NCBI GenBank assembly: GCA_965203355.1
Contig: OZ241889.1
Location: 1,632,001-1,696,000 of the forward strand
Direction of reading: 5' to 3'
From: Candidatus Latescibacterota bacterium
GTDB taxonomy: Bacteria; Latescibacterota; UBA2968; UBA8231
DNA: 64,000 nt
The translations under genes were made by a program, and so were the position numbers. Positions 1 to 64,000 of the stretch are shown piece after piece; position 1 is the stretch's first letter, and each line of letters begins with the position of its first letter. The notes beneath the pieces were generated by a model, which was not told the DNA's origin, did not search any database, and saw nothing but the letters and a program-made list of their open reading frames with translations.

Positions 1-840
1 GTGGGTGGTGCTGCTGACCGGAAGATAAACGTAGCCTAGCTCGTCATCGGCGCTCATCGCGGACCACACATTGGCTTGGCCAAAGGTCTGCCACGCGTCG
101 TTTTCCCAAGTGTCGTTGCCGTACTCGCCTTCCTGCGGCACGGTCTGAAAAACCCACACTTGCTCGCCGGTGTGGGCGTCAAAGCCGCGCACGTCGCCCG
201 GGGTGGAGTATTTGGCGGGAGGCCGGTCGTGCCAGTCGGTGATGCCAGCGCCCACCACCACTACGTTGCGGCAGACAACCGGCGGTGAGGTGACGCAGTA
301 GCGGCTGCGGTCGATGCGGCGGCGCAGCCCTTTGCTTAGATCGACGGAGCCTCCCTCGCCGAATGCTGGGTCGGGTTGGCCGGTCTCGACGTCGATCGAA
401 TAGAGGCGATCGGAAGCCGTGCCGTAGAAGATGCGCTTCTTGCCGCCGCTTTCCCAGTAGGCGATGCCGCGCGAAAAGCCCCAGAAATCGCCCCGGTCCT
501 TCCACGCCTGCGGGTCAAAGGTCCACAGCGTCTCGCCGCTTGTCGGGTTGATGGCGCAGAGGACGTTGAACGGCGATCCGTAATAGAGCACCCCGTTGAC
601 GACCAGCGGTGTGCCCTTGTTCGCTCGGGTCCAGATACCCTCGGCCGCGGCGATTGCGCTGTCTGGGACCGTGTAACGCCAAACTTCCCGCAGCCGGGCG
701 AAGTTGGCGCCGTCAATCTGCGACAGGGGAGCGTATTTGCTGCTCTTGGCGTCGGCTGCGTAATAGGGCCATTCTTCGCTCTGAACGGAGTCGGCGATGA
801 GAATCAGCAACGCGCCGATTAACCACTTTGTTTTGTGCAT
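1..840 (-). CDS. PQQ-dependent (quinoprotein glucose-type) dehydrogenase, 5' part; runs off the window start
   Basis: Hand translation from ATG at 840: signal peptide MHKTKWLIGALLILIA, then EWPYYAADAKSSKYAPLSQID, TPLVVNGVLY, TSPPVV, PGDVRGFDAHTG, ANVWSAMSADDELGYVYLP. Missing from the ORF track because it has no stop in the window. Confidence 0.9.
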   Translation of the reverse strand, partial: MHKTKWLIGALLILIADSVQSEEWPYYAADAKSSKYAPLSQIDGANFARLREVWRYTVPDSAIAAAEGIWTRANKGTPLVVNGVLYYGSPFNVLCAINPTSGETLWTFDPQAWKDRGDFWGFSRGIAYWESGGKKRIFYGTASDRLYSIDVETGQPDPAFGEGGSVDLSKGLRRRIDRSRYCVTSPPVVCRNVVVVGAGITDWHDRPPAKYSTPGDVRGFDAHTGEQVWVFQTVPQEGEYGNDTWENDAWQTFGQANVWSAMSADDELGYVYLPVSSTTH

Positions 841-866
841 GAGGTGGGGCTTTCTCGCTATAATGG

Positions 867-2432
867 TCATTCGGCCAAGCCTTGGTAGAGGGCGCTGATT
901 TCCGCGGTGGTCAGGACGCGCCCGTAGAGCCGGGCGTCGTCTAAGGCCCCGGTGAAGAAAAAGCCCGTTTCGTCGAGGTTTTTCGCGCCGATGTAGATGG
1001 GCTGGTCGGGCGAGGTTGCGACCGCACTCTGCTTCTGCTCCTGCAACGCACCATTGACGAAGAGCCGGTGGTAATCGCCGTCGAAGACTGCGGCGAAATG
1101 GTACCAGCGCTCTGGGTGCAAAAGGAGCTTGGAGTGGAGATCGTCGCGGTCGCCTCGCATCCGGTGCCAGGTGACGCGCCGTCCTAAGGTGCTGAGCTGG
1201 AAGACGCGCACTCCGCCGCCGTTGTCCTGCGCCCAGATGCAGTTGTTCCACCAGTTCGGGCGCGTTTCGACCTCGTTGTATTTGGCCCAGATGGAGACGC
1301 TGAACGGGCCATCCAGCAAAAAGCCTTCGATATCGACGACCGCCTCGCCATCAAAATAACCAGCGCTATCTTTGCCACCGGCGCGGTCCTCGGTAAACAC
1401 TACGTCGATGTTTTTAAGCGGGCGCTGATGCGGGCTGGTGTCGCGGACCTCGCCGTCGAATAGGATTTCAATGAGCAGGTCCGCGCGGCCGGGCGGGCTG
1501 GGCTCGGGTAGCCCGGCGCCCGGGTCGGCGGCTTCGTCGCCCCAGCGCACCTCCACGTCGTACCAGTCGGCGCCGCTATCTTGGTCGGCAAAGACGATGC
1601 TGAGGGTGTCGCCGGGTGCGCGAGGCTCCCTTTCCAACTGCGCGACGTCGCGCGCTTCGTGTTTGACTAGGCGATAGTGCGCGTTGGCCGGCCAGGCGAC
1701 CGCGGTGGCAAAATGCACCTTGCGGGTCCGGTCGCCCTGCCAGACGGGTTGCCAGCGCACCCCATTGACCTCGACAGGTGAGAAGCCGTCGCCGTCCTCG
1801 TGCCGCCCGGGCAGGGTGCCGTAGCGGTGCTCAATCCACAGGCCCTCGTCATCGGCGAATACTTCTTCGCCGCCGTCGACGAAGATGCGGACGCGCAGTC
1901 GCTCGCCGTGCGGCTCGACCTCGACCGTCTTGTATTCCTCGGCGGGCACTTGCTGGAGGACGCCGGCGATCTTCCAAGCATCTTCTACCCGATTGAGTAG
2001 GTAGGCGTTGTATTGCTCATCGCCCACCGGGCCGGACGCGCCCACTAAGTGTTCCTGCGTTATGGCCATCGCCCGGTCGCCCCACAGGAGGACATCGAAA
2101 AACTGGGCCTTCTTGACGTACTGGTGGATCGCTTGGTCGTAGTCCCAGCCGTCGCCGCCGGTCCACTCGCCAATGATGCCGTTGAGGAACTCCTCGCGGG
2201 ACTGCACCTTGCGCAAAATCCAGGTCTGCGGCTCTTGGCGACGGCGCATGTCGAGCTCGATGACGCTCTCGCCGATCAGGTCTTCGACCGCGACAAAGTC
2301 CTGCTGGTTCCACGCCTCGTAAAAGTGCTGTACTACATCCTGTATCTGCTGAAGATCAGGACGCTCGTCGCCAAAGACCAAGACAGGATACAAGAGGCCC
2401 AGAGCCAGTAAAACATTTGCTACAGCGTTCAT
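867..2432 (-). CDS. Secreted protein: N-terminal NTF2/SnoaL-like domain and C-terminal LamG/concanavalin A-like domain
   Basis: Signal peptide; VVQHFYEAWNQQD...LNRVEDAWKI is NTF2-like; WYHFAAVFDG..RLFVNG..IYIG..FFTGALDDARLYGRVLT is LamG-like. ATG at 2432 follows a GGGGG RBS. Confidence 0.7.
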   Translation of the reverse strand: MNAVANVLLALGLLYPVLVFGDERPDLQQIQDVVQHFYEAWNQQDFVAVEDLIGESVIELDMRRRQEPQTWILRKVQSREEFLNGIIGEWTGGDGWDYDQAIHQYVKKAQFFDVLLWGDRAMAITQEHLVGASGPVGDEQYNAYLLNRVEDAWKIAGVLQQVPAEEYKTVEVEPHGERLRVRIFVDGGEEVFADDEGLWIEHRYGTLPGRHEDGDGFSPVEVNGVRWQPVWQGDRTRKVHFATAVAWPANAHYRLVKHEARDVAQLEREPRAPGDTLSIVFADQDSGADWYDVEVRWGDEAADPGAGLPEPSPPGRADLLIEILFDGEVRDTSPHQRPLKNIDVVFTEDRAGGKDSAGYFDGEAVVDIEGFLLDGPFSVSIWAKYNEVETRPNWWNNCIWAQDNGGGVRVFQLSTLGRRVTWHRMRGDRDDLHSKLLLHPERWYHFAAVFDGDYHRLFVNGALQEQKQSAVATSPDQPIYIGAKNLDETGFFFTGALDDARLYGRVLTTAEISALYQGLAE

Positions 2433-2578
2433 ATTCCCCCGCAAAGGCTGCGCGATTGTGCGCTACAGCATCAAAGCACGAGGGGCCATTGAACAGTGTC
2501 AATCGCTTGGCCGCTTGGATGGGGAGAGGCGGTTGAACTGCGCTATTGAAAGGGGCCTATCATTCGCCGCCGGGCGAT

Positions 2579-3820
2579 TTAGAGCAGGATCCCGGCCACG
2601 CAGGCGGTCATAAAGCAGGCGAGGGAGCCGCCCAGCATGGCGCGAAAACCCAGCCGCGCCAAGTCGCGCCGCCGCTCGGGAGCAATGCCGCCGATGCCGC
2701 CGAGTTGGATGCCAATGCTACTGAAGTTGGCAAAACCACACAGGGCATAGGTCAGGATAACCACCGAGCGCTGGCTTAGCTCTACGCCCGATCCGGGCTG
2801 AATCCACTGGCTCAGTTGGACGTACGAGACGAATTCGTTGGCCACCATTTTCTTGCCCAACAACTCGCCGGCCAGCAAACAATCTTTGGCTTCAATGCCC
2901 ATCAACCAAGCAAAGGGCGCGAATAGATAACCCAACGCCGCGGACAAAGACCACGCTAGATCTTCCATACCGAGCATGTAGCCTACGCCTTGGCCCAACA
3001 GACCCAGCGCTCCATCTACTAAGGCGATCAACCCCAGTGCCGCAATGAGCATGGCGGCCACGTTCAGGGCCAGCCGCAGGCCGTCCAAGGTGCCGTTGGC
3101 CGCGGCTTCCACCACATTGGTGGCCGTGCGCTCTACCTCAAGCGACACCCGCCCCAGCGTTTTGGACGCTTCCACTTCGGGCTGCATCACTTTGGCCACC
3201 AATAGTGCCGCCGGAGCCGAGATCACCGAGGCGGCTACCAAGTGCCCAGCGTCCATGCCCAGGCCCACGAAGGCCGCTAATACGCCTCCGGCAATGGTGG
3301 CAAAGCCGCCGACCATCAAGGCCATCAATTCCGACCGGGTCATGCTGGCCACGTACGGGCGCACCACCAGCGGAGCCTCGGTCTGGCCGACGAAGATGTT
3401 GGCCGCCGCGGCTAGGCTTTCCGCGCCCGAGGTGCGCAGGGTACGCTGCATGACCCAAGCGAAAGCCGCTATCACATACTGCACTAGCCCCAAGTGGTAG
3501 AGCACACCCATTAGGGCGGCAAAGAAGATAATGGTCGGCAGGACCTTGAAAGCGAAGAAATGCTCGCCGAATGCGTCGCCAAAGACAAAACTAGAGCCGG
3601 CATCGACGTAGTTGAGCAAGGCGGTGAAAAAAGCACCGATGTAACCGAAAAATGCCTGCCCAGGTCCGGTCTTGAGGACGAGTAGGGCGAGGAGAAATTG
3701 CAGCCCCACGCCAGCCGCTACCAAGCGGAGATTTACGTTGCGGCGATCGGTGCTCATGGCGAAGACGAGGGCGATCATCACCAAAAGTCCGAATAGACTG
3801 ATCAACCGTTCCATCGGCAT
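2579..3820 (-). CDS. nupC: NupC/CNT family concentrative nucleoside transporter
   Basis: FAFKVLPTIIFF, NIFVGQTEAPL, GFATIAGGV, NEFVSY, YALCGFANFSSIGIQLGG. Confidence 0.93.
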   Translation of the reverse strand: MPMERLISLFGLLVMIALVFAMSTDRRNVNLRLVAAGVGLQFLLALLVLKTGPGQAFFGYIGAFFTALLNYVDAGSSFVFGDAFGEHFFAFKVLPTIIFFAALMGVLYHLGLVQYVIAAFAWVMQRTLRTSGAESLAAAANIFVGQTEAPLVVRPYVASMTRSELMALMVGGFATIAGGVLAAFVGLGMDAGHLVAASVISAPAALLVAKVMQPEVEASKTLGRVSLEVERTATNVVEAAANGTLDGLRLALNVAAMLIAALGLIALVDGALGLLGQGVGYMLGMEDLAWSLSAALGYLFAPFAWLMGIEAKDCLLAGELLGKKMVANEFVSYVQLSQWIQPGSGVELSQRSVVILTYALCGFANFSSIGIQLGGIGGIAPERRRDLARLGFRAMLGGSLACFMTACVAGILL

Positions 3821-3904
3821 CTGCTTTTTTCGGCGATAGTTAAAAAAAGAAACCCGCAGCGCATCTGCTCAATGTGGTAGGCGGCTGAGCGATGCCAAGA
3901 GAAT

Positions 3905-4549
3905 TTATCGACGCCAAGCTGCTTTTAGGTGGCCCCAAGTGGTTGCGGCGATAGCACTGGATGTGCCAACGGGATGGAATTCCCAGGTCGCGACGCCAGT
4001 CTCCCGCGAGGTCGTGAGAAGCAGGGTATCCCCTTCAATGGCATACGAGCTAATTCCCAACTCATTGAGTACGGCGAGGAATTGCACCTGAGCGAGTTCA
4101 GCGAAAAATGCGTCGATAAATTCCCGTTCAAAGGCCGGGTAGTTTTCAGCGGGGATTTCGTGCGAGTCGGCTACATAGCGGGCAAAGTCGCGGGCTACTT
4201 GGGTGAAGAATTCGACGAAGCCTTTGCCGTCCACTGAAATGTCTAATGCGTCTATACCCAGCACGAGATTGTTGCCAAAGATGCTATACGTGCCGGTGCC
4301 GTGGGCGACAATCGTCTCTATGGTGGGGGGTTGCGGGACTTGGACGGCGGCGAGGAAATCGTCTTTTACCTGAATGACTTGGTCGATCGCAAAGGCTCCA
4401 TCTGCCTCAAAGGTCAGGCGAATGGCAATCTCGCCGATTTGTGCATCGCTGATGGTGCTCTCCCAAGTGCCGTGCAGAGCCTCTTGCTGAGCATGGCTCG
4501 ACGCCGCGAGCAGGCAGAGTAAGAGGACAGACGACGGGAACTGGCGCAT
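3905..4549 (-). CDS. Secreted hypothetical protein with C-terminal TTWGxLK motif
   Basis: ATG at 4549 with AGGAG RBS; signal peptide ending ASSHA; ends SAIAATTWGHLKAAWRR. Confidence 0.7.
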   Translation of the reverse strand: MRQFPSSVLLLCLLAASSHAQQEALHGTWESTISDAQIGEIAIRLTFEADGAFAIDQVIQVKDDFLAAVQVPQPPTIETIVAHGTGTYSIFGNNLVLGIDALDISVDGKGFVEFFTQVARDFARYVADSHEIPAENYPAFEREFIDAFFAELAQVQFLAVLNELGISSYAIEGDTLLLTTSRETGVATWEFHPVGTSSAIAATTWGHLKAAWRR

Positions 4550-4569
4550 AAGGGATCTCCTGTGCAGGG

Positions 4570-5562
4570 TCATTCGTACAAATGGGCGACGTACTCGGCG
4601 TAGCCGTTGTAGGGGAGGGTCTCGCGTCGTTCGGGCGCGTGGGGATCGGTGGTGATGAAGCCTTCGCTGGCTTGCGACCAGCGAGGATGGGGAACGTCCG
4701 GCTCGACATTGGAGAAAAAGCCGTACTCGTGTGGCGCTAGGGTGTTCCAAAAAGTCGCTGGCTGTCCGCTGGTGAATTCGATTTTAGTGATCGACTTGAG
4801 GCCCTTGTAGCCGTATTTCCAGGGCGTTACCAAGCGCAGAGGGGCCCCGTGTTGCTTGGGTAGCTCATGGCCGTAGATGCCCGTCGCCAGCAAAGTCAAC
4901 TCATGGGTCGCTTCCGCCATGGTTAGGCCCTCGGTGTAGGGCCAAGGCCAATCGGAGCGATCCCATTGTACTGGGGCGACCTCGGGGTTGAAAAAGGAGA
5001 CCAAGCGCACGTAGCGGGCCGACGATAGCGGCTGGACAAGTTTGATGAGATCCCGCATGGGGAAGCCCGTCCACGGGATGGCCATGGACCAAGCCTCGAC
5101 GCAGCGGTGGCGATAGAGGCGCTCTTCTAGGTCCATGATGCCGATTAGGTAGTCGATATCGTAGGTCTTGGGCTGCTCCACTAAGCCGCTTATTTCCACG
5201 GTCCAAGGGGCCGGCGCAAAATTGTCTATGAAACGCCAGACATCTTTGGCGGTGGAGAATTCATAGAAGTTGTTGTACCGGGCCGCTACGGCCTCGTCGG
5301 TGAGCGGCCGGTCGAGCGTGGACCAAGCCTCGTTAGTTGGAGCCGGGTACCACTCTGATGGCGGGGTTGGCTCGATGGGCGCGGGACTGAGGTGTTTTGT
5401 TGGATCGACGAGCGTGGCTGGATTGAGGAGTTTTTCGGGGATGCATCCGGCCAACAGGCCGATGGTGCCCAAGCCCGCTCGGCGGATGAACTTGCGCCGG
5501 TTGAGATAGACAGCTTCGTCGGTGGCTTGGTGCTCGGGAAGGGCCCATTTGTTGCGCGGCAT
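4570..5562 (-). CDS. msrP: Protein-methionine-sulfoxide reductase catalytic subunit MsrP (YedY), Tat-exported molybdoenzyme
   Basis: NRRKFI twin-arginine motif, YNNFYEF, HRCVEAWSM, HGAPLRLVTPWKYGYKGLKSI, NVEPDVPHPRWSQASE; ATG at 5562 with AAGGAGG RBS. Confidence 0.95.
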   Translation of the reverse strand: MPRNKWALPEHQATDEAVYLNRRKFIRRAGLGTIGLLAGCIPEKLLNPATLVDPTKHLSPAPIEPTPPSEWYPAPTNEAWSTLDRPLTDEAVAARYNNFYEFSTAKDVWRFIDNFAPAPWTVEISGLVEQPKTYDIDYLIGIMDLEERLYRHRCVEAWSMAIPWTGFPMRDLIKLVQPLSSARYVRLVSFFNPEVAPVQWDRSDWPWPYTEGLTMAEATHELTLLATGIYGHELPKQHGAPLRLVTPWKYGYKGLKSITKIEFTSGQPATFWNTLAPHEYGFFSNVEPDVPHPRWSQASEGFITTDPHAPERRETLPYNGYAEYVAHLYE

Positions 5563-5626
5563 CACAGCCTCCTTGCAATAGTTATGAGAGGACAATATAA
5601 CCGATTGGCGCTGCCGCCGCGATTTT

Positions 5627-6607
5627 TTAACGCTTGAAAGCCAGCCCGGCCGCGTAGGTCGTGCCCGCCGCGGTATTGCAGCCGGCCGCAATGTGGAATA
5701 GGTCAACGCCGATTTCGAGGTGCTTACTGAGCGACCAGCTCAAGCCTGGGGCCAGCTTGAGGATGTTTTGGTCGCCGACCAGACCGCCTTGTCCCATCGC
5801 GCCGCAATCACCCAGGGTGCGCGTCCCCTCGACCGCGCCTTTGACTAGCAGGCGTTTATAGGTGACGCCGGCTTCAACGCCGTAGAAGAATTCGTCGCTA
5901 AAGGCTCCGCCTCGCTTGCGATAGCCGACCGCGCTCGTCCAATAGCCGGGGAGTGGATACAGCGACTTGCCCACCAACAGGCGCATGTCGATGTCGCGCT
6001 CGCCCGTGCCCAAGAGGACCTTGTCGTCGGCATCGGCGCCGCCATCTACTGGACTCGGCCCCAAGCCAAGCCCGCCCGCGCCGAGGGAGCCAATGCGCTC
6101 TTGCTCCACGTCGTAGCCCAAGGGGAATTTGCCCCCTAGCGCGAGCGAGACTACCGCTGGATTGCGCAGCAAGCGCCAGCGCAGGCGCAGTTCCAAATCG
6201 GCCAGCCCCGAGTTGATTTCGTCGGGATGGATGCGGGTTATGGTGGTATCGAGCAGGTCGCTTTTGAATGCCTTCACCTCGGTATTCTTGTACACTAAGC
6301 GCTTATAGGGTAGGGTGGCCACCAAGGTCAAGTGCTCTCGCAAACCGCATTCTAGGTAAGCCGATATACTCTCGTCGCTCAATGCTTCCACGCTGGGTTT
6401 TGCCGCGCGTGCCCGCCGCTCGCCGGCGATGTCCAGATAGTCTTGCGAGTGAAAGGAAAGTCCGGCGATTTTGAAGTACATGCCGCCTGGAGCCAGCGTC
6501 CAAGCACCAGCGTGTAGTTGGGCGGGGGCGATTGCTAGCAGGATAGCCGCCAGCGGGATCCAGGGTCGCCGTGGGCGGAGCGAATTGGGTCGAGTGTTGG
6601 AGTGCAT
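5627..6607 (-). CDS. Hypothetical outer-membrane beta-barrel-like protein
   Basis: Signal peptide (LHA-GAWT), alternating amphipathic beta segments, aromatic residue near C-terminus (GLAFKR). Confidence 0.6.
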   Translation of the reverse strand: MHSNTRPNSLRPRRPWIPLAAILLAIAPAQLHAGAWTLAPGGMYFKIAGLSFHSQDYLDIAGERRARAAKPSVEALSDESISAYLECGLREHLTLVATLPYKRLVYKNTEVKAFKSDLLDTTITRIHPDEINSGLADLELRLRWRLLRNPAVVSLALGGKFPLGYDVEQERIGSLGAGGLGLGPSPVDGGADADDKVLLGTGERDIDMRLLVGKSLYPLPGYWTSAVGYRKRGGAFSDEFFYGVEAGVTYKRLLVKGAVEGTRTLGDCGAMGQGGLVGDQNILKLAPGLSWSLSKHLEIGVDLFHIAAGCNTAAGTTYAAGLAFKR

Positions 6608-6626
6608 AAAATTTCTCGCGGAATGG

Positions 6627-6804
6627 GTTAGTGGTCAGTGGTTAGTGGTCCGTGGTCCGTCCCCTCCGCTCGTAGGGTGTGGTGCGGCGACTGGTCACTG
6701 GCCACCGGTCACCGGCCACTGATTGGTCCGTGGTCCGTCCCCTCTGCTCGTAGGGTGTGGTGCGGCGACTGGTCACTGGCCACTGACCACCGACCACTGA
6801 TTGG
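6627..6804. repeat. Composite intergenic repeat: two ~78-bp tandem copies built from heptamer-like units with inverted arms
   Basis: Copies start at 6646 and 6724 (tggtccgtggtccgtcccct..gctcgtagggtgtggtgcggcgactggtcactggccac); gtggtcagtgg at 6631-6641 is the inverse of ccactgaccac at 6780-6790. Confidence 0.9.
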
Positions 6805-6908
6805 CCAGTCGCACGTCATAGGCGCAAACTTCGCTCTGCTTGCGCGGGTCATCGGTATTTGTAATCTATAACGTATTATTTGACAACGATACTACCGAGA
6901 ATAAGCTA

Positions 6909-7253
6909 GTGGGCATCTTTCGCGTTTCCGCCAAAATGAGAAACTGGCAGAATCGGTTCCTGCCGCCAGAGCAACAGGGCCGCGAGGTCGCCTGTGACAT
7001 GCTGGTGGGTTCCGGGGGTGCCGAACTCGTAGCCCCGCTCAAGCTCGAAAAATTGGGGGCCATGCACGTAGCTACCGCGGATGGCACCCAGCACCCATGT
7101 CGCGTTTTCGGCATGGGCGCGCTCGAGGTTCAGGGGCGGATATGTCAAGTCAGAGCCATTGAGCTGCCTCGCGGCACCCAACCGCTGCTGGGAGCCGTTC
7201 CGCTCGAAGAAATGGACCTTGTAAAGCAAAAACTGGGTAGTGGTACATTTTGA
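6909..7253 (+). pseudogene. Degenerate clan AA (retropepsin-like) aspartyl protease
   Basis: LVGSGG where the family has LVDTG/LVDSG; TADG flap and PLLGAVPLEEMD retained; appears internally shortened and C-terminally truncated. Confidence 0.65.
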
Positions 7254-7360
7254 GATTTAGCTTTACTCCCGTTAAACGGGTCGCCCCGCTCCGCCTGAAC
7301 CCCGGCCCCCAAGCCCGACCTCAACCGTACCGCGACAATTGGAGATTGCCAAATGTACCA

Positions 7361-7406
7361 TGACCAGCCACTGATCCCCAATCCCCTTTCCCCTGACCAG
7401 CCACTG
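7361..7406. repeat. 13-bp direct repeat (tgaccagccactg) enclosing cccc-containing heptamers
   Basis: Copies at 7361-7373 and 7394-7406. Confidence 0.7.
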
Positions 7407-7464
7407 CGGCACTTATAGTAATGGCCGGTGTGTGGACTGACCCCCGAGGCGAGAAAGAACAACC

Positions 7465-8166
7465 ATGCCCGCCCTGATTGCCTTTGACGCCGACGATACT
7501 TTGTGGGAAAACGAGATCTACTTTGAGACGGCCAAAGGCCACTTTAAGCATCTGTTGGCCGCCGATTGCGATCCAGCGTGGACCGAGCAGGAGCTATACG
7601 AGACCGAAATGCGCAACTTGTCCCATTTTGGCTACGGCATCAAAGGCTTCACCTTGTCGATGATCGAGACGGCCCTCGACCTGACGCGGGGCAAGGTAAC
7701 GGGGCCGCAAATCCGCCAGATTTTGGACTATGGCAAAACGCTGTTGCAAATGCCCATCAAGCCGCTATCTCACGTCGAGGAAGTGCTCGCGCACCTGTCC
7801 CAAACGCAGCCCCTGATGCTGCTGACCAAGGGCGACTTGTTCGATCAAGAAGCCAAGATCGCGCGCTCCGGTTTGGCCGACCACTTTACGCACATCGAAA
7901 TTGTCAGCGAAAAAAACGAGCAGACCTATGCGGCTCTGCTCCAGCGCCACGGCGTCGAGCCCGCGGATTTTTGCATGGTCGGCAATTCGCTCAAATCGGA
8001 TATCCTGCCGGTCGTCGCCTTGGGCGGGCACGCCGTCTATGTGCCGTACAACACCACTTGGCGCCACGAACGCGCCGAGCCTTCAGAAGCCGAGCGCCAG
8101 CAATACCACCAAATAGCCCACTTAGGCGAACTGCCCGGCCTGCTCGCCGAGCGGTTCGCAAACTAA
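7465..8166 (+). CDS. HAD-superfamily hydrolase
   Basis: FDADDTLW motif I, TKGD, MVGNSLKSDI. Confidence 0.92.
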   Translation: MPALIAFDADDTLWENEIYFETAKGHFKHLLAADCDPAWTEQELYETEMRNLSHFGYGIKGFTLSMIETALDLTRGKVTGPQIRQILDYGKTLLQMPIKPLSHVEEVLAHLSQTQPLMLLTKGDLFDQEAKIARSGLADHFTHIEIVSEKNEQTYAALLQRHGVEPADFCMVGNSLKSDILPVVALGGHAVYVPYNTTWRHERAEPSEAERQQYHQIAHLGELPGLLAERFAN

Positions 8167-8186
8167 AGCCCGGCGTTCCCACCATT

Positions 8187-8411
8187 ATGGCGCAAAAGAA
8201 AACGATCAGACAACGGACGATGGCCGGGCCGCAGGCCGTGCGGACCATTACGGCCGGCCTCTACAAGCTCATGCTGTCCGAGGTGACACCTCGGCAATCC
8301 GAGGGAAATCACCATGCTGAATTTGGCCCCCAAGATCATCGCCATGGCCTTCGGCGCGTTGCCGCGTGGGGCCGGACGATTGCATGGTTCAAACGAGAAT
8401 TGGAGCAATAG
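8187..8411 (+). pseudogene. Short ORF, possible alpha/beta-hydrolase C-terminal remnant
   Basis: Ends HG...AAWGRTIAWFKREL, like the end of dienelactone hydrolase/S9 peptidase proteins; no nucleophile motif. Confidence 0.3.
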
Positions 8412-8413
8412 CT

Positions 8414-9280
8414 ATGTGTGCTTTTGAGTTGCGAGAGAACGCCCTCGGCGTTGAAATCCACGCGGGCGATCGACTGCTCGCCCTGTACCGCGCCACCGAG
8501 GAACTGCCCCGCGGCGAATCCCCCAAGCCCTGCTTCGCGCCCCTATACACGCTTGCAGGTCAACTCGTGACCGAATATCGCCCGCCTGACCATGCTTGGC
8601 ACACCGGGCTGTACTTCGGTTGGGTCCACGTCAACGACGCGAATTTGTGGGGCGGGCGTTGGTACTTGCCGGAAACAAAGAAATACGAACACGTCGCCGA
8701 CAGCCATGGCGTGCAGCGGCACGATTGCTTCACGGCTTTGGCCGCCGATCAGGTGACCGAGTCGCTTTCTTGGCTCGATGGCGGCGATCGGCTCATGGCG
8801 CGCGAGACGCGCTCTTTTGGTTTTAGCCGCACTGAGGGGGGCTACTGCTTGTGGATCTCCACGCGCATTGAGCCCGTGGGCGATCGGTTGGTGATGGGGG
8901 CCTCGCGGGCGGCGCGCTACTCGGGATTGGTGCTGCGGATGGGGCCTTCTTTTGCCGAGGCCGACCACTATTGCAGCGAAGGTCGCCAAGGCCACGCAAA
9001 CATCATGCACCAACGCGCCCGTTGGGTGGGGGCACGCGGAAAAAACGGCGGCTTTGTCGCGCTCATGGATCACCCGCGCAATCCGCGCCACCCGGTCCCT
9101 TGGTTCACTCGCGCCAACTTGCTGGGCACGGGCCTGCTGATAGAAGGCGACTTAGCGCTGACTGCCGGCGAGTGCTTGGAACTACACCACGCCTTGTTCA
9201 TCTTAGACCAAGACCCCGGTCCCACGCAAATAGAATCCCTGTACGCGGACTTTGCTGCTTCCGCTGGAGAATTGCCATGA
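8414..9280 (+). CDS. PmoA-like (Pfam name) beta-sandwich protein, probably carbohydrate related
   Basis: KPCFAPLYTLAG..VTEYRPPDHAWHTGLYFG, YSGLVLR, DHPRNPRHPVPWFTR; ATG at 8414 with GGAG RBS. Confidence 0.75.
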   Translation: MCAFELRENALGVEIHAGDRLLALYRATEELPRGESPKPCFAPLYTLAGQLVTEYRPPDHAWHTGLYFGWVHVNDANLWGGRWYLPETKKYEHVADSHGVQRHDCFTALAADQVTESLSWLDGGDRLMARETRSFGFSRTEGGYCLWISTRIEPVGDRLVMGASRAARYSGLVLRMGPSFAEADHYCSEGRQGHANIMHQRARWVGARGKNGGFVALMDHPRNPRHPVPWFTRANLLGTGLLIEGDLALTAGECLELHHALFILDQDPGPTQIESLYADFAASAGELP

Positions 9281-10692
9281 GGTTGTGGTGCCTCCCGGGA
9301 TTGTTGCTGCTCGCCTGTGCTTCAACGCCCAAAGTGGAATACCCGGTCCTCGACTTGGCCCCGCCGGACCAATGGATGGCTGGAGCCTCAGAGGGCATCA
9401 TCACCGACCCCTGGTGGCGTGCTATGGGGGCCGTGCGTCTCGACAGCTTGGTGGCGTTGGCCTGGGCGCACAATTACAATCTCAAGATCGCTGGTGCGCG
9501 TCTGGCCCAAGCCCAAGCGCAAGCCCGGGCGGCCGGGGCGCCGCTCTGGCCCCAACTCAGCGCCCAAGCCAACGGCTCCCAGCGCAAACAAAATTTCGTC
9601 GGCTTGCCCATTCCTATGAGCGATCCGGATCAGGTCTTGTCCTCCGAGAGCGCATCCTTTGGCGTCGATCTGACTGGGAGTTGGGAAGCCGACCTGTGGG
9701 GGCGCTTGCGCGCGGGTGCCCAAGCCGCGCTCGCCGATGCCGCGGCCGCGGCCGCTGATTTTCGCGCGGCGCGTCTCTCGCTGGCCGCGCAGACCGCGCG
9801 GGCTTATTTCGCGGCGGTCGAAGCCGGGCACCAAGTCGAGCTAGCGCGCGCGGCCGTTGCAAACTACCGGCTCTCCACCGAACAGATAGAAGATCGCTAT
9901 CGCCGCGGCGTGCGCTCGTCGCTCGACGTGCGCTTGGGCCGGTCGAGTTTGGCCGCGGCCGCGGCAACGCTCGCTCAACGCCGCCAACAGCGGGATGCGG
10001 CCCTGCGCCAGCTTGAATTGCTTTTGGGGCGCTACCCCAGTGCCCGGATTGAAGTCGGAGCCGAACTGCCGGCGGTCGGCGGCCCGGTTCCAGCCGGCCT
10101 ACCGGCCCAGCTCGTGGGCCGTCGGCCCGACCTCGCGGCGGCTGAGCGCCGCCTCGCCGCGGCCGACCGCCGGCTGGCCCAAGCTCGACGCGCCCTGTTG
10201 CCCCGCATCAGTCTCACGGCCTCCACGGGCCGCTCGTCGAGCGCGTTGAGCGATTTGCTCGATGGCGATTTTTCGGTCTGGAATCTCGTGGGCAATATCG
10301 CGCAGCCCCTGTTGCAAGGGGGGCGTCTGCGCGCTGGGGTTGAGCAGGCTGCTTCCGCGGCTGAGCAAGCCCTCTTTGCCTATGCCCAGAGTGCCCTTAG
10401 AGCCTACGGCGAGGTGGAAGCTGCACTGCATGCCGAAGGCTTACTCGCCGACCAAGAACGAGCACTCGCCACGGCCGCGGAAGAAGCCGTGGCCGCACGC
10501 GCTTTAGCCGAAGATCGCTACGCCCGCGGGCTCGCGGATCTGATCGCCCTGCTGGAGTCGCAGCGCCGGGCCTTTGACGCTGAAAGCCGCTTGCTCGCCG
10601 TGCGTCGCCAGCGCCTCGATACGCGCATTGATTTGCATCTAGCGCTTGGCGGCGGCTTTACCCTTGCCCCTCAGCCCGCGGAGATTCAGTAA
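9277..10692 (+). CDS. Efflux outer-membrane factor lipoprotein (NodT/TolC family)
   Basis: Lipobox LLAC, SWEADLWGRLR, GLPAQLVGRRPDLAAAE, LALGGG; ATG overlaps upstream stop. Confidence 0.93.
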   Translation: MRLWCLPGLLLLACASTPKVEYPVLDLAPPDQWMAGASEGIITDPWWRAMGAVRLDSLVALAWAHNYNLKIAGARLAQAQAQARAAGAPLWPQLSAQANGSQRKQNFVGLPIPMSDPDQVLSSESASFGVDLTGSWEADLWGRLRAGAQAALADAAAAAADFRAARLSLAAQTARAYFAAVEAGHQVELARAAVANYRLSTEQIEDRYRRGVRSSLDVRLGRSSLAAAAATLAQRRQQRDAALRQLELLLGRYPSARIEVGAELPAVGGPVPAGLPAQLVGRRPDLAAAERRLAAADRRLAQARRALLPRISLTASTGRSSSALSDLLDGDFSVWNLVGNIAQPLLQGGRLRAGVEQAASAAEQALFAYAQSALRAYGEVEAALHAEGLLADQERALATAAEEAVAARALAEDRYARGLADLIALLESQRRAFDAESRLLAVRRQRLDTRIDLHLALGGGFTLAPQPAEIQ

Positions 10693-11915
10693 TGATGCGC
10701 GTTTTCAAAATAATTTTGCCGATCCTCATTCTCGCTCTTGGCGTTGGGGCCTTCCAACTGCTGGCCTCTATGCGCGAGCCGCCCCAGCGCGTCTCCCGCT
10801 CCTATGCCGGCCCGCTCGTCGAAGCCGTAGCCGCCCCGCTGCAACAGGTCCAGGTCGTCGTTGAGGGGCAGGGTACGGTGCGCCCCGATGCCCAAATCGA
10901 CCTAGTGCCGCAGGTGTCGGGCCTGGTGGTGTGGAAGGACGCCGACTTCAAGCCCGGCGGCACCTTTGTCAAGGGTGCGCTGCTGTTTCGGATGGACCCA
11001 CGCGACTACGAACTCGCCGTTCAACAGGCCGAGGTCCAAGTGGCGCAGGCGCGCTATCAGCTCGATTTGGCCCGCGAGGAAGCCTCCATCGCCGCGGAGG
11101 AGTGGCAGCGGTTGTACGCGCAAGAAGCGCCCACCGACTTGGTGCTGCGCAAACCCCAGCTGCGCGCCGCCGAGGCCGGTCTCCAAGGAGCGGAAGCGCG
11201 CCTCGCCGAAGCGCAGTTGCGCTTAGATCGCACCCGGGTGTACGCCCCCTTTGCTGGCCGGGTGCGCACGGTGCGCGTCGATGTCGGCCAGCACCTCAAC
11301 GCCGGCCAATCCATCGCCCAGCTATACAGCATCGAAAAGGCCGAGATCGTCGTTCCCGTCCCGGACGAAGATCTCGGCTGGTTTACGCTGCCGCTGCCCA
11401 TCGCCATGGCCGATAACGCCGGGGCTATTTCCGATCTCAACGTCGAGGGGGGTGTCTTTAGCCGCGAGGGCGCTAGCGCAGTGGTCAGCGGTGCCTTTGC
11501 TGGCCGCCGCCACGAGTGGAGCGGCCGCGTGGTGCGGACCGAAGGCGAACTCGATCCGCAAAGCCGCATGGTGCGCTTAGTAGTAGAGGTCGCAGCACCC
11601 TACGGTGGCCTGGCCGACGGGGTTCCGCCGCTGACGGTGGGGATGTTCGTCGAGGTGGCCATTGCCGGTCGTGCGGTCGATGGCGTCCGCGTCTTGCCGC
11701 GCGCTGCTTTGCGTCAGGGGGACCGCGTGTGGACGGTGGGCCGCGACGGCGTCCTCAGCATTCGCCGAATGCGCGTGGTGCGCGCACTTGAAGATGAGGT
11801 ACTGGCCTATATCGACATGCCCCCTGAAGAGCGGGTCATCGTCTCGCAACTCAGCGGCGTCACCGACGGGATGCAGGTGCGCCTTGCCGACGGCAACTTA
11901 GGAGGTCAACCGTGA
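10692..11915 (+). CDS. RND efflux periplasmic adaptor (membrane fusion protein)
   Basis: N-terminal anchor, PQVSG, helical hairpin, RTRVYAPFAG, GMFVEV. Confidence 0.92.
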   Translation: MMRVFKIILPILILALGVGAFQLLASMREPPQRVSRSYAGPLVEAVAAPLQQVQVVVEGQGTVRPDAQIDLVPQVSGLVVWKDADFKPGGTFVKGALLFRMDPRDYELAVQQAEVQVAQARYQLDLAREEASIAAEEWQRLYAQEAPTDLVLRKPQLRAAEAGLQGAEARLAEAQLRLDRTRVYAPFAGRVRTVRVDVGQHLNAGQSIAQLYSIEKAEIVVPVPDEDLGWFTLPLPIAMADNAGAISDLNVEGGVFSREGASAVVSGAFAGRRHEWSGRVVRTEGELDPQSRMVRLVVEVAAPYGGLADGVPPLTVGMFVEVAIAGRAVDGVRVLPRAALRQGDRVWTVGRDGVLSIRRMRVVRALEDEVLAYIDMPPEERVIVSQLSGVTDGMQVRLADGNLGGQP

Positions 11916-14900
11916 AAGCACCTGTGTCTTGGATGGCGAAAAACCACGTCGCCGCCAATTTGCTGATGGGTTTCATCCTGTTGAGCGGTCTGTTTGCCAT
12001 GATGCAGACCAAGAAAGAGACCTTCCCCGAAATGTCGCTCGATCAGGTGCAAATCCAAGTGCCCTATCTGGGCGCGACCCCGGCCGAGGTCGAAGACGCT
12101 GTCTGCAAGCGCATTGAGGAGCGGGTGCGCGGCTTAGAGGGGGTGCGTCGCGTGCGCTCCACCGCCGCTGAAGGCATGGGCTCGGTCAGCGTTGAGCTAG
12201 AGCGCGGGGCCGACATGGACAAACTCCTCGACGACATCAAAAGCGAAATCGACCGCATCGACACCTTTCCCGCCGAGACCGAAGAGCCGGTCATCAAGGA
12301 ACTGACTCGCCGCAATCAAGCCATCGACGTGGTGCTCTACGGCGATGTCGAGGAAAAGGCGCTCAAAGTCGCGGCCGAACGAGTGCGCGACGACCTGCGC
12401 AGCAGCGGCGTTATTTCGCAGGTCGAGCTCCATGGCGTGCGCGTTGATGAAATTGCCATTGAAGTCTCCGAAGCGGCGCTGCGCCGCTACGGCTTGACCT
12501 TCGCGCAGGTCGCCGACGCGGTCCGCCGCACGAGCATTGACCTGCCCGCCGGTAGCGTCGAGAGCGAGGATGGCGCGATCTTGCTCCGCACCGAGGGGCT
12601 GATGCGCTCGGGGCGCGAATACGAAGAAGTGGTCGTGCTCACCCGCCCCGACGGCACCGCCCTCAAGCTCAAAGACGTGGCCACGGTCGTCGATGGCTTT
12701 GAGGATACCGATCTCGTCTCGCGCTTCAACGGCCAGCCAGCGGCCGTGGTGCAGGTCTTTCGCATTGGCGACCAGAACGCCCTCGACATCTCCACCTATG
12801 TCCACCAGTACATCGAGGACAAACGCTCCACCCTGCCAGCGGGGATCCACATCGGCTACGCCCGCGACGACGCGCGCATCCTGCGCAGTCGCATTGATTT
12901 GTTGATCCGCAACGCCCGCCTTGGGCTGGTGCTGGTCTTCATCTGTCTGAGCTTCTTCCTCGACCTGCGCTTGGCCTTTTGGGTGATGATGGGCATTCCC
13001 ATCAGCTTTTTGGGAGCCTTTGTGCTGATGGAGCCTTTTGACGCCTCGATCAATATGCTGTCGCTGTTCGCCTTTATCGTGGCCTTGGGCATTGTCGTCG
13101 ATGACGCGATCATCGTCGGCGAAAACATTTTTTCTCACCGCAAAAAGGGAAAGTCCTTTGGCCGCGCCGCCATTGACGGCGCACTCGAAGTGGGTACGCC
13201 GGTCGCGTTCTCAATTATGACCTCGATTGCGGCCTTTATGCCGCTGTTTTTCGTCGAGGGCATGATGGGTAAGTTCATGTCGATCATCCCGGTGATCGTC
13301 ATCTCGGTGCTCCTGCTGTCGCTGGTCGAGAGTCTGCTCATTCTGCCGGCGCACTTATCTTCTGAGGGGGACGGGCCGCTCAGTCGCCTCTTTCGCCGGG
13401 TTTTCCGCCACCCACTCGATTGGCACGCCCGGGTCGTCATCCTCTTTGACCGCGGCCTCCAGTACGTCATCCGCCATATCTATCAGCCCACGCTGCGCTT
13501 GGCGCTGGCCCATCCGATTTCCAGTGCCGCCTTGGCCTTATCGCTGATGCTGTGTACCGCCGGGCTGGTTCATGGCGGTCATATCAAGTTCGCGTTTATG
13601 CCTGAGATCGGGTCCGATTGGGTGACGATAGCGGTCAACATGCCGCAGGGCACTACGGCGACTCAGACCGCCAACGTCGTGCGACACATCGAAGAAAAGG
13701 CCATCGTCCTGCGCGATCAGATCGATGCCGAGCGCGCGGGCGGGGCTTCAATCTACCGCAATGTCTTTACCTACATCGGCGACCAACCTACGGCCCGGCG
13801 TTCTTCCTTTTCCAGTGTCCGCGGGGCGGGCGGCCAAGGACATCTGGCCGAAATTACCATCGAACTGTTGCCTTCCGAAGAACGCGATCTCGACAGCGCG
13901 GAGATCGAGGCGCGTCTGCGCCAATCGGTTGGCGAGGTGCCCGGCCCGGAATCCATTGTTTTTTCTTCGTCGCTGTTTTCCGTTGGCAATCCCATTGAGG
14001 TCGAGCTCGCCTCGGACCATTTCGATCAGCTCTTGTTGGCGGTCGAGCGCTTCAGGGGCAAAATCGCCGAGTACGCCGGCACCGGCGATATCCAAGACAG
14101 CTTTGAAGAGGGCAAGCTGGAGATGAAACTCCAACTCAAGCCCCAAGCCCGCACCCTCGGCCTCACGCTTTCCGATCTCGCGCGCCAAGTGCGCCAGGGT
14201 TTCTACGGCGACCAAGCCCTGCGCTTCCAGCGCGGCTCGGATGACGTGCGGGTGATGGTGCGCTATCCCAAAGAGGAGCGCCGGAACGCCGGCGATGTGC
14301 GCTCGATGCGCATCCGCACGCCTTCGGGTGCTGAGGTGCCCTTTGCCGAGGTGGCCACCGTGGCCGTCGGCCACGCCTATGCCTCCATCCAGCGCACCGA
14401 TGGCCAGCGCGTTGTGCGGGTAAGTGCCTCGGTAGATGACCAAATCGCCAACGCCGACGAAATCAATCGCGATCTCGAAGCGTTTTTCCTGCCCGCCTTG
14501 GTGCAGGACTATCCCGGCCTGCGCTACCGCTTCGGTGGCGAGCAGCAGGAGCAGCAGGACTCGCTACAGAGCTTGTTGTTCAACTTCGTCATCGCGCTGG
14601 CCGCCATCTACGTGCTGCTGGCCGTGCCATTCAAATCGTACACCCAGCCCCTCGTCGTCATGAGCGCGATTCCCTTTGGCATCATTGGCGCGGTTTGGGG
14701 GCATCTGCTGATGGGCTTGGATTTGGCCCTTTTGAGCTTGTTTGGGATCGTCGCGCTCTCGGGCGTGGTGGTCAACGATTCGCTGGTGCTGCTGACCTTC
14801 TACAACCAGATGCGGCGCGAAGGTACGCCGCACGAAGAAGCACTGGTCGCAGCCGGAGCCGCGCGTTTCCGTCCGATCCTACTTACCTCGCTGACGACCT

Positions 14901-15115
14901 TCTTTGGGCTCCTGCCGATGATCCTCGAAAAAAGCCTTCAAGCGCAGTTCCTGATCCCCATGGCGGTCAGCTTGGGTTTTGGCATCCTCTTTGCCACCTT
15001 CATCATTTTGTTGGGCGTCCCAGTGGGCATGCGCCTGCTGGTGGGTTTCTTGGAGTTTTGGGGGCGGTTGAGCGAGAGCAAGGGTGCCGAGGTCGCGCCG
15101 GTTACCGGCTCTTGA
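11912..15115 (+). CDS. RND efflux permease (AcrB/AcrD/AcrF family)
   Basis: 1067 aa; GIVVDDAIIVGENI, GVVVNDSLVL, RFRPILLTSLTT. Confidence 0.95.
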   Translation: MKAPVSWMAKNHVAANLLMGFILLSGLFAMMQTKKETFPEMSLDQVQIQVPYLGATPAEVEDAVCKRIEERVRGLEGVRRVRSTAAEGMGSVSVELERGADMDKLLDDIKSEIDRIDTFPAETEEPVIKELTRRNQAIDVVLYGDVEEKALKVAAERVRDDLRSSGVISQVELHGVRVDEIAIEVSEAALRRYGLTFAQVADAVRRTSIDLPAGSVESEDGAILLRTEGLMRSGREYEEVVVLTRPDGTALKLKDVATVVDGFEDTDLVSRFNGQPAAVVQVFRIGDQNALDISTYVHQYIEDKRSTLPAGIHIGYARDDARILRSRIDLLIRNARLGLVLVFICLSFFLDLRLAFWVMMGIPISFLGAFVLMEPFDASINMLSLFAFIVALGIVVDDAIIVGENIFSHRKKGKSFGRAAIDGALEVGTPVAFSIMTSIAAFMPLFFVEGMMGKFMSIIPVIVISVLLLSLVESLLILPAHLSSEGDGPLSRLFRRVFRHPLDWHARVVILFDRGLQYVIRHIYQPTLRLALAHPISSAALALSLMLCTAGLVHGGHIKFAFMPEIGSDWVTIAVNMPQGTTATQTANVVRHIEEKAIVLRDQIDAERAGGASIYRNVFTYIGDQPTARRSSFSSVRGAGGQGHLAEITIELLPSEERDLDSAEIEARLRQSVGEVPGPESIVFSSSLFSVGNPIEVELASDHFDQLLLAVERFRGKIAEYAGTGDIQDSFEEGKLEMKLQLKPQARTLGLTLSDLARQVRQGFYGDQALRFQRGSDDVRVMVRYPKEERRNAGDVRSMRIRTPSGAEVPFAEVATVAVGHAYASIQRTDGQRVVRVSASVDDQIANADEINRDLEAFFLPALVQDYPGLRYRFGGEQQEQQDSLQSLLFNFVIALAAIYVLLAVPFKSYTQPLVVMSAIPFGIIGAVWGHLLMGLDLALLSLFGIVALSGVVVNDSLVLLTFYNQMRREGTPHEEALVAAGAARFRPILLTSLTTFFGLLPMILEKSLQAQFLIPMAVSLGFGILFATFIILLGVPVGMRLLVGFLEFWGRLSESKGAEVAPVTGS

Positions 15116-16752
15116 AGGGTTGTGGTGTGCTGCTGCTGTGGATGGCGGCCTGCGCGCCTACGGACGACCGGCCCTTCGTCGACAAGGCTAGTGAGTGGGG
15201 CATAGAGCGGCCCCACGTCGGCGGCGGCGCGGAAAAGCGCTATATCGTCGAAGCCAAAGGCGGTGGGGCCGCGCTGCTCGACGCGGATGGCGATGGCGAT
15301 TTGGATATCTATTGGGTCAATGGGGAGGGCGGCGACAATGCGCTCTACCGCAACGACCGCGGCCGGGGCTTTGTCGATCGAGCGGCCGCGGCCCGGGTCT
15401 TGGGGCGCGGCTGGGGCATGGGTGCGCTGAGCGCGGATTACGATGCCGACGGCGATGCCGACCTGTACATCACCTGCCTGCGGGAAAACATCCTCTATCG
15501 CAACGACGGATTAGAGCAATTCGCCGATGCCACGGCCCGCGCTGGGTTGGCGCTGCCGGTGTGGAGTACGGGCGCGGCCATGGGCGATGCGGACTTGGAC
15601 GGCGACTTGGATTTGTACGTGGCCAATTACGCGGATTTTGACTCGACGGTGGTGCGGCCCTTGGGGACGCAGTGGAAGGGCCGCGACGTATTCATCGGCC
15701 CGCTGGGCTTGCCCGCGCTCCCAGACGCGCTCTACCGCAACGATGGGGCTGGCCTCTTTGCCGAGGTGACGGCGGCTAGCGGCCTCGAGCCGCGCGATCC
15801 GGGCTATGGGTTTGCCGTATTGTTCATCGACAGCGACGACGACGGGGATTTGGACCTGTACGTCGCCAACGACTCAACGCCCAATTTCCTCTACCGCAAC
15901 GATGGCGCGGGTATCTTTGCCGAAGTGGGGCTACAGGCCCATGCCGCGCTGGGGGAAACGGGCTTGGCGCAGGCTGGCATGGGCGCGGCTTGGGGCGATT
16001 TTGACAACGATGGCGACGGCGATTTGCTGGTCACCAATTTTGAAGACGACTACAACACGCTCTACCGCAACACCGGCGGCGCGTTTGCGGATGTGAGTTT
16101 TGCCGCGGGCTTGGGCCGCCTCAGCTTGCCCCACGTGGGTTTTGGCGCGGTCTTTTTCGACTTTGACAACGACGCCGACCAAGACTTGTTCGTGGCTAAC
16201 GGGCATGTGTACCCGCAGATCGAACGCCCGGGCAGCGGCGCGACCTACGCGCAAGCCAATCACTTGTTCGCCAATGACGCTGGACGTTTCCGCCTCGTCG
16301 AGTTGGGTGAGGACCGGGCGGTCAGTCGCGGCGCGGTGGCCGGGGATTTTGACGACGATGGCCGCGTGGATCTGTTCGTCACCAATCTCAACGGCCAGCC
16401 CTCCTTGCTGCACAACCAGATGGCCGCTGCTCATCACTGGCTCGGTGTGCGTCTCGTGGGCGCGGGGAAAAACCGCGAGGCCGTTGGCGCGAAGGTCGTA
16501 TTGTGGAGCGGCGGCCAAAGACAGCGGCGGGACGTGCTCTGCGGCGAGAGCTTCTTGAGCAGCGGCGACCGGCGCGTTCACTTTGGCTTGGGTGCGGCGG
16601 GCCGGGCGGATTCGCTGCACATTTACTGGCCGAGCGGTGTGCTGCAACGGCTGGCTAACTTGCCGATTGACACGTATGTGAACGTTGTGGAAGGGGGGAG
16701 GGGTTGGGGCGTGGCAAATAGGACGGTTCGAGGGGATTCAAGAGCAGATTAA
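15112..16752 (+). CDS. CRTAC1 family protein (FG-GAP/VCBS repeats plus ASPIC/UnbV domain), probable lipoprotein
   Basis: Repeated DxDxDGDxDL motifs; AVGAKV...ESFLS...VHFGLG...IYWPSG; TTG at 15112 overlaps the RND stop; MAAC lipobox. Confidence 0.88.
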   Translation: MKGCGVLLLWMAACAPTDDRPFVDKASEWGIERPHVGGGAEKRYIVEAKGGGAALLDADGDGDLDIYWVNGEGGDNALYRNDRGRGFVDRAAAARVLGRGWGMGALSADYDADGDADLYITCLRENILYRNDGLEQFADATARAGLALPVWSTGAAMGDADLDGDLDLYVANYADFDSTVVRPLGTQWKGRDVFIGPLGLPALPDALYRNDGAGLFAEVTAASGLEPRDPGYGFAVLFIDSDDDGDLDLYVANDSTPNFLYRNDGAGIFAEVGLQAHAALGETGLAQAGMGAAWGDFDNDGDGDLLVTNFEDDYNTLYRNTGGAFADVSFAAGLGRLSLPHVGFGAVFFDFDNDADQDLFVANGHVYPQIERPGSGATYAQANHLFANDAGRFRLVELGEDRAVSRGAVAGDFDDDGRVDLFVTNLNGQPSLLHNQMAAAHHWLGVRLVGAGKNREAVGAKVVLWSGGQRQRRDVLCGESFLSSGDRRVHFGLGAAGRADSLHIYWPSGVLQRLANLPIDTYVNVVEGGRGWGVANRTVRGDSRAD

Positions 16753-16779
16753 CGAGCGGCTAAACAATTGGTACGTGCG

Positions 16780-17242
16780 TTATGCAAATGGAATAGGAAG
16801 CTGAGCGGGTATATCTGGAGTAGAAATCCGCAGAGGCGAATCTCCCAATTGGCCGTTCAATCGCAAAAGGTCATCGTCAAAAGTATACAACACGTCAACG
16901 CCTTCGGTCATTGAGGCTGTTGCCACGTGGATAGAGTCCTTAGGATTAAGGTGAGGATAGCGCCATATTAAGATCGCGAGCCCATTCGGCTGTTCGTCGA
17001 TCTACGTTGACAATACTTACGAACTCTTGTTCAAAAAATTCCTTGATGGTCTCTTCTTTACTTTGAGACAATGGTTGCTGGCCTTTGATCTTGATAACCT
17101 CCGTCAATGTTAATGCCGAAGTGATTATTTTCACTTCTCCCTTCTCAGAGGAAATAACTAATCCACGACAGGCTTCTACTTTGTCCCGCTCTCGGTTGAA
17201 CCATCCGATAAATACGTCGGCATCGCAATACACTTTCCGCAT
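16780..17242 (-). pseudogene. PIN-domain (VapC-like) ribonuclease with a single-base frameshift
   Basis: First frame MRKVYCDADVF...TSALTLTEV...EWARDL; shifted frame continues IWRYPHLNPKDSIHVATA...LYTFDDDLL...PIPFA to TAA at 16780. Span is 463 nt (3n+1). Confidence 0.85.
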
Positions 17243-17248
17243 ATGGGA

Positions 17249-18004
17249 TCACTCAGCGAGAATACCCAGCACATCGTTCCAAGATGGCAGTTCGTTTTTG
17301 GGGCGAAGTTTTCTAAATTCCTCAACATTGATATTGATCGGCGTACCATTGCGCCGATATTGAATAAGCCCTGAAACCGATACGCGCCGATCCATCTTAG
17401 GATCAAAAGACCGCAGCACATCGTCCCACAATTCGCTAGGGAAATAGCAGTTGATATTGCGGCCCGATATATCATCATCAATAGAAAAGCGCGTCTTGCC
17501 TCGCCTGCTGAGCACTTGAATCCGTCCTTCAACCGTACCGTGGACAGCGTATTTTCCTTGTAATAACTGGTCGACCGACGCAACAGATCGAGACGACATT
17601 TTAGTAGCCTGTCCTTTGTATCGGACCTGTACTGTACTCAGATCGCCTTCGGACTGGGAGAGCACTTCGCCCATGGTCTTGGCAGCCTCCAATGCTTTTT
17701 CCAAAAAATGCTCAGGCCAGACATCATCCCCCACTTCAAGGGCCGCAAGCCCAGTTTGAATCGCATCAATGGCCACAGGGATCTTTTCGGGGCGCAGCCT
17801 ATTTGCTTCTGGAGTGATGTGTACGCGTACGCTGCCCGGCTCAACCGAAAGAAGCCAATCTAAAGCGTGCGACTTCCCGGCTACGCTATTGGCTACCTCA
17901 TCGGCCATTTGCAAGAACGCATTAAAGCCTTTTCTAAAATGCTGGGCCGTAATCCGCGGACCGTCAATCTCAAACACAAGCGAATTTGGCGAGGATTTGG
18001 TCAT
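17249..18004 (-). CDS. Hypothetical protein upstream of the PIN gene; C-terminal OB-fold-like region
   Basis: 251-aa ORF in an AT-richer islet, ending 6 nt before the PIN start; beta-rich GTVEGRI..FSI..INCYF..RVSVSGLIQY..INVEE. Confidence 0.75.
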   Translation of the reverse strand: MTKSSPNSLVFEIDGPRITAQHFRKGFNAFLQMADEVANSVAGKSHALDWLLSVEPGSVRVHITPEANRLRPEKIPVAIDAIQTGLAALEVGDDVWPEHFLEKALEAAKTMGEVLSQSEGDLSTVQVRYKGQATKMSSRSVASVDQLLQGKYAVHGTVEGRIQVLSRRGKTRFSIDDDISGRNINCYFPSELWDDVLRSFDPKMDRRVSVSGLIQYRRNGTPININVEEFRKLRPKNELPSWNDVLGILAE

Positions 18005-18106
18005 GGGTAGAAGGTTCAAGTTCCAGTTTATAAAGGAGTTGGCAAAGTAATGTTCCTGTATCACAGAATCAAGCTAAATTTTGGATGCCGTGTAAATCTA
18101 GTGCTC

Positions 18107-18138
18107 AAAAAACGCGGGGCAATCAGGATGCCGCCGCG
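18107..18138 (-). terminator. Rho-independent terminator after the DUF4159 gene
   Basis: Minus strand CGCGGCGGCA-TCCTGAT-TGCCCCGCG-TTTTTT. Confidence 0.75.
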
Positions 18139-18151
18139 ATCGCTTGCATTC

Positions 18152-18811
18152 CTAGTGGCTCAATGCCCAGACCGCGATGTTGGCCCCCATTTTGAGGGCG
18201 TCGAGTCGCTTGCTCTCCGGGTCGCTGTGGACGTCGGGGTCCTCCCAGCCATCGCCTAGGTCCGCCTCATACGTGTACAGCACGGCTAGACGCTCGCCCG
18301 TGAAAAGCGCGAGTGCTTGCGGCCTTTTGCCGTCGTGCTCGTGGACTTTGGGCAGGCCGGCTGGCAACTCGAAGTGGCAGTGGAACAGGGGGTGATCGGG
18401 CGGCAATTCCACCCACTCGGCACTGGGGAAGACTTGGCGCATGGCGCGGCGGAAGCTCTCGTCCATGCCGTAGTTGTCGTCGGCGTGGAGAAAACCGCCG
18501 CTTTCCAAATAGTGCCGAAGCCGCGCGGCCTCCTCGGCGGAAAAAGCCACATTGCCGTGCCCGGTCATGTAGAGGTACGGATAAGAAAACAGCTCCTCGT
18601 CCATGATTTGTACGCGCGCCTCGGTTTCGGCTGCGTCGATTTGGGTATGCTCTCTTAAGAAGCGGAGCAGGTTGGGCAGGGAAGAGGGGTCGCTGTACCA
18701 GTCGCCGCCGCCGCCGTATTGCAGCCGCGCAATGGTAAATAGGGGCTGAGCCGGGCCATTTACTGCGAGGCATGCCATGGCGAGCGCGGCGTAGAGGGCC
18801 AAGCCGCGCAT
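18152..18811 (-). CDS. DUF4159 domain protein
   Basis: YGGGGDWYSDPSSLPNL, YMTGHGN, GGFLHADDNYG, PKVHEHDG, DLGDGWED. Confidence 0.85.
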   Translation of the reverse strand: MRGLALYAALAMACLAVNGPAQPLFTIARLQYGGGGDWYSDPSSLPNLLRFLREHTQIDAAETEARVQIMDEELFSYPYLYMTGHGNVAFSAEEAARLRHYLESGGFLHADDNYGMDESFRRAMRQVFPSAEWVELPPDHPLFHCHFELPAGLPKVHEHDGKRPQALALFTGERLAVLYTYEADLGDGWEDPDVHSDPESKRLDALKMGANIAVWALSH

Positions 18812-18812
18812 G

Positions 18813-21002
18813 TCAGCGGTCGTTGATCACGGCGAATTTGCCGCGCACTGGATCGCCGGTTTCGGCTTGCGCGACAAAGTAGTAAACACCCGATCCCACC
18901 AGAAAGCCGGCCGCGCTTTGGCCATTCCAAGTGGCTGCGCTGTCGAGTTGGCGCACGAGCTCCCCCGCGGCCGTGAAAATGCGCACGCTGGCTCCCAGCG
19001 GCAGGTCGGCAAAGGTCAGGGCGGCACCGCGCACGCCGATGTGGAAGGGGTTGGGATAGGCGTAGGCCCGAGGACCCGCGGCGGTCCCCGAGGTGCCGAG
19101 GTGCAGGCGGCTCATCCCGCCGAGTGTGCCAATCCACAACGCGCCGCTGTTCCGGTCGAAGTAGAGCGAGTTGACGCGGTTGTTGACGAGGCCGTCGCTC
19201 GCGTCGAGCGCAAACTCGACTTGGCCCTCGGTGTTGATGCGGGCCAAGCCGCCTTCGGTGCCGACCCACATGCGCCCCCAGTCGTCTTCAGCCAGTGCCG
19301 CGGTCGCGGCCGATGGCAGGCCGTTGTTGGCGTTGTACACTTTCCAACTTGTGATCGCAAAATCCGCGTTGGCGCGCGAATACTCGCCGCGCACGGCATT
19401 GAGGCCGTTGTTGGTGGCGATCCACACTTGCCCCGAGCGGTCGACGTGGATGTCGGCGACGGCATTGCTGGTCAGGTCTGGATAAGCAACGGTGTCGAAG
19501 ATTAAGCCGGTCTCGTCGCCGAGCGCAAAAGGGGTACCGCCATCGTCGAAGAGGCAGAAGCCGTCGAGTGCCGTCCCAATCCACTTTAGGCCGTCGGGGC
19601 CAATGGCGATTTTGGTCATGTCGCGGCCGGCCGACATGCCGAAGTTCAACTGGCTGTTGAGTGCGGCTTGCTGGGGAGGCCACCCATCCATGACGACGAG
19701 CCCATTGCGGACGTTGGCGATCCACAGCAAGCCGTTGGCGTCGCGGTCGATGTCGCTGATGGCGACAAAGGGACCGCCGTTGATGCCTTCGAGCGCCGAG
19801 TTGTTGGCCGTGAGATGCTGCCACTGGCCGTTGGCGTCTCGGACGTTAAGGCCGACCCCCCAATGGCCGACCCACAGCAGGCCCTCGCTGTCGGTCTCCA
19901 AAGCCGAGACGGTATTGGACGATAGATCGGTACTGGTGGTATAGGTAGTCCAGCCCTCGCCGTCGAACTCGTATAGACCCAATGCGGGCCGATCATCCTT
20001 GGGCACGGAGGCGACCCAAAGATGGCCGTTGGGAGTCTGCGCTATGTCGAAGAAAACGTTGCCTACAGGCTCGCGCGGGGGCGGCGGTTGGTCGGTGCCG
20101 AGGACGCGCAGGCCGCTCGCGCTGGCGACCCACAGGGGGCCGCCGGTATCGGACAGATCCGCGGTGCTGCGGATGTGCGGTGCCCGGAGCGGTTGCCAAC
20201 GGTCGCCTTGGCGCTGGGATAAGGTGCCGTCAGCCGCCCCACTGACGATGCGCGCCTCAAAGAGGCCGAGGGCCACGCTGCCGGTCGTGGAGTGGTCGAG
20301 CTCCGGGGGGGCGAGCGCGGGATGGACGCGCCAGATGCCGCTCGCGGCGGCGACGAAAAGCGTGTCTTGATAGACTAGCATGTCGCGCACCTCGCCCTCT
20401 ATGGGCTCAGCCACCCAACTGTTGGGGTCTTGGAGATTGGGCTGGGCCAAATCCGCCCACACTAGGCCATTGACGGTCCCGGCCCACAGACGACCGGCAA
20501 ACACTTCAATGCTGGTCACCTCGGTGTCTTTAGGCAGCTTTCCCAAGCGTCGATAGGTCTCCTTGACCTCTTCCTTGCTGACGACAAACGCGCTGACGCC
20601 GCGCTCGCTGCCGACGTAGAGGAGGTCCCGGTGCGGCGCAAGGGCATTGATGCGCAGGTTTTGGAAGTCGAGAAAGGGCGGGTCAAAGCGGTTTTGCGCG
20701 GGCCGATAGCGGCTCAAACCCTGAGAGTGGGTGCCAAACCACAGGTGGCCGTTGGCATCTGCGGCGAGGCTCAAGATGCGATGGCCCGGCAGGCCATCGC
20801 GGCGCGTGAAGCGCGTATAGGTTTGGGTCTGCTGGTCGTAGCGCAGGACGCCGCCGCTGGTGCCGGCCCAGACCGCGTCTTGGTGGACGAGGACCCGGTT
20901 GATTTGGCGCATACTGGTATAGGCTTCCCATTGGGTGCCGGATAACTGGGCGCGCCCGGGCAAGGCCAAAAGCAGCAGGAGCAAGAGGCGGAGTAAGAGC
21001 AT
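18813..21002 (-). CDS. PorZ-like double beta-propeller protein with C-terminal Ig-like (FlgD/T9SS CTD-like) domain
   Basis: Many D..G.LW.GT..GL propeller repeats; ends AYPNPF...VRIFTAAGELVR...WNG...SGVYYF...KFAVI. Confidence 0.75.
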   Translation of the reverse strand: MLLLRLLLLLLLALPGRAQLSGTQWEAYTSMRQINRVLVHQDAVWAGTSGGVLRYDQQTQTYTRFTRRDGLPGHRILSLAADANGHLWFGTHSQGLSRYRPAQNRFDPPFLDFQNLRINALAPHRDLLYVGSERGVSAFVVSKEEVKETYRRLGKLPKDTEVTSIEVFAGRLWAGTVNGLVWADLAQPNLQDPNSWVAEPIEGEVRDMLVYQDTLFVAAASGIWRVHPALAPPELDHSTTGSVALGLFEARIVSGAADGTLSQRQGDRWQPLRAPHIRSTADLSDTGGPLWVASASGLRVLGTDQPPPPREPVGNVFFDIAQTPNGHLWVASVPKDDRPALGLYEFDGEGWTTYTTSTDLSSNTVSALETDSEGLLWVGHWGVGLNVRDANGQWQHLTANNSALEGINGGPFVAISDIDRDANGLLWIANVRNGLVVMDGWPPQQAALNSQLNFGMSAGRDMTKIAIGPDGLKWIGTALDGFCLFDDGGTPFALGDETGLIFDTVAYPDLTSNAVADIHVDRSGQVWIATNNGLNAVRGEYSRANADFAITSWKVYNANNGLPSAATAALAEDDWGRMWVGTEGGLARINTEGQVEFALDASDGLVNNRVNSLYFDRNSGALWIGTLGGMSRLHLGTSGTAAGPRAYAYPNPFHIGVRGAALTFADLPLGASVRIFTAAGELVRQLDSAATWNGQSAAGFLVGSGVYYFVAQAETGDPVRGKFAVINDR

Positions 21003-21011
21003 GGAAACGGC

Positions 21012-23462
21012 CTACATCATCGTTAGAGGGTCGATGTTAATGGAAAAGTGGAGGGCGCGTTCTTTGGCGGCCTCGCGCATGGCTGGCAAGGCGCTGAGGG
21101 CCGTTGTGTGCAAATGGTGCGCCGAGGAGCCGCGCAAGAGGGCTTGCCAGCGGTAGTGACCGCGCAGCTGGGCCAGCGGGGCCGGGGCGGGCCCGAGCAC
21201 GAGTGCCTCTGGGTCGAGGCCCTGCCGCAGGGCGTTCACGCCCTGTTGCGCTCCGGTTTCAACGGCTTGCTCGTTGGGGCCGCGCCAGCGGAAGACGATG
21301 AGGCGGCCAAACGGGGGGAATCCGGCCTGCCGCCGCTGGGCCAACTCGTCGTGGGCAAAAGCAGCGTAATTTTGGTTGGCGGCCGCACGCAAGGCTGCGT
21401 CGTCGGGCAGGAGCGTTTGGATGACGACTTCCCCGGCGGTGGGACCGCGCCCCGAGCGGCCAGCGACTTGCGTTAGGAGTTGGAAGCTCCGCTCGGCCGC
21501 GCGGAAGTCGGGCAGGTGCATACCGGTGTCTGCGGAAATCACGCCGACTAGCGTGACTTCGGGCAGGTCGAGGCCCTTGGCGACCATTTGGGTGCCGAGC
21601 AACACGTCGGCCTCGCCGTTGCGGAAGCGCTCCACGAGCGCGTCGTGCGCGCCTTTCCGAGTGGTGGTATCCACGTCCATGCGGATGACGCGGATGCCGG
21701 GAAATTGGGCCAACAGGGCGCTTTCAACCCGTTGAGTGCCCACGCCGGCGAAGCGCAGCTCCGAACTGCCACAGGACGGGCAGGTCGGCGGGGGCGGGGC
21801 TGCAAAATCGCAGTAATGGCAGCGGGTCTCGGCGGCCGCGGGGCGCTGGTGATAGGTCAGCGAGACGCGGCAACTGGGGCACTCGATCGGCTTGCCACAG
21901 GCGGTGCAGCTAATGAAGGGCGCAAAGCCGCGGCGATTTTGCAACAAGATGATCTTCTCGCCGCGCGCGAGGCGGTCTTGCATCTTGCGCCGCAAGTCGT
22001 GCGAGAAGATGGTGCGCTGCTTTCTTTGGAACGGCTCCTGTTTCATATCGACGACCGTCACTTGCGGCAAAGGGCGGTCGTCGATGCGGCGGGGCAAGGT
22101 GTGGAGGTGGTACTTGCCCGTGGCGGCGTTCCAGTGCGACTCTAAGCTGGGCGTGGCTGATCCGAGGACGACGGCGGCGTTGCCGCGCTGCCCGCGCACT
22201 AAGGCGAGGTCGCGGGCGTTGTAGGTGAGGGGGTGGTTGCCGTTGAGGTCTTCCTGCTTGTACGAGGTGTCGTGTTCTTCGTCCACGACAATCAGCCCCA
22301 AATTTTCTACGGGTGCGAGAATGGCCGAGCGCGCGCCGATGAGTACGCGCTGCTCGCGGCGGCGCAAGCGACGCCAAGTGTCGTAGCGCTCTCCAGCCGA
22401 AAGCTGGCTGTGAAAAACGGCGACGGCCTCGCCGAAGTGTTCCTTGAAGCGCCGCACCATCTGCCAAGCGAGGGCGATTTCTGGAACCAAGACGATCGCG
22501 CCGCGCCCGGCCGCCAACGCTTGCGCCACAAGTTGGATGTACACCAGGGTTTTGCCCGAGCCGGTGACACCGTGCAGCAAGGCCGGATAGAATGTCCGGG
22601 CGTCGAGCGCGGCCGACAGATGGTCGAGGACGTGTCGCTGGTCGCTGGTCGGGACGAGGGCCGGGGGGGGGCCGCTGGCGATGTGGGCGAGGGGGTCGCG
22701 GATGACTTCCTCGGCCGTTGGAGAAATCAAGCCGCGGCCTTCGAGTGCCTTGAGTACCGGCGAGGAAAAGCCAGCCTCGTTCAGTTCGCGGCGTGCGGCC
22801 ATGGGGTGGTCGAGCAAGTAGCGCAGACAGGCCGCTTGGCGCGGCGCGCGTTTTTCGATGGCGGCGATGGCTGTATGCGCGGCTGGTTCGTCGTTGAGGG
22901 AAAAGCAGTGCTGGCTCAGGGCGCGGGGTCGGCGGTCTTCGAGCACGGGCGCGATTTCGATGTGTCGGCTGCGGCTCAGGGCGCGCAGGCCCTCTTCCAA
23001 GCCTTGGCTGCCGAGTCGGCGTTTGAGCGTGCTAACTTTGAGGGAGCCGCTGCGCTGGAGTTCGCCGATGATTCGCGCCTCTATACCGGCGTGGTGGCCA
23101 GTGGGCGCATCGCGCAGTTGGACGAGGCGGTTGGAACTGAGTTTGACGCCTGGGGGTAGAGCGGCCATCAGCGCACTGCCGAGGGGGGCCATGTAGTAGG
23201 AAGCCATCCAGCGGCAGAGTGCGACGACCTCTGGACTGAGGAGCGAGGAGTCGAGGATTTGTTCGATAGGACGAATCTTGCTTGGGGGCAGGTCGCCGAG
23301 TGTAACGGGCCCTAAGACGACGCCGGTGAGTCGGTGCTGTACCACCGGCACCAAAGCCAAGGCCCCAGGCTGTGCTTCTGCGGCGAATTCAGCGGGTACG
23401 CCATAGGTCAACTCGCGCGCTACGGGGGGCGGCAGAGAGACCTCTACGTAGCCTTGGATCAT
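21012..23462 (-). CDS. priA: Primosomal protein N' (replication restart helicase)
   Basis: HGVTGSGKT, VDEEHD, GSATPS, four CxxC, GTQMVAKGLD, QVAGRSGR. Confidence 0.96.
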   Translation of the reverse strand: MIQGYVEVSLPPPVARELTYGVPAEFAAEAQPGALALVPVVQHRLTGVVLGPVTLGDLPPSKIRPIEQILDSSLLSPEVVALCRWMASYYMAPLGSALMAALPPGVKLSSNRLVQLRDAPTGHHAGIEARIIGELQRSGSLKVSTLKRRLGSQGLEEGLRALSRSRHIEIAPVLEDRRPRALSQHCFSLNDEPAAHTAIAAIEKRAPRQAACLRYLLDHPMAARRELNEAGFSSPVLKALEGRGLISPTAEEVIRDPLAHIASGPPPALVPTSDQRHVLDHLSAALDARTFYPALLHGVTGSGKTLVYIQLVAQALAAGRGAIVLVPEIALAWQMVRRFKEHFGEAVAVFHSQLSAGERYDTWRRLRRREQRVLIGARSAILAPVENLGLIVVDEEHDTSYKQEDLNGNHPLTYNARDLALVRGQRGNAAVVLGSATPSLESHWNAATGKYHLHTLPRRIDDRPLPQVTVVDMKQEPFQRKQRTIFSHDLRRKMQDRLARGEKIILLQNRRGFAPFISCTACGKPIECPSCRVSLTYHQRPAAAETRCHYCDFAAPPPPTCPSCGSSELRFAGVGTQRVESALLAQFPGIRVIRMDVDTTTRKGAHDALVERFRNGEADVLLGTQMVAKGLDLPEVTLVGVISADTGMHLPDFRAAERSFQLLTQVAGRSGRGPTAGEVVIQTLLPDDAALRAAANQNYAAFAHDELAQRRQAGFPPFGRLIVFRWRGPNEQAVETGAQQGVNALRQGLDPEALVLGPAPAPLAQLRGHYRWQALLRGSSAHHLHTTALSALPAMREAAKERALHFSINIDPLTMM

Positions 23463-24340
23463 GGTTGGGCGGCGGGGGCCTCTCCTGCGGAAGGCTGTGA
23501 GTCCAATTTTAGAAACTCGATGCCGTTGGCCGCAGCGCGGAAGTGCAGCACTTGGCTGGGGTCGCCGAACTGGCCGTTGCCAAGCAGTTGGCCATCCAAC
23601 CAATAAATTAGGCCGTGAGGACGAGTTGAGAGCACGATAAAATGGTCGCGGGCTTCAAAGCGGTGGCGCTCGCCGGGCGGGACGATGGCCTCAAAGTTTT
23701 CTGCTGCGTCATCCCAGCGGATCTGCACCCAGGTAGAGTCGCGGGCCTCCAGTTCGAGGACCACGGGGGCGGGTTCGGTGGTTTGGGTAGCCGCCTCTGG
23801 CTCGGTGGACGCTTGGACGGACGAATCGCTTGGAGTAGCTGTCGGCTGAGATTGGGCCACGGCCGCAGGCGTTTGGATTGGGGTGCTAGGTGTTTGGGTT
23901 GGTGCGCTAGACGTTTGGGTTGGTGCGCTAGACGTTTGGGCTGGGGGCTGTTTATCGCCGAGAAAGTAAAATAGGGCCAAAGCGAGGACGCAGCAGGCAC
24001 CTATTACCAAGCTGGTGATGATCAGCGGCTTGCGCGAGCGGCGCGGAGTAGGCTGCTCTAGGATGACCAGAGGTTGGGAGCGAGATTGCATGACCCGTCC
24101 GTACCGTTGGTCGAAGCGGGTCAGGAGTGGCTCCGGGTCGAGGTCGAGGAAATCGGCATACGCCTTCAGGGCTAAGCGGACGAACACCGGCTCAACGGCA
24201 TCGAGCTTGTCGGCTTCTATATTCTCTAAAATGAATAGACTGATGCCGCTTTGTCGCTGGACTTCTTCGAGGTCGAGGCCGCGTTCTTGGCGTGCGGCCG
24301 ATAATTCTTCGCCGATGGCTTGTTGTTTTTCTTCGCTCAT
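23459..24340 (-). CDS. rodZ: RodZ-like HTH-TM-periplasmic domain protein
   Basis: GEELSAARQERGL HTH, one TM helix, Pro/Thr linker, TWVQI beta domain. Confidence 0.8.
   Translation of the reverse strand: MSEEKQQAIGEELSAARQERGLDLEEVQRQSGISLFILENIEADKLDAVEPVFVRLALKAYADFLDLDPEPLLTRFDQRYGRVMQSRSQPLVILEQPTPRRSRKPLIITSLVIGACCVLALALFYFLGDKQPPAQTSSAPTQTSSAPTQTPSTPIQTPAAVAQSQPTATPSDSSVQASTEPEAATQTTEPAPVVLELEARDSTWVQIRWDDAAENFEAIVPPGERHRFEARDHFIVLSTRPHGLIYWLDGQLLGNGQFGDPSQVLHFRAAANGIEFLKLDSQPSAGEAPAAQP
23871..23940. repeat. 21-bp in-frame tandem repeat in the rodZ linker
   Basis: gtttgggttggtgcgctagac twice exactly plus one degenerate copy (QTSSAPT). Confidence 0.85.
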
Positions 24341-24924
24341 TTTGTGGCCCGATCGTTTAGGTCGCACCCCACCGCGCTCAAAAGGACGCAAAGACGAGCT
24401 AAGGGCAGACCGACTACATTATAATAACAACCTGCGATGCGTTCAATAAAACGCGCTCCTAGCCCCTGTATGCCATAGCCTCCGGCCTTGTCGAGCGGTT
24501 CGCCACTGGCGACGTAAGCGGCGATGTCGGCGGCGGTCAAGGTCCGCATCTCCACTTGGGTGCAAACAGCTTCCTGCAGAAGCTGCTCGCCGCTTTGGAT
24601 GGCTAATCCAGTATAGACCTGATGGACCTGGCCCGAGAGGCGACCGAGCATGGCGGCCGCGTCGGTTGCGTCTGCGGGCTTGCCCAATATCGCGCCGTTG
24701 CTATAGACGATGGTGTCCGCGGCGATGATGATGGCGTCCGCCGCGACTACGCTGGCCACGGCGCCGGCTTTGGCCAGGGCCGATTCGAGTGCGTAGTTGG
24801 CCGGGATGGACGTTGCGGGCACCGGCTCTTGTAGCGGACTGGGGACGACGGTGAAGGGCAGGGCGAGCTGGCGCAACAGCGCGGTGCGCCGGGGCGAGGC
24901 CGAGCCGAGGATGAGGGGCTTCAC
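24337..24924 (-). CDS. maf: Maf family nucleoside triphosphate pyrophosphatase
   Basis: ILGSASPRR, AADTIV, GEPLDKAGGYGIQG, NVVGLP; GTG start overlaps dtd stop. Confidence 0.93.
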   Translation of the reverse strand: MKPLILGSASPRRTALLRQLALPFTVVPSPLQEPVPATSIPANYALESALAKAGAVASVVAADAIIIAADTIVYSNGAILGKPADATDAAAMLGRLSGQVHQVYTGLAIQSGEQLLQEAVCTQVEMRTLTAADIAAYVASGEPLDKAGGYGIQGLGARFIERIAGCYYNVVGLPLARLCVLLSAVGCDLNDRATK

Positions 24925-25364
24925 GCGGGCGACTCCACCATTAAGGTGACCGGACCGTCGTTGTGGATTTCGACCTGCATGTACGCGCCGAAGATGCCGC
25001 GCTGGGGCGGCAAACCCTGTTCGGCGAGCAGGGCGAGAAAGCGCTCGTAGAGACGCTCGGCGACCGGGGGTGGAGCGGCTTGCACGAAGCTGGGGCGGCG
25101 GCCCTTGCGGCAGTCGCCGTACAAGGTAAACTGGGAGATGGCGAGTACGCCGCCGCCGATGTCGAGCACCGAGCGGTTCATCTTGCCTTGGTCGTCGGCA
25201 AAGATGCGCAGGTGGGCGCATTTTGTCGCGCAGAAGCGCAGGGATTGCTCGTCGTCGTCGGGACTGAAGCCGACGAGCAGGACTAGACCTGGGCCGATTT
25301 GACCGCGGAGTTGGCCGTCGATGTGGACGCTAGCGTGGCTGACGCGCTGGACTAGGGCTTTCAT
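24921..25364 (-). CDS. dtd: D-aminoacyl-tRNA deacylase
   Basis: MKALVQRV, SQFTL, NDGPVT. Confidence 0.96.
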   Translation of the reverse strand: MKALVQRVSHASVHIDGQLRGQIGPGLVLLVGFSPDDDEQSLRFCATKCAHLRIFADDQGKMNRSVLDIGGGVLAISQFTLYGDCRKGRRPSFVQAAPPPVAERLYERFLALLAEQGLPPQRGIFGAYMQVEIHNDGPVTLMVESPA

Positions 25365-25470
25365 GGGAGGTGATTATCGCGATTACCGGGATGCGAGTTT
25401 TCAAAACCCAAGTCTTCGAGGCTTGGGAATCGTCGCATGAATTTCAAATGTACCCCGCGCCGTACCCTTG

Positions 25471-27858
25471 TCAACTACCATAGGATTTTCGCTGGCCGCG
25501 CTCGAGTTTGAGTTGCGGAATGTCCTTCAACTGCACCTTAAAAAAGAACGCCCGATTTTTGTGAAAGGTGCTCGGTTCCACGTTGAGGGTTGCGGACCAG
25601 TCGTGGAATTCCTTTTGCACGGACAACAGCTCGGAAGTGATGCGCTCGGCCGCTACCAGCCGCGTCCCCGGAGCATGCAGGTTGTAGTTGAGCGAATAAT
25701 TGCAATGCCAGCGCGCCAAGCCAAAGCCGACTGCGGCCCGCATCCACGAGCGGATGGCGCTAGCGGCGGCAGGGGTGGTGCGGCGGTGCGAGATGTAATG
25801 GCTGAGTTGGAAGCGAGTGCCGCGTCGGCGGTTGTCGATGTCGCGTACGAGGCCGCTTTCAAAGCCGAAGGATTCCCGGCCGTAGGGCTTGGCGGTGCCT
25901 CGGCTGGACGAGTCAACATCATCAGACCGATCGGTTGCCATGGGCGACGCGGCCGCCCGCCGCGACCAGCTAACCGAGGTCCGCACTTCGAGTTGCTCGC
26001 GGCGCGGTGTCAGTAGGTGCCGGCGGTTTTGCTCGTCGTAGAATTCGTGGCGCAAGGTCAGCCGCGAGTTTAGGTGGCGTCCCGCCTCAACGCTTAGGGT
26101 CGTGCGCAGGTCGTCTAGCGGGCGCTCCTTTTTTTCAAAGTCATAGGTCGTAGAGAAATTGAGTTGGACTAGGCGCACTTTGTGCTCTTCCTCGCCGCGC
26201 AACATTTTGGCCCAGAAGGTGTTGCCGAGGCTCAAGTTCAGGGTCCGTCGGTGCTGGAGCGGGCTGCTGTCGCCGCCAAAGCCCAAGACGCCGCCGGTAT
26301 CGGCCCGAGCGGCTTGGTAGTTGAACGAGACGCTGGGCTTGAGCACGTGGCGCAGGGCTTGGAGTGGGCCGATGGATGGGTTGAAAAGCCCGTAGAAGGT
26401 CTGGCTCAGGGCTGCACGGGTGGAGAAGCGGTCGCTGCGCCGGCCGCGGATGGCGCCTTCGCGCAGATCTTGGTCGCTCCAGCCTTGGTTGAGCGCCGGA
26501 CTGAGATTGAGCCAAGAGAAGGGGCGGTACTGCGCACTGACGCGCCAGCTCACTTGAGCGCGGGTTTGGCGGGTCGTGTCCGTGCGGCTGCCGCGCTGGG
26601 TGTTGTGCAAGCTGGCGTTGCCGTCGTAGTAGATGCGGCTGTACCAGGGGCGGTTTTGGTGGCTTGGGTCGGCTTGGCCCCAAATCGGTTTGCGGCTCTT
26701 GCGCAGGCTGAGCTCGGGCAGGACCGTGGAGAATCGCTCGGTGTCGAGGTTTTTGGTCTGGCTCGCTTTCAGGCTCAAGCTGTTGCCCGAGCCGCGCCAA
26801 CGCCGCGTGTAGCTGAGATTGGAACGCAGGGTGCGGTTGAGGCGGTCTTGGAGGCTGGTACTGTTGTCTTGGGCAAAGCTGTTGTTGCTCTGAAAGGTGC
26901 CGTTGGCCCGCAAGCTGGCGTCGCGCCCTAGCGTTTGGCTGTGCCTGAATTCCAGTCGCCAGTTGCGCGAGGCCGTGCGGCCCTCTTGGCGGTTTTCAAA
27001 CTGGGTGCTCACCTGCCCGCTAAAGCGGTAGCGTGCAGCATAGTTGAGGCGGGCGCGCCCCAGCCAGCCCGAGCGCTGCCGTAGGTCGGCCGCGAGGGAT
27101 AGGTCCCAATAGTCGTTGGGCGCGAGGTAGTAGCCCAAGTTGCGCAATTCCCACTCGCTTTGCCGCGCCCCAAATCTAGGGGTGCGTTGCCCAAAACTCG
27201 GCGTCAACATCCCAGACTGACGATCTTCGCGCAGTGAGAATACGTAAAAGGGAATCCACAATAGCCGCCGCTCCTTGATGCGGAAATACACCGGGCGTGC
27301 CACGGCCATATCGCCGGCTAAGACCTTGATGCGCGGGCTGTAGAAATCGAAGTGCGGATGGTCGGCGTCGCAGGTGGTGTACGAGCCTTGGTGGACGTGG
27401 AACTCGGTGCTGCTGCGGGTCTGGATCAAGCGTCCGGCGTAAAATCCCTTGTCGCGGTGGATTTTGCCGGCGAGGATGGTTCCTTGTTCGGTCGCGAGGT
27501 CGTAGAGGATGCGCTCGCCGCGCAGCGTTTGGTTGCCTTGGCGCAACACCGGGCGACCGACGACCTGCCCAAGCGAATCAAGGGCTGCGCGCGCTTCGAC
27601 TTGGTCGCGGCTCCGGCGGAAGACGATCTCGGCGGCCTCTAGCTCCGCGCCTTTGTGCGAGACGCGGGCCTGCCCCTGCAACAGGAGCGAGTCGCCGATC
27701 TCGTAGTAGCGCATATAGGTGGCTTGGTAGGCAAAGCCTTGGTTTTTGTCTTGGCCCTTGGCTTGAGTCAACAAGGCGCGGACCGCTTGCAGTTGGCTCT
27801 CGGACGCCTCGCTGACACGCGAGGCCAAGGCCAGGCAGAGGACGAGCAGGCCGATCAC
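25471..27858 (-). CDS. lptD: Putative LPS assembly protein LptD
   Basis: Signal peptide, jelly-roll region with YTTCD..PHF, RQSGMLTPSFG, LRNLGYY, long beta-barrel. Confidence 0.85.
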   Translation of the reverse strand: MIGLLVLCLALASRVSEASESQLQAVRALLTQAKGQDKNQGFAYQATYMRYYEIGDSLLLQGQARVSHKGAELEAAEIVFRRSRDQVEARAALDSLGQVVGRPVLRQGNQTLRGERILYDLATEQGTILAGKIHRDKGFYAGRLIQTRSSTEFHVHQGSYTTCDADHPHFDFYSPRIKVLAGDMAVARPVYFRIKERRLLWIPFYVFSLREDRQSGMLTPSFGQRTPRFGARQSEWELRNLGYYLAPNDYWDLSLAADLRQRSGWLGRARLNYAARYRFSGQVSTQFENRQEGRTASRNWRLEFRHSQTLGRDASLRANGTFQSNNSFAQDNSTSLQDRLNRTLRSNLSYTRRWRGSGNSLSLKASQTKNLDTERFSTVLPELSLRKSRKPIWGQADPSHQNRPWYSRIYYDGNASLHNTQRGSRTDTTRQTRAQVSWRVSAQYRPFSWLNLSPALNQGWSDQDLREGAIRGRRSDRFSTRAALSQTFYGLFNPSIGPLQALRHVLKPSVSFNYQAARADTGGVLGFGGDSSPLQHRRTLNLSLGNTFWAKMLRGEEEHKVRLVQLNFSTTYDFEKKERPLDDLRTTLSVEAGRHLNSRLTLRHEFYDEQNRRHLLTPRREQLEVRTSVSWSRRAAASPMATDRSDDVDSSSRGTAKPYGRESFGFESGLVRDIDNRRRGTRFQLSHYISHRRTTPAAASAIRSWMRAAVGFGLARWHCNYSLNYNLHAPGTRLVAAERITSELLSVQKEFHDWSATLNVEPSTFHKNRAFFFKVQLKDIPQLKLERGQRKSYGS

Positions 27859-28598
27859 GGCTCGCGCTGGCGCAGCACTTCGTACAGGGCGATGCCAGCG
27901 GCCACCGCGGCGTTGAGCGAGCCGCTGGCTTCGCGCTGCATGGGGATGTGCAAGAGGGCGTCGCAGCGCTTTTGCACCATGCGCCGCAGCCCCTTGCCCT
28001 CGCTGCCGACGACCAGGGCGCAGGGCTGGGTAAAGTCTGCGGTCGTCAAGGGCTGTTCGCCGTGGGCATCGAGTCCGGCGATGAAGAGTCCACTGGCCGC
28101 GGCTTTTTGCAGGGCCTTTTGCAGGTTGTCCACTCGGCATACGGGTAGGTGCTGGGCCGCTCCGGCCGAGACCTTGAGCGCGGCTGGCGAGAGGCCGGCG
28201 GCTCCTCGGGCGGGCACGACTGCGCCTTGTGCGCCGAGGGCGTGGGCGCTGCGGATGATGGCACCGAGGTTGTGGGGATCCTGCACTTGGTCGAGAAAGA
28301 TGAGCAGAGCCGGGGCTGGAAGGTGAGCGAGTACGCGGTCGAAATCCGCGTATGTTGCGGCGGCCGCGTAGGCGACGACGCTTTGGTGGCTGGGGCCGGC
28401 GAGGCGGTCGAGTTGGGCCTTGTCGCGTAGATCGTAGGGGATGTGGGCCTGCCGCGCGTGTGCGAAAATCTCGTCGATGACCGGCCCGTGTGCGCCCTTG
28501 GCGATGAGCAGGCGGCGCAGAGGACGCTCGGCGCGGAGGGCTTCGAGTACGGGGTGGCGGCCCCGGATTAGGTCGTCGGGTGTTTGTTTATCGGGCAT
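27855..28598 (-). CDS. rlmB: 23S rRNA (guanosine-2251-2'-O)-methyltransferase
   Basis: GRHPVLEAL, DPHNLGAIIRSA, GSEGKG, IPM..SLNAAVA. Confidence 0.92.
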   Translation of the reverse strand: MPDKQTPDDLIRGRHPVLEALRAERPLRRLLIAKGAHGPVIDEIFAHARQAHIPYDLRDKAQLDRLAGPSHQSVVAYAAAATYADFDRVLAHLPAPALLIFLDQVQDPHNLGAIIRSAHALGAQGAVVPARGAAGLSPAALKVSAGAAQHLPVCRVDNLQKALQKAAASGLFIAGLDAHGEQPLTTADFTQPCALVVGSEGKGLRRMVQKRCDALLHIPMQREASGSLNAAVAAGIALYEVLRQREP

Positions 28599-28620
28599 GA
28601 AGGGATACTGAGAGCGCAGG

Positions 28621-31251
28621 TCAGGCCCATTCCTCGTTGTCCATTTGCTCTTTCCACTCATTCAGCTTGAGCAATGCCTGAAGCGGCGTAAGCTGGCTGA
28701 GGTCCAGGTGCCGCAGCTCCGCCACCCACGGCGCGTCCGCAGGGGCGGGGAAGAGATTGAGCTGGGATTGAGGGGCTGGTGGGGGCACGGCTGGGCGGTG
28801 GATGTCCTTGGTGTCGATCTGGTCTTTTTCGAGGCGGGCGAGGATTTCTTGGGCGCGGGCGACGACCGGGGCCGGCATCCCGGCCATCTGCGCGACGTTG
28901 ATGCCGTAGCTTTGGTCGGCAGACCCCGGGGCTAGGCGGTGGAGGAACACCACGCGGTCGCCTTCTTCGCGCACCTGCACGTTGAAGTTGACGACGCGCT
29001 CTAAGTGGCTTTCGAGTTCGGTCATCTCGTGATAGTGCGTGGCAAAAAGGGTGCGCGGGTGAATTTCGCGATGCTGATGCAAGTATTCGACAATGGCCCA
29101 GGCAATGCTCAGGCCGTCGAAGGTGCTCGTGCCGCGGCCCAGTTCGTCGATGAGGAGCAAGCTGCGACTGGTGGCGTTGTTGAGGATGTTGGCGGCCTCG
29201 TGCATCTCCACCATAAAGGTGCTCTCGCCACCGGCGAGGTTGTCGGACGCGCCCACGCGGGTAAAAATGCGATCGACGACGCCGATGGTAGCTTGGCGTG
29301 CGGGGACGAAGCTGCCCATCTGTGCCATGAGCGCAATGAGACCCACTTGGCGGATGATGGTGCTCTTGCCGGCCATGTTCGGGCCGGTGATGAGCATGAT
29401 CTGCGCCCCATGGGTATCGAGGCGCACATCGTTGGGAACGAAACGGCCCGTGCGGAGTTGGCGCTCGACGACCGGATGGCGGCCGTCGCGGATTGCGATT
29501 AGCTGGCCGTCGTCCACTTGGGGCCGGGTGTAGGACTCGCTCTCGGCGACTTCGGCGAGGGAATACAGCACGTCGATACGCGCGATGGCGCGGGCCACTT
29601 GCTGGACTTGGGGCGTCCAGCGGGCGGCGCGGTCGCGCAGGGCCAAGAAGAGTTCGTTCTCCAGCTCTTTGAGGCGGTCCTCGGCCCCGAGGACTTTTTC
29701 CTCGTACTCCTTTAGCTCGGGCGTGATGAATCGCTCGGCGTTGGTCAAGGTTTGTTTGCGATGGTACTCAGCCGGGGCTTTGTCGAGGTTGGCCTTGCTG
29801 ATCTCGATGTAGTAACCAAAAACTTGGTTGTAGCCAATTTTGAGCGAGGCAATGCCGGTGCGCTTGCGCTCGGTGGCCTGCAAGCGGGCGATGTAGTCCT
29901 TGCCGCCGCGGGCGATCCGCCGCAGTTGATCGATGTCCGGGTGATGGCCGTCGCGGATTAGGCCGCCTTCGGTCAGGGTCGCCGGGGGGGTGTCCACTAG
30001 GGCACCGCAGATCTCGGCGACTAACTCGCTGACGTCCGGTAGCCCCTTGGCGCGGAGCTCTTGCAGGAGTGCGCTCTGGGCCGAGGATAGCGCGGTGCCG
30101 ATGGCGGGCGCGATGTCGAGCGAGCGAGCGAGGGCCACCAGGTCGCGGGCGTTGGCGCGCAGGCAGCAAATCCGCGCGATCAGCCGCTCTAGGTCGCCGA
30201 CCTGCTCTAGGCATTGGCCGAGGGTGCGGCGGCTCGCGCGCTGGTGTAGCAACTCGTCAATGGCCGCTAGGCGGGCGTTGATTAGGGGCGGGGCCTTGAG
30301 CGGCTGAGCTACCCATTGGCGCAACAGACGTGCGCCCATCGGGGTGCGGGTGCGGTCGAGTATTTCGAGCAAGGTGTTGGCGCGCCCCCCGTCTTGGCGA
30401 TTGGCGATGAGTTCTAGGTTGCGCTGGGCTGTGGCGTCGATGAGGGCAAAGTGCTCGCGGTGCTTGCGCTGAAGGCGATTGATGTGCTCGACCGCGCCGC
30501 GCTGGTTTTCGCGCAAATAGGCCACCGTGGCCCCGCCAGCGCGGATGGCGGCCTTCATGTCCTCGCAGCCAAAGCCCTTCAACGTCTGGACGCGGAGCTG
30601 GCTGGTGAGGGTTTCGTACGCGGTATCGGCGGCAAAGTGCCAATCGGCAAGGCGGCTGAGCGCCACCTGTGGTAGGGCGTTTTGTAGGGTGGCGACCCAC
30701 TGGTTGTCGGCTCCTTCGGAGATGAGCAGTTCGGCTGGTCCTAAGCTCTCTAACTCGTCGGCGAGATCCGGGGTGGGGAGCTCGTCGAGCGCGAAGTCCC
30801 CGGTTGACAAATCGACGCTGGCGAGGCCGACGCAGTCGGCATGGGCGCAGAGGCCGACGAGGAAGTTGTTGCGCTGCTGGTCGAGCATGGCGTCGGCGAG
30901 CGCCGTGCCCGGGGAGACGACCTCTACTACGTCGCGCTTGACCACGCCCTTGGCCTTTTTGGGATCTTCGATTTGCTCGCAGATGGCGACTTTGCGTCCG
31001 AGCTGGATGAGTTTGGCGAGGTAGCCTTCCATGGCGTGATAGGGTACGCCAGCTAAGGGCACATCGCCGGCCGCCTTGCCGTGGTTGCGCGCCGTCAACG
31101 TAAGGCCCAGCAGGCGGGCGGCCTCCTTGGCGTCGTCGAAGAACATCTCGTAGAAGTCGCCCATGCGGAAGAAGAGAATCGCGTCCGGGTGCTGACGCTT
31201 AAAGTGCATGTACTGCTCCATCGCCGGCGTGAGTTTGGTTTTTGGGGACAT
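28621..31251 (-). CDS. mutS: DNA mismatch repair protein MutS
   Basis: GDFYEMF, TGPNMAGKST, STFMVEM, DELGRGTST, FATHYHE. Confidence 0.98.
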   Translation of the reverse strand: MSPKTKLTPAMEQYMHFKRQHPDAILFFRMGDFYEMFFDDAKEAARLLGLTLTARNHGKAAGDVPLAGVPYHAMEGYLAKLIQLGRKVAICEQIEDPKKAKGVVKRDVVEVVSPGTALADAMLDQQRNNFLVGLCAHADCVGLASVDLSTGDFALDELPTPDLADELESLGPAELLISEGADNQWVATLQNALPQVALSRLADWHFAADTAYETLTSQLRVQTLKGFGCEDMKAAIRAGGATVAYLRENQRGAVEHINRLQRKHREHFALIDATAQRNLELIANRQDGGRANTLLEILDRTRTPMGARLLRQWVAQPLKAPPLINARLAAIDELLHQRASRRTLGQCLEQVGDLERLIARICCLRANARDLVALARSLDIAPAIGTALSSAQSALLQELRAKGLPDVSELVAEICGALVDTPPATLTEGGLIRDGHHPDIDQLRRIARGGKDYIARLQATERKRTGIASLKIGYNQVFGYYIEISKANLDKAPAEYHRKQTLTNAERFITPELKEYEEKVLGAEDRLKELENELFLALRDRAARWTPQVQQVARAIARIDVLYSLAEVAESESYTRPQVDDGQLIAIRDGRHPVVERQLRTGRFVPNDVRLDTHGAQIMLITGPNMAGKSTIIRQVGLIALMAQMGSFVPARQATIGVVDRIFTRVGASDNLAGGESTFMVEMHEAANILNNATSRSLLLIDELGRGTSTFDGLSIAWAIVEYLHQHREIHPRTLFATHYHEMTELESHLERVVNFNVQVREEGDRVVFLHRLAPGSADQSYGINVAQMAGMPAPVVARAQEILARLEKDQIDTKDIHRPAVPPPAPQSQLNLFPAPADAPWVAELRHLDLSQLTPLQALLKLNEWKEQMDNEEWA

Positions 31252-31343
31252 GGTTTGAATGGATTGGCAGGTTAGGGTTGGCAACAATAAAAACGCGGTG
31301 GAACGATTGTTCGTCCCACCGCGCTTGATTGCTGTTGTGGAAC

Positions 31344-33161
31344 TTACGACTCGTCGTGCTCGTCGTCGTGCTCGTCGTCGTCGTCGTCGTGGGCCTCTCC
31401 CCAGCTTTCCATCTCGTCGTCCTTGTCGGCAGCGTCGTCGTCCTTGTCGGCAACCTCTTGGAGGGGATGCTCGGCTAAGTAGGCTTCGTACTCAGCTTGA
31501 TCCCGGTCCTTGAAGTACTCGCGCACGCTGAGGACGATTTTCTTCTGGTTCTTGTCGAGCTCGATGACCTCTAGCGGGAGTTCCTGCCCCTCGGCAAAAC
31601 TCTGGCGCGGGGTCTGCAACCCCTCGATGGCCAAATGCGACAGCGGTACGAACCCATCGACTTCGTCGCCGAGTGAGACGACCACGCCGCGCTCGAGCAG
31701 CCGTGAGATGGGCCCCCGCACCTCGACGCCTACGGCGTATTGCTCGGCAAAGAGAGGCCAGGGATTTTCAAAGGCATCCTTGTGGCTGAGCGAAATGCGA
31801 CGGCGCTTGATGTCGATTTCGGTGACGACCACCGGGATCACGTCGCCCTTTTTGAACATTTCGCTGGCTTGGCGAATGCGCTTGGTCCAAGACATATCCG
31901 AAATGTGGACCAGCCCGTCGATGTTTTCCTCGAGTTCGACGAAAGCGCCGAAGTTGGTCAGGCTGCATACCGTGCCTTCGATCTTGGTGCCAAGCGGATA
32001 CTTGGTGTCGAGGGTATCCCACGGGTCGTCCTCGGTCTGCTTCATGCCGAGCGAGATCTTCTGGCTTTCGCTGTCGATCTTGAGCACCTTCACCTCGACG
32101 ATGTCGCCGATGTCGACCAGTTTGGAAGGGTGGCGCACGTGCTGGGTCCAGGACATCTCAGAGATGTGGACTAGGCCCTCAATGCCTTCCTCCAACTCGA
32201 CGAAGGCACCGTAGTCGGTGATGGAGACCACCTTGCCGCGCACTTGGCTCTCGAGCGGGTACTTATTCTCGATGTTCTCCCACGGATGGGCGGTCAGTTG
32301 CTTCAGCCCCAAGGAGATGCGCTCGCGATTGCGGTCGTAGCTGAGCACTTTGACCTTGATGCGGTCGCCGATGTTGACCAACTCCGAGGGGTGGGTGACG
32401 CGCCCCCACGACATGTCGGTGATGTGGAGCAGGCCATCGACGCCGCCTAAGTCGATGAAAGCGCCGAAGTCGGTGATGTTCTTGACGACGCCCTCGCGGA
32501 CTTGGTCTTCTTCCAGCACCTTGACGATTTCCTCGCGCATCCGCGCGCGCTCTTCTTCTAGCACGGCGCGGCGCGAGACGACGATGTTGCGGCGCGCCTT
32601 GTTGAGCTTGATGATCTTAAAGGGAAACTGGTGGCCTATGAACTGGTCGAAGTTTTTGACTTGGCGGATGTCGATCTGCGAGCCGGGCAAGAAAGCCTCG
32701 ACGCCAAAGAGACTGACGACGATGCCGCCCTTGATGCGCCGCATCAATCGGCCCTCGACGGTGTTGCCCGTGTCGTGGGCATCCTTGATCAAATCCCAGA
32801 CCCGCATGAAGTCGGCCTTTTGCTTGGAGAGCACGACTTGGCCCTCTTGGTCTTCGATGTCCTCCAAGAAGACTTCGATCTCTTGGCCTTCCTCAATGGA
32901 GTCGTCGGAAAACTCCCTGATCGACACCGCGCCTTCGGACTTGAAGCCGATGTCGACTATCACTTCACTGGGGCCGATGGAGACGATCGTGCCCTTGACG
33001 ATCTGACCCTCTTTGATGCCGGAGATGCTCTCCTCATAGAGGGCCATAAGTTCGTCGTGTTGGGCCTGATCGTATTCGGGCTTTTCCAACTCTTCGACGC
33101 TGACGTTGCCGTACACAGGAGTTTCCTGCGGCTCGGCTGTCACTGTGGTTTCTTCGGTCAT
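31344..33161 (-). CDS. rpsA: 30S ribosomal protein S1
   Basis: Six S1 domains ([39 protein letters not shown]); acidic tail. Confidence 0.98.
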
Positions 33162-33246
33162 GTTGCGCAGATCCTCAAAAAGGTTAAGGCGAAGCGTGCG
33201 CTTCGCGTAGTGTGATACTGGCGCGGGCTTTCCGCACCAGCGTTGG

Positions 33247-33918
33247 CTAGGCTCCGCGTTGGCGGGCTAATGCGACGACGCAATCGACTTGGTCTGCCAA
33301 AGCCATGCGAGTCGTGTCGATTTCGACGATCTCGTCTGCCGCGCTCGTCCCGCCGTAGTCGCGCTCGGCGTCTTGCCGGTCGCGAGTTTGGATGTCGGAG
33401 CGGACTTGTTCCAATGTCATACACACTCCTTTGGCGGTCAACTCCCGATGCCGCCGCCGAGTGCGCTCATCGAGGTCGGCGACCAAGGCGATTTTTAGCT
33501 CGGCGCGGGGAAAGACCACCGCGGCGATGTCGCGCCCTTCGGCGACTATCCCGCCTTCCCGACCCAACTGCCGCTGCTGGGCGACTAGGGCGTGTCGCAC
33601 CAAGGGCACGTTTGCATAGGCCCCGGCTCGGCGGGTGATGTCGGGCTGGCGAATGGCCTCGCTTATGTCCTGTCCGTCGAGCAGGATGCGCCCTCGGCCA
33701 GAGTCCAAGTCTAGGGTCGCGGTCGCCAATAGGGCCTCCAGCGCGTCCTCGTCCTCGGGTGCCACCCCGCGACGGGTCGCCGCTAAGGTCACGGCTCGGT
33801 ACATGGCTCCAGTGTCGAGGTGGCGATAGCCCAACCGCTCGGCCACCCGTCGCGCCGTAGTGGTCTTGCCGGTGCCGACCGGGCCGTCGATGGCGATGAC
33901 TAGCCCGCGCCGCTTCAC
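33247..33918 (-). CDS. cmk: Cytidylate kinase
   Basis: IAIDGPVGTGKTT, LDTGAMYRA, EGRDI; directly upstream of rpsA. Confidence 0.94.
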   Translation of the reverse strand: MKRRGLVIAIDGPVGTGKTTTARRVAERLGYRHLDTGAMYRAVTLAATRRGVAPEDEDALEALLATATLDLDSGRGRILLDGQDISEAIRQPDITRRAGAYANVPLVRHALVAQQRQLGREGGIVAEGRDIAAVVFPRAELKIALVADLDERTRRRHRELTAKGVCMTLEQVRSDIQTRDRQDAERDYGGTSAADEIVEIDTTRMALADQVDCVVALARQRGA

Positions 33919-34664
33919 AAGCCGACCTCGGCTTTGAGCTGGCGGACCTCCTCGGGACTGAGCCGACGGTGTTGGCCGGCCGCGAGCGGGCCGAGCGTCA
34001 GCCCGGCGAATTCGACCCGCGTCAATTGCCGCACCGGATAGCCAACGGCGCGGAGCATGCGGCGCACTTGGCGTTTGCGCCCCTCGTGAATGCACAGGCT
34101 CAGCCGCGCCTGCTTGGTCCAACCGCTACGCCAGCGCGCCTCGACTTGCACCTGAGCCGGTGCTGTGGGGCCGTCGCCGAGCGCGATGCCGGTGCGCAGC
34201 CGGTCGAGTTGGTCCTCGTGCGGGTCGCCGCTGACGATGGCCTCGTAGCGCTTGGCGACGACAAAGCGCGGGTGCAGCAGCCGATGGCCGAGGGCCCCGT
34301 CATCGGTCAGCAGCAAAAGCCCGGTGGTGTCGAGGTCGAGACGACCGACGGGCACGGTGCCTGGGTGGAGGCCGGGCAAAAGGTCGAAGACCGTGGGCCG
34401 GTCGCCCGGGTCGCTGCGCGTGACTAGATAGCCGGTCGGCTTGTGCAAAATCACGTATTCGTACTGGCCGGGCAGGGCGAGAACCCGGCCACCGCACTCG
34501 ACCTGATCGACGCCCACGGCGACGACTCGGCCCGGCTCGGCGACTATTTCGCCGTTGACGCACACGGCTCCGCTTTGGATCAGCGCGTCGCTGTGGCGGC
34601 GCGAGGCCACCCCGCAGCGAGCCAAGAAGCGATTGAGGCGCATTTGCGGCTCAGGAGCGTTCAA
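33915..34664 (-). CDS. rluB: rRNA pseudouridine synthase (RsuA/RluB family)
   Basis: RLNRFLARCGVASRR S4 domain, GRLDLDTTGLLLLTDDG, EGRKRQVRRM; follows scpAB. Start may be 34643. Confidence 0.88.
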   Translation of the reverse strand: MNAPEPQMRLNRFLARCGVASRRHSDALIQSGAVCVNGEIVAEPGRVVAVGVDQVECGGRVLALPGQYEYVILHKPTGYLVTRSDPGDRPTVFDLLPGLHPGTVPVGRLDLDTTGLLLLTDDGALGHRLLHPRFVVAKRYEAIVSGDPHEDQLDRLRTGIALGDGPTAPAQVQVEARWRSGWTKQARLSLCIHEGRKRQVRRMLRAVGYPVRQLTRVEFAGLTLGPLAAGQHRRLSPEEVRQLKAEVGL

Positions 34665-35307
34665 TTTCGCCCCCTTCCTCGGCCTGCTTTTGCAACTCGT
34701 CCAGTTCGGAGGCGAGTTGGCGGGCCGTCGTTGGCTGCCGCCCGTCGGCGAGGAGCTCGGCCAATTCCTTGGGCTTGGGCAACTCGCCCAGCCCGCGCAG
34801 CCCAAAGTGAACTAAAAATTCTCGAGTCGTGCCAAAGAGCATGGGCTTGCCAATGCCCTCGGAGCGGCCCGTGAGGCGGACCATGTTGAGTTCCATTAGC
34901 GTTTGCAACACGCTGGCCGAGCTAACGCCGCGGATGTTGTCGATCTCGACGCGCGTTACCGGCTGCTTAAAGGCGACGATGGCGAGGACTTCGAGGCCGG
35001 CCGCCGTAAGGCGCACTTGGCGCGAGGTCTTGTGGTATTTGCGCAGCCAGGGCCCGTGTTCTTGGCGCGAGGCGAGTTGATAACCGCCGGCCAATTCGAC
35101 GACTTCGATTCCGTGCCCGGCCGCTTCGTACTGGGCGTTGAGCGCGTCGATGGCCTCGCGGATATCGCGGCCGTTGTACCCGGCGAGCAGCTCGACGAGG
35201 CGGCCCGGGGTTGTCGGCTCGGTTGCCGTCAGCAGAATGGCCTCGATGATCGCCCGCGCCCGCTCGGGGTTGACGTCGCGCGAGGCCGCTGTGGGTTCAT
35301 GGCTCAC
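34651..35307 (-). CDS. scpB: SMC-Scp complex subunit ScpB
   Basis: IIEAILL, GGYQL, LEVLAIVAFKQPVTRVEIDNIRGV, FGTTREFL. Confidence 0.95.
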   Translation of the reverse strand: MSHEPTAASRDVNPERARAIIEAILLTATEPTTPGRLVELLAGYNGRDIREAIDALNAQYEAAGHGIEVVELAGGYQLASRQEHGPWLRKYHKTSRQVRLTAAGLEVLAIVAFKQPVTRVEIDNIRGVSSASVLQTLMELNMVRLTGRSEGIGKPMLFGTTREFLVHFGLRGLGELPKPKELAELLADGRQPTTARQLASELDELQKQAEEGGEIERS

Positions 35308-36068
35308 GGGGCTGAATAGGTGGGTTGGGGTGGCGATTGCTCGATCCAGATCTCGTCGAAGGGCCGCGCCTGCTGTACGCGGACGCGCTGCGTCTTGAGC
35401 AGTTCTAGGATCCCCACGAAAGTGGCGATTAGGGCTTGGCGATCGCGGCCTTGGAGCAAGTCCATAAAGTTGATGCGCGCGTTGCGCTCGAGCACGGCCA
35501 ACAGGTAGTTGACGCACTCGGCGACCGAGACTTCTTCTTCGACGATTTGGTGGACCAAGTTTTCGGGCACCGTGTCGAGTACGTGCTTGTACACGACCAA
35601 TAAGTCGAAGAGCGATACGGGCTGGAGTTGGGCCGACTCCTCGACGCTGTCGCCCGGCCCTTGGCGGCGCAGGTACACGTCGCGCCGCTCGTCTTTGCGC
35701 AGGCCCAGCCAGTCGGCAATGTCCTTAAACTGCTGGTACTCTAGCAGGCGGCGGATCAACTCGGCCTGTGGGTCTTCTTCGCCGTCGCCGTCGAGGCCGA
35801 GTTCCTCGCGGGGCAGCATCATCTGCGACTTAATCCGCAGCAGCGTGGCGGCCATGAGGATGAAGTCGCTGGCCTGTTCGAGGTCGAGTTGGTGGATGTG
35901 TTGCAAGAAGCCCAAGTACTGGGTGGTGATGTGGGCGATGGGAATGTCGTAAATGTCCAACTCGTCTTTGCGGATCAGATAGAGCAAAAGGTCCATCGGA
36001 CCTTCGAAGACGTCGAGCTTGACTTCGTAGAGAGCGGTTTCTTCCCGTTCAGTTGCGTCGCGTTCCAT
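35304..36068 (-). CDS. scpA: Segregation and condensation protein A
   Basis: FEGPMDLLLYLI, LLRIKSQMMLP, RLLEYQQFK, FVGILEL. Confidence 0.95.
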   Translation of the reverse strand: MERDATEREETALYEVKLDVFEGPMDLLLYLIRKDELDIYDIPIAHITTQYLGFLQHIHQLDLEQASDFILMAATLLRIKSQMMLPREELGLDGDGEEDPQAELIRRLLEYQQFKDIADWLGLRKDERRDVYLRRQGPGDSVEESAQLQPVSLFDLLVVYKHVLDTVPENLVHQIVEEEVSVAECVNYLLAVLERNARINFMDLLQGRDRQALIATFVGILELLKTQRVRVQQARPFDEIWIEQSPPQPTYSAP

Positions 36069-36081
36069 GAGAGCGCCTGCT

Positions 36082-36597
36082 TTAGTCGATAAAAAGGTAC
36101 GGTTTCCAGCGCTGATCGTTGATGCCGACGAAATTGCGGATGAAGCTCGCGTTGTTGGGGCGCTTGGGTTTGCTGCGCAGCGCGAGGCCGACCTGCTCGG
36201 GCCGGTGTTCGCCTTTTTTGTTGTTGCACAGGGCGCAGGCGCAGACGAGGTTTTCCCAAGTCCCTTGGCCTCCTTTGGTGCGCGGCACAATGTGATCGAC
36301 CGTTAGCTTGCCTTCTTTGCTGCCGCAGTACTGGCACTGGTGATTGTCGCGTTTGAGGATGTTGCGCTTGGAAAGCACGACCCGCCGGCGCGGCGCCCGG
36401 ATGTAGCGCCCGAGGCGGACGACGCTGGGCACCGGATACTCTTGGGAGACCGAATGAATCACCTCGTTCATTTTTTCGACCGCTTCGGCCTTGCCGCGCA
36501 AAATAAGCAGCAAGGCCCGGCGGACGCTGCACACGCTTAGCGGCTCGTAGTTTTGATTGAGGACCAGTACGGTTCTTTCCAGCAAGAGTCTATCCAC
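36082..36597 (-). CDS. HNH endonuclease (McrA-like, Zn-binding)
   Basis: LVLNQNYEPL, RDNHQCQYCG, TVDHIVPRTKGG..WENLVCACALCNNKK. Confidence 0.92.
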   Translation of the reverse strand: MDRLLLERTVLVLNQNYEPLSVCSVRRALLLILRGKAEAVEKMNEVIHSVSQEYPVPSVVRLGRYIRAPRRRVVLSKRNILKRDNHQCQYCGSKEGKLTVDHIVPRTKGGQGTWENLVCACALCNNKKGEHRPEQVGLALRSKPKRPNNASFIRNFVGINDQRWKPYLFID

Positions 36598-36729
36598 GAT
36601 GTAGAGCTGATTAAATCTAAGCTACTTTTGGCATGTTCCAACCCTTGGGATTGGATTGATTATCCAGTTTCCCATGATACAATGCACATCGCTTATAAAA
36701 AAGCGCATTTAGAATGAACAAATGCAAGT

Positions 36730-37122
36730 TCAGTGGTTGGCGATCAGGTCGGCGTATTCTTGGGCACTGAGTAAGTCCTGCAAGTCCTCAGAGTCGTCGA
36801 TGCGGATCTTGAGCAGCCAACCGCCGCCGTAAGGGTCTCCGTTGATTTGTTCGGCCTCTTCCGCGAGGCTGTCGTTGACTTCTAGCACCTCGCCGGAAGC
36901 CGGAGCGATCAGGTCGGCGACGGTCTTAACCGCCTCAAGGGTGCCAAAGGTATCGCCTCGTTTGAGGTGATCGCCCACTTCGGGCAACTCGGCGAATACG
37001 ATGTCGCCCAACTCGGTTTGCGCGAAATCCGTGATGCCGATGGTGGCGATGTTGCTTTCTAGCTGAAGCCATTCGTGGCTTTCCGAGTAGATCAAGTGGT
37101 TGGGGATCTGAGTCTGGCTCAT
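36730..37122 (-). CDS. gcvH: Glycine cleavage system H protein
   Basis: HEW, GITDFAQTELGDIVF, lipoyl-Lys EAVKT, DPYGGGW. Confidence 0.96.
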   Translation of the reverse strand: MSQTQIPNHLIYSESHEWLQLESNIATIGITDFAQTELGDIVFAELPEVGDHLKRGDTFGTLEAVKTVADLIAPASGEVLEVNDSLAEEAEQINGDPYGGGWLLKIRIDDSEDLQDLLSAQEYADLIANH

Positions 37123-37150
37123 AATTGCCTCTCGTGCTTGCTTAAGACGA

Positions 37151-38488
37151 TCACTTCGAGTTGGCTACGTAGTTGGTGTCGAACTGCCCGGCGATAAAGT
37201 CGGGTTCGGTGAGTAGGGTTCGGTGAAAGGGCAAGGTGGTAGCCACGCCTTCTATTGTGCATTCGCTTAAGACGCGACGCATCCGCGCTATGGCATCTTG
37301 GCGGTCGGAGCCGTAGGCGATGATTTTGGCCAGCAGGGAATCGTAGTACGGAGGAATCTCGTAGCCTTGGTAGATGTGGCTGTCGATGCGGACGCCGGGG
37401 CCACCCGGCAGGTGGAGGACTTCGATGATGCCCGAAGAAGGGATGAAGTTGCGTGCGGGATCTTCGGCGTTGATCCGGCATTCAATGGCGTGCCCGGTGA
37501 GTTGGATGTCGGCTTGGCTAAAGCGGAGAGACCCGCCGGCCGCGATGCGAATCTGTTCCCGGACTAAGTCGCTGTTGGTGACCATCTCGGTAACCGGGTG
37601 TTCGACTTGGATGCGGGTATTCATTTCCATGAAGTAGAAGTTGTGGTCTGAATCGACGAGGAGTTCAATGGTGCCCGCGCTGTAGTAGCCGACCGCGGCC
37701 GCACCGGCCAGAGCGGCCGAACCGAGCCGCTGCCGCAAGTCGGGGTCGACTATGGGTGAGGGGCTTTCTTCGAGGAGCTTTTGGTGCCGCCGCTGAATGG
37801 AACACTCGCGCTCGCCGAGGTGGACGAGGTTGCCGTGCTGATCGCCGAGAACTTGGATTTCGATGTGGCGCGCCGCTTCGATGGAGCGCTCCATGTACAC
37901 GGCGTCGCTGGTAAAGGCGGTGCGCGCTTCGCGGCGCGCCATCTGCCAGGCTTCTTCCAATTCATCCATGGCACGCACGACCCGCATCCCGCGCCCACCG
38001 CCGCCAGCCGCGGCCTTGAGGCGCAACGGGAAGCCGACCTTTTCCGCCCATTGACGGGCGTCGTCTAGCGAGTCGAGTGCGCCCTCGCTGCCCGGCACGA
38101 CGGGTACGCCGGCCTCCTGCATGGTGTGGCGGGCGACGGCCTTGTCGCCCATTTTGCGGATGGCCGCCGTGGGCGGGCCGATGAACTGGATGCCGCAATC
38201 GGCGCAGATTTCGGCGAAGTCGGCGTTTTCAGCCAAAGGGCCATAGCCGGGGTGGATCGCGTCGGCATTGGTCAGTTGGGCGGCGCTGATGATATTGACG
38301 ATGTTGCGGTAGCTGTCCTTGCCAGCCGCTGGCCCGATGCAGACGTCCTCGTCGGCAAAAGATATGTGCAAGGAGCGGGTGTCGGCTTGGGAGTGGACGG
38401 CCACCGTCGCGATGCCCATTTCCTTGCAGGCGCGGATGACGCGCAGCGCGATTTCGCCGCGGTCGGCAATGAGGATTTTCTCGAACAC
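37151..38488 (-). CDS. accC: Acetyl-CoA carboxylase biotin carboxylase subunit
   Basis: [41 protein letters not shown]. Confidence 0.96.
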
Positions 38489-38494
38489 AGCCTC

Positions 38495-38950
38495 TTAGTC
38501 AGGTCGAATTTTGAACAGCACTTGGTTGTATTCAACGGGTTGGGCGTCGCCGACGCGGATTTCGACTATTTCGCCTTGGACATCCGCGGGAATCTCATTC
38601 ATGATCTTCATGGCCTCGATGATGCAGAGGGTCTGGCCGCTTTCGATGCGATCGCCCTCGCGCACAAAGGGATCGGCCTCGGGCGCGGCCGCCCGGTAAA
38701 ACGTGCCGACCATGGGCGATAGCACCTCGTGGAGGCCGTCGTCGGTCTTTTCGGCGGGTGCTGGGGCCGCAGGCTCAGGGGGCGCGGTGGACATGGGCGC
38801 AACGGGCATGGAGGGGGCCACCGGGGAGGGCGCACGACTGCGAGTTAAGCGAATGCGCGTACCGTGCCAGAAGCTGTGTTGAACCTCTATTTCTTCTAGA
38901 TCGCTATCGCGAAAAAGCACTAGCAATTTGCGGAGCTTGTCTTCGTTCAC
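38495..38950 (-). CDS. accB: Biotin carboxyl carrier protein
   Basis: SPMVGTFY, EAMKIMNEI. Confidence 0.96.
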   Translation of the reverse strand: MNEDKLRKLLVLFRDSDLEEIEVQHSFWHGTRIRLTRSRAPSPVAPSMPVAPMSTAPPEPAAPAPAEKTDDGLHEVLSPMVGTFYRAAAPEADPFVREGDRIESGQTLCIIEAMKIMNEIPADVQGEIVEIRVGDAQPVEYNQVLFKIRPD

Positions 38951-38968
38951 AGGAGGTGTCGTCCTTTC

Positions 38969-39526
38969 TCAAACGCGCTCTACGTATTCGCCCGTGCGGG
39001 TATCGACCTTGAGCCGGTCGCCCTTGTTGATAAAGAGCGGCACTTGCACCACGTAGCCGGTTTCTAAGGTGGCTGGCTTGACCGCGCCCGTGGCGGTGTC
39101 GCCCTTGACGCCTGGTTCGGTGTGGGTGACGACAAGGGAGACGAAGTTGGGTAGTTCGACGGAGACGACCTCTTCGCCTGCTATGAGGAGAAAGGCGTTC
39201 TCGCTTTCTTTGAGGAGCGTGCTGGCTGTGCCGACGAGTGCCGCGGTCACCGGGAGTTGATCGTAGGTGTCCAAGTCCATGAAGTAGTACAGCCCTTGGT
39301 CGGAATATAGGTATTGCATCTGGCGCTTTTCGAGCCGGACTTGCTCGACCTTGTCGCCCGAGCGGAAGGTGCGGTCGAGCACGGCACCGGTCTTGGTGTT
39401 TTTGAGCTTGGTGCGCACGAAAGCACTGCCCTTGCCCGGTTTGACATGCTGAAATTCGACGATGGAGAAGAGCTCGCCATCGAGGGACATGGTAAAGCCG
39501 TTTCTGAAATCCGTGGTGTCTGCCAT
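38969..39526 (-). CDS. efp: Elongation factor P
   Basis: HVKPGKGSAFVR, PGVKGDTA, VDTRTGEYVER. Confidence 0.97.
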   Translation of the reverse strand: MADTTDFRNGFTMSLDGELFSIVEFQHVKPGKGSAFVRTKLKNTKTGAVLDRTFRSGDKVEQVRLEKRQMQYLYSDQGLYYFMDLDTYDQLPVTAALVGTASTLLKESENAFLLIAGEEVVSVELPNFVSLVVTHTEPGVKGDTATGAVKPATLETGYVVQVPLFINKGDRLKVDTRTGEYVERV

Positions 39527-39536
39527 AGCGCTCCCG

Positions 39537-41039
39537 TTAGTGTGGATTACTGCTTTGTTCTAGCGAAACTAGTTTGCTGCGGACGATGGTGTTGTTCGGC
39601 TCCTGCTCGAGCAGGTCGCGATACGTTTCGATCGCCTTCTGGGTCAAACCCTGCGTGGTATAGATCTCGGCCAGCGTCATGGTGGCAATGCGCTTGCTTT
39701 TTGGTGTGGTTGGCTTGCTGTCGGCCGGGGGGGGTGGCTCTTCTGGTGCGGTCGCAGGTTCGTCGGTTTCCTCCTCTTCGATTTCCTGCAAGAGGCGGAG
39801 CAGTTGGCGGTCGTCGGTGTCGTCGGGCGACTGCGTAGATTCGACCGGGGCTGCGCTATCGACGGCTGCGCCCTCTTCGGTTTTGGTGGTTTTGGGTGCA
39901 GGTTTGGTCGCGTTTTCGGTCGTAGGTTCGTCGGCTTCCTCCTCTTCGATTTCCTGCAAGAGGTGTAGCAGTTCGCGGTCGTCAGTGTCGTCGGGCGTCT
40001 GCGTAGATTCGACCGGGGCTGCGCTATCGGCGGCTGCGCCCTCTTCGGGTTCGGTGGTTTTGGGTGCGTTTTCGGTCGCAGGTTCGTCGGTTTCCTCCTC
40101 TTCGATTTCCTGCAAGAGGCGGAGCAGTTCGCGGTCGTCGGTGTCGTCGGGCGCCTGCGTGGATTCGACCGGGGCTGCGCTATCGGCGGCTGCGCCCTCT
40201 TCGGGTTCGGTGGTTTTGGGTGCAGGTTCGGTCGCAGGTTCGTCGGTTTCCTCTTCTTCGATTTCCTGCAATAGGTGGAGCAGTTGGCGGTCGTCGGTGT
40301 CGTCGGGCGCCTGCGTAGATTCGACCGGGATCGCGCTCTCGACGGCTGCACCCTCTTCGGTTTTGGTGGTGGTTTTGGATGCAGGTTTGGTCTCGGTTTC
40401 AGGTGCGATTTTGGGTGCGTTTTCGGTCGTAGGTTCGTCGGTTTCCTCCTCTTCGATTTCCTGCAATAGGTGGAGCAGTTGGCGGTCGTCGGTGTCGTCG
40501 GGCGCCTGCGTAGATTTGACCGGGATCGCGCTCTCGACGGCTGCGTCCTCTTCGGGTTCGGTGATGGTTTTGGGTGCGGTTTTGGTCGTAGGTTTGGTCG
40601 CAGGTTCGGGTGCAGTTTTGGTCGTGGGTGCGTTTTGGTGGGTTTGGCTGGCGAAGCGGTCGATCCGCTCGACTAGAGAGGGGTCGAAAGGGTCAAAATA
40701 CGCGGCTTGGCGCAGGTTTTGCAAGACCAGCGGCGCGTCGTTGAGTTGCTCAAAAAGATGGGCGAGGCGCTTGTACCCGCTGGGGTTTTCTGGGTCGATT
40801 CGCAGTGCTCGTCCCATGGCCTCGCGCGCTCCTTCTAAGTCCCCTCGTTTCTCATAGCACTTGCTAAGGACGATAAAGCCAGTGGCGTAGTCGGGAAAAC
40901 TCGCACAGCCCTTTTGGCACAGCTCGATGGCGTGCTCAATGCGTCCGCGCTTGAGATAGAGATCGGCGAGGCGAGCAAAGCGCGGGGAAGCCGGGTCGCG
41001 GCGGAATGCTTTTTCTAGTTTGGCTATGGAATCGGCCAT
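39537..41039 (-). CDS. Tetratricopeptide repeat protein with expanded acidic repeat linker
   Basis: N-terminal TPRs (FARLADLY, LSKCYEK, LRIDPEN); C-terminal TMTLAEIYTTQG..AIETYRDLL. Confidence 0.85.
   Translation of the reverse strand: MADSIAKLEKAFRRDPASPRFARLADLYLKRGRIEHAIELCQKGCASFPDYATGFIVLSKCYEKRGDLEGAREAMGRALRIDPENPSGYKRLAHLFEQLNDAPLVLQNLRQAAYFDPFDPSLVERIDRFASQTHQNAPTTKTAPEPATKPTTKTAPKTITEPEEDAAVESAIPVKSTQAPDDTDDRQLLHLLQEIEEEETDEPTTENAPKIAPETETKPASKTTTKTEEGAAVESAIPVESTQAPDDTDDRQLLHLLQEIEEEETDEPATEPAPKTTEPEEGAAADSAAPVESTQAPDDTDDRELLRLLQEIEEEETDEPATENAPKTTEPEEGAAADSAAPVESTQTPDDTDDRELLHLLQEIEEEEADEPTTENATKPAPKTTKTEEGAAVDSAAPVESTQSPDDTDDRQLLRLLQEIEEEETDEPATAPEEPPPPADSKPTTPKSKRIATMTLAEIYTTQGLTQKAIETYRDLLEQEPNNTIVRSKLVSLEQSSNPH
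39745..40640. repeat. Five in-frame tandem units of 156-195 bp inside the TPR gene
   Basis: atttcctgca anchors at 39781, 39949, 40105, 40261, 40456; unit encodes PDDTDDR(Q/E)LL(H/R)LLQEIEEEE(T/A)DEP. Confidence 0.95.
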
Positions 41040-41084
41040 GACAATTAGGGATGGAAGGTGCTAAGGCGGCTGAAACGAGAGGCT

Positions 41085-41113
41085 ATTTTATGCCTTGAAA
41101 TGCAAAATGTCAA
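41085..41113 (-). promoter_or_regulatory. Sigma70-type promoter for the TPR-efp-accBC-gcvH operon
   Basis: TTGACA-17 nt-TAAAAT on the minus strand. Confidence 0.85.
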
Positions 41114-41149
41114 GGATGGGGCCGGGCGATAGGAAGGCGCGAATTGACC

Positions 41150-41191
41150 GCCAAAGGGAGTGCGGATACAGCGTCCGCAAACCCCTTTGGC
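41150..41191 (-). terminator. Stem-loop directly 3' of tRNA-Lys
   Basis: GCCAAAGGG..TGCGGA/TCCGCA..CCCTTTGGC; no clear U-tract. Confidence 0.55.
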
Positions 41192-41196
41192 AAAGA

Positions 41197-41272
<76 letters not shown>

Positions 41273-41404
41273 AGAGAAAATATCTGTACGCGCGGGCTTA
41301 TCGTCAATGCCGCGCCAATGCCGGGAAGAGTTCGTGGTGGACGAAGTGGGCGGGATGGTGGCTGCCGGGGCGTATGTGCAAACAGGCCGTGTCTATGCCG
41401 CCGG

Positions 41405-41671
41405 TCAGCCAAGCGGTTCGACGGGAGCGGTCTCCATGGTGCGTAGGTACTCGCACAGGGCGCGACCGTCCAACGGCAGGTCGAGCACGTCGGAAAAGGG
41501 CCACATGTCCCCTGTGAGGAAGTCGATAGCCGTTTGCCGCTCTTGATTGCAATCTGCGGTCTGCATGTCTTTAACGGCTTGGATGATGACGGCGGCAGCG
41601 AGCCGCCGGTGGCCGTCAAACCGGGCGCGATAGGTCGTCTTTTTTGTCTTCATTTGCTTTCTGCTTTTCAT
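41405..41671 (-). CDS. Small hypothetical helical protein
   Basis: 88-aa ORF with RLAAAVIIQAVKD...AIDFL pattern; start may be 41653. Confidence 0.55.
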   Translation of the reverse strand: MKSRKQMKTKKTTYRARFDGHRRLAAAVIIQAVKDMQTADCNQERQTAIDFLTGDMWPFSDVLDLPLDGRALCEYLRTMETAPVEPLG

Positions 41672-41831
41672 AAATATAGAACGCCCAAAGTGCCACTGAG
41701 TTTCATAGGTAGTGATAGAGCACGTGCGAAAGCGAGGCCACAAGGTTCGAGGGCGACTACCGGCCCGTGCTGGCCACCGCTAAATAGCAGCGACTCATTG
41801 GCGGTAGGCGCGGTTTTTTTGCGCCGGGTCG

Positions 41832-42014
41832 TCAAGTCGCTGGCCAGGCCAAAGACCAACGAGCGGCTGGTTGCAACAAGATAGCGGCCAGCAGGAGTTG
41901 GAGCACCGTGGCTACGCCAACGGTTTTCCAAGGAATGGAGCAAGTGCGGTGGCCGCTGAGATAGGCTATGACGAGAAGAACGCAGTAGTCTAAGGCACTG
42001 TGGACGCTTAACAT
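41832..42014 (-). pseudogene. Truncated remnant of a CNT/NupC nucleoside transporter N-terminus
   Basis: VLLVIAYLSGHRTCSIPWKTVGVATVLQLLLAAILL aligns by eye with the first two helices of NupC at 2579-3820; stops after 60 aa. Confidence 0.55.
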
Positions 42015-42322
42015 AATATCTTAATAAACAAAAGGTAAAACCGAAAAAAGTCAACCGCCCGCGCACCTTTAGCCGAGGGCGTTGAGGGCGCGTTGGACTA
42101 CCGAGCGCAGCGGTCCTGCGGATGGCCCGGAAGGTTGCCGAGGGGCTGGGCGCGCGTCGGCGCGGGAGCCGCGACTGGCCATGCGGGCGCGCTAGCTGTT
42201 CGCGTCTAGTTCGGGGCCAAAGCCACCGACGAGGACTTGGCGCGCGGCGCGGGCATCGGCGTATTCGAGAGGACGGAGCTTTTGCCAGTAGTGCGGGGGC
42301 GTCGGGTGCGGACTCTGCGCCG

Positions 42323-43057
42323 TCACGGCGAGGGCGCGCCGCGGTCTTGGGGTTCCCAGCCGACGAGTTCTTTGGCGTTGGCGAGGTCCCACTTTTTGTC
42401 CGCGCCCAGTGAGACTCCGTAGAAGATGCCGAATTGGGGCCGGGGGGCCTCGATGCAGCAGGCGGTCAACTCAGAGACATCGCGGGCGCTGAGCCAGCGG
42501 TTTTCGCCGGGCGGATAGGTGCTGTTGACTTCCTCGGTGTCCGGGTAGTTGGCGATGCGGAGGCAATAGGTGGAAATGCCGTACTCGTCGTAGTAAAAGC
42601 GGCCGAGGGCCTCGCCAAACGCCTTGCTGACGCCGTACATGCTGTCGGGACGGATCGGCATTTCAGGGGTGGTGTAGATGCCTTCTTTCTCGTAGAAACC
42701 CGTTACGTGATTGGTGCTGGCAAAGACGACGACCGGGACTTTGTTGATGCGGGCGGCTTCAAAGATGTTGTAGGTGCCTTGGATATTGGTTTCCAAGATC
42801 ATCTGGTTGTAGCGCGTGCGCGGATAGCCCGGCTGGGTGATGGCGATGCCGAGGTGGACGATGGTGTCGATGCCTGCGCAGGCCTCGACCATGTTCTCGA
42901 AGTTGGCGAGGTCGGAGACCGCGATTTCGTCATTTGGTTCGACTTGGGGGATGCTGCGGTGGAAGAGCAGGCGGAAGTCGTAGCGGTCTTTGAGGTGACG
43001 GCGCAGGCCCGACCCGACTTTGCCGGCGGCACCGGTGATGAAAAGTTTCTTCTTCAT
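42323..43057 (-). CDS. NAD(P)-dependent oxidoreductase (extended SDR, uronate dehydrogenase-like)
   Basis: ITGAAGKVG, FASTNHVTGFY, PDSMYGVSKAFGE, WLSARD. Confidence 0.88.
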   Translation of the reverse strand: MKKKLFITGAAGKVGSGLRRHLKDRYDFRLLFHRSIPQVEPNDEIAVSDLANFENMVEACAGIDTIVHLGIAITQPGYPRTRYNQMILETNIQGTYNIFEAARINKVPVVVFASTNHVTGFYEKEGIYTTPEMPIRPDSMYGVSKAFGEALGRFYYDEYGISTYCLRIANYPDTEEVNSTYPPGENRWLSARDVSELTACCIEAPRPQFGIFYGVSLGADKKWDLANAKELVGWEPQDRGAPSP

Positions 43058-43139
43058 GTCTCTTTCCTGTGTTTGGCGGCGTCTGTTGGGCGCGGTCTAT
43101 ACTATTTGCTTGGGCTACGGGGCGCAAGGCATTCGAGAA

Positions 43140-44399
43140 CTATTGGGTCGGATGCTGGGCCGTCAGGGACGCGAGGCTGCCCAAATTTCTCAGCGAGGGA
43201 AAAAGGCCCGTCCAAGCGGCGACGACCAGCAGCGTACCGATGCCACCGCTGACGACGGAGAAGACCGGGTTGAAAAGCTGGGCCACCAGCCCGGATTCAA
43301 AGCCGCCGATCTCATTAGACGCACCGACGAAGATGGCAGAGACAGCCTGGACCCGGCCTCGCATCTCGTTGGGTGTGCCCATCTGCGAGATGACGCGGCG
43401 GATGACCATGCTGACGTTGTCGAAAGCCCCGGTCAGTGCCAACATCAGCAGCGAGAACCAAAAGTTTTGCGAGAGACCAAAGAGAATGGTCGCCGCGCCA
43501 AAGCCCGCTACGCACCAGAGCAGAGTCCGGCCAGCTCGGCGAATTGGCGGTAGATGAGCGATGGCCAAGGCGGTGATGGTAGCACCGATGGCCGGGGCCG
43601 CAACCAGCCAGCCGAGCGCGGCTTCGGGTGCGAGACCGACGGAACTGAGGTCGATGATCTCGCGGGCGAAGATGGGTAGGAGGTACACTGCGCCGCCGAG
43701 GAGGACGGCGAACAGATCGAGCGAGATCGCGCCGAGGAGGAGCGGTTGGTCGCGGACGAAGCGCAGCCCAACCGCGATCTGAGCGAACATCTTGCCGCCT
43801 TGGATGCGCGGAGCAGGCGGCAAGATCATGGTGCCGAGGAAGAGGATGAAGGCCGCCGAGGAAACCGCGCTGAGGAGATAAGCGGTTTGGAGATTGAAGG
43901 CGATGACAAAACCGCCGATGGCCGGTCCGGCGATGCCGATGATCTGCTGCAAGCTGGTTGCCCACTTGGCGGCGTTTTCAAAGAGCGCGTCCGGTACCAG
44001 CAAGGGCGCGATGGCCCGTTGTGCAGGCCACCCTAAGCGGAGGAAGGACGAGTCCAAAAAGAGCAACGCGTACATCCAGTAAGTTGACATCTGGTACCAG
44101 CTAAAGACGGCCAAGCCCAGCGAAGTGAGTGTCGCACCGGCTAGACTGAGCATCATCAGTTTGCGGCGGTCAAAGACATCGGCTAGATACCCGGCCGGCA
44201 GGGTCAGCAGCAGCATGGGAATGGCTTGGACGAGGCCGACCATGCCGAGGGAGAGGGCTTGGCCCGTGCGGTCGTACACTTCCCAACCGATGGCCAAACC
44301 TTGAGCGGCGGTACCCATCCGCACCAGCGAGGAGGCGATGAGGTAGCGCCGGAAGAGCGGGACGCGCAGGCTGGAGTAGGGGTCGTGTCTTTTGTGCAA
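43140..44399 (-). CDS. MFS transporter (EntS/DHA3-like)
   Basis: About 12 TM segments, AGYLADVFDRRK, LDLFAVLLGGA, MRGRV. Confidence 0.92.
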   Translation of the reverse strand: MHKRHDPYSSLRVPLFRRYLIASSLVRMGTAAQGLAIGWEVYDRTGQALSLGMVGLVQAIPMLLLTLPAGYLADVFDRRKLMMLSLAGATLTSLGLAVFSWYQMSTYWMYALLFLDSSFLRLGWPAQRAIAPLLVPDALFENAAKWATSLQQIIGIAGPAIGGFVIAFNLQTAYLLSAVSSAAFILFLGTMILPPAPRIQGGKMFAQIAVGLRFVRDQPLLLGAISLDLFAVLLGGAVYLLPIFAREIIDLSSVGLAPEAALGWLVAAPAIGATITALAIAHLPPIRRAGRTLLWCVAGFGAATILFGLSQNFWFSLLMLALTGAFDNVSMVIRRVISQMGTPNEMRGRVQAVSAIFVGASNEIGGFESGLVAQLFNPVFSVVSGGIGTLLVVAAWTGLFPSLRNLGSLASLTAQHPTQ

Positions 44400-44505
44400 A
44401 TCAGCAGGGGTGTTAGTTATAGGCGTAGGTGCGGACGAGTTTGCTAAATTACCGGTGTGTATCTGGCCAGCGCCAGTGGCTCACCGTTGAGAAAGGAAGT
44501 TTGTC

Positions 44506-45738
44506 ATGCTGGCAATAGACGGAGGACCCAAGGTCCGCACGACGCCATTTCCCAAGCGGTATCTCTTTGGGGATGAGGAACGCGAGGCCGCGCTGCGGCT
44601 GTTTGCTGAAGCGCAGGAGCGCGGCAATGCAATCGGCTACAGCGGGCCAGAGGAATTGGCCTATGAGCGGGAGTTCGCCGCGTTTATGGGGGGTGGCTAC
44701 GCCGATTTGGTCAACTCGGGGACCGCGGCACTCTACGCGGCACTGGGCGCACTCAAGCTAGCAACGGCTGGCGAGGTGGTGATTCCACCGATTACGGATC
44801 CGGGTGGGGCGATGCCGGCGGCGCTGTTGTGCCAAGTGCCGGTGGTCGCCGATGCCGCACCGGGATCGTTCAACGCCGGGGCCGAGCAGATTGAGGCCGT
44901 GATAACGCCCTACACCCGCGCTATTGTCGTGGCCCACATTGCCGGTGAACCAGCGGATATGACGCCGATTTTAGCACTAGCCGAGGAACGCGGCCTACCG
45001 GTCATTGAGGATTGCGCCCAGGCCCATGGAGCGCGCTACAAGGGGCAGCTAGTGGGATCGCTGGGCACGGTGGCGGCCTTTTCGACCATGAGCGGCAAGC
45101 ACCACGCGACCGGTCCGCAGGGCGGGGTGGTCTTTACCTGCGACGAGGAACTCGGCTGGGAGGCCAAGCGTTTTGCCGACCGGGGCAAGCCTTTTAATAC
45201 AGATGCGACATCTAACTTGCGTGCCGGACTCAATCTCAACGGCAATGACCTGTCGGCCGCCATTGGCCGGGTGCAACTGAAAAAGCTCGATGCGATGATC
45301 GCCAAGCGGCGTCAAGTAGCAGCGCAAATCGAAGAGGCCATTGCCGATTGCAAGGCCGTGCGGTTGGGATGGAAGGTCGCCGAGTCGGAGGGAGTGTACT
45401 GGTTTATGTGCTTTCACGTGGATGCCGCCAAACTCCGGGTGGATAAAGACGGCTTTGCCCAGGCCGTGGCCGCCGAGGGCATTCCGGTGACAGCCACGTA
45501 TCGCCACATTCCCTCCGAGGCGATCTGGTTTAAGGAGCGGCAGGTCTTTCCCGGCAGCGATTATCCGTGGGGATTGTCGGCGTATAAGGGAGACCGCCAG
45601 GCTCAGTTCCCCTGTCCCAATGCCGTTGCCTCGGTTGAAAGCCACTTCATCCTGTCGATTCACGAGAATTTCGCCGAACAGGAGGTCGCAGATATTGCCG
45701 AGGCGTTTGCGAAAGTGGAGCAGGCGTATTGGCGGTAG
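44506..45738 (+). CDS. DegT/DnrJ/EryC1/StrS family PLP-dependent aminotransferase
   Basis: LAIDGG, NSGTAAL, IEDCAQAHGA, FSTMSGKH (Schiff-base Lys). Confidence 0.93.
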   Translation: MLAIDGGPKVRTTPFPKRYLFGDEEREAALRLFAEAQERGNAIGYSGPEELAYEREFAAFMGGGYADLVNSGTAALYAALGALKLATAGEVVIPPITDPGGAMPAALLCQVPVVADAAPGSFNAGAEQIEAVITPYTRAIVVAHIAGEPADMTPILALAEERGLPVIEDCAQAHGARYKGQLVGSLGTVAAFSTMSGKHHATGPQGGVVFTCDEELGWEAKRFADRGKPFNTDATSNLRAGLNLNGNDLSAAIGRVQLKKLDAMIAKRRQVAAQIEEAIADCKAVRLGWKVAESEGVYWFMCFHVDAAKLRVDKDGFAQAVAAEGIPVTATYRHIPSEAIWFKERQVFPGSDYPWGLSAYKGDRQAQFPCPNAVASVESHFILSIHENFAEQEVADIAEAFAKVEQAYWR

Positions 45739-45806
45739 GATACTATGGGCGCGGTGATGGGTGTAGAAGCGGAAGAAGGTCTTGGTCGTTCCCGGAGCCG
45801 ATTTAG

Positions 45807-46481
45807 CTAGGCAAATACGAGCGGTTGGTAAAAGTCGGGTTGGTGAAAGCTCGGATTGGGCGTATCTACGGGTGCCCAGCTGCCCCAGTGAGGGTGGGAG
45901 GTGCGGTCGCCGCACTTGTAGAAGTTGCCCTTCCACTGCGTACCGGGTACTGGCTTCTCGGCATTGAAGTACTGGGCGAAAAGGGCGAAGGGAATGCGAT
46001 ACTCGACCGCCCAAGTCGTGGGGGTGGTGATCTCGGGTTCGACGATCCTGGGGAGCGTTGTGGCGATGCGGATGGCGGCTCCGTCGGCCTCGCTGACGTT
46101 TTCGGTTGTTCGGCCTTGGGTGCGCTCGGCGGCTGAAGGGCAGCGGTGTAGGAGCATGGTGCCGCCGCAGTTGACCTCGAAATTGAAGTAGGCCAGCGAA
46201 TCGGGCCGGGGCGCGACGAAGAACTCGACGCAGGAGTCGGTGCAGACCGAATCTTGGAAGTGCTCGGCCACGGCGCGGACGTAGCGATCCTGGACGCGGA
46301 AGATAATGGATAGGGCGCGCTCGTCGTAGAGCAGGCGCGCCTGAGTGCGGGGGCGGTGGCCGGAATCTTCCCAAGGAAAGTGGGTGATCGCTAGGGTCTC
46401 GGCCGCCTGCCATTGGGGACGCTCCCAGTCGGCGTCGGGCCGGTCGAGGGCGTCGGTGCGATGAATAGTGTAGTACATCAT
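45807..46481 (-). CDS. Carbohydrate-binding family 9-like protein
   Basis: VCTDSCVEFF, YFNFEVNCGG, GNFYKCGD..HW..W..SFHQPDF. Confidence 0.85.
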   Translation of the reverse strand: MMYYTIHRTDALDRPDADWERPQWQAAETLAITHFPWEDSGHRPRTQARLLYDERALSIIFRVQDRYVRAVAEHFQDSVCTDSCVEFFVAPRPDSLAYFNFEVNCGGTMLLHRCPSAAERTQGRTTENVSEADGAAIRIATTLPRIVEPEITTPTTWAVEYRIPFALFAQYFNAEKPVPGTQWKGNFYKCGDRTSHPHWGSWAPVDTPNPSFHQPDFYQPLVFA

Positions 46482-46622
46482 GGAGGTAAAATACTCAACC
46501 GCGCAGCTCGGTGAAAGTGGTCTCGTGCTGTTTGACGGGGGGCACGACCTCCAGTATTTTCCTAACAAAGTGGAGCGACCGGCAATTGGCTGCGGGTCGC
46601 CTTTTTGCGAAAGGGATACACG

Positions 46623-49600
46623 TTGCGCCGAGCGACTTTTTTTGCTATTGCCGCGCTGTTCCTCGCCGGAGCAGCCCAAGCCCAAATAAAAACCATCGTC
46701 ACCGATCACTTCCGAGTCCATTATACGAGTGGGGCCGAGGGCACGGCACGCCGGGTAGCCGAAACCTGCGAGGAGGTTTTTCCCACCCTCGCGGCGGCCT
46801 ACGATTATTACGACGACTTTCGCACCATCCACGTCATCGTGCTCGACAACTCCGACGTGCTAGGCAACGGTTGGGCCAACTACTACAGCAATACCATGGC
46901 CATTTGGGCCACTAGCCTCGACTTTGAGCTGCGCGGCAGTCACGATTGGATCAAAAACGTGGTCGCGCACGAGTTGACGCACATCATTACGCTCAACAAG
47001 GCGCGCAAAAAATGGCCCTTCCAGTTCGCGCTGCTGACGGTCTCGCGCTTCGACTCTAATCCAGACATTACATTTCAGTTCCCGCTATACCATCTCAATG
47101 CCCCGCGCGGTTGGACCGAGGGCATCGCCCAGTACGGGGCGCAAAAATTCGGCTACGACTCTTGGGATTCACACCGCGACATGTTGCTGCGAATGGCGGT
47201 GCTCGAAGACGATCTGCTGTCGTGGGAGGAGATGGGCACGGTCTGGGATCGCATGGGCAAGTTCTACGGCGAGTTCGTGTACAATCAGGGCTACGCGATG
47301 ATGGTGTACATCCACCAGCAGTACGGGGCCGAAAAGGTCGATGAACTAACGCATCAGATCGGCTCGATGAGCTTCGAGCCAGCCATTCGCCGGGTGTTGG
47401 GCGTTTCTGCGGATCAGTTTTACGCGGATTGGGTTGCCTTCTTGGCCGAGAATTACGGTCGCCTCGAGTCCGAGATCCGCACGCAGGGCTTCTTTCAAGG
47501 CGAGTCGTTGGATGAGGTCAACGAGGGCGTGCTCGAATACCATCCCGCGCTGTCGCCGGACGGCAAAAAACTGGCGTATCTCACCAGCGAGAAACAGGAT
47601 TACGCGCTCACGGTGCTCAAGATCTACGACTTTGATACGCGAAAAACGACCGAGCTCAAGGGCCGAATCGATACGCGGATTGGCTGGTCTCCCGACGGGA
47701 AGGAGATCGTTTTTGTCCGCAATAAGGGCGGTTTTAACGACCTATATATCTACAATTTGGCCGAGGACAAGGAACGCCGCATCAGCGCCAATCTGCGCGC
47801 CAAAGACCCCTCGTTTTCTCCCGATGGTCAGCGCATCGCCTTTGTCCACAACAAGGACGGGACCAACAACCTCGGCCTCATTGATCGCGACGGCACGGAC
47901 GCGGTCTATTTGACCAACAACAACGACGCCACCCAATACATGGCACCGCGCTTTTCGCCCGATGGCGAATGGTTGCTCTTCAGCTTGTTCCGCGGCCAGG
48001 ACCGCGACATTGCGATGATCCGCGTCGATAGTCCGCCGCGGCCCAAGGTCCAGAAGAAAAAGAAGAGCGAAGCCGAAGAAGAAGAGGGCGAGGAGGAGGA
48101 AACCATAGAAGTCTTCCCCGACACGGTTGCCTTCGCCCATCCCGACTCGTCCGGGTTCTGGGCGGTCGTGGCCTCGCCAGCGGACGAGCGCGATCCGCAC
48201 TGGTTGCCCGATGGCTCGGGTTTTGTGTTTTCGTCGGACCAGAGCGGCATTTTCAACATCTACCGCTATCGCTTGGAAAACGGCGAATTCGAGCAGCTAA
48301 CCAACGTCGTCGGCGGGGCTTTTGTGCCAACTGTAGCCACCGACGAGCGCGTGATATACAGCGGCTATCACTCCAACGACTATAGCCTCTATAGCTTTGA
48401 GATGGGCGAATTCGAGCGCGATGCACACTTCGAGCCGGTGGCGATGCGCGACTATCGCTCCATCTTCGACGGCCCTGAGATCGCCGATCAGTTCGAGGTC
48501 GCAACGTACCGCGGTCGCAACGTCTTGACCTACATCCCGATTCTACAAGTCGGCCCCACGTATGTCGGCAACGCTTTTGGCCTCAATCAGGTCAGCGGCG
48601 GCTTGCAGTTTTCCACCGGCGACATGTTCGGTGGGCAGGGGTTGACGGCTTGGGGCATTGTCGGCAAGAACATGCGCAATGCCACCGATCTCAATACGGA
48701 TGTCGGCTTCTTCTACGAGCGTCGGCTCCGGCCACAAGTGGGCAACAACCGGACTTTCAACCCCTCATTCTACATAGCGGGCCGACGGCGCGAAATAGAC
48801 AACCTGCTCAAGAGCAATCAGAGCACGGTCGATACGCTCGAGGTGAGCACGGTCTATACGGTGCCCGCTGATTCGGCCACCAGCTTCTTGGCCATCCCAG
48901 ACGCCCGTCGATACGTCTATACGGGCACGAGCCGCGAAGACTTGTTTAAGACATCCTTGGGGCAACTGGCTGTGGGCATTGATGTGCCGCTGACTCGGCG
49001 AACCGAGTTGAACGCTCTCTACCTATGGCGCGACTACGCCGAGGGTTGGACCTTGCGCCACGCCCGCAGTTGGAACCGCATCTATCTGGAACAAGACAGC
49101 GTCGACATATCAGCCTCCTTAGATCCGTCGCTTTTGGCGCAAGATACCCTGTTGGTCGACAGCGAAGATCCGCGGGTCTACTACAGAGACCTCAGCTTTT
49201 TTCGGACGCATATGTTGAGCGCGTCTTGGCGCTACCAGAAGATCAACCCCACGGCCGACCGCTTGATCAATCCATCGGGCCGCTCCATGGCCTTGGTCTA
49301 TCGCTATTTGATGCCGACGGTGGCCGATTCGCTGACCGAGCAAACCCCTTCCGATGGAGTCCCCCGCGACCAGTTCGTCGGCGTTGAACGCCGCATGCGA
49401 GTCAACGAATACGTAGCCACGTACAATGAACGAATCCAATTGCCGTTCGACAATTCGCTCAACATTGAGCTACTAGGCGCGTACAAAAACGTCCGCCTCA
49501 AGCCCGGCTTTATCGAAGATGGCGGGCTGCTCGAGGGCCGCTACTACTGGCCGTTGCGCTACTATATCGGCGGGCGCAACTTCCTCAGCGGCTATCCCTA

Positions 49601-49985
49601 TTTCACCGACTGGGGGACCAAATTGCTCTACGCCCGCGTCGGCTACGGGTTTCCGATTCTCAAGCGCATTAGCAGTCGCTTTATCAATTTCAACTTTTCC
49701 AAGCTCTACGCCGAGCTGTTTGCCGAAGCTGGCGTGGTGGGCAATTTTTCGCGCTTTGGGGACATTGACTTCTGGTCGGGTAAGCGCTGGCGATCTTGGC
49801 CCAACACCGACAAATTCCTGACCGGCGTGGGCGGTGAGTTGCGGCTACAGCTTTTTACTTTCTACCGCATCCCGATGTTTGCCTATTTTCAAGTGGCGCA
49901 TCCGCTCAATCGCGAGCGGATTTCCAGAGACGCGGACGACCCCCTAATCGACAAATGGCGCTACTACTTTGGGTTCGGGCTGTGA
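46623..49985 (+). CDS. Large secreted protein: zincin peptidase domain, TolB-like PD40 propeller(s), C-terminal beta-barrel
   Basis: Signal peptide; HELTH and WTEGIAQY; SPDG repeats; ends YYFGFGL. TTG at 46623 follows AAGGGA. Confidence 0.8.
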   Translation: MRRATFFAIAALFLAGAAQAQIKTIVTDHFRVHYTSGAEGTARRVAETCEEVFPTLAAAYDYYDDFRTIHVIVLDNSDVLGNGWANYYSNTMAIWATSLDFELRGSHDWIKNVVAHELTHIITLNKARKKWPFQFALLTVSRFDSNPDITFQFPLYHLNAPRGWTEGIAQYGAQKFGYDSWDSHRDMLLRMAVLEDDLLSWEEMGTVWDRMGKFYGEFVYNQGYAMMVYIHQQYGAEKVDELTHQIGSMSFEPAIRRVLGVSADQFYADWVAFLAENYGRLESEIRTQGFFQGESLDEVNEGVLEYHPALSPDGKKLAYLTSEKQDYALTVLKIYDFDTRKTTELKGRIDTRIGWSPDGKEIVFVRNKGGFNDLYIYNLAEDKERRISANLRAKDPSFSPDGQRIAFVHNKDGTNNLGLIDRDGTDAVYLTNNNDATQYMAPRFSPDGEWLLFSLFRGQDRDIAMIRVDSPPRPKVQKKKKSEAEEEEGEEEETIEVFPDTVAFAHPDSSGFWAVVASPADERDPHWLPDGSGFVFSSDQSGIFNIYRYRLENGEFEQLTNVVGGAFVPTVATDERVIYSGYHSNDYSLYSFEMGEFERDAHFEPVAMRDYRSIFDGPEIADQFEVATYRGRNVLTYIPILQVGPTYVGNAFGLNQVSGGLQFSTGDMFGGQGLTAWGIVGKNMRNATDLNTDVGFFYERRLRPQVGNNRTFNPSFYIAGRRREIDNLLKSNQSTVDTLEVSTVYTVPADSATSFLAIPDARRYVYTGTSREDLFKTSLGQLAVGIDVPLTRRTELNALYLWRDYAEGWTLRHARSWNRIYLEQDSVDISASLDPSLLAQDTLLVDSEDPRVYYRDLSFFRTHMLSASWRYQKINPTADRLINPSGRSMALVYRYLMPTVADSLTEQTPSDGVPRDQFVGVERRMRVNEYVATYNERIQLPFDNSLNIELLGAYKNVRLKPGFIEDGGLLEGRYYWPLRYYIGGRNFLSGYPYFTDWGTKLLYARVGYGFPILKRISSRFINFNFSKLYAELFAEAGVVGNFSRFGDIDFWSGKRWRSWPNTDKFLTGVGGELRLQLFTFYRIPMFAYFQVAHPLNRERISRDADDPLIDKWRYYFGFGL

Positions 49986-50131
49986 AACGCGCCGAGCGTC
50001 CGGTGGGCAACATCGATCTGCACAAGCGGGCCTTGCGGCTCAAGGTGATAGAAATGCTCGGCCTATACGCCCATCGCCGCCGCCTCGACGAGGCCCATGT
50101 GCGCTGGTATCGCTTGATCCAGCCCAACTGA
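49982..50131 (+). CDS. Putative 49-aa basic small protein
   Basis: GTG start overlaps the upstream TGA; fills the gap to the convergent pgsA; MKRAERPVGNIDLHKRALRLKVIEMLGLYAHRRRLDEAHVRWYRLIQPN. Confidence 0.45.
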   Translation: MKRAERPVGNIDLHKRALRLKVIEMLGLYAHRRRLDEAHVRWYRLIQPN

Positions 50132-50134
50132 TCT

Positions 50135-50656
50135 TCAAGTTCGGTCTCGTTGCAAGAGCCTGAGCGCGCGTCGGGCGTAGCTCAAGCTGGAGACGACGAC
50201 CAAGGCCGCCGCCGCTAGGCCCAACCCGGTGCGCAAACTGGCCGGGGTCTCCTCGACGACGTAGCTGAGGGCCGTAAGCGCCATGCAGACGGTTGTGTAT
50301 TTGCCCCAGCGGTTGGCGGCAATGACCAGCCCCTGTGAACGCAAGAGCAATCCCCCCACCAATACGATTGCCACATCGCGGGCAAAGAGCATCCCCAAAA
50401 GCCACAGCGGCAAATCGCGCCAGAACACGAGCCCGCCGAGCAGACAAGCGAGGAAAATTTTATCGGCCAGCGGGTCGAGTATCTGGCCGAGGCGGGAGAC
50501 TTGGTTGTAGCGCCGCGCCACCCAGCCGTCGCCGATGTCTGTGGCACCAGCGAGCAGCAGCAGCAGCACGGTTTGGAGTTGGGCCTTTTGGGCGATGAAG
50601 AAGAGCAGGAAGGGGATGAGCAGAACCCGCAGGACGCTGAGGAGATTGGCCAACAT
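50135..50656 (-). CDS. pgsA: CDP-alcohol phosphatidyltransferase (PgsA-like)
   Basis: ANLLSVLR, TDIGDGWVAR..SRLGQILDPLADK. Confidence 0.88.
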   Translation of the reverse strand: MLANLLSVLRVLLIPFLLFFIAQKAQLQTVLLLLLAGATDIGDGWVARRYNQVSRLGQILDPLADKIFLACLLGGLVFWRDLPLWLLGMLFARDVAIVLVGGLLLRSQGLVIAANRWGKYTTVCMALTALSYVVEETPASLRTGLGLAAAALVVVSSLSYARRALRLLQRDRT

Positions 50657-50663
50657 CGTCGGG

Positions 50664-52355
50664 TTATTGCAGCATTTCGCGGGCGTGTTGGCGTGCTGTG
50701 TCCGAAATGGTCTCGCCGGCCAACAGATAGGCAATTTCTTCGGCGCGAGCCGTTGCGTCGAGTAGCACGACCTCGGTGATGGTCTGCTGTTGCCCCTGCC
50801 GCTTGCGCACGGAAAAGTGCTGATCGGCGAGGCTGGCAATCTGCGGCAGATGGGTGATGACAATGGTTTGGTGCGCCGCCGCCAGGGTCTGTAGCTTGCG
50901 GCCAACGGCGGCGGCGATGCGCCCCGAGATACCAGCGTCGATTTCGTCAAACACCAAGGTCGAAACGAAGTCGCGCCCAGCGACCGCTTCCTTGAGAGCC
51001 AGCATCACGCGCGAAATTTCCCCGCCCGAAGCCATGTGTGCTAGGGGTCGCGGTGGCTGGCCGGCATTGGCGGAAATGTGGAAGGCGACGTGCTCCATGC
51101 CGTGCTCGCCTGCTGCGTAGTGCCGCCCATCGCGTTGAACTATCCCCTCCGGATCTTCGGCGGTTGTCAACTCGATGTAAAACTGGGCCTTGGCTATGCC
51201 CAACTGTCCGAGGGCGGCGACTAGCACCCGCGACAAGGTGGCGCTCGCCTGCTGGCGCGCCGCAGAAAGGGAGAGGCAACAGGCGGCAAACTCGGAGCGT
51301 GCTTGATCGCGGCGTTCAGCCGCTTGGGCCACCTCGTCGCGGAGGCGGTCAACGCGGTCTTCGCACACTGCAAGCTCGCGGGCGCGTTCTAACACGGCGT
51401 CGAGAGTGCCGCCGTATTTCTTTTTTAAGGTGCGCAGGCCATCGCGGCGGTCTCGCAGTTCGTCGGCCCGTCGCGGGCGCACCTCAATGCTGCGGGCGTA
51501 GTCGCGGAGTTGGTCGGCTAGATCTTCGACTTCGTAGATCAATTCCTCCAAGGCTGCGACTTGGGGCCCGAGTGCCGGGTCGATTTCGCAGAGTTGGCCT
51601 AGCTGACGACGCACTTGGCCGAGGGTTTCGTACACTGCGCCTTCGCGCTGATAGAGTCGGTCGTAGAGCTGAAGGCCGCCTTGGGATAAGGTCTCGGCGT
51701 TTTCGAGAACCTGCAACTCGCGCTCTAGCTCGGGTTCTTCACCCGGTCGAGGTGCGAGGAGGCGGATCTCTTCCAGTTGGAGAACGCGCCATTTGTTTTC
51801 GGCCGCGAGTGCGTCGCGCTCCGTGTGCAGTCGGTTGAGGAGGGCCGCGCTGTAGCGATAAGTGCGCCAGTGCTGCCCCACGAGGCGGCGCTGGTCATTG
51901 AGGCCGGCAAACGCGTCGAGAAAGCGGGCGTGGAGCTTGGGGTTGAGCAGCGATTGGTGTTCGTGTTGGCCGTGCAAATCGACCAAGATCGCGCCGATTT
52001 GTTTTAGCTGTTTGATTGGCCGACCCTGGCCATTGACAAAAGCGCGGGAGCGACCTTGGCCGCGAATCTCGCGGCGGAGGATGATTTGGCCGTCCTCCAA
52101 GAGAGCGCCCAAATCGGTTAGGCGTGCGACTTGACCTGGGTCGTCGAGTTCAAAAAAGCCCTCCACCGCGCACGAACTCGCTCCTTTGCGCACGAACTCG
52201 GCGTTGACGGGCCCGCCGAGGATGGAGTTGAGGGCCCCGATGAGAATGGACTTACCAGCCCCGGTCTCGCCAGTGATGACGTTGAGGCCGGGGCCGAATT
52301 CGATCACCGCTTCTTCGATAAGGGCAAAGTCCTTGATGTAGAGGCGAGTCAGCAT
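50664..52355 (-). CDS. recN: DNA repair protein RecN
   Basis: TGETGAGKS, HGQHEHQ, ASGGEISR, FDEIDAGISG, ITHLPQIA. Confidence 0.97.
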   Translation of the reverse strand: MLTRLYIKDFALIEEAVIEFGPGLNVITGETGAGKSILIGALNSILGGPVNAEFVRKGASSCAVEGFFELDDPGQVARLTDLGALLEDGQIILRREIRGQGRSRAFVNGQGRPIKQLKQIGAILVDLHGQHEHQSLLNPKLHARFLDAFAGLNDQRRLVGQHWRTYRYSAALLNRLHTERDALAAENKWRVLQLEEIRLLAPRPGEEPELERELQVLENAETLSQGGLQLYDRLYQREGAVYETLGQVRRQLGQLCEIDPALGPQVAALEELIYEVEDLADQLRDYARSIEVRPRRADELRDRRDGLRTLKKKYGGTLDAVLERARELAVCEDRVDRLRDEVAQAAERRDQARSEFAACCLSLSAARQQASATLSRVLVAALGQLGIAKAQFYIELTTAEDPEGIVQRDGRHYAAGEHGMEHVAFHISANAGQPPRPLAHMASGGEISRVMLALKEAVAGRDFVSTLVFDEIDAGISGRIAAAVGRKLQTLAAAHQTIVITHLPQIASLADQHFSVRKRQGQQQTITEVVLLDATARAEEIAYLLAGETISDTARQHAREMLQ

Positions 52356-52375
52356 CGGGCCAAGGCCGAGAAGTG

Positions 52376-52606
52376 CTATTGGTCGTCTTGGTCGTCCAGA
52401 AAGGAGAGGCGAAACTGGCCCTCGCCGTCGGCGGTGAGAACTTGGACGCGCTCGCGGGTCTGCTCGAGCCATTGGCCGCAGGTGCGCGAGGCGGCGACGC
52501 CTTTTTCAAATACTTCGAGGGCCTCTTCGAGCTTGAGGTCGCCTGCTTCGAGGCGTTGAACGCTCTCTTCGAGCACGGCTAGGGCTTCTTCAAAAGATTC
52601 AATCAT
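52376..52606 (-). CDS. xseB: Exodeoxyribonuclease VII small subunit
   Basis: SFEEAL..LE..V..LE.GDL.LEEAL..FEKG. Confidence 0.93.
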   Translation of the reverse strand: MIESFEEALAVLEESVQRLEAGDLKLEEALEVFEKGVAASRTCGQWLEQTRERVQVLTADGEGQFRLSFLDDQDDQ

Positions 52607-53843
52607 CGAGTTTATCCTCCACACGGCAGATAGCGCCGCCGCGGTGAAAGCGCAGTTGCAGTTTATCGCCTCGCTGAAGCTCGTTGCCGTCGCGGACGAG
52701 GCGTTTGCTGGCGACGCGTTCCACTAGGGCAAAACCGCGCGCTAGGCTCGTAAGCGGGCTGAGGTCGTCGAGGCGGGTGGTGGCGGTGGCTAGGGCCTCC
52801 AACTGGGTGCGCAAAAACCAATCGAAAGCGGTCGAAAGGGCTTGGCAACGCTCGTCGAGATATAGGCTTTGCTGCTGCAAGCGATCGTCGAGGCGGGCGC
52901 GCAGGCGGTCCGGGTTGCAGTGGCGCGACCGCTCCTCTAAAGAACTGAGATAGTGCTCCATTTCCGTTAGCAAGCGGCCTTGCTGCTCGGCCACGCGCTC
53001 GCGCAGGGTGCTGCGTTCGCGGGCGACCATTTCGGCCGCGGCCGAGGGAGTTGGAGCGCGACAGTCGGCCACGTAGTCGGCGATGGTGTAATCGATCTCG
53101 TGGCCGACCGCAGAGATGACGGGTTGAGGCGACTGGTAGATGGCCCAAGCGACGGATTCGTCGTTGAAAGGCCAGAGGTCCTCGGGCGCACCACCGCCGC
53201 GGCCGACGATCAATACATCGATGTCGCCTAGCTGATTCAAACTGGCGATGGCGGCGGCGATCTCAGCGGCGGCTTCCTCGCCTTGAACCCGAGCCGGGCA
53301 GAGGACGATCTCGACATCTGGTGCGCGTCGGTTGAGGATTTGGATGATGTCGTGGATGGCCGCGCCGGTCCGCGAGGTTACTACGCCGATCTTGCGGGGA
53401 TACGGGGGCAGGGGGCGCTTGCGGTCTTCGGCGAAAAGTCCTGCGGCCTCTAGGCGGTTTTTGAGCTGCTCGAAGGCGATAGCCAGCTCGCCGACGCCAG
53501 CGGGTTTGATTTGCTCAGCATAGAGTTGGTACTTTCCGGCGCGCTCGAAGACGGAGATAGATCCGTACACCTGCACCTGCATACCCTGTTGGGGGCTGAA
53601 AGAGAGCGAGCTAGCCTGCCATTTAAACATCACCGCGCTTAGCTGGCTCGCGTTGTCTTTGAGCGTGAAATAGCGGTGGCCGGAGCTGTGGTGGGTGTAC
53701 TGAGATACTTCGCCCTCGACCCAGCACTTGGGCAGGCTCTCTTCGAGCAGCCCCTTGACTTGGCTGGTGATTTCGGAGACCGAGTAAGGCCGGTGGCCGG
53801 CGTCTTCGGCATCGGTCCAGAAGAGCGGCTCTTGAAAGGACAT
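52599..53843 (-). CDS. xseA: Exodeoxyribonuclease VII large subunit
   Basis: SGHRYFTLKD, VGRGGG, SAVGHEID, APTPSAAAE. Confidence 0.96.
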   Translation of the reverse strand: MSFQEPLFWTDAEDAGHRPYSVSEITSQVKGLLEESLPKCWVEGEVSQYTHHSSGHRYFTLKDNASQLSAVMFKWQASSLSFSPQQGMQVQVYGSISVFERAGKYQLYAEQIKPAGVGELAIAFEQLKNRLEAAGLFAEDRKRPLPPYPRKIGVVTSRTGAAIHDIIQILNRRAPDVEIVLCPARVQGEEAAAEIAAAIASLNQLGDIDVLIVGRGGGAPEDLWPFNDESVAWAIYQSPQPVISAVGHEIDYTIADYVADCRAPTPSAAAEMVARERSTLRERVAEQQGRLLTEMEHYLSSLEERSRHCNPDRLRARLDDRLQQQSLYLDERCQALSTAFDWFLRTQLEALATATTRLDDLSPLTSLARGFALVERVASKRLVRDGNELQRGDKLQLRFHRGGAICRVEDKLDD

Positions 53844-53860
53844 AGGGGCTCCGGGTAATC

Positions 53861-53906
53861 AATTGAGAATTAGCGCACTCGTCGCGCCTAATTCCTAATT
53901 CCTAAT
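53861..53906. repeat. Heptamer tandem (cctaatt x3) with inverted arm
   Basis: gaattagcgc...gcgcctaattcctaattcctaat between ymdB and xseA. Confidence 0.7.
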
Positions 53907-53916
53907 GTACGCTAGG

Positions 53917-54699
53917 TCAAGGCTCGGCTAGCTGCAACCGCTCGATTCGAGTGGCCCGGCCGCTTGCCTCGTCGGCCTCGACCAGTGCGCCGCAGAGCAC
54001 GGCCTTGCCGTTGGCGGGCTTGAAACGGGTGGGTACTTGGGTGAGGAAGCGTTGGATAGCTATTTCGGGACGGACGCCAATCACGGATTCGCGGATGCCG
54101 GTCATGCCAGCGTCGGTTAAGTACGCCGTGCCTTTGGGCAAGATGCACTCGTCCGCGGTTTGCACGTGGGTGTGGGTGCCGATGACTGCGGTGGCTAAGC
54201 CGTCGAGGTGGAAGCCGAGAGCCATTTTCTCGGCCGTGGCTTCGGCGTGAAAATCTACAAAGACTAAAGGGGTCTCTGCGCGTAGGCGCTCGACCTCGGC
54301 GCGGCCCGTGCGGAAGGGGCAATCAATGGCGGGCATCCCGATGCGCCCTTGGAGGCAGAGCACGGCCACGGGGAGACCGCCGCGTGCGGCGACGATGGTC
54401 GCACCCATGCCGGGAGCGTCTTTGGGGTAGTTGAAGGGGCGCAGGATGCGGTCGGATTGGTCTAGGTACGGGATGAACTCGCGGCGGTCCCAGACGTGGT
54501 TGCCGCTGGTGATGACGTCGGTGCCATAGCTGTGCAGCTTGTGCGCGATGCGGTCGGTGAGGCCAAACCCTCCGGCGGCATTTTCGCCGTTGGCGATTAC
54601 CAGAGAGACTTCGCGCTGTTTCACTAACTCGGGAATTACGGCTGCCGCGACCCGGCGACCCGGCTGGGCAAAGATATCGGCGACGAAGAGAATGTTCAC
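53917..54699 (-). CDS. ymdB: YmdB-like metallophosphoesterase
   Basis: NGENAAGG, TSGNH, DFHAEATAEK, GTHTHV, TDAGMTG; follows rny. Confidence 0.94.
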   Translation of the reverse strand: MNILFVADIFAQPGRRVAAAVIPELVKQREVSLVIANGENAAGGFGLTDRIAHKLHSYGTDVITSGNHVWDRREFIPYLDQSDRILRPFNYPKDAPGMGATIVAARGGLPVAVLCLQGRIGMPAIDCPFRTGRAEVERLRAETPLVFVDFHAEATAEKMALGFHLDGLATAVIGTHTHVQTADECILPKGTAYLTDAGMTGIRESVIGVRPEIAIQRFLTQVPTRFKPANGKAVLCGALVEADEASGRATRIERLQLAEP

Positions 54700-56270
54700 C
54701 GCGCGTGCGACTCGGTGCGCATCTCGCGGATGATGCAGACGCGCAACTGCCCAGGGTATTCGAGTTGTCGCTCGAGCTTGGTGGTGATGTCGTCGGCGAG
54801 TTGCTCGGCGTACGTGTCGTCCACCACTTCGCTGTCGACCAAGACCCGAACCTCCTTGCCGTTTTGCAGGGCAAAAGCCTGTCTCACGCCCACATAGTCG
54901 GATGCGATTTGCTCAATATGGTGCAAGCGGCGGATGTAGTCCTCGACTTTTTCTTTGTGGGCACCCGGGCGGTGGGTGGAGATTTCGTTGGCGGCTTCGA
55001 CTAGGATGGCGATAGCTGGACGCGATGGCGTGTGCTTGCTATGGGTTTCGATAATCTGCACAACTTCAGGGCTTTCGCCGCCCTTGCGGGCCAGTACGGC
55101 ACCGCTTTGCGCTGGGTCGTTGCCCAACTCAAAGTCCTGTGCCTTGCCGATGTCGTGCAAGAGACCAGCGCGGCGCGCCAACGCTATGTCAAGGTTGAGC
55201 ATCTCGGCCATCATGCCGGCTAAAAGCCCGACTTCCTTGCTGTGGACCAACAAGTTTTGTCCGTAGCTGGTGCGGAAGCGGAGCTTGCCCAGCGTCTCTA
55301 ATAGCGACTCGGATAAATCGTGAATGCCGAGGTCAAAGGCGGCTTTGGAACCGGCCTCGCGGATCATCTCCCCGACGGTGCTGCGGGTCTTGTCATACAC
55401 TTCCTCAATGCGCCCGGGGTGGATGCGTCCGTCGCGGATGAGCGTTTCGAGCGTGCGTTTGGCCACTTCGCGGCGCAGTGGATCAAAGCCCGAGAGCATG
55501 ACCATACCCGGGGTGTCATCGACGATGATCTCGACGCCGGTGATCATTTCAAAGGAGCGGATATTGCGCCCGTCGCGGCCGATGATGCGCCCCTTCATGT
55601 CGTCAAAGGGGATGGGCACGGCCGAAAGCGTACTCTCGACGGTCAGTTCTCCGGCGAAGCGCTGGATGGAGCGGGTGATGATTTCTTTGGCCTCTAGGTT
55701 AGCCGTGGCAACGGCGGTGTCTTTGATCTCGCGGACCTTGCGGGCGGCAACTCGGCGTGCGCCTCCCTCTAGCTGATCAAAGAGTATGCGCCGGGCTTCT
55801 TGCTGGCTGATGCCAGCCAACTCTTCCAGCCGCCGACTCTGCTCGCGGTTGAGGTCTTGGGCTTGGACCTCGGCCGCAACTATGGCCGCCTCTCGGCGAT
55901 TGAGGTCTTCTTCGTTTTTGACCTGTTCGCGCTCCTTGCTCGTGAGCAGGTCTATTTTGCGCTCTAGTTGCTGTTCGTGCTCTAGCAGCTTGGCTGCCTG
56001 TGCGCGCAACGAGTGCCTCTGTGTCTCTTGCTCCTTTTCCAGCGGAGCCCGCTCGCGGTGCCATTCGTCCCTTGCTTCGATCAAGGCATTTTTTTTTAAG
56101 ACCTCGGCTTCTTGGTGGGCGCGGGCGACGATCTGATCGGCGGTGGCTTGGGTGCTGTGTAGTTTGCTGTTGCGCAGCCGCTCACTCCCTAGCCAGCCGA
56201 GGAGACAGCCGCCGGCGAAAAAGGCGATGGCAAAGCAGATTAAGACTATGTAGTCAAACCCATTAAACAA
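54696..56270 (-). CDS. rny: Ribonuclease Y (TM, coiled coil, KH, HD) with divergent HD site
   Basis: KGRIIGRDGRNIR, FRTSYGQN, LLHDIGK, RPGA, YPGQ. Start TTG 56270 or ATG 56315. Confidence 0.92.
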   Translation of the reverse strand: MFNGFDYIVLICFAIAFFAGGCLLGWLGSERLRNSKLHSTQATADQIVARAHQEAEVLKKNALIEARDEWHRERAPLEKEQETQRHSLRAQAAKLLEHEQQLERKIDLLTSKEREQVKNEEDLNRREAAIVAAEVQAQDLNREQSRRLEELAGISQQEARRILFDQLEGGARRVAARKVREIKDTAVATANLEAKEIITRSIQRFAGELTVESTLSAVPIPFDDMKGRIIGRDGRNIRSFEMITGVEIIVDDTPGMVMLSGFDPLRREVAKRTLETLIRDGRIHPGRIEEVYDKTRSTVGEMIREAGSKAAFDLGIHDLSESLLETLGKLRFRTSYGQNLLVHSKEVGLLAGMMAEMLNLDIALARRAGLLHDIGKAQDFELGNDPAQSGAVLARKGGESPEVVQIIETHSKHTPSRPAIAILVEAANEISTHRPGAHKEKVEDYIRRLHHIEQIASDYVGVRQAFALQNGKEVRVLVDSEVVDDTYAEQLADDITTKLERQLEYPGQLRVCIIREMRTESHAR

Positions 56271-56336
56271 GGGTATCTCTTTCTTATCCTTATCGGTCTC
56301 GACGCCTGCGGGCATCGGGCCAGAGCACGGGATACT

Positions 56337-56660
56337 TCAGCTATCGGAACGGGGAGCTTCTACTTCGGCGAAAAGGCGCCCAAGCGAGGTAGCGAGTTGA
56401 GAAGTCCGCTGGGCTATGTCGGCTTCAGCGGAAGCGTAGTCCTCCCGCAGAGACAGGAGTTCCTCGACTAAGCTCAGACTGGCCAAGATGGCCACTTGGA
56501 GTGGGGAGCCGGGGGAGCCGCCTTTGATCTCGCGTTTGACTTCGTGCATGCGCTCGTCCACCATATCGGCGAGCCTTTGCACATGTTCGGCAGAGTGCTC
56601 TTCATCGACTCCTAGGGTATAGTGCTTGTCGAATATTTTGACCACGACTTGGGACGACAT
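56337..56660 (-). CDS. zapA: Cell division protein ZapA
   Basis: VKIFDKHY, LADMVDERM, VAILASL; synteny with pheT and rny. Confidence 0.88.
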   Translation of the reverse strand: MSSQVVVKIFDKHYTLGVDEEHSAEHVQRLADMVDERMHEVKREIKGGSPGSPLQVAILASLSLVEELLSLREDYASAEADIAQRTSQLATSLGRLFAEVEAPRSDS

Positions 56661-56689
56661 ATTAGGCCCCTTTCTCAGGTATTTTTGTT

Positions 56690-56992
56690 TTATTCGGCCT
56701 CTGTGTGGGCTGCTTCGACCTTGCTGCTGAAGGCAGCATCCAAACGGCTGAGGAGCTGTTCGATGCGTTCCCTTACCGCTTCTTTGTCCTTTTTGATCTG
56801 TTCGTTTTCGCTGCTGACGACGCTGATTTTTGCTTCGAGGCTCTGGATGTCTGTCTGCAGGGTGTCATTTTTTTCTCTGAGGCTCTGGAGCTGCCCATTC
56901 AGTTCGTCGTTTTCCTGGCGCAGCGTTTCGAGAGTCTCGGTCAGGCGGTTGATGTAGCGCTCGAGGCGTTCAAAATTTTCGTTTACATCCAT
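56690..56992 (-). CDS. zapB: ZapB-like coiled-coil protein
   Basis: Continuous heptads, VRERIEQLLSRL; lies between pheT and zapA. Confidence 0.72.
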   Translation of the reverse strand: MDVNENFERLERYINRLTETLETLRQENDELNGQLQSLREKNDTLQTDIQSLEAKISVVSSENEQIKKDKEAVRERIEQLLSRLDAAFSSKVEAAHTEAE

Positions 56993-57024
56993 TGGGGTGA
57001 CTACACTCCTGATTGAGGTTGAGA

Positions 57025-59403
57025 TTAGCGCAAACGAGCACCGAACCGCGCTTGGAGACGCTTGAGCATGGCAGAGATCGCCGCGTCGGCCTGAGCGTCC
57101 TGCAACGTCTGTTCGCGGTCGCGCAGACGAATGGCGAACGCGACGCTCTTGTGGCCTGCTTCTATTTGATCCCCTTGATAGAGGTCAAAAACCTCGATGG
57201 ATTCGACGAGGCGGGGCGCACCATCTCGCATGGTGGCGATAAGTTCGGCGGTTGCAGTGTCTGCGCGGACGACTATGGCCAAGTCGCGCTCGATCGGCGG
57301 AAACTTGGGAGGCGCGGTAAATGAGTGCTCCCGACCGTGCCAATGGCGTACCATCGCGGCAAGCGATGTTTCAAAAATATGTACTTGGCGCTCTAAATCA
57401 AATGCCGCGCATAAGTCGGCCGAAGCTTGGCCCAGCCAGCCGAGAGGCTGGCCACCAAGAGAAACATAGGCCGCGTGTCCCGAGCGGCATTCAGAGCGGT
57501 CAGCGGGCGTAAAGCGCAAATCCCCCTCGCCCACCAGTGCTTCGAGTAAGCCCTTGAGGTCGAAAAAGTCGGCCTCGCGGGCATCGGCCTGATAGGGAGA
57601 GGCTGAAACTCGGCCGGACCACAGAGCGGCGAGATGCCAGCTTTCCTCGGGCCTTGCGCCCTTTTCGGACGCGGCGACAAAGCACTTGCCCAGCTCGAAA
57701 ATGGCCACTCCTGCGGCCCGCTGGTTGAAGTTGCGACGCACGACGTCTAATAGGCTCGGCACCAAGGTGGTGCGCAAGGCGTCTTGGGTTTCGGTCGGCG
57801 GGTTGGCCAAGCGGACGGCCCGGCCGGCAGCACCGACTAATTCGAGCCAGCGGGATTCGACGATCGTATTGCTGACAACTTCGTCTAAACCCAAGCCCAA
57901 GAGCCGGTGCCGTGCGACCTGCCTAAAGGTGAATTCGGGGTTGCGCTGGGTGATCCAAGGGCCAGATGCCTCTTGGCGGCCCTCGATGCGGTCGAAGCCG
58001 TAGATGCGGCCAATTTCCTCGATGAGGTCGGCGGGCCGCGTTAGGTCGGGGCGGAAGCTCGGAGCCGTTACCACGAGGGGCTGGCCCGACTCGACTCGAC
58101 AGCCGAGGCGTTCGAGAATCTGAGTGATGGCAGCGGAGTCTAACTCCGTAGCCAAGAGCCGGTTGGTGCGCTCGACATCGAGTGGGATTTGGCGGCGTTG
58201 GCCGGGGCGAGGATACACGTCTAAAGGTGTTGGGGCGACCGCGCCGCCGGTCAGTTTGGCGATTAGGTGAGCGGCGCGGTCAATCGCCTGCACCGGAGCG
58301 TCCCAATCGGCACCGCGCTCAAAGCGCGTGGCTGCCTCAGTGAAAAGCCCTAGTCGAGACCGGGCCAGCCGCACTCGCGATGGTGCGAAATACGCGCTTT
58401 CGAGCAGGATATCCGTAGTATGCGCCGATACTTGGGAATGGGCCCCACCCATGATCCCGGCCAGTGCTTGGGGCCGCGTTCCATCGGCGATGACCAGCAT
58501 CTCTTCGTCGAGTTGGCACAGGGAGTCGTCGAGCATCTCCAAGGTTTCGCCGGCGCGCGCCCGTCGGACGACGATGCGCCGCTGGTCCAGTGCATGCAGG
58601 TCGAAGGCGTGCAGGGGATGCCCCAATTCCAGGAGCACGTAGTTAGTTATATCGACGATGTTGTTGATCGGGCGTTGCCCCACGGCTTGAAGTCGGCGCT
58701 GAAGCCACTCGGGCGCGGGCCCAACCTCGACGCCGCGCACGACGCGGCCGACGTAGCGCAGACAATCATCTGGTGCCTCGATGTCGATCCGCACGTCTTC
58801 TGCGGTGGCCGGTCCGCTTTCGGGTACCTGTGCGTTGGGAAAACGGAGTGGGTTGCCGGTGAGTGCGTGGACCTCGCGGGCAATGCCCAAGAGGCTCAGG
58901 CAGTCCGGGCGATTGGGCGTAACTTCGAAGTCGATGACCACGTCGCCGAGCCCGGTGGCCGCGGCAAAAGGGGTGCCAACCGAGAGGTCTCCGTTGAGCA
59001 CCACAATGCCGTCGTGGTTGTCGCCGAGCCCGAGTTCGTCTTCGGCACAGAGCATACCTTCGGATGCGACGCCGCGGATTTTGGCTTTTTTGATTTGCAT
59101 ACCGCCGGGCAGCGTGGTGCCGGGCAGGGCGACGGCGACGGTTTGCCCGGCCGCAACATTGGGTGCCCCGCAGACGATGGTGTTGACCCCAGTCCCCACA
59201 TCGACTCGGCAGACGGTCAAGCTATCGGCATTTTCGTGTGGGCAACAGGAATTGACGCGACCGATGACGACGCCTTCGTAGCGCGCCCCGAGATCCTCGG
59301 CGCCCTCAAACTCCAAGCCTGCCATGGTCAGGTGCTCGACTAGCTCGGGCCAATCCCAAGCGAAGTTCACGTATTCCTTGAGCCAGTTATAAGTAATTTT
59401 CAT
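57025..59403 (-). CDS. pheT: Phenylalanine-tRNA ligase beta subunit
   Basis: IVCGAPN, TPNRPDCLS, RFERG, DLIEEIGRIYG, RDLAIVV. Confidence 0.98.
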   Translation of the reverse strand: MKITYNWLKEYVNFAWDWPELVEHLTMAGLEFEGAEDLGARYEGVVIGRVNSCCPHENADSLTVCRVDVGTGVNTIVCGAPNVAAGQTVAVALPGTTLPGGMQIKKAKIRGVASEGMLCAEDELGLGDNHDGIVVLNGDLSVGTPFAAATGLGDVVIDFEVTPNRPDCLSLLGIAREVHALTGNPLRFPNAQVPESGPATAEDVRIDIEAPDDCLRYVGRVVRGVEVGPAPEWLQRRLQAVGQRPINNIVDITNYVLLELGHPLHAFDLHALDQRRIVVRRARAGETLEMLDDSLCQLDEEMLVIADGTRPQALAGIMGGAHSQVSAHTTDILLESAYFAPSRVRLARSRLGLFTEAATRFERGADWDAPVQAIDRAAHLIAKLTGGAVAPTPLDVYPRPGQRRQIPLDVERTNRLLATELDSAAITQILERLGCRVESGQPLVVTAPSFRPDLTRPADLIEEIGRIYGFDRIEGRQEASGPWITQRNPEFTFRQVARHRLLGLGLDEVVSNTIVESRWLELVGAAGRAVRLANPPTETQDALRTTLVPSLLDVVRRNFNQRAAGVAIFELGKCFVAASEKGARPEESWHLAALWSGRVSASPYQADAREADFFDLKGLLEALVGEGDLRFTPADRSECRSGHAAYVSLGGQPLGWLGQASADLCAAFDLERQVHIFETSLAAMVRHWHGREHSFTAPPKFPPIERDLAIVVRADTATAELIATMRDGAPRLVESIEVFDLYQGDQIEAGHKSVAFAIRLRDREQTLQDAQADAAISAMLKRLQARFGARLR

Positions 59404-59421
59404 AGGATGTTGCCGGAAACC

Positions 59422-60432
59422 TTAGAACTGGCGGATAAACCGCAAGTCGTTTTCGAGAAAGCGCCGCACATCGTCAATGCCGTGGCGGATCATAGCGATC
59501 CGCTCCAACCCCATGCCGAAGGCGAACCCCGTATATTCGTCTGAGTCGTAGCCCACTGCGGCAAAGACGGCCGGATCGACCATGCCAGCACCGGCGATTT
59601 CGATCCAACCCGTTCCCTTGCAAATAGAGCAGTCGGCGCGTTGTCCCTTGCAGGTGCAAGTAAAATCGTATTCCACACTGGGCTCGGTGAAGGGAAAGAA
59701 GTGAGGTCGAAAGCGCACTTGAGTCTCCGCGCCCATAAGCTGGCGTCCCATAGCCTCGACAGTACCCTTCAAATCGGCGAAAGAGACCCCGCGATCGACG
59801 TATAGGCCCTCGATCTGGTGGAAGGCGAAGTGGTGAGTTGCATCAACCGTTTCCTTGCGGTAGCAGCGACCGAGGGAAATGATCCGCACCGGGGGCGGTG
59901 TTTGCTCCATGACGCGAATCTGCACCGTGGAAGTGTGAGTGCGCATGAGGCCACCGCCCTCTAGATAGAAGGTGTCGTGCAGGTCGCGTGCGGGGTGGTC
60001 CGCCGGCGTGTTAAGGGCGTCGAAGTTGTGGTACTCGTCTTCGGCTTCTGGCCCGTCGGCCACGTCAAACCCCATGCCTTGGAAGATGCTGATTAGTTCG
60101 TCGGTTAGTTGAGACAGGGGGTGGGCACAGCCCAACAAAGGCCGTCGGCCCGGGAGTGTTACGTCGAGAGCAGAAGTCGCTTCAGCCAACTGCCGAAGGG
60201 CTAGGGCCTTGTCGTCCAACGCCCGCTGAATAGCTTGTTGAGCGCGACCGGTGGCCTCTCCCAGCGCGGGTCTTTCGGCCGCGGGCAGGTGGCCGATCTG
60301 CCGTGCGATCTGGCGCAAGCGGCTCTTGCGCCCGAGATGGTGAACTCGCAGTGCTTCCAGTGCCTTATCGTCTTGGGCCGCTTTGATTTCCGCTGCGGCC
60401 ACCGACGCCAATTGTCGCACTTCTTCTAACAT
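59422..60432 (-). CDS. pheS: Phenylalanine-tRNA ligase alpha subunit
   Basis: HPARDLHDTFY, RTHTS, FPFTEPS, GFAFGMGLER. Confidence 0.98.
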   Translation of the reverse strand: MLEEVRQLASVAAAEIKAAQDDKALEALRVHHLGRKSRLRQIARQIGHLPAAERPALGEATGRAQQAIQRALDDKALALRQLAEATSALDVTLPGRRPLLGCAHPLSQLTDELISIFQGMGFDVADGPEAEDEYHNFDALNTPADHPARDLHDTFYLEGGGLMRTHTSTVQIRVMEQTPPPVRIISLGRCYRKETVDATHHFAFHQIEGLYVDRGVSFADLKGTVEAMGRQLMGAETQVRFRPHFFPFTEPSVEYDFTCTCKGQRADCSICKGTGWIEIAGAGMVDPAVFAAVGYDSDEYTGFAFGMGLERIAMIRHGIDDVRRFLENDLRFIRQF

Positions 60433-60446
60433 ATAGACCTAACAGA

Positions 60447-60485
60447 ACAAAAAGGGCCCAGCGCAAATCGCCGGCCCCTTTTTGT
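60447..60485 (-). terminator. Rho-independent terminator between rplT and pheS
   Basis: AAAAAGGGGCCGGCG-ATTTG-CGCTGGGCCCTTTTTG. Confidence 0.8.
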
Positions 60486-60501
60486 CGGATGGATGTAAGT
60501 T

Positions 60502-60855
60502 TTAGACGTGGGGCCGAACTTGGTCGACTACCGCGGTAAAGGCGGCCGGATCGCGCACGGCTAGATCGGCCAACACCTTGCGGTTGATTGCAACGCCGGC
60601 TTGGTCCAGCCCGTGGACGAGTTGGCTATAAGACATGCCGTTGCGGCGGGCGGCGGCATTGATGCGGACAATCCAGAGGCGGCGGAAGTCCCGTTTGCGC
60701 TGACGCCGGTCGCGATAGGCATAGGCTTGAGCGCGGTCAACGGCTTCTCTAGCGGTGCGGAAGAGGCGGCTGCGCGCGCCCCAATAGCCCTTGGATTGTT
60801 TGAGTACCTTCTTTTTGCGCTTTTTAGTGGCTACGGCGTGATTTACCCGTGGCAT
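60502..60855 (-). CDS. rplT: 50S ribosomal protein L20
   Basis: [31 protein letters not shown]. Confidence 0.98.
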
Positions 60856-60878
60856 GGATTACTCTCCGTTAAACTCAC

Positions 60879-61076
60879 TTACTTGAGGTTCAGGGCGCGG
60901 CGCACATTAGCTAAGTCTGCGGACGAGACCGAACTGTTTTTGCGGAAAGCCCGTTTGCGCTTGGCCGAGCGACCACCCAAAAGGTGCGTGGCATAGGCGT
61001 TGCGCCGCTTTAGGTTGCCGGAACCGCGCTGCTTAATGCGCTTGAACGAGGATTTATGCGTCTTGATTTTGGGCAT
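60879..61076 (-). CDS. rpmI: 50S ribosomal protein L35
   Basis: MPKIKTHKSSFKR; upstream of rplT; AAGGGGG RBS. Confidence 0.95.
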   Translation of the reverse strand: MPKIKTHKSSFKRIKQRGSGNLKRRNAYATHLLGGRSAKRKRAFRKNSSVSSADLANVRRALNLK

Positions 61077-61114
61077 GATGCCCCCTTTTGGTCTTAACTT
61101 AGGCAAAAAGAACA

Positions 61115-61143
61115 AAAGTAGACCATCATACAGTGGCTGTCAA
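61115..61143 (-). promoter_or_regulatory. Sigma70-type promoter for rpmI-rplT
   Basis: TTGACA-17 nt-TACTTT on the minus strand. Confidence 0.75.
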
Positions 61144-61213
61144 GCAATAGCAGGCGGCGAATTTTGGCGGGGAAATCTAAATGCTGGAGCGCGGTCCGTA
61201 GCAGTGTAGGCGA

Positions 61214-61474
61214 TTAGGCGGCCTGCGATCTGCATTTTTCGATTTGTTCTCGTACTTGGGGACGGATAAAGATTGTATCGAGAGACAGCCTCGCAAGAGC
61301 ACGGCATAACACCTGCACCCGGGCGTCGGTATCGAGTTCGCGATTGACGATCAAGTAGGATCTACCGCCATAGCGGCAAAGCCCACCTTGACCTTCAAAG
61401 TCATCGTAGCGCACCTCAATGTCCAGTGCTGCGGCCAGGGTTTCAAGCTCCTGTAGGAGAGTGGTAGCATCCAT
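61214..61474 (-). CDS. Small hypothetical protein
   Basis: 86 aa; LE.LA..L.I.VRY..GGLC...IVN..L...FIRPQVRE. Confidence 0.7.
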   Translation of the reverse strand: MDATTLLQELETLAAALDIEVRYDDFEGQGGLCRYGGRSYLIVNRELDTDARVQVLCRALARLSLDTIFIRPQVREQIEKCRSQAA

Positions 61475-61593
61475 AAAAAAATAATAGAACCACAGGTCGC
61501 GGCTAAGCAAGGAAATTATTGGGAGTCGAATGGTGGATTGTTTATTATATGTCCCCAACTCAGAGTGCGTCCACAGCAAAGGAAAAACCAACT

Positions 61594-62445
61594 GTGCCTG
61601 CAAAATCCCAAGTATTGGTGACAAACGACGACGGTGCTGATTCTCCTCTTTTGGTGCCTTTGCTGCGGGAACTGTCCAAGTTGACCGAGCTATGCGTGGT
61701 CGTGCCGGCGGCGGAATGCAGTTGGACCAGCAAGAGCATGAGCCGCTTTGAGCCATTGGTGCTGGCCGAGATTGAGTGCGGTGGCTTTCCCGTCCAGACG
61801 CTGACCGGCAAGCCAGCCGACTGCGCCCATATCGGCATCCACAACCTCTGCCCCCAAAAACCGACGCTAGTTATTGCTGGCATCAATATGGGCGTCAATT
61901 CTGGTCTCGCTTTCACGCTGAGTTCCGGCACCATAGGGGCGGCTGTAGAGGGCTTTCTCGCCGGGGTGCCATCCGCCGCCTTTTCGCTGGAATTGCCCGA
62001 ACCTGCTTTTGCGCTCTGGCGGCGATGTCGGCAGCTCGATCCCGCGCTCAATGCGCTGGCGGCGGCGGCGGCGGCCGTCACGGCGGACATTGCCGCCGAG
62101 ATCCTGCGCGGGGGGTTGCCGGCTGGTGCCGACATGATCGCGGTGAACATGCCCGCTAGTACCAAGCGAGAATCCCCGAGGTGCTTGACGGGTTTGGCCA
62201 AGACGAGCTATGGGCCGCTATTCGCGCGGCGTGAAGACGAGCCGCACTTCGCATACCATAGCTGTCAGTTGCAGTTGGTTGGCGATGGAGCTAACAGCGA
62301 TGTGGAAGCCTTGGCGCGCGGCGCAGTCGCGATTACGCCACTCCGCTATGCGCTTGATGCCCCGATAAACTCGCTTGATCGCCAGCGCTTTGAGTGCGGC
62401 ATTTTCATACCTGAAAGCACTGGGAAGCAAGGTGGTCGTGGTTAA
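61594..62445 (+). CDS. surE: 5'/3'-nucleotidase SurE
   Basis: LVTNDDG, GKPADC, GINMGVN, SGTIGAA.EG, AITPL. Alternative start 61549. Confidence 0.9.
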   Translation: MPAKSQVLVTNDDGADSPLLVPLLRELSKLTELCVVVPAAECSWTSKSMSRFEPLVLAEIECGGFPVQTLTGKPADCAHIGIHNLCPQKPTLVIAGINMGVNSGLAFTLSSGTIGAAVEGFLAGVPSAAFSLELPEPAFALWRRCRQLDPALNALAAAAAAVTADIAAEILRGGLPAGADMIAVNMPASTKRESPRCLTGLAKTSYGPLFARREDEPHFAYHSCQLQLVGDGANSDVEALARGAVAITPLRYALDAPINSLDRQRFECGIFIPESTGKQGGRG

Positions 62446-63733
62446 GCGACTTCTCGCAAACGGCAGTTGTGTCGGCATCCTATTGTTCGCCGTGCGCACG
62501 TGGGGTGAGGGCGAGGTCCGCGTCGATTCCACCCACAGCGAGTCCTCGGCTCCGCTGCTGGAGTCGGCGACCCAGCAGACCGTGGAAGCCGTGCGCTGGC
62601 TGGCAAAGCGACGTCAGTTTACCCTGCGGGGCATTCCCTACGGCGTCACCGGCCTGCCGTTTGCTTATCTCAGCCCCAACACGGGTTGGAATTGGGGAGC
62701 GCACATCCACTGGGCCGACTACCGACGGCAGCCCTATCTCTACAAGCTGACGCTGCACGTCCAGCAGTCTTCTGAGGGTAAGGTAAAAAATCGCGTCCGG
62801 CTGAGAGTGCCCCGGATTTCGGGGACGGGTTTCGGCCTGGGACTGGAGTTGTTCCGCGAGCGCAATATACGGACGCGTTACTATGGGTTGGGCAACAATA
62901 GCGCATTCAATCGAGACTTCATCAAGCCTAATAGTGCTGATTTCAAGGATGAGAACTACTACTATTACATTCTAGAAAGAAACCCGCGGATCTTGGTGAG
63001 CCTTTTTCGCCAGCTATACGGTCCGTTATCCATGTCGGTCGGTTTTGGGCTAGAGCGCGTCGATGTGGACCAGCGGGGGACCCAGGCATTCTATCTAGAG
63101 CGCGGCACCCCAGATGGAGTGATAGATGGGTTTTCGGGGTTTATCAGTGCGACTCTCCAGTGGGATACGCGCGACGACGAAGTGGTGCCGCGGCGCGGTT
63201 TCTTTCAAGAGTGGTCGTACGAGTCGGCTCGCAACTCACTGTTGGCACTGTTTTTCGAGCCTATTGATTTCAGCCGCGTAACCCTGACCAATGCCTACTA
63301 CGTCCCGCTATCGCCTCGGTTGAATTTCTCGCACCGCCTCGTGCTAGAGGTGCTCAGTGGCGAAGTGCCTCTCTACGCTTATGGCGAAATAGGAGGCAGC
63401 CGCCGGGTCAAAGGGTTGGGTGGCAGCGGTTCGCTGCGCGGTTTCGACACCCAGCGGTTTACAGACGATGTGCGCTTTTTATCCAATATTGAATTGCGCT
63501 GCCAACTGTACGACATCTGGTTTTACGGACAGTACATAGAGTGGCAGGGGGTAACTTTTTTCGATGCGGGCCGAGTCTGGGCTGATTTGGATAAAATCGG
63601 GTGGTCGGGCATGCACATCAGCGGCGGCGCCGGGGCGCGCATGGTCTGGGACGCCGATCTGGTGATCCGCATCGGTACGGGCATCGCCGACGAGCAAATG
63701 GATGTCTGGCTGAGCCTAGGACACAACTTCTAG
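62438..63733 (+). CDS. Omp85 (BamA/TamA-like) barrel protein without obvious POTRA domains
   Basis: [37 protein letters not shown], ends LGHNF. Confidence 0.85.
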
Positions 63734-64000
63734 CCGGGATCGGCAGTCTGCGGGGCCAACAAAGAGATCAAGCGCGCTAGTTCCGCCGCCATGCGGTCGC
63801 GCGGGACAATGCGGTCGATAAAGCCGTGTTCGAGGACGGTCTCGGCTAGTTGGAAGCCTTCGGGCAGGGGAGCGTCCGTGCCGAGGAACTGCTGGATGAC
63901 GGTTTGGCCCGCAAAGCCTATGCGCGCTTCGGGTTCGGCCAAAGCGATATCGCCGAGCATGGCAAAGCTGGCGGTGACGCCGCCATACGTTGGATCGGTG
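63730..64000 (-). CDS. accD: Acetyl-CoA carboxylase carboxyltransferase beta subunit, 3' part
   Basis: [42 protein letters not shown]. Confidence 0.93.

Follow-up and report, generated by a model that had tools for sequence, protein, structure and literature searches.

To our knowledge, VapC toxins, built on PIN domains, are the most numerous of the toxins in toxin-antitoxin (TA) systems, and the VapC antitoxins known so far bind DNA, are small and carry a disordered tail. The C-termini of VapB antitoxins bind across the active-site groove of VapC, an arrangement that is also predicted for the protein described below. In the main text of the NetFlax study (Ernits et al. 2023, PMC10440598) PIN toxins are paired with PanA, RHH and other unrelated antitoxin domains; this idea of a toxin that swaps its partner can be applied to a PIN/OB pair, and that main text contains no occurrence of 'OB-fold' or 'OB fold'. 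The main text of a PIN classification paper (PMC5499597) contains no occurrence of OB-fold or transposase. TA pairs carried inside transposons of the Tn3 family are the subject of a preprint (10.1101/848275).

Here we describe a two-gene module from a Candidatus Latescibacterota genome, located in a stretch of 64,000 nucleotides (contig OZ241889.1, positions 1,632,001 to 1,696,000) that is called the window throughout. The module resembles VapBC in that its putative toxin is a VapC-like PIN protein with four acidic residues, in that the putative antitoxin gene comes first within an adjacent, co-oriented and tightly spaced bicistron, and in that the upstream protein is predicted to dock with its C-terminal segment onto the PIN protein. 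It differs from VapBC in the nature of that upstream protein, hereafter the partner, which has 251 aa compared with 70-90 aa for a typical VapB (about three times the usual size, as an earlier note on this DNA had estimated). The partner is fully folded in the structure model (pLDDT 94.6) and combines a ferredoxin-like domain with an OB fold, while Pfam gave no AbrB, RHH, Phd/YefM or HTH DNA-binding domain of the known VapB antitoxins. The predicted interface moreover includes a face of the OB fold and not the tail alone. Compared with the Tn3-borne pairs of the preprint cited above, two distant plasmid versions of the module are similarly placed within terminal inverted repeats and beside a transposase. 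They differ in that the carrier belongs to the IS1595 family, in that the antitoxin family is another one, and in the presence of a third small conserved ORF after the PIN gene.

The locus and its surroundings

The module is a minus-strand bicistron in which the gene of the partner (18004-17249) is followed by the PIN gene (17242-16780), with 6 nt (17248-17243) between the TGA of the partner and the ATG of the PIN gene at 17242 (Table 1). It occupies an islet whose GC content is 0.44-0.52, compared with 0.59-0.69 on either side (300-nt windows, 16650 to 18149). GC3 is 0.48-0.57 in the partner gene and 0.43-0.46 in the PIN gene, against 0.77-0.79 in the flanking DUF4159 gene, a difference that counts for the module being foreign and probably horizontally acquired. 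The neighbouring genes are convergent, a plus-strand FG-GAP/ASPIC gene ending at 16752 and the genes of DUF4159 and a propeller protein lying on the minus strand. A terminator-like hairpin (18135-18118) would end the upstream DUF4159 operon and thereby insulate the module. The terminator scan gave 1 terminator-like site compared with a mean of 1.5 in shuffles, hence this reading relies on the placement of the hairpin and not on the number of sites. The AT-richer islet, the convergent flanks with their terminator and the 6-nt spacing between the 251-aa gene and the PIN gene behind it had all been described in the earlier note and were found again here. The defence-island setting that it had brought up was not: the window locus is surrounded by an RND pump, FG-GAP, DUF4159 and the propeller protein.

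The leader of the partner gene is nearly invariant across the seven aligned loci, and the sequence farther upstream diverges. The palindrome located between the promoter-like hexamers is a possible operator. A promoter scan of the leader called no promoter, and both hexamers and palindrome are a manual reading. No Rfam match was obtained at E<=1 within 16500-18400, the flanks of the islet contain no direct or inverted repeats resembling element ends, and neither gene has a second copy within the 64-kb window. A longer partner ORF starting with GTG and reaching 18064 was rejected, its start not being conserved.

Table 1. Positions in the window of the genes and signals discussed in the text
Feature	Coordinates	Strand	Basis
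3' remainder of the PIN gene, frame-shifted, with D102 (KDS) and D122 (TFDD); stop 16782-16780	16780..16959	-	frame and Pfam
PIN gene, 5' part, 98 codons to the premature stop (16946-16948), with D7 and E48	16946..17242	-	86% identity to the intact PIN protein of locus L001 over 60% of its length
Single extra A shifting the PIN frame	16968..16969	-	CTTAATATGG in the window, CTT-ATATGG in 4 of 4 intact relatives
Partner gene, 251 aa, putative antitoxin	17249..18004	-	homologues, structure model; ATG at 18004 kept in 7 of 7 loci
Conserved leader before the partner ATG, about 85 nt long	18005..18088	-	7-locus alignment
Small palindrome CTGTGATACAG between the hexamers	18066-18056	-	read by eye
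Promoter-like hexamers TTGATT and TACTTT, 17 nt apart	18072-18067, 18049-18044	-	read by eye
Terminator-like hairpin and T run	18118..18135	-	GGCGGCATCCTGATTGCC then CCGCGTTTTT; directly after the DUF4159 stop
DUF4159 gene, upstream of the module	18811-18152	-	PF13709, E 8.6e-70

Decay of the PIN gene and persistence of the partner

Many homologues exist for both the partner and the PIN protein, hence both are real genes, and the relatives of the latter are named 'VapC family toxin' by their sources. In the window copy the 5' piece matches the Pfam PIN profile at positions 1-83 of 120 (E 5.1e-5) and the 3' piece at positions 89-118 (E 0.0095), while an intact relative reaches E 3.9e-14. In an alignment of 89 PIN sequences, acidic residues are invariant in four columns, D7, E48, D102 and D122, which correspond to the CDAD, TEV, KDS and TFDD motifs singled out in the earlier note, and the 1-nt insertion puts D102 and D122 out of frame. 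Judging from the reading frames, this insertion leaves the PIN gene of the window dead and the partner gene as the sole intact one of the pair. The frameshift could instead be an assembly error; against this stands the fact that the 98-aa form of the PIN protein is the protein-database entry for the 4.17-Mb contig.

The set of loci compared comprises the window and six syntenic Latescibacterota loci, and the scan, whose query consisted of 11 closer sequences, reaches close relatives only. The partner is intact in all seven loci. The PIN gene of the same loci is intact in four, frameshifted in one (the window), cut after 17 codons in another and deleted in the remaining one, which amounts to three losses of the toxin against none of the partner. 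Such toxin-first decay has the polarity expected if prior loss of the partner is lethal. A PIN gene or a remnant of it stands beside the partner in six of the seven loci, as well as in both plasmid instances described below, so that the linkage of partner homologues to PIN genes, proposed as a check in the earlier note, was observed among the loci of known context. The 6-nt gap between the two genes is common to the window and the four intact relatives. Genomic context was seen for nine loci (seven of Latescibacterota and two on plasmids), compared with 1169 clusters in the partner family. In addition, five partner clusters have a longest contig of the same length (3124, 2957, 3041, 2475 and 4562970) as PIN clusters, circumstantial evidence that members of both families are located on the same contigs.

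The dN/dS values were 0.16-0.33 for the partner, 0.18-0.25 for the PIN protein and 0.07-0.15 for DUF4159. In the lineages lacking a working PIN gene the partner has accumulated 19 synonymous and 10 non-synonymous changes, and in the lineages with an intact PIN gene 18 and 11, respectively (Fisher p = 1.0). These counts indicate that the partner is under purifying selection in all three genomes without a working PIN gene. That it is still constrained after the loss of the PIN protein suggests a role beyond the neutralisation of one toxin. At one locus (L006) an RNA ligase gene and a gene of Tiamat-like TmtA (PADLOC E 3.5e-121) stand in the place of the PIN gene, pointing to a site that takes up defence cargo.

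The partner family, its fold and the predicted complex

The family of the partner is unnamed and comprises at least 1169 representative clusters (50% identity) at E<=1e-3, of which 439 reach E<=1e-10; none of Pfam, NCBIfam, PHROGs and PADLOC has a model for it. Among 137 family members PHROGs gave no match and NCBIfam a single one, the spurious oadA. PADLOC-DB 2.0.0 matched neither the window partner and the two PIN pieces, nor the intact pair of L001, nor three distant partner homologues. A search of the literature on VapC/PIN antitoxins, OB-fold partners and IS1595 passengers found no paper describing the pair, in line with the earlier note, which had called it a candidate new module.

The monomer model is confident throughout: residues 1-150 form a ferredoxin-like N-domain and residues 152-232 an OB fold, and the C-terminal helix, residues 242-250, bears the conserved family motif LPxxxDVxGIL. 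Hence the alpha/beta N-terminus, the OB-like domain and the short C-terminal tail read earlier from the sequence are reproduced by the model, the second of them as a true OB fold. The only Pfam match of the window partner is to OB family PF01336, below threshold (E 0.013, 15.8 bits compared with a cut-off of 27). The same tRNA_anti-codon type of OB fold is matched by 8 of 137 family members at E<=0.01 (best 5.2e-7), and Foldseek related the model to the OB domains of Stn1, the large subunit of ExoVII and LysRS (E 1.6e-4 to 1e-3). Profile matches and model together indicate that the partner holds an OB fold of this type. The N-domain folded alone gave a pLDDT of 95.9 and, in a search of the PDB, weak ferredoxin-like matches only (best E 0.05); a ferredoxin-like fold class is thus suggested, with no relative identified in that search. 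The sequence profile of the partner found nothing below E 0.4 among PDB chains.

Prediction of the partner-PIN complex yielded a median ipSAE of 0.74, compared with 0.12 for the best of three controls. Among solved complexes the mark applied is reached by 116 of 157, and among mismatched pairs by 2 of 215; these counts are approximate here, where our own alignments were used. The runs share at least 91% of the contacts, with a partner pLDDT of at least 84. On the partner side the modelled interface comprises residues 152-159, 178-180, 207-220 and 233-250, and on the PIN side residues 12-17, 22-33, 40, 43, 62-83 and 111-113. From the eight nearly invariant positions in the C-terminal half of the partner, five (G156, R207, G220, P240 and G247) are located in the interface, as is none of the seven in the N-domain. 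The prediction supports binding in which the partner presents its OB face and its C-terminal helix to the PIN protein, and the likeness drawn in the earlier note between this tail and the VapC-binding tails of antitoxins is in keeping with the predicted contact.

A probable large antitoxin for a PIN toxin

The explanation that we favour, and hold to be fairly likely, is a bicistronic, horizontally acquired module of the type II TA kind, in which the large unnamed family probably provides an unusually large antitoxin. The downstream gene would encode the toxin, a VapC-like PIN RNase, and the upstream gene a large globular antitoxin keeping it inactive, with the OB-fold face and the LPxxxDVxGIL helix laid on the helical groove beside the acidic pocket of the PIN protein. 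The ferredoxin-like N-domain, outside the predicted interface, would be free for dimerisation, operator binding or sensing. Two properties count against a TA module: the partner has no VapB-type DNA-binding domain and it is fully folded, while classical antitoxins are labile and partly disordered. The window copy is best read as a degenerate module whose toxin is dead and whose partner is still under purifying selection and may therefore have a function of its own. The value of the finding would lie in the family rather than in the window locus, a decayed instance. If the TA reading is true, the family would represent a new antitoxin architecture, give a name to a large block of 'hypothetical proteins' and offer a tractable case of a nucleic-acid-binding fold reused as a protein inhibitor or sensor.

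An extension of this proposal, which we regard as quite unlikely, is a class of sensor antitoxins in which a nucleic-acid signal would be read by the ferredoxin-like domain and the OB fold, the same OB face holding or releasing the VapC protein, so that RNA cleavage would be coupled to infection or transposition. Candidate signals would be phage ssDNA or RNA, damaged or uncharged tRNA, and an IS1595 transposition intermediate. Orphan partners such as that of the window would then persist by conferring immunity to incoming copies of the toxin.

Anti-phage abortive infection, which had been suggested earlier together with a nucleic-acid-sensing role of the partner, is a special case of the TA module with a defined biological role: with its OB fold or its N-domain the partner would bind and sense a protein or nucleic acid of the phage and would then free the PIN protein to destroy RNA. 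The nucleic-acid-binding type of the OB fold and the conserved positions that the N-domain keeps away from the PIN interface are consistent with it, and the sole hint of defence in the genomic context is the Tiamat-like TmtA gene of L006. Moreover, the structures that best match the partner over its full length are phage proteins, one DUF6575 protein (BFVD E 1.2e-9, TMq 0.38) and two unnamed ones (for the three, E 1.2e-9 to 1.8e-8, 265-308 aligned columns and TM-scores of 0.38-0.49). In passages of Vassallo et al. 2022 (PMC9519451) DUF6575 is listed as a domain new to phage defence and one DUF6575 protein appears as a component of a defence system. However, this link is structural only and its TM-scores are low, as none of 137 family members matches DUF6575 (PF20215) in Pfam at E<=0.01. 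DUF6575 is also the nearest Pfam-named Atlas cluster to the partner, with an embedding score (0.78) that, being below 0.9, is a lead only. The ordinary genes around the window locus, the lack of any PADLOC match for either protein, and the lack of a match for the partner or the PIN protein in 50,697 phage records also speak against it, and we consider abortive infection unlikely.

A two-subunit RNase, in which the OB protein would recruit the substrate and direct the PIN protein to a particular RNA such as a tRNA, appears very unlikely. Its attraction lies in the resemblance of the OB domain to anticodon-binding domains, in the stable globular protein that the model depicts and in the Foldseek alignment of the whole model to TiaS (4rvz and 3au7, both annotated in the PDB as tRNA-labelling enzyme; E ~1.6e-3, TMq 0.24). 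TiaS combines a ferredoxin-like domain with an OB domain. Loss of the PIN protein should, however, relax selection on an obligate subunit, and the partner stays constrained. In the predicted complex the best-conserved surface of the OB domain is covered by the PIN protein and not open to RNA, and low GC, carriage by insertion sequences and repeated PIN loss are marks of selfish or accessory modules.

Distant pairs inside IS1595 elements

A PIN-led tblastn search of 72,556 plasmids retrieved two records, both alphaproteobacterial. Directly upstream of each plasmid PIN gene a protein without annotation is encoded, which matches the profile of the partner along its whole length; in hhalign one of them had a probability of 97.3 (E 2.7e-11, 219 columns) and the other of 93.5 (E 2.3e-7, 218 columns). 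The order of partner and then PIN is kept, with a 17-nt overlap in one pair and a 2-nt gap in the other. A tblastn search of the plasmids with the partner and its distant family members P0036 and P0100 returned nothing, and neither the two plasmid partners nor the Roseomonas PIN protein, used as queries, added further plasmid records.

A stand-alone partner with its own cellular function, beside which the PIN gene would be incidental or the remnant of a passenger array, is highly improbable, for although the partner is intact and under purifying selection in every genome without a working PIN gene and belongs to a large family whose contexts were seen for few members, order and tight spacing recur in two phyla between pairs related only by profile comparison, the complex prediction passes its controls, and the conserved C-terminal residues of the family map onto the PIN interface.

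Both plasmid pairs adjoin an IS1595 transposase and lie inside inverted repeats, a link that is absent from the earlier note. In L008 repeats of 38 nt (681-718 and 3275-3312) enclose the transposase, the partner, the PIN gene and the small ORF, and in L007 repeats of 24 nt (616-639 and 4005-4028) plausibly make that pair an IS1595 passenger as well. In the window there is neither an adjoining transposase nor an enclosing inverted repeat, and the module is not counted as such a passenger. For the TA module these observations would mean that it moves among genomes and that, on the two alphaproteobacterial plasmids, IS1595-family elements carry its distant versions as passengers. If so, IS1595 would follow Tn3 as the second case of a simple transposable element with a TA pair built in.

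A search for elongated partner sequences, such as a fusion with the PIN protein would give, yielded none, a result of little weight. Among the metagenome relatives of the partner, P0019 (190 aa) seems to carry a frameshift. In some family members the N-terminus is extended; fused domains were considered and rejected, since the extensions are probably mis-called starts, and one of them corresponds to the C-terminal end of a transposase of the IS1595 family.

Gene organization of the module

The partner and PIN genes are probably best regarded as a type II toxin-antitoxin-like module, in which a VapC-type toxin would be paired with a new family of large, folded antitoxins, the module being mobile and, in the window, degenerate. 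The two genes are separated by 6 nt, and both pieces of the PIN gene match Pfam PF01850, the first with an E of 5.1e-5 over profile positions 1-83 of 120 and the second with an E of 0.0095 over positions 89-118. DNA alignment with four intact relatives places a single extra A at 16968/16969 (CTTAATATGG vs CTT-ATATGG), and this 1-nt insertion leaves two of the four acidic residues of the PIN out of frame. As the identical 98-aa form occurs in the protein database for a 4.17-Mb contig, the frameshift belongs to the assembly as deposited; it is either a genuine mutation or a sequencing error. The GC content is 0.44-0.52 over 16650-18149, vs 0.59-0.69 outside and 0.611 for the whole window. The earlier note had described a two-gene arrangement with a broken PIN, set in an AT-rich islet with a terminator and convergent flanks, and every one of these details is borne out by the ORF, Pfam, GC and hairpin data.

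The leader of about 85 nt before the partner ATG (18005-18088, minus strand) hardly varies among the seven loci, namely the window and six syntenic Latescibacterota loci (L001-L006), and the sequence beyond it differs; nucleotide differences between the coding sequences of these genomes amount to 8-15%. By eye, the leader contains the promoter-like hexamers TTGATT and TACTTT, 17 nt apart, and between them the palindrome CTGTGATACAG, a candidate operator. The promoter scanner called no promoter in the leader.

Coordinates and basis of the features of the module and its relatives
Feature	Position	Strand	Description
Partner ORF, 251 codons	ATG at 18004, TGA 17249-17251	minus	ORF reading
PIN ORF, first piece	start 17242, stop after 98 codons at 16946-16948	minus	ORF reading
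PIN, second piece, other frame	to stop 16780-16782	minus	ORF reading
Terminator-like hairpin with T run	18135-18118	minus	directly after stop of upstream DUF4159 gene
FG-GAP/ASPIC gene, other flank	ends 16752, 27 nt from PIN stop	plus	gene call
Partner α/β N-domain	residues 1-150		order β-α-β-β-α-α-β-β-α; AlphaFold2 model
Partner five-stranded barrel	residues 152-232		AlphaFold2 model
Partner C-terminal helix	residues 242-250		AlphaFold2 model
Partner interface	OB-fold face 152-159, 178-180, 207-220, 233-236; C-terminal segment 239-250		complex model
PIN interface	about 12-17, 22, 29-33, 40, 43, 52-83, 111-113		complex model
PIN in L001, L003, L004, L005			intact, 152-153 aa, 6 nt after partner
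PIN in window			frameshifted
PIN in L006			cut off after 17 codons
PIN in L002			absent
L006 replaced stretch	L006:5876-9411, with L006:3756-4748	minus	cut PIN, RNA ligase gene, TmtA-like gene and IS4/5-family transposase; strand given for 5876-9411
IS1595-family element, plasmid locus L007	616-4028; 24-nt repeats 616-639, 4005-4028		repeats 83%; encloses transposase, partner homologue, PIN, small ORF and one further ORF
IS1595-family element, plasmid locus L008	681-3312; 38-nt inverted repeats 681-718, 3275-3312		repeats 76% complementary; encloses exactly transposase, partner homologue, PIN, small ORF
pMOC1 array			IS1595 transposase, 288-aa 'hypothetical protein', 'VapC family toxin', 62-aa ORF
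p1318-1 array			IS1595 transposase, 266-aa hypothetical, PIN, 61-aa ORF; order as in pMOC1

Family and predicted structure of the partner

The AlphaFold2 model of the partner (pLDDT 94.6, pTM 0.83, from a 137-row alignment) comprises two domains and a terminal helix. In Foldseek searches of the PDB the alignments were confined to the barrel, which paired with OB domains from lysyl-tRNA synthetases, Stn1 and the large subunit of ExoVII at E 1.6e-4 to about 1e-3 and a TMq near 0.25. Folded in isolation (pLDDT 95.9), the N-domain gave no significant match in the PDB (best E 0.05), its weak matches being ferredoxin-like folds. At the sequence level the sole Pfam match of the partner is a sub-threshold one to OB, PF01336 (E 0.013, residues 157-233), a model reached at E<=0.01 by 8 of 137 family members (best 5.2e-7). 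The partner had no match in NCBIfam or PADLOC, and the 137 members gave none in PHROGs and a single, spurious one in NCBIfam; thus, the family is without a model in any curated library searched (Pfam, NCBIfam, PADLOC, PHROGs).

When 1.84 billion cluster representatives were searched exhaustively with HMMER, 1169 proteins passed E<=1e-3; of these, 439 also passed E<=1e-10 and 45 passed E<=1e-30. The best 150 relatives are mostly of 236-260 aa, nearly all aligned over most of their length, and the Atlas clusters closest to the partner are annotated 'hypothetical protein', lack a common Pfam family and come most often from Acidobacteriota and Cyanobacteriota. Nearly invariant in the family are F30, W50, G57, S58, G85, P97, F100, G156, G160, C186, R207, G212, G220, P240 and G247, and the C-terminal motif is LPxxxDVxGIL. 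One relative of 156 aa (P0026) lacks the N-domain and has little beyond an OB fold with the C-terminal tail, a hint that the putative PIN-binding half may occur by itself. Another, from a metagenome (P0019, 190 aa), has an end that looks frameshifted, so the partner is not intact in every case; this could be a further decay event or a contig-end artefact.

Predicted partner-PIN complex

The complex was predicted for the intact L001 pair with a separate alignment per chain, in three runs and with three controls. The median ipSAE was 0.74 (runs 0.73-0.76), vs 0.12 for the best control, with a run-to-run contact agreement of at least 91% and a partner pLDDT of at least 84. Of 157 solved complexes 116 reach this mark, as do 2 of 215 mismatched pairs; with user alignments these counts are only rough. 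The pass supports, rather than demonstrates, binding of the PIN by the partner, and since the partner has no solved relative, it is unlikely, for the partner side, that the predictor merely reproduced a similar known complex. In the model the PIN interface adjoins the invariant catalytic positions without including them, and of the nearly invariant partner positions the whole interface takes in five out of eight in the C-terminal half and none out of seven in the N-domain.

Loss of the PIN and retention of the partner

A genome scan with an alignment of 11 close relatives, which reaches close relatives only, found six loci, all in Latescibacterota MAGs and with 81-88% identity, and the module in all six. 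The same DUF4159 gene and an FG-GAP-type gene flank it in five. The partner is intact in all seven loci, the window included. Short PIN forms of 98-115 aa occur in other assemblies (P0246, P0260, P0285, P0293), and could be more decay events or contig-end artefacts. Two PINs 83% identical to the Latescibacterota PIN (P0190, P0202) are assigned by NCBI to Gemmatimonadetes MAGs, owing either to inter-phylum transfer or to mis-binned contigs.

Synonymous sites have diverged as much in the module (dS 0.21-0.50) as in the flanking DUF4159 gene (0.22-0.40), which implies that the module was present in the common ancestor and has since passed down vertically. Despite this inheritance the module retains a foreign composition, with a GC3 of 0.48-0.57 in the partner and 0.43-0.46 in the PIN vs 0.77-0.79 in the flank. 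Across all 21 pairs the partner has a dN/dS of 0.16-0.33, and among the three PIN-less genomes one of 0.21-0.23. Lineage-specific codon changes, defined as unique to one lineage with the other six agreeing, amount to 19 synonymous and 10 non-synonymous in PIN-less lineages and to 18 and 11 in PIN-intact ones (Fisher p = 1.0). Hence, selection keeps the partner with or without a working PIN. The retained protein may be an orphan antitoxin conferring, for example, immunity to incoming copies; an independent function fits equally well.

In L006 the downstream flank is replaced by other genes, no DUF4159 gene lies within the stretch examined, and an IS4/5-family transposase is found upstream of the partner. 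Where the rest of the PIN would lie, this locus instead carries an RNA ligase gene (PF09414, E 1.7e-30) and a gene of 879 aa that hits the PADLOC model of TmtA, from the Tiamat defence system (E 3.5e-121); judged from these gene contents, the site accepts defence-type cargo. L003 (3764-4517) and the matching stretch of L004 carry DUF2752 and DUF4234 small membrane-protein genes between the DUF4159 gene and the module, a pair missing from the window. The L006 replacement and these insertions mark the module site as a variable spot.

Relationship to known systems

The module would resemble VapBC in its working scheme, but the partner departs from the small DNA-binding antitoxin of that system, and the module is therefore set beside VapBC as a variant and not as a member. 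Literature searches found no published description of this pair; the NetFlax and PIN-classification supplements could list such pairs. A dedicated anti-phage role is possible but unlikely; it would rest on the OB fold, of nucleic-acid-binding type, on the Tiamat-like gene next to the module of one relative and on a weak structural and embedding link of the partner to DUF6575. Still less probable are a two-subunit RNase and a partner acting as a stand-alone protein.

Distant pairs on plasmids

The toxin-antitoxin-like reading includes mobility, and genomic context is known for nine loci, in a family whose clusters number at least 1169. Neither the partner nor two distant family members had a tblastn match in 72,556 plasmids, and the partner had none in 50,697 phage records. 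With the intact PIN as query, pMOC1 of Methylobacterium oryzae was the single plasmid hit (38% identity); on it the 'VapC family toxin' gene overlaps the 288-aa gene by 17 nt. The 288-aa protein has almost no similarity to the window partner by BLASTP, and matches the partner profile by hhalign with a probability of 97.3 (E 2.7e-11, 219 columns). A search with the pMOC1 PIN led to a second plasmid, Roseomonas marmotae p1318-1, whose 266-aa protein matches the partner profile (probability 93.5, E 2.3e-7, 218 columns) and whose PIN matches the PIN profile (probability 96.2); other partner and PIN searches of plasmids added no more records. On both of these alphaproteobacterial plasmids the transposase contains the IS1595 zinc-ribbon and DDE domains. 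The 61-aa and 62-aa third ORFs are related (43% identity over 35 residues, E 4e-6), with no counterpart in the window. A metagenome family member (P0148) is fused at its N-terminus to the C-terminal portion of a DDE domain of IS1595 type (PF12762, E 6.3e-9), probably a run-through gene call from an adjoining transposase.
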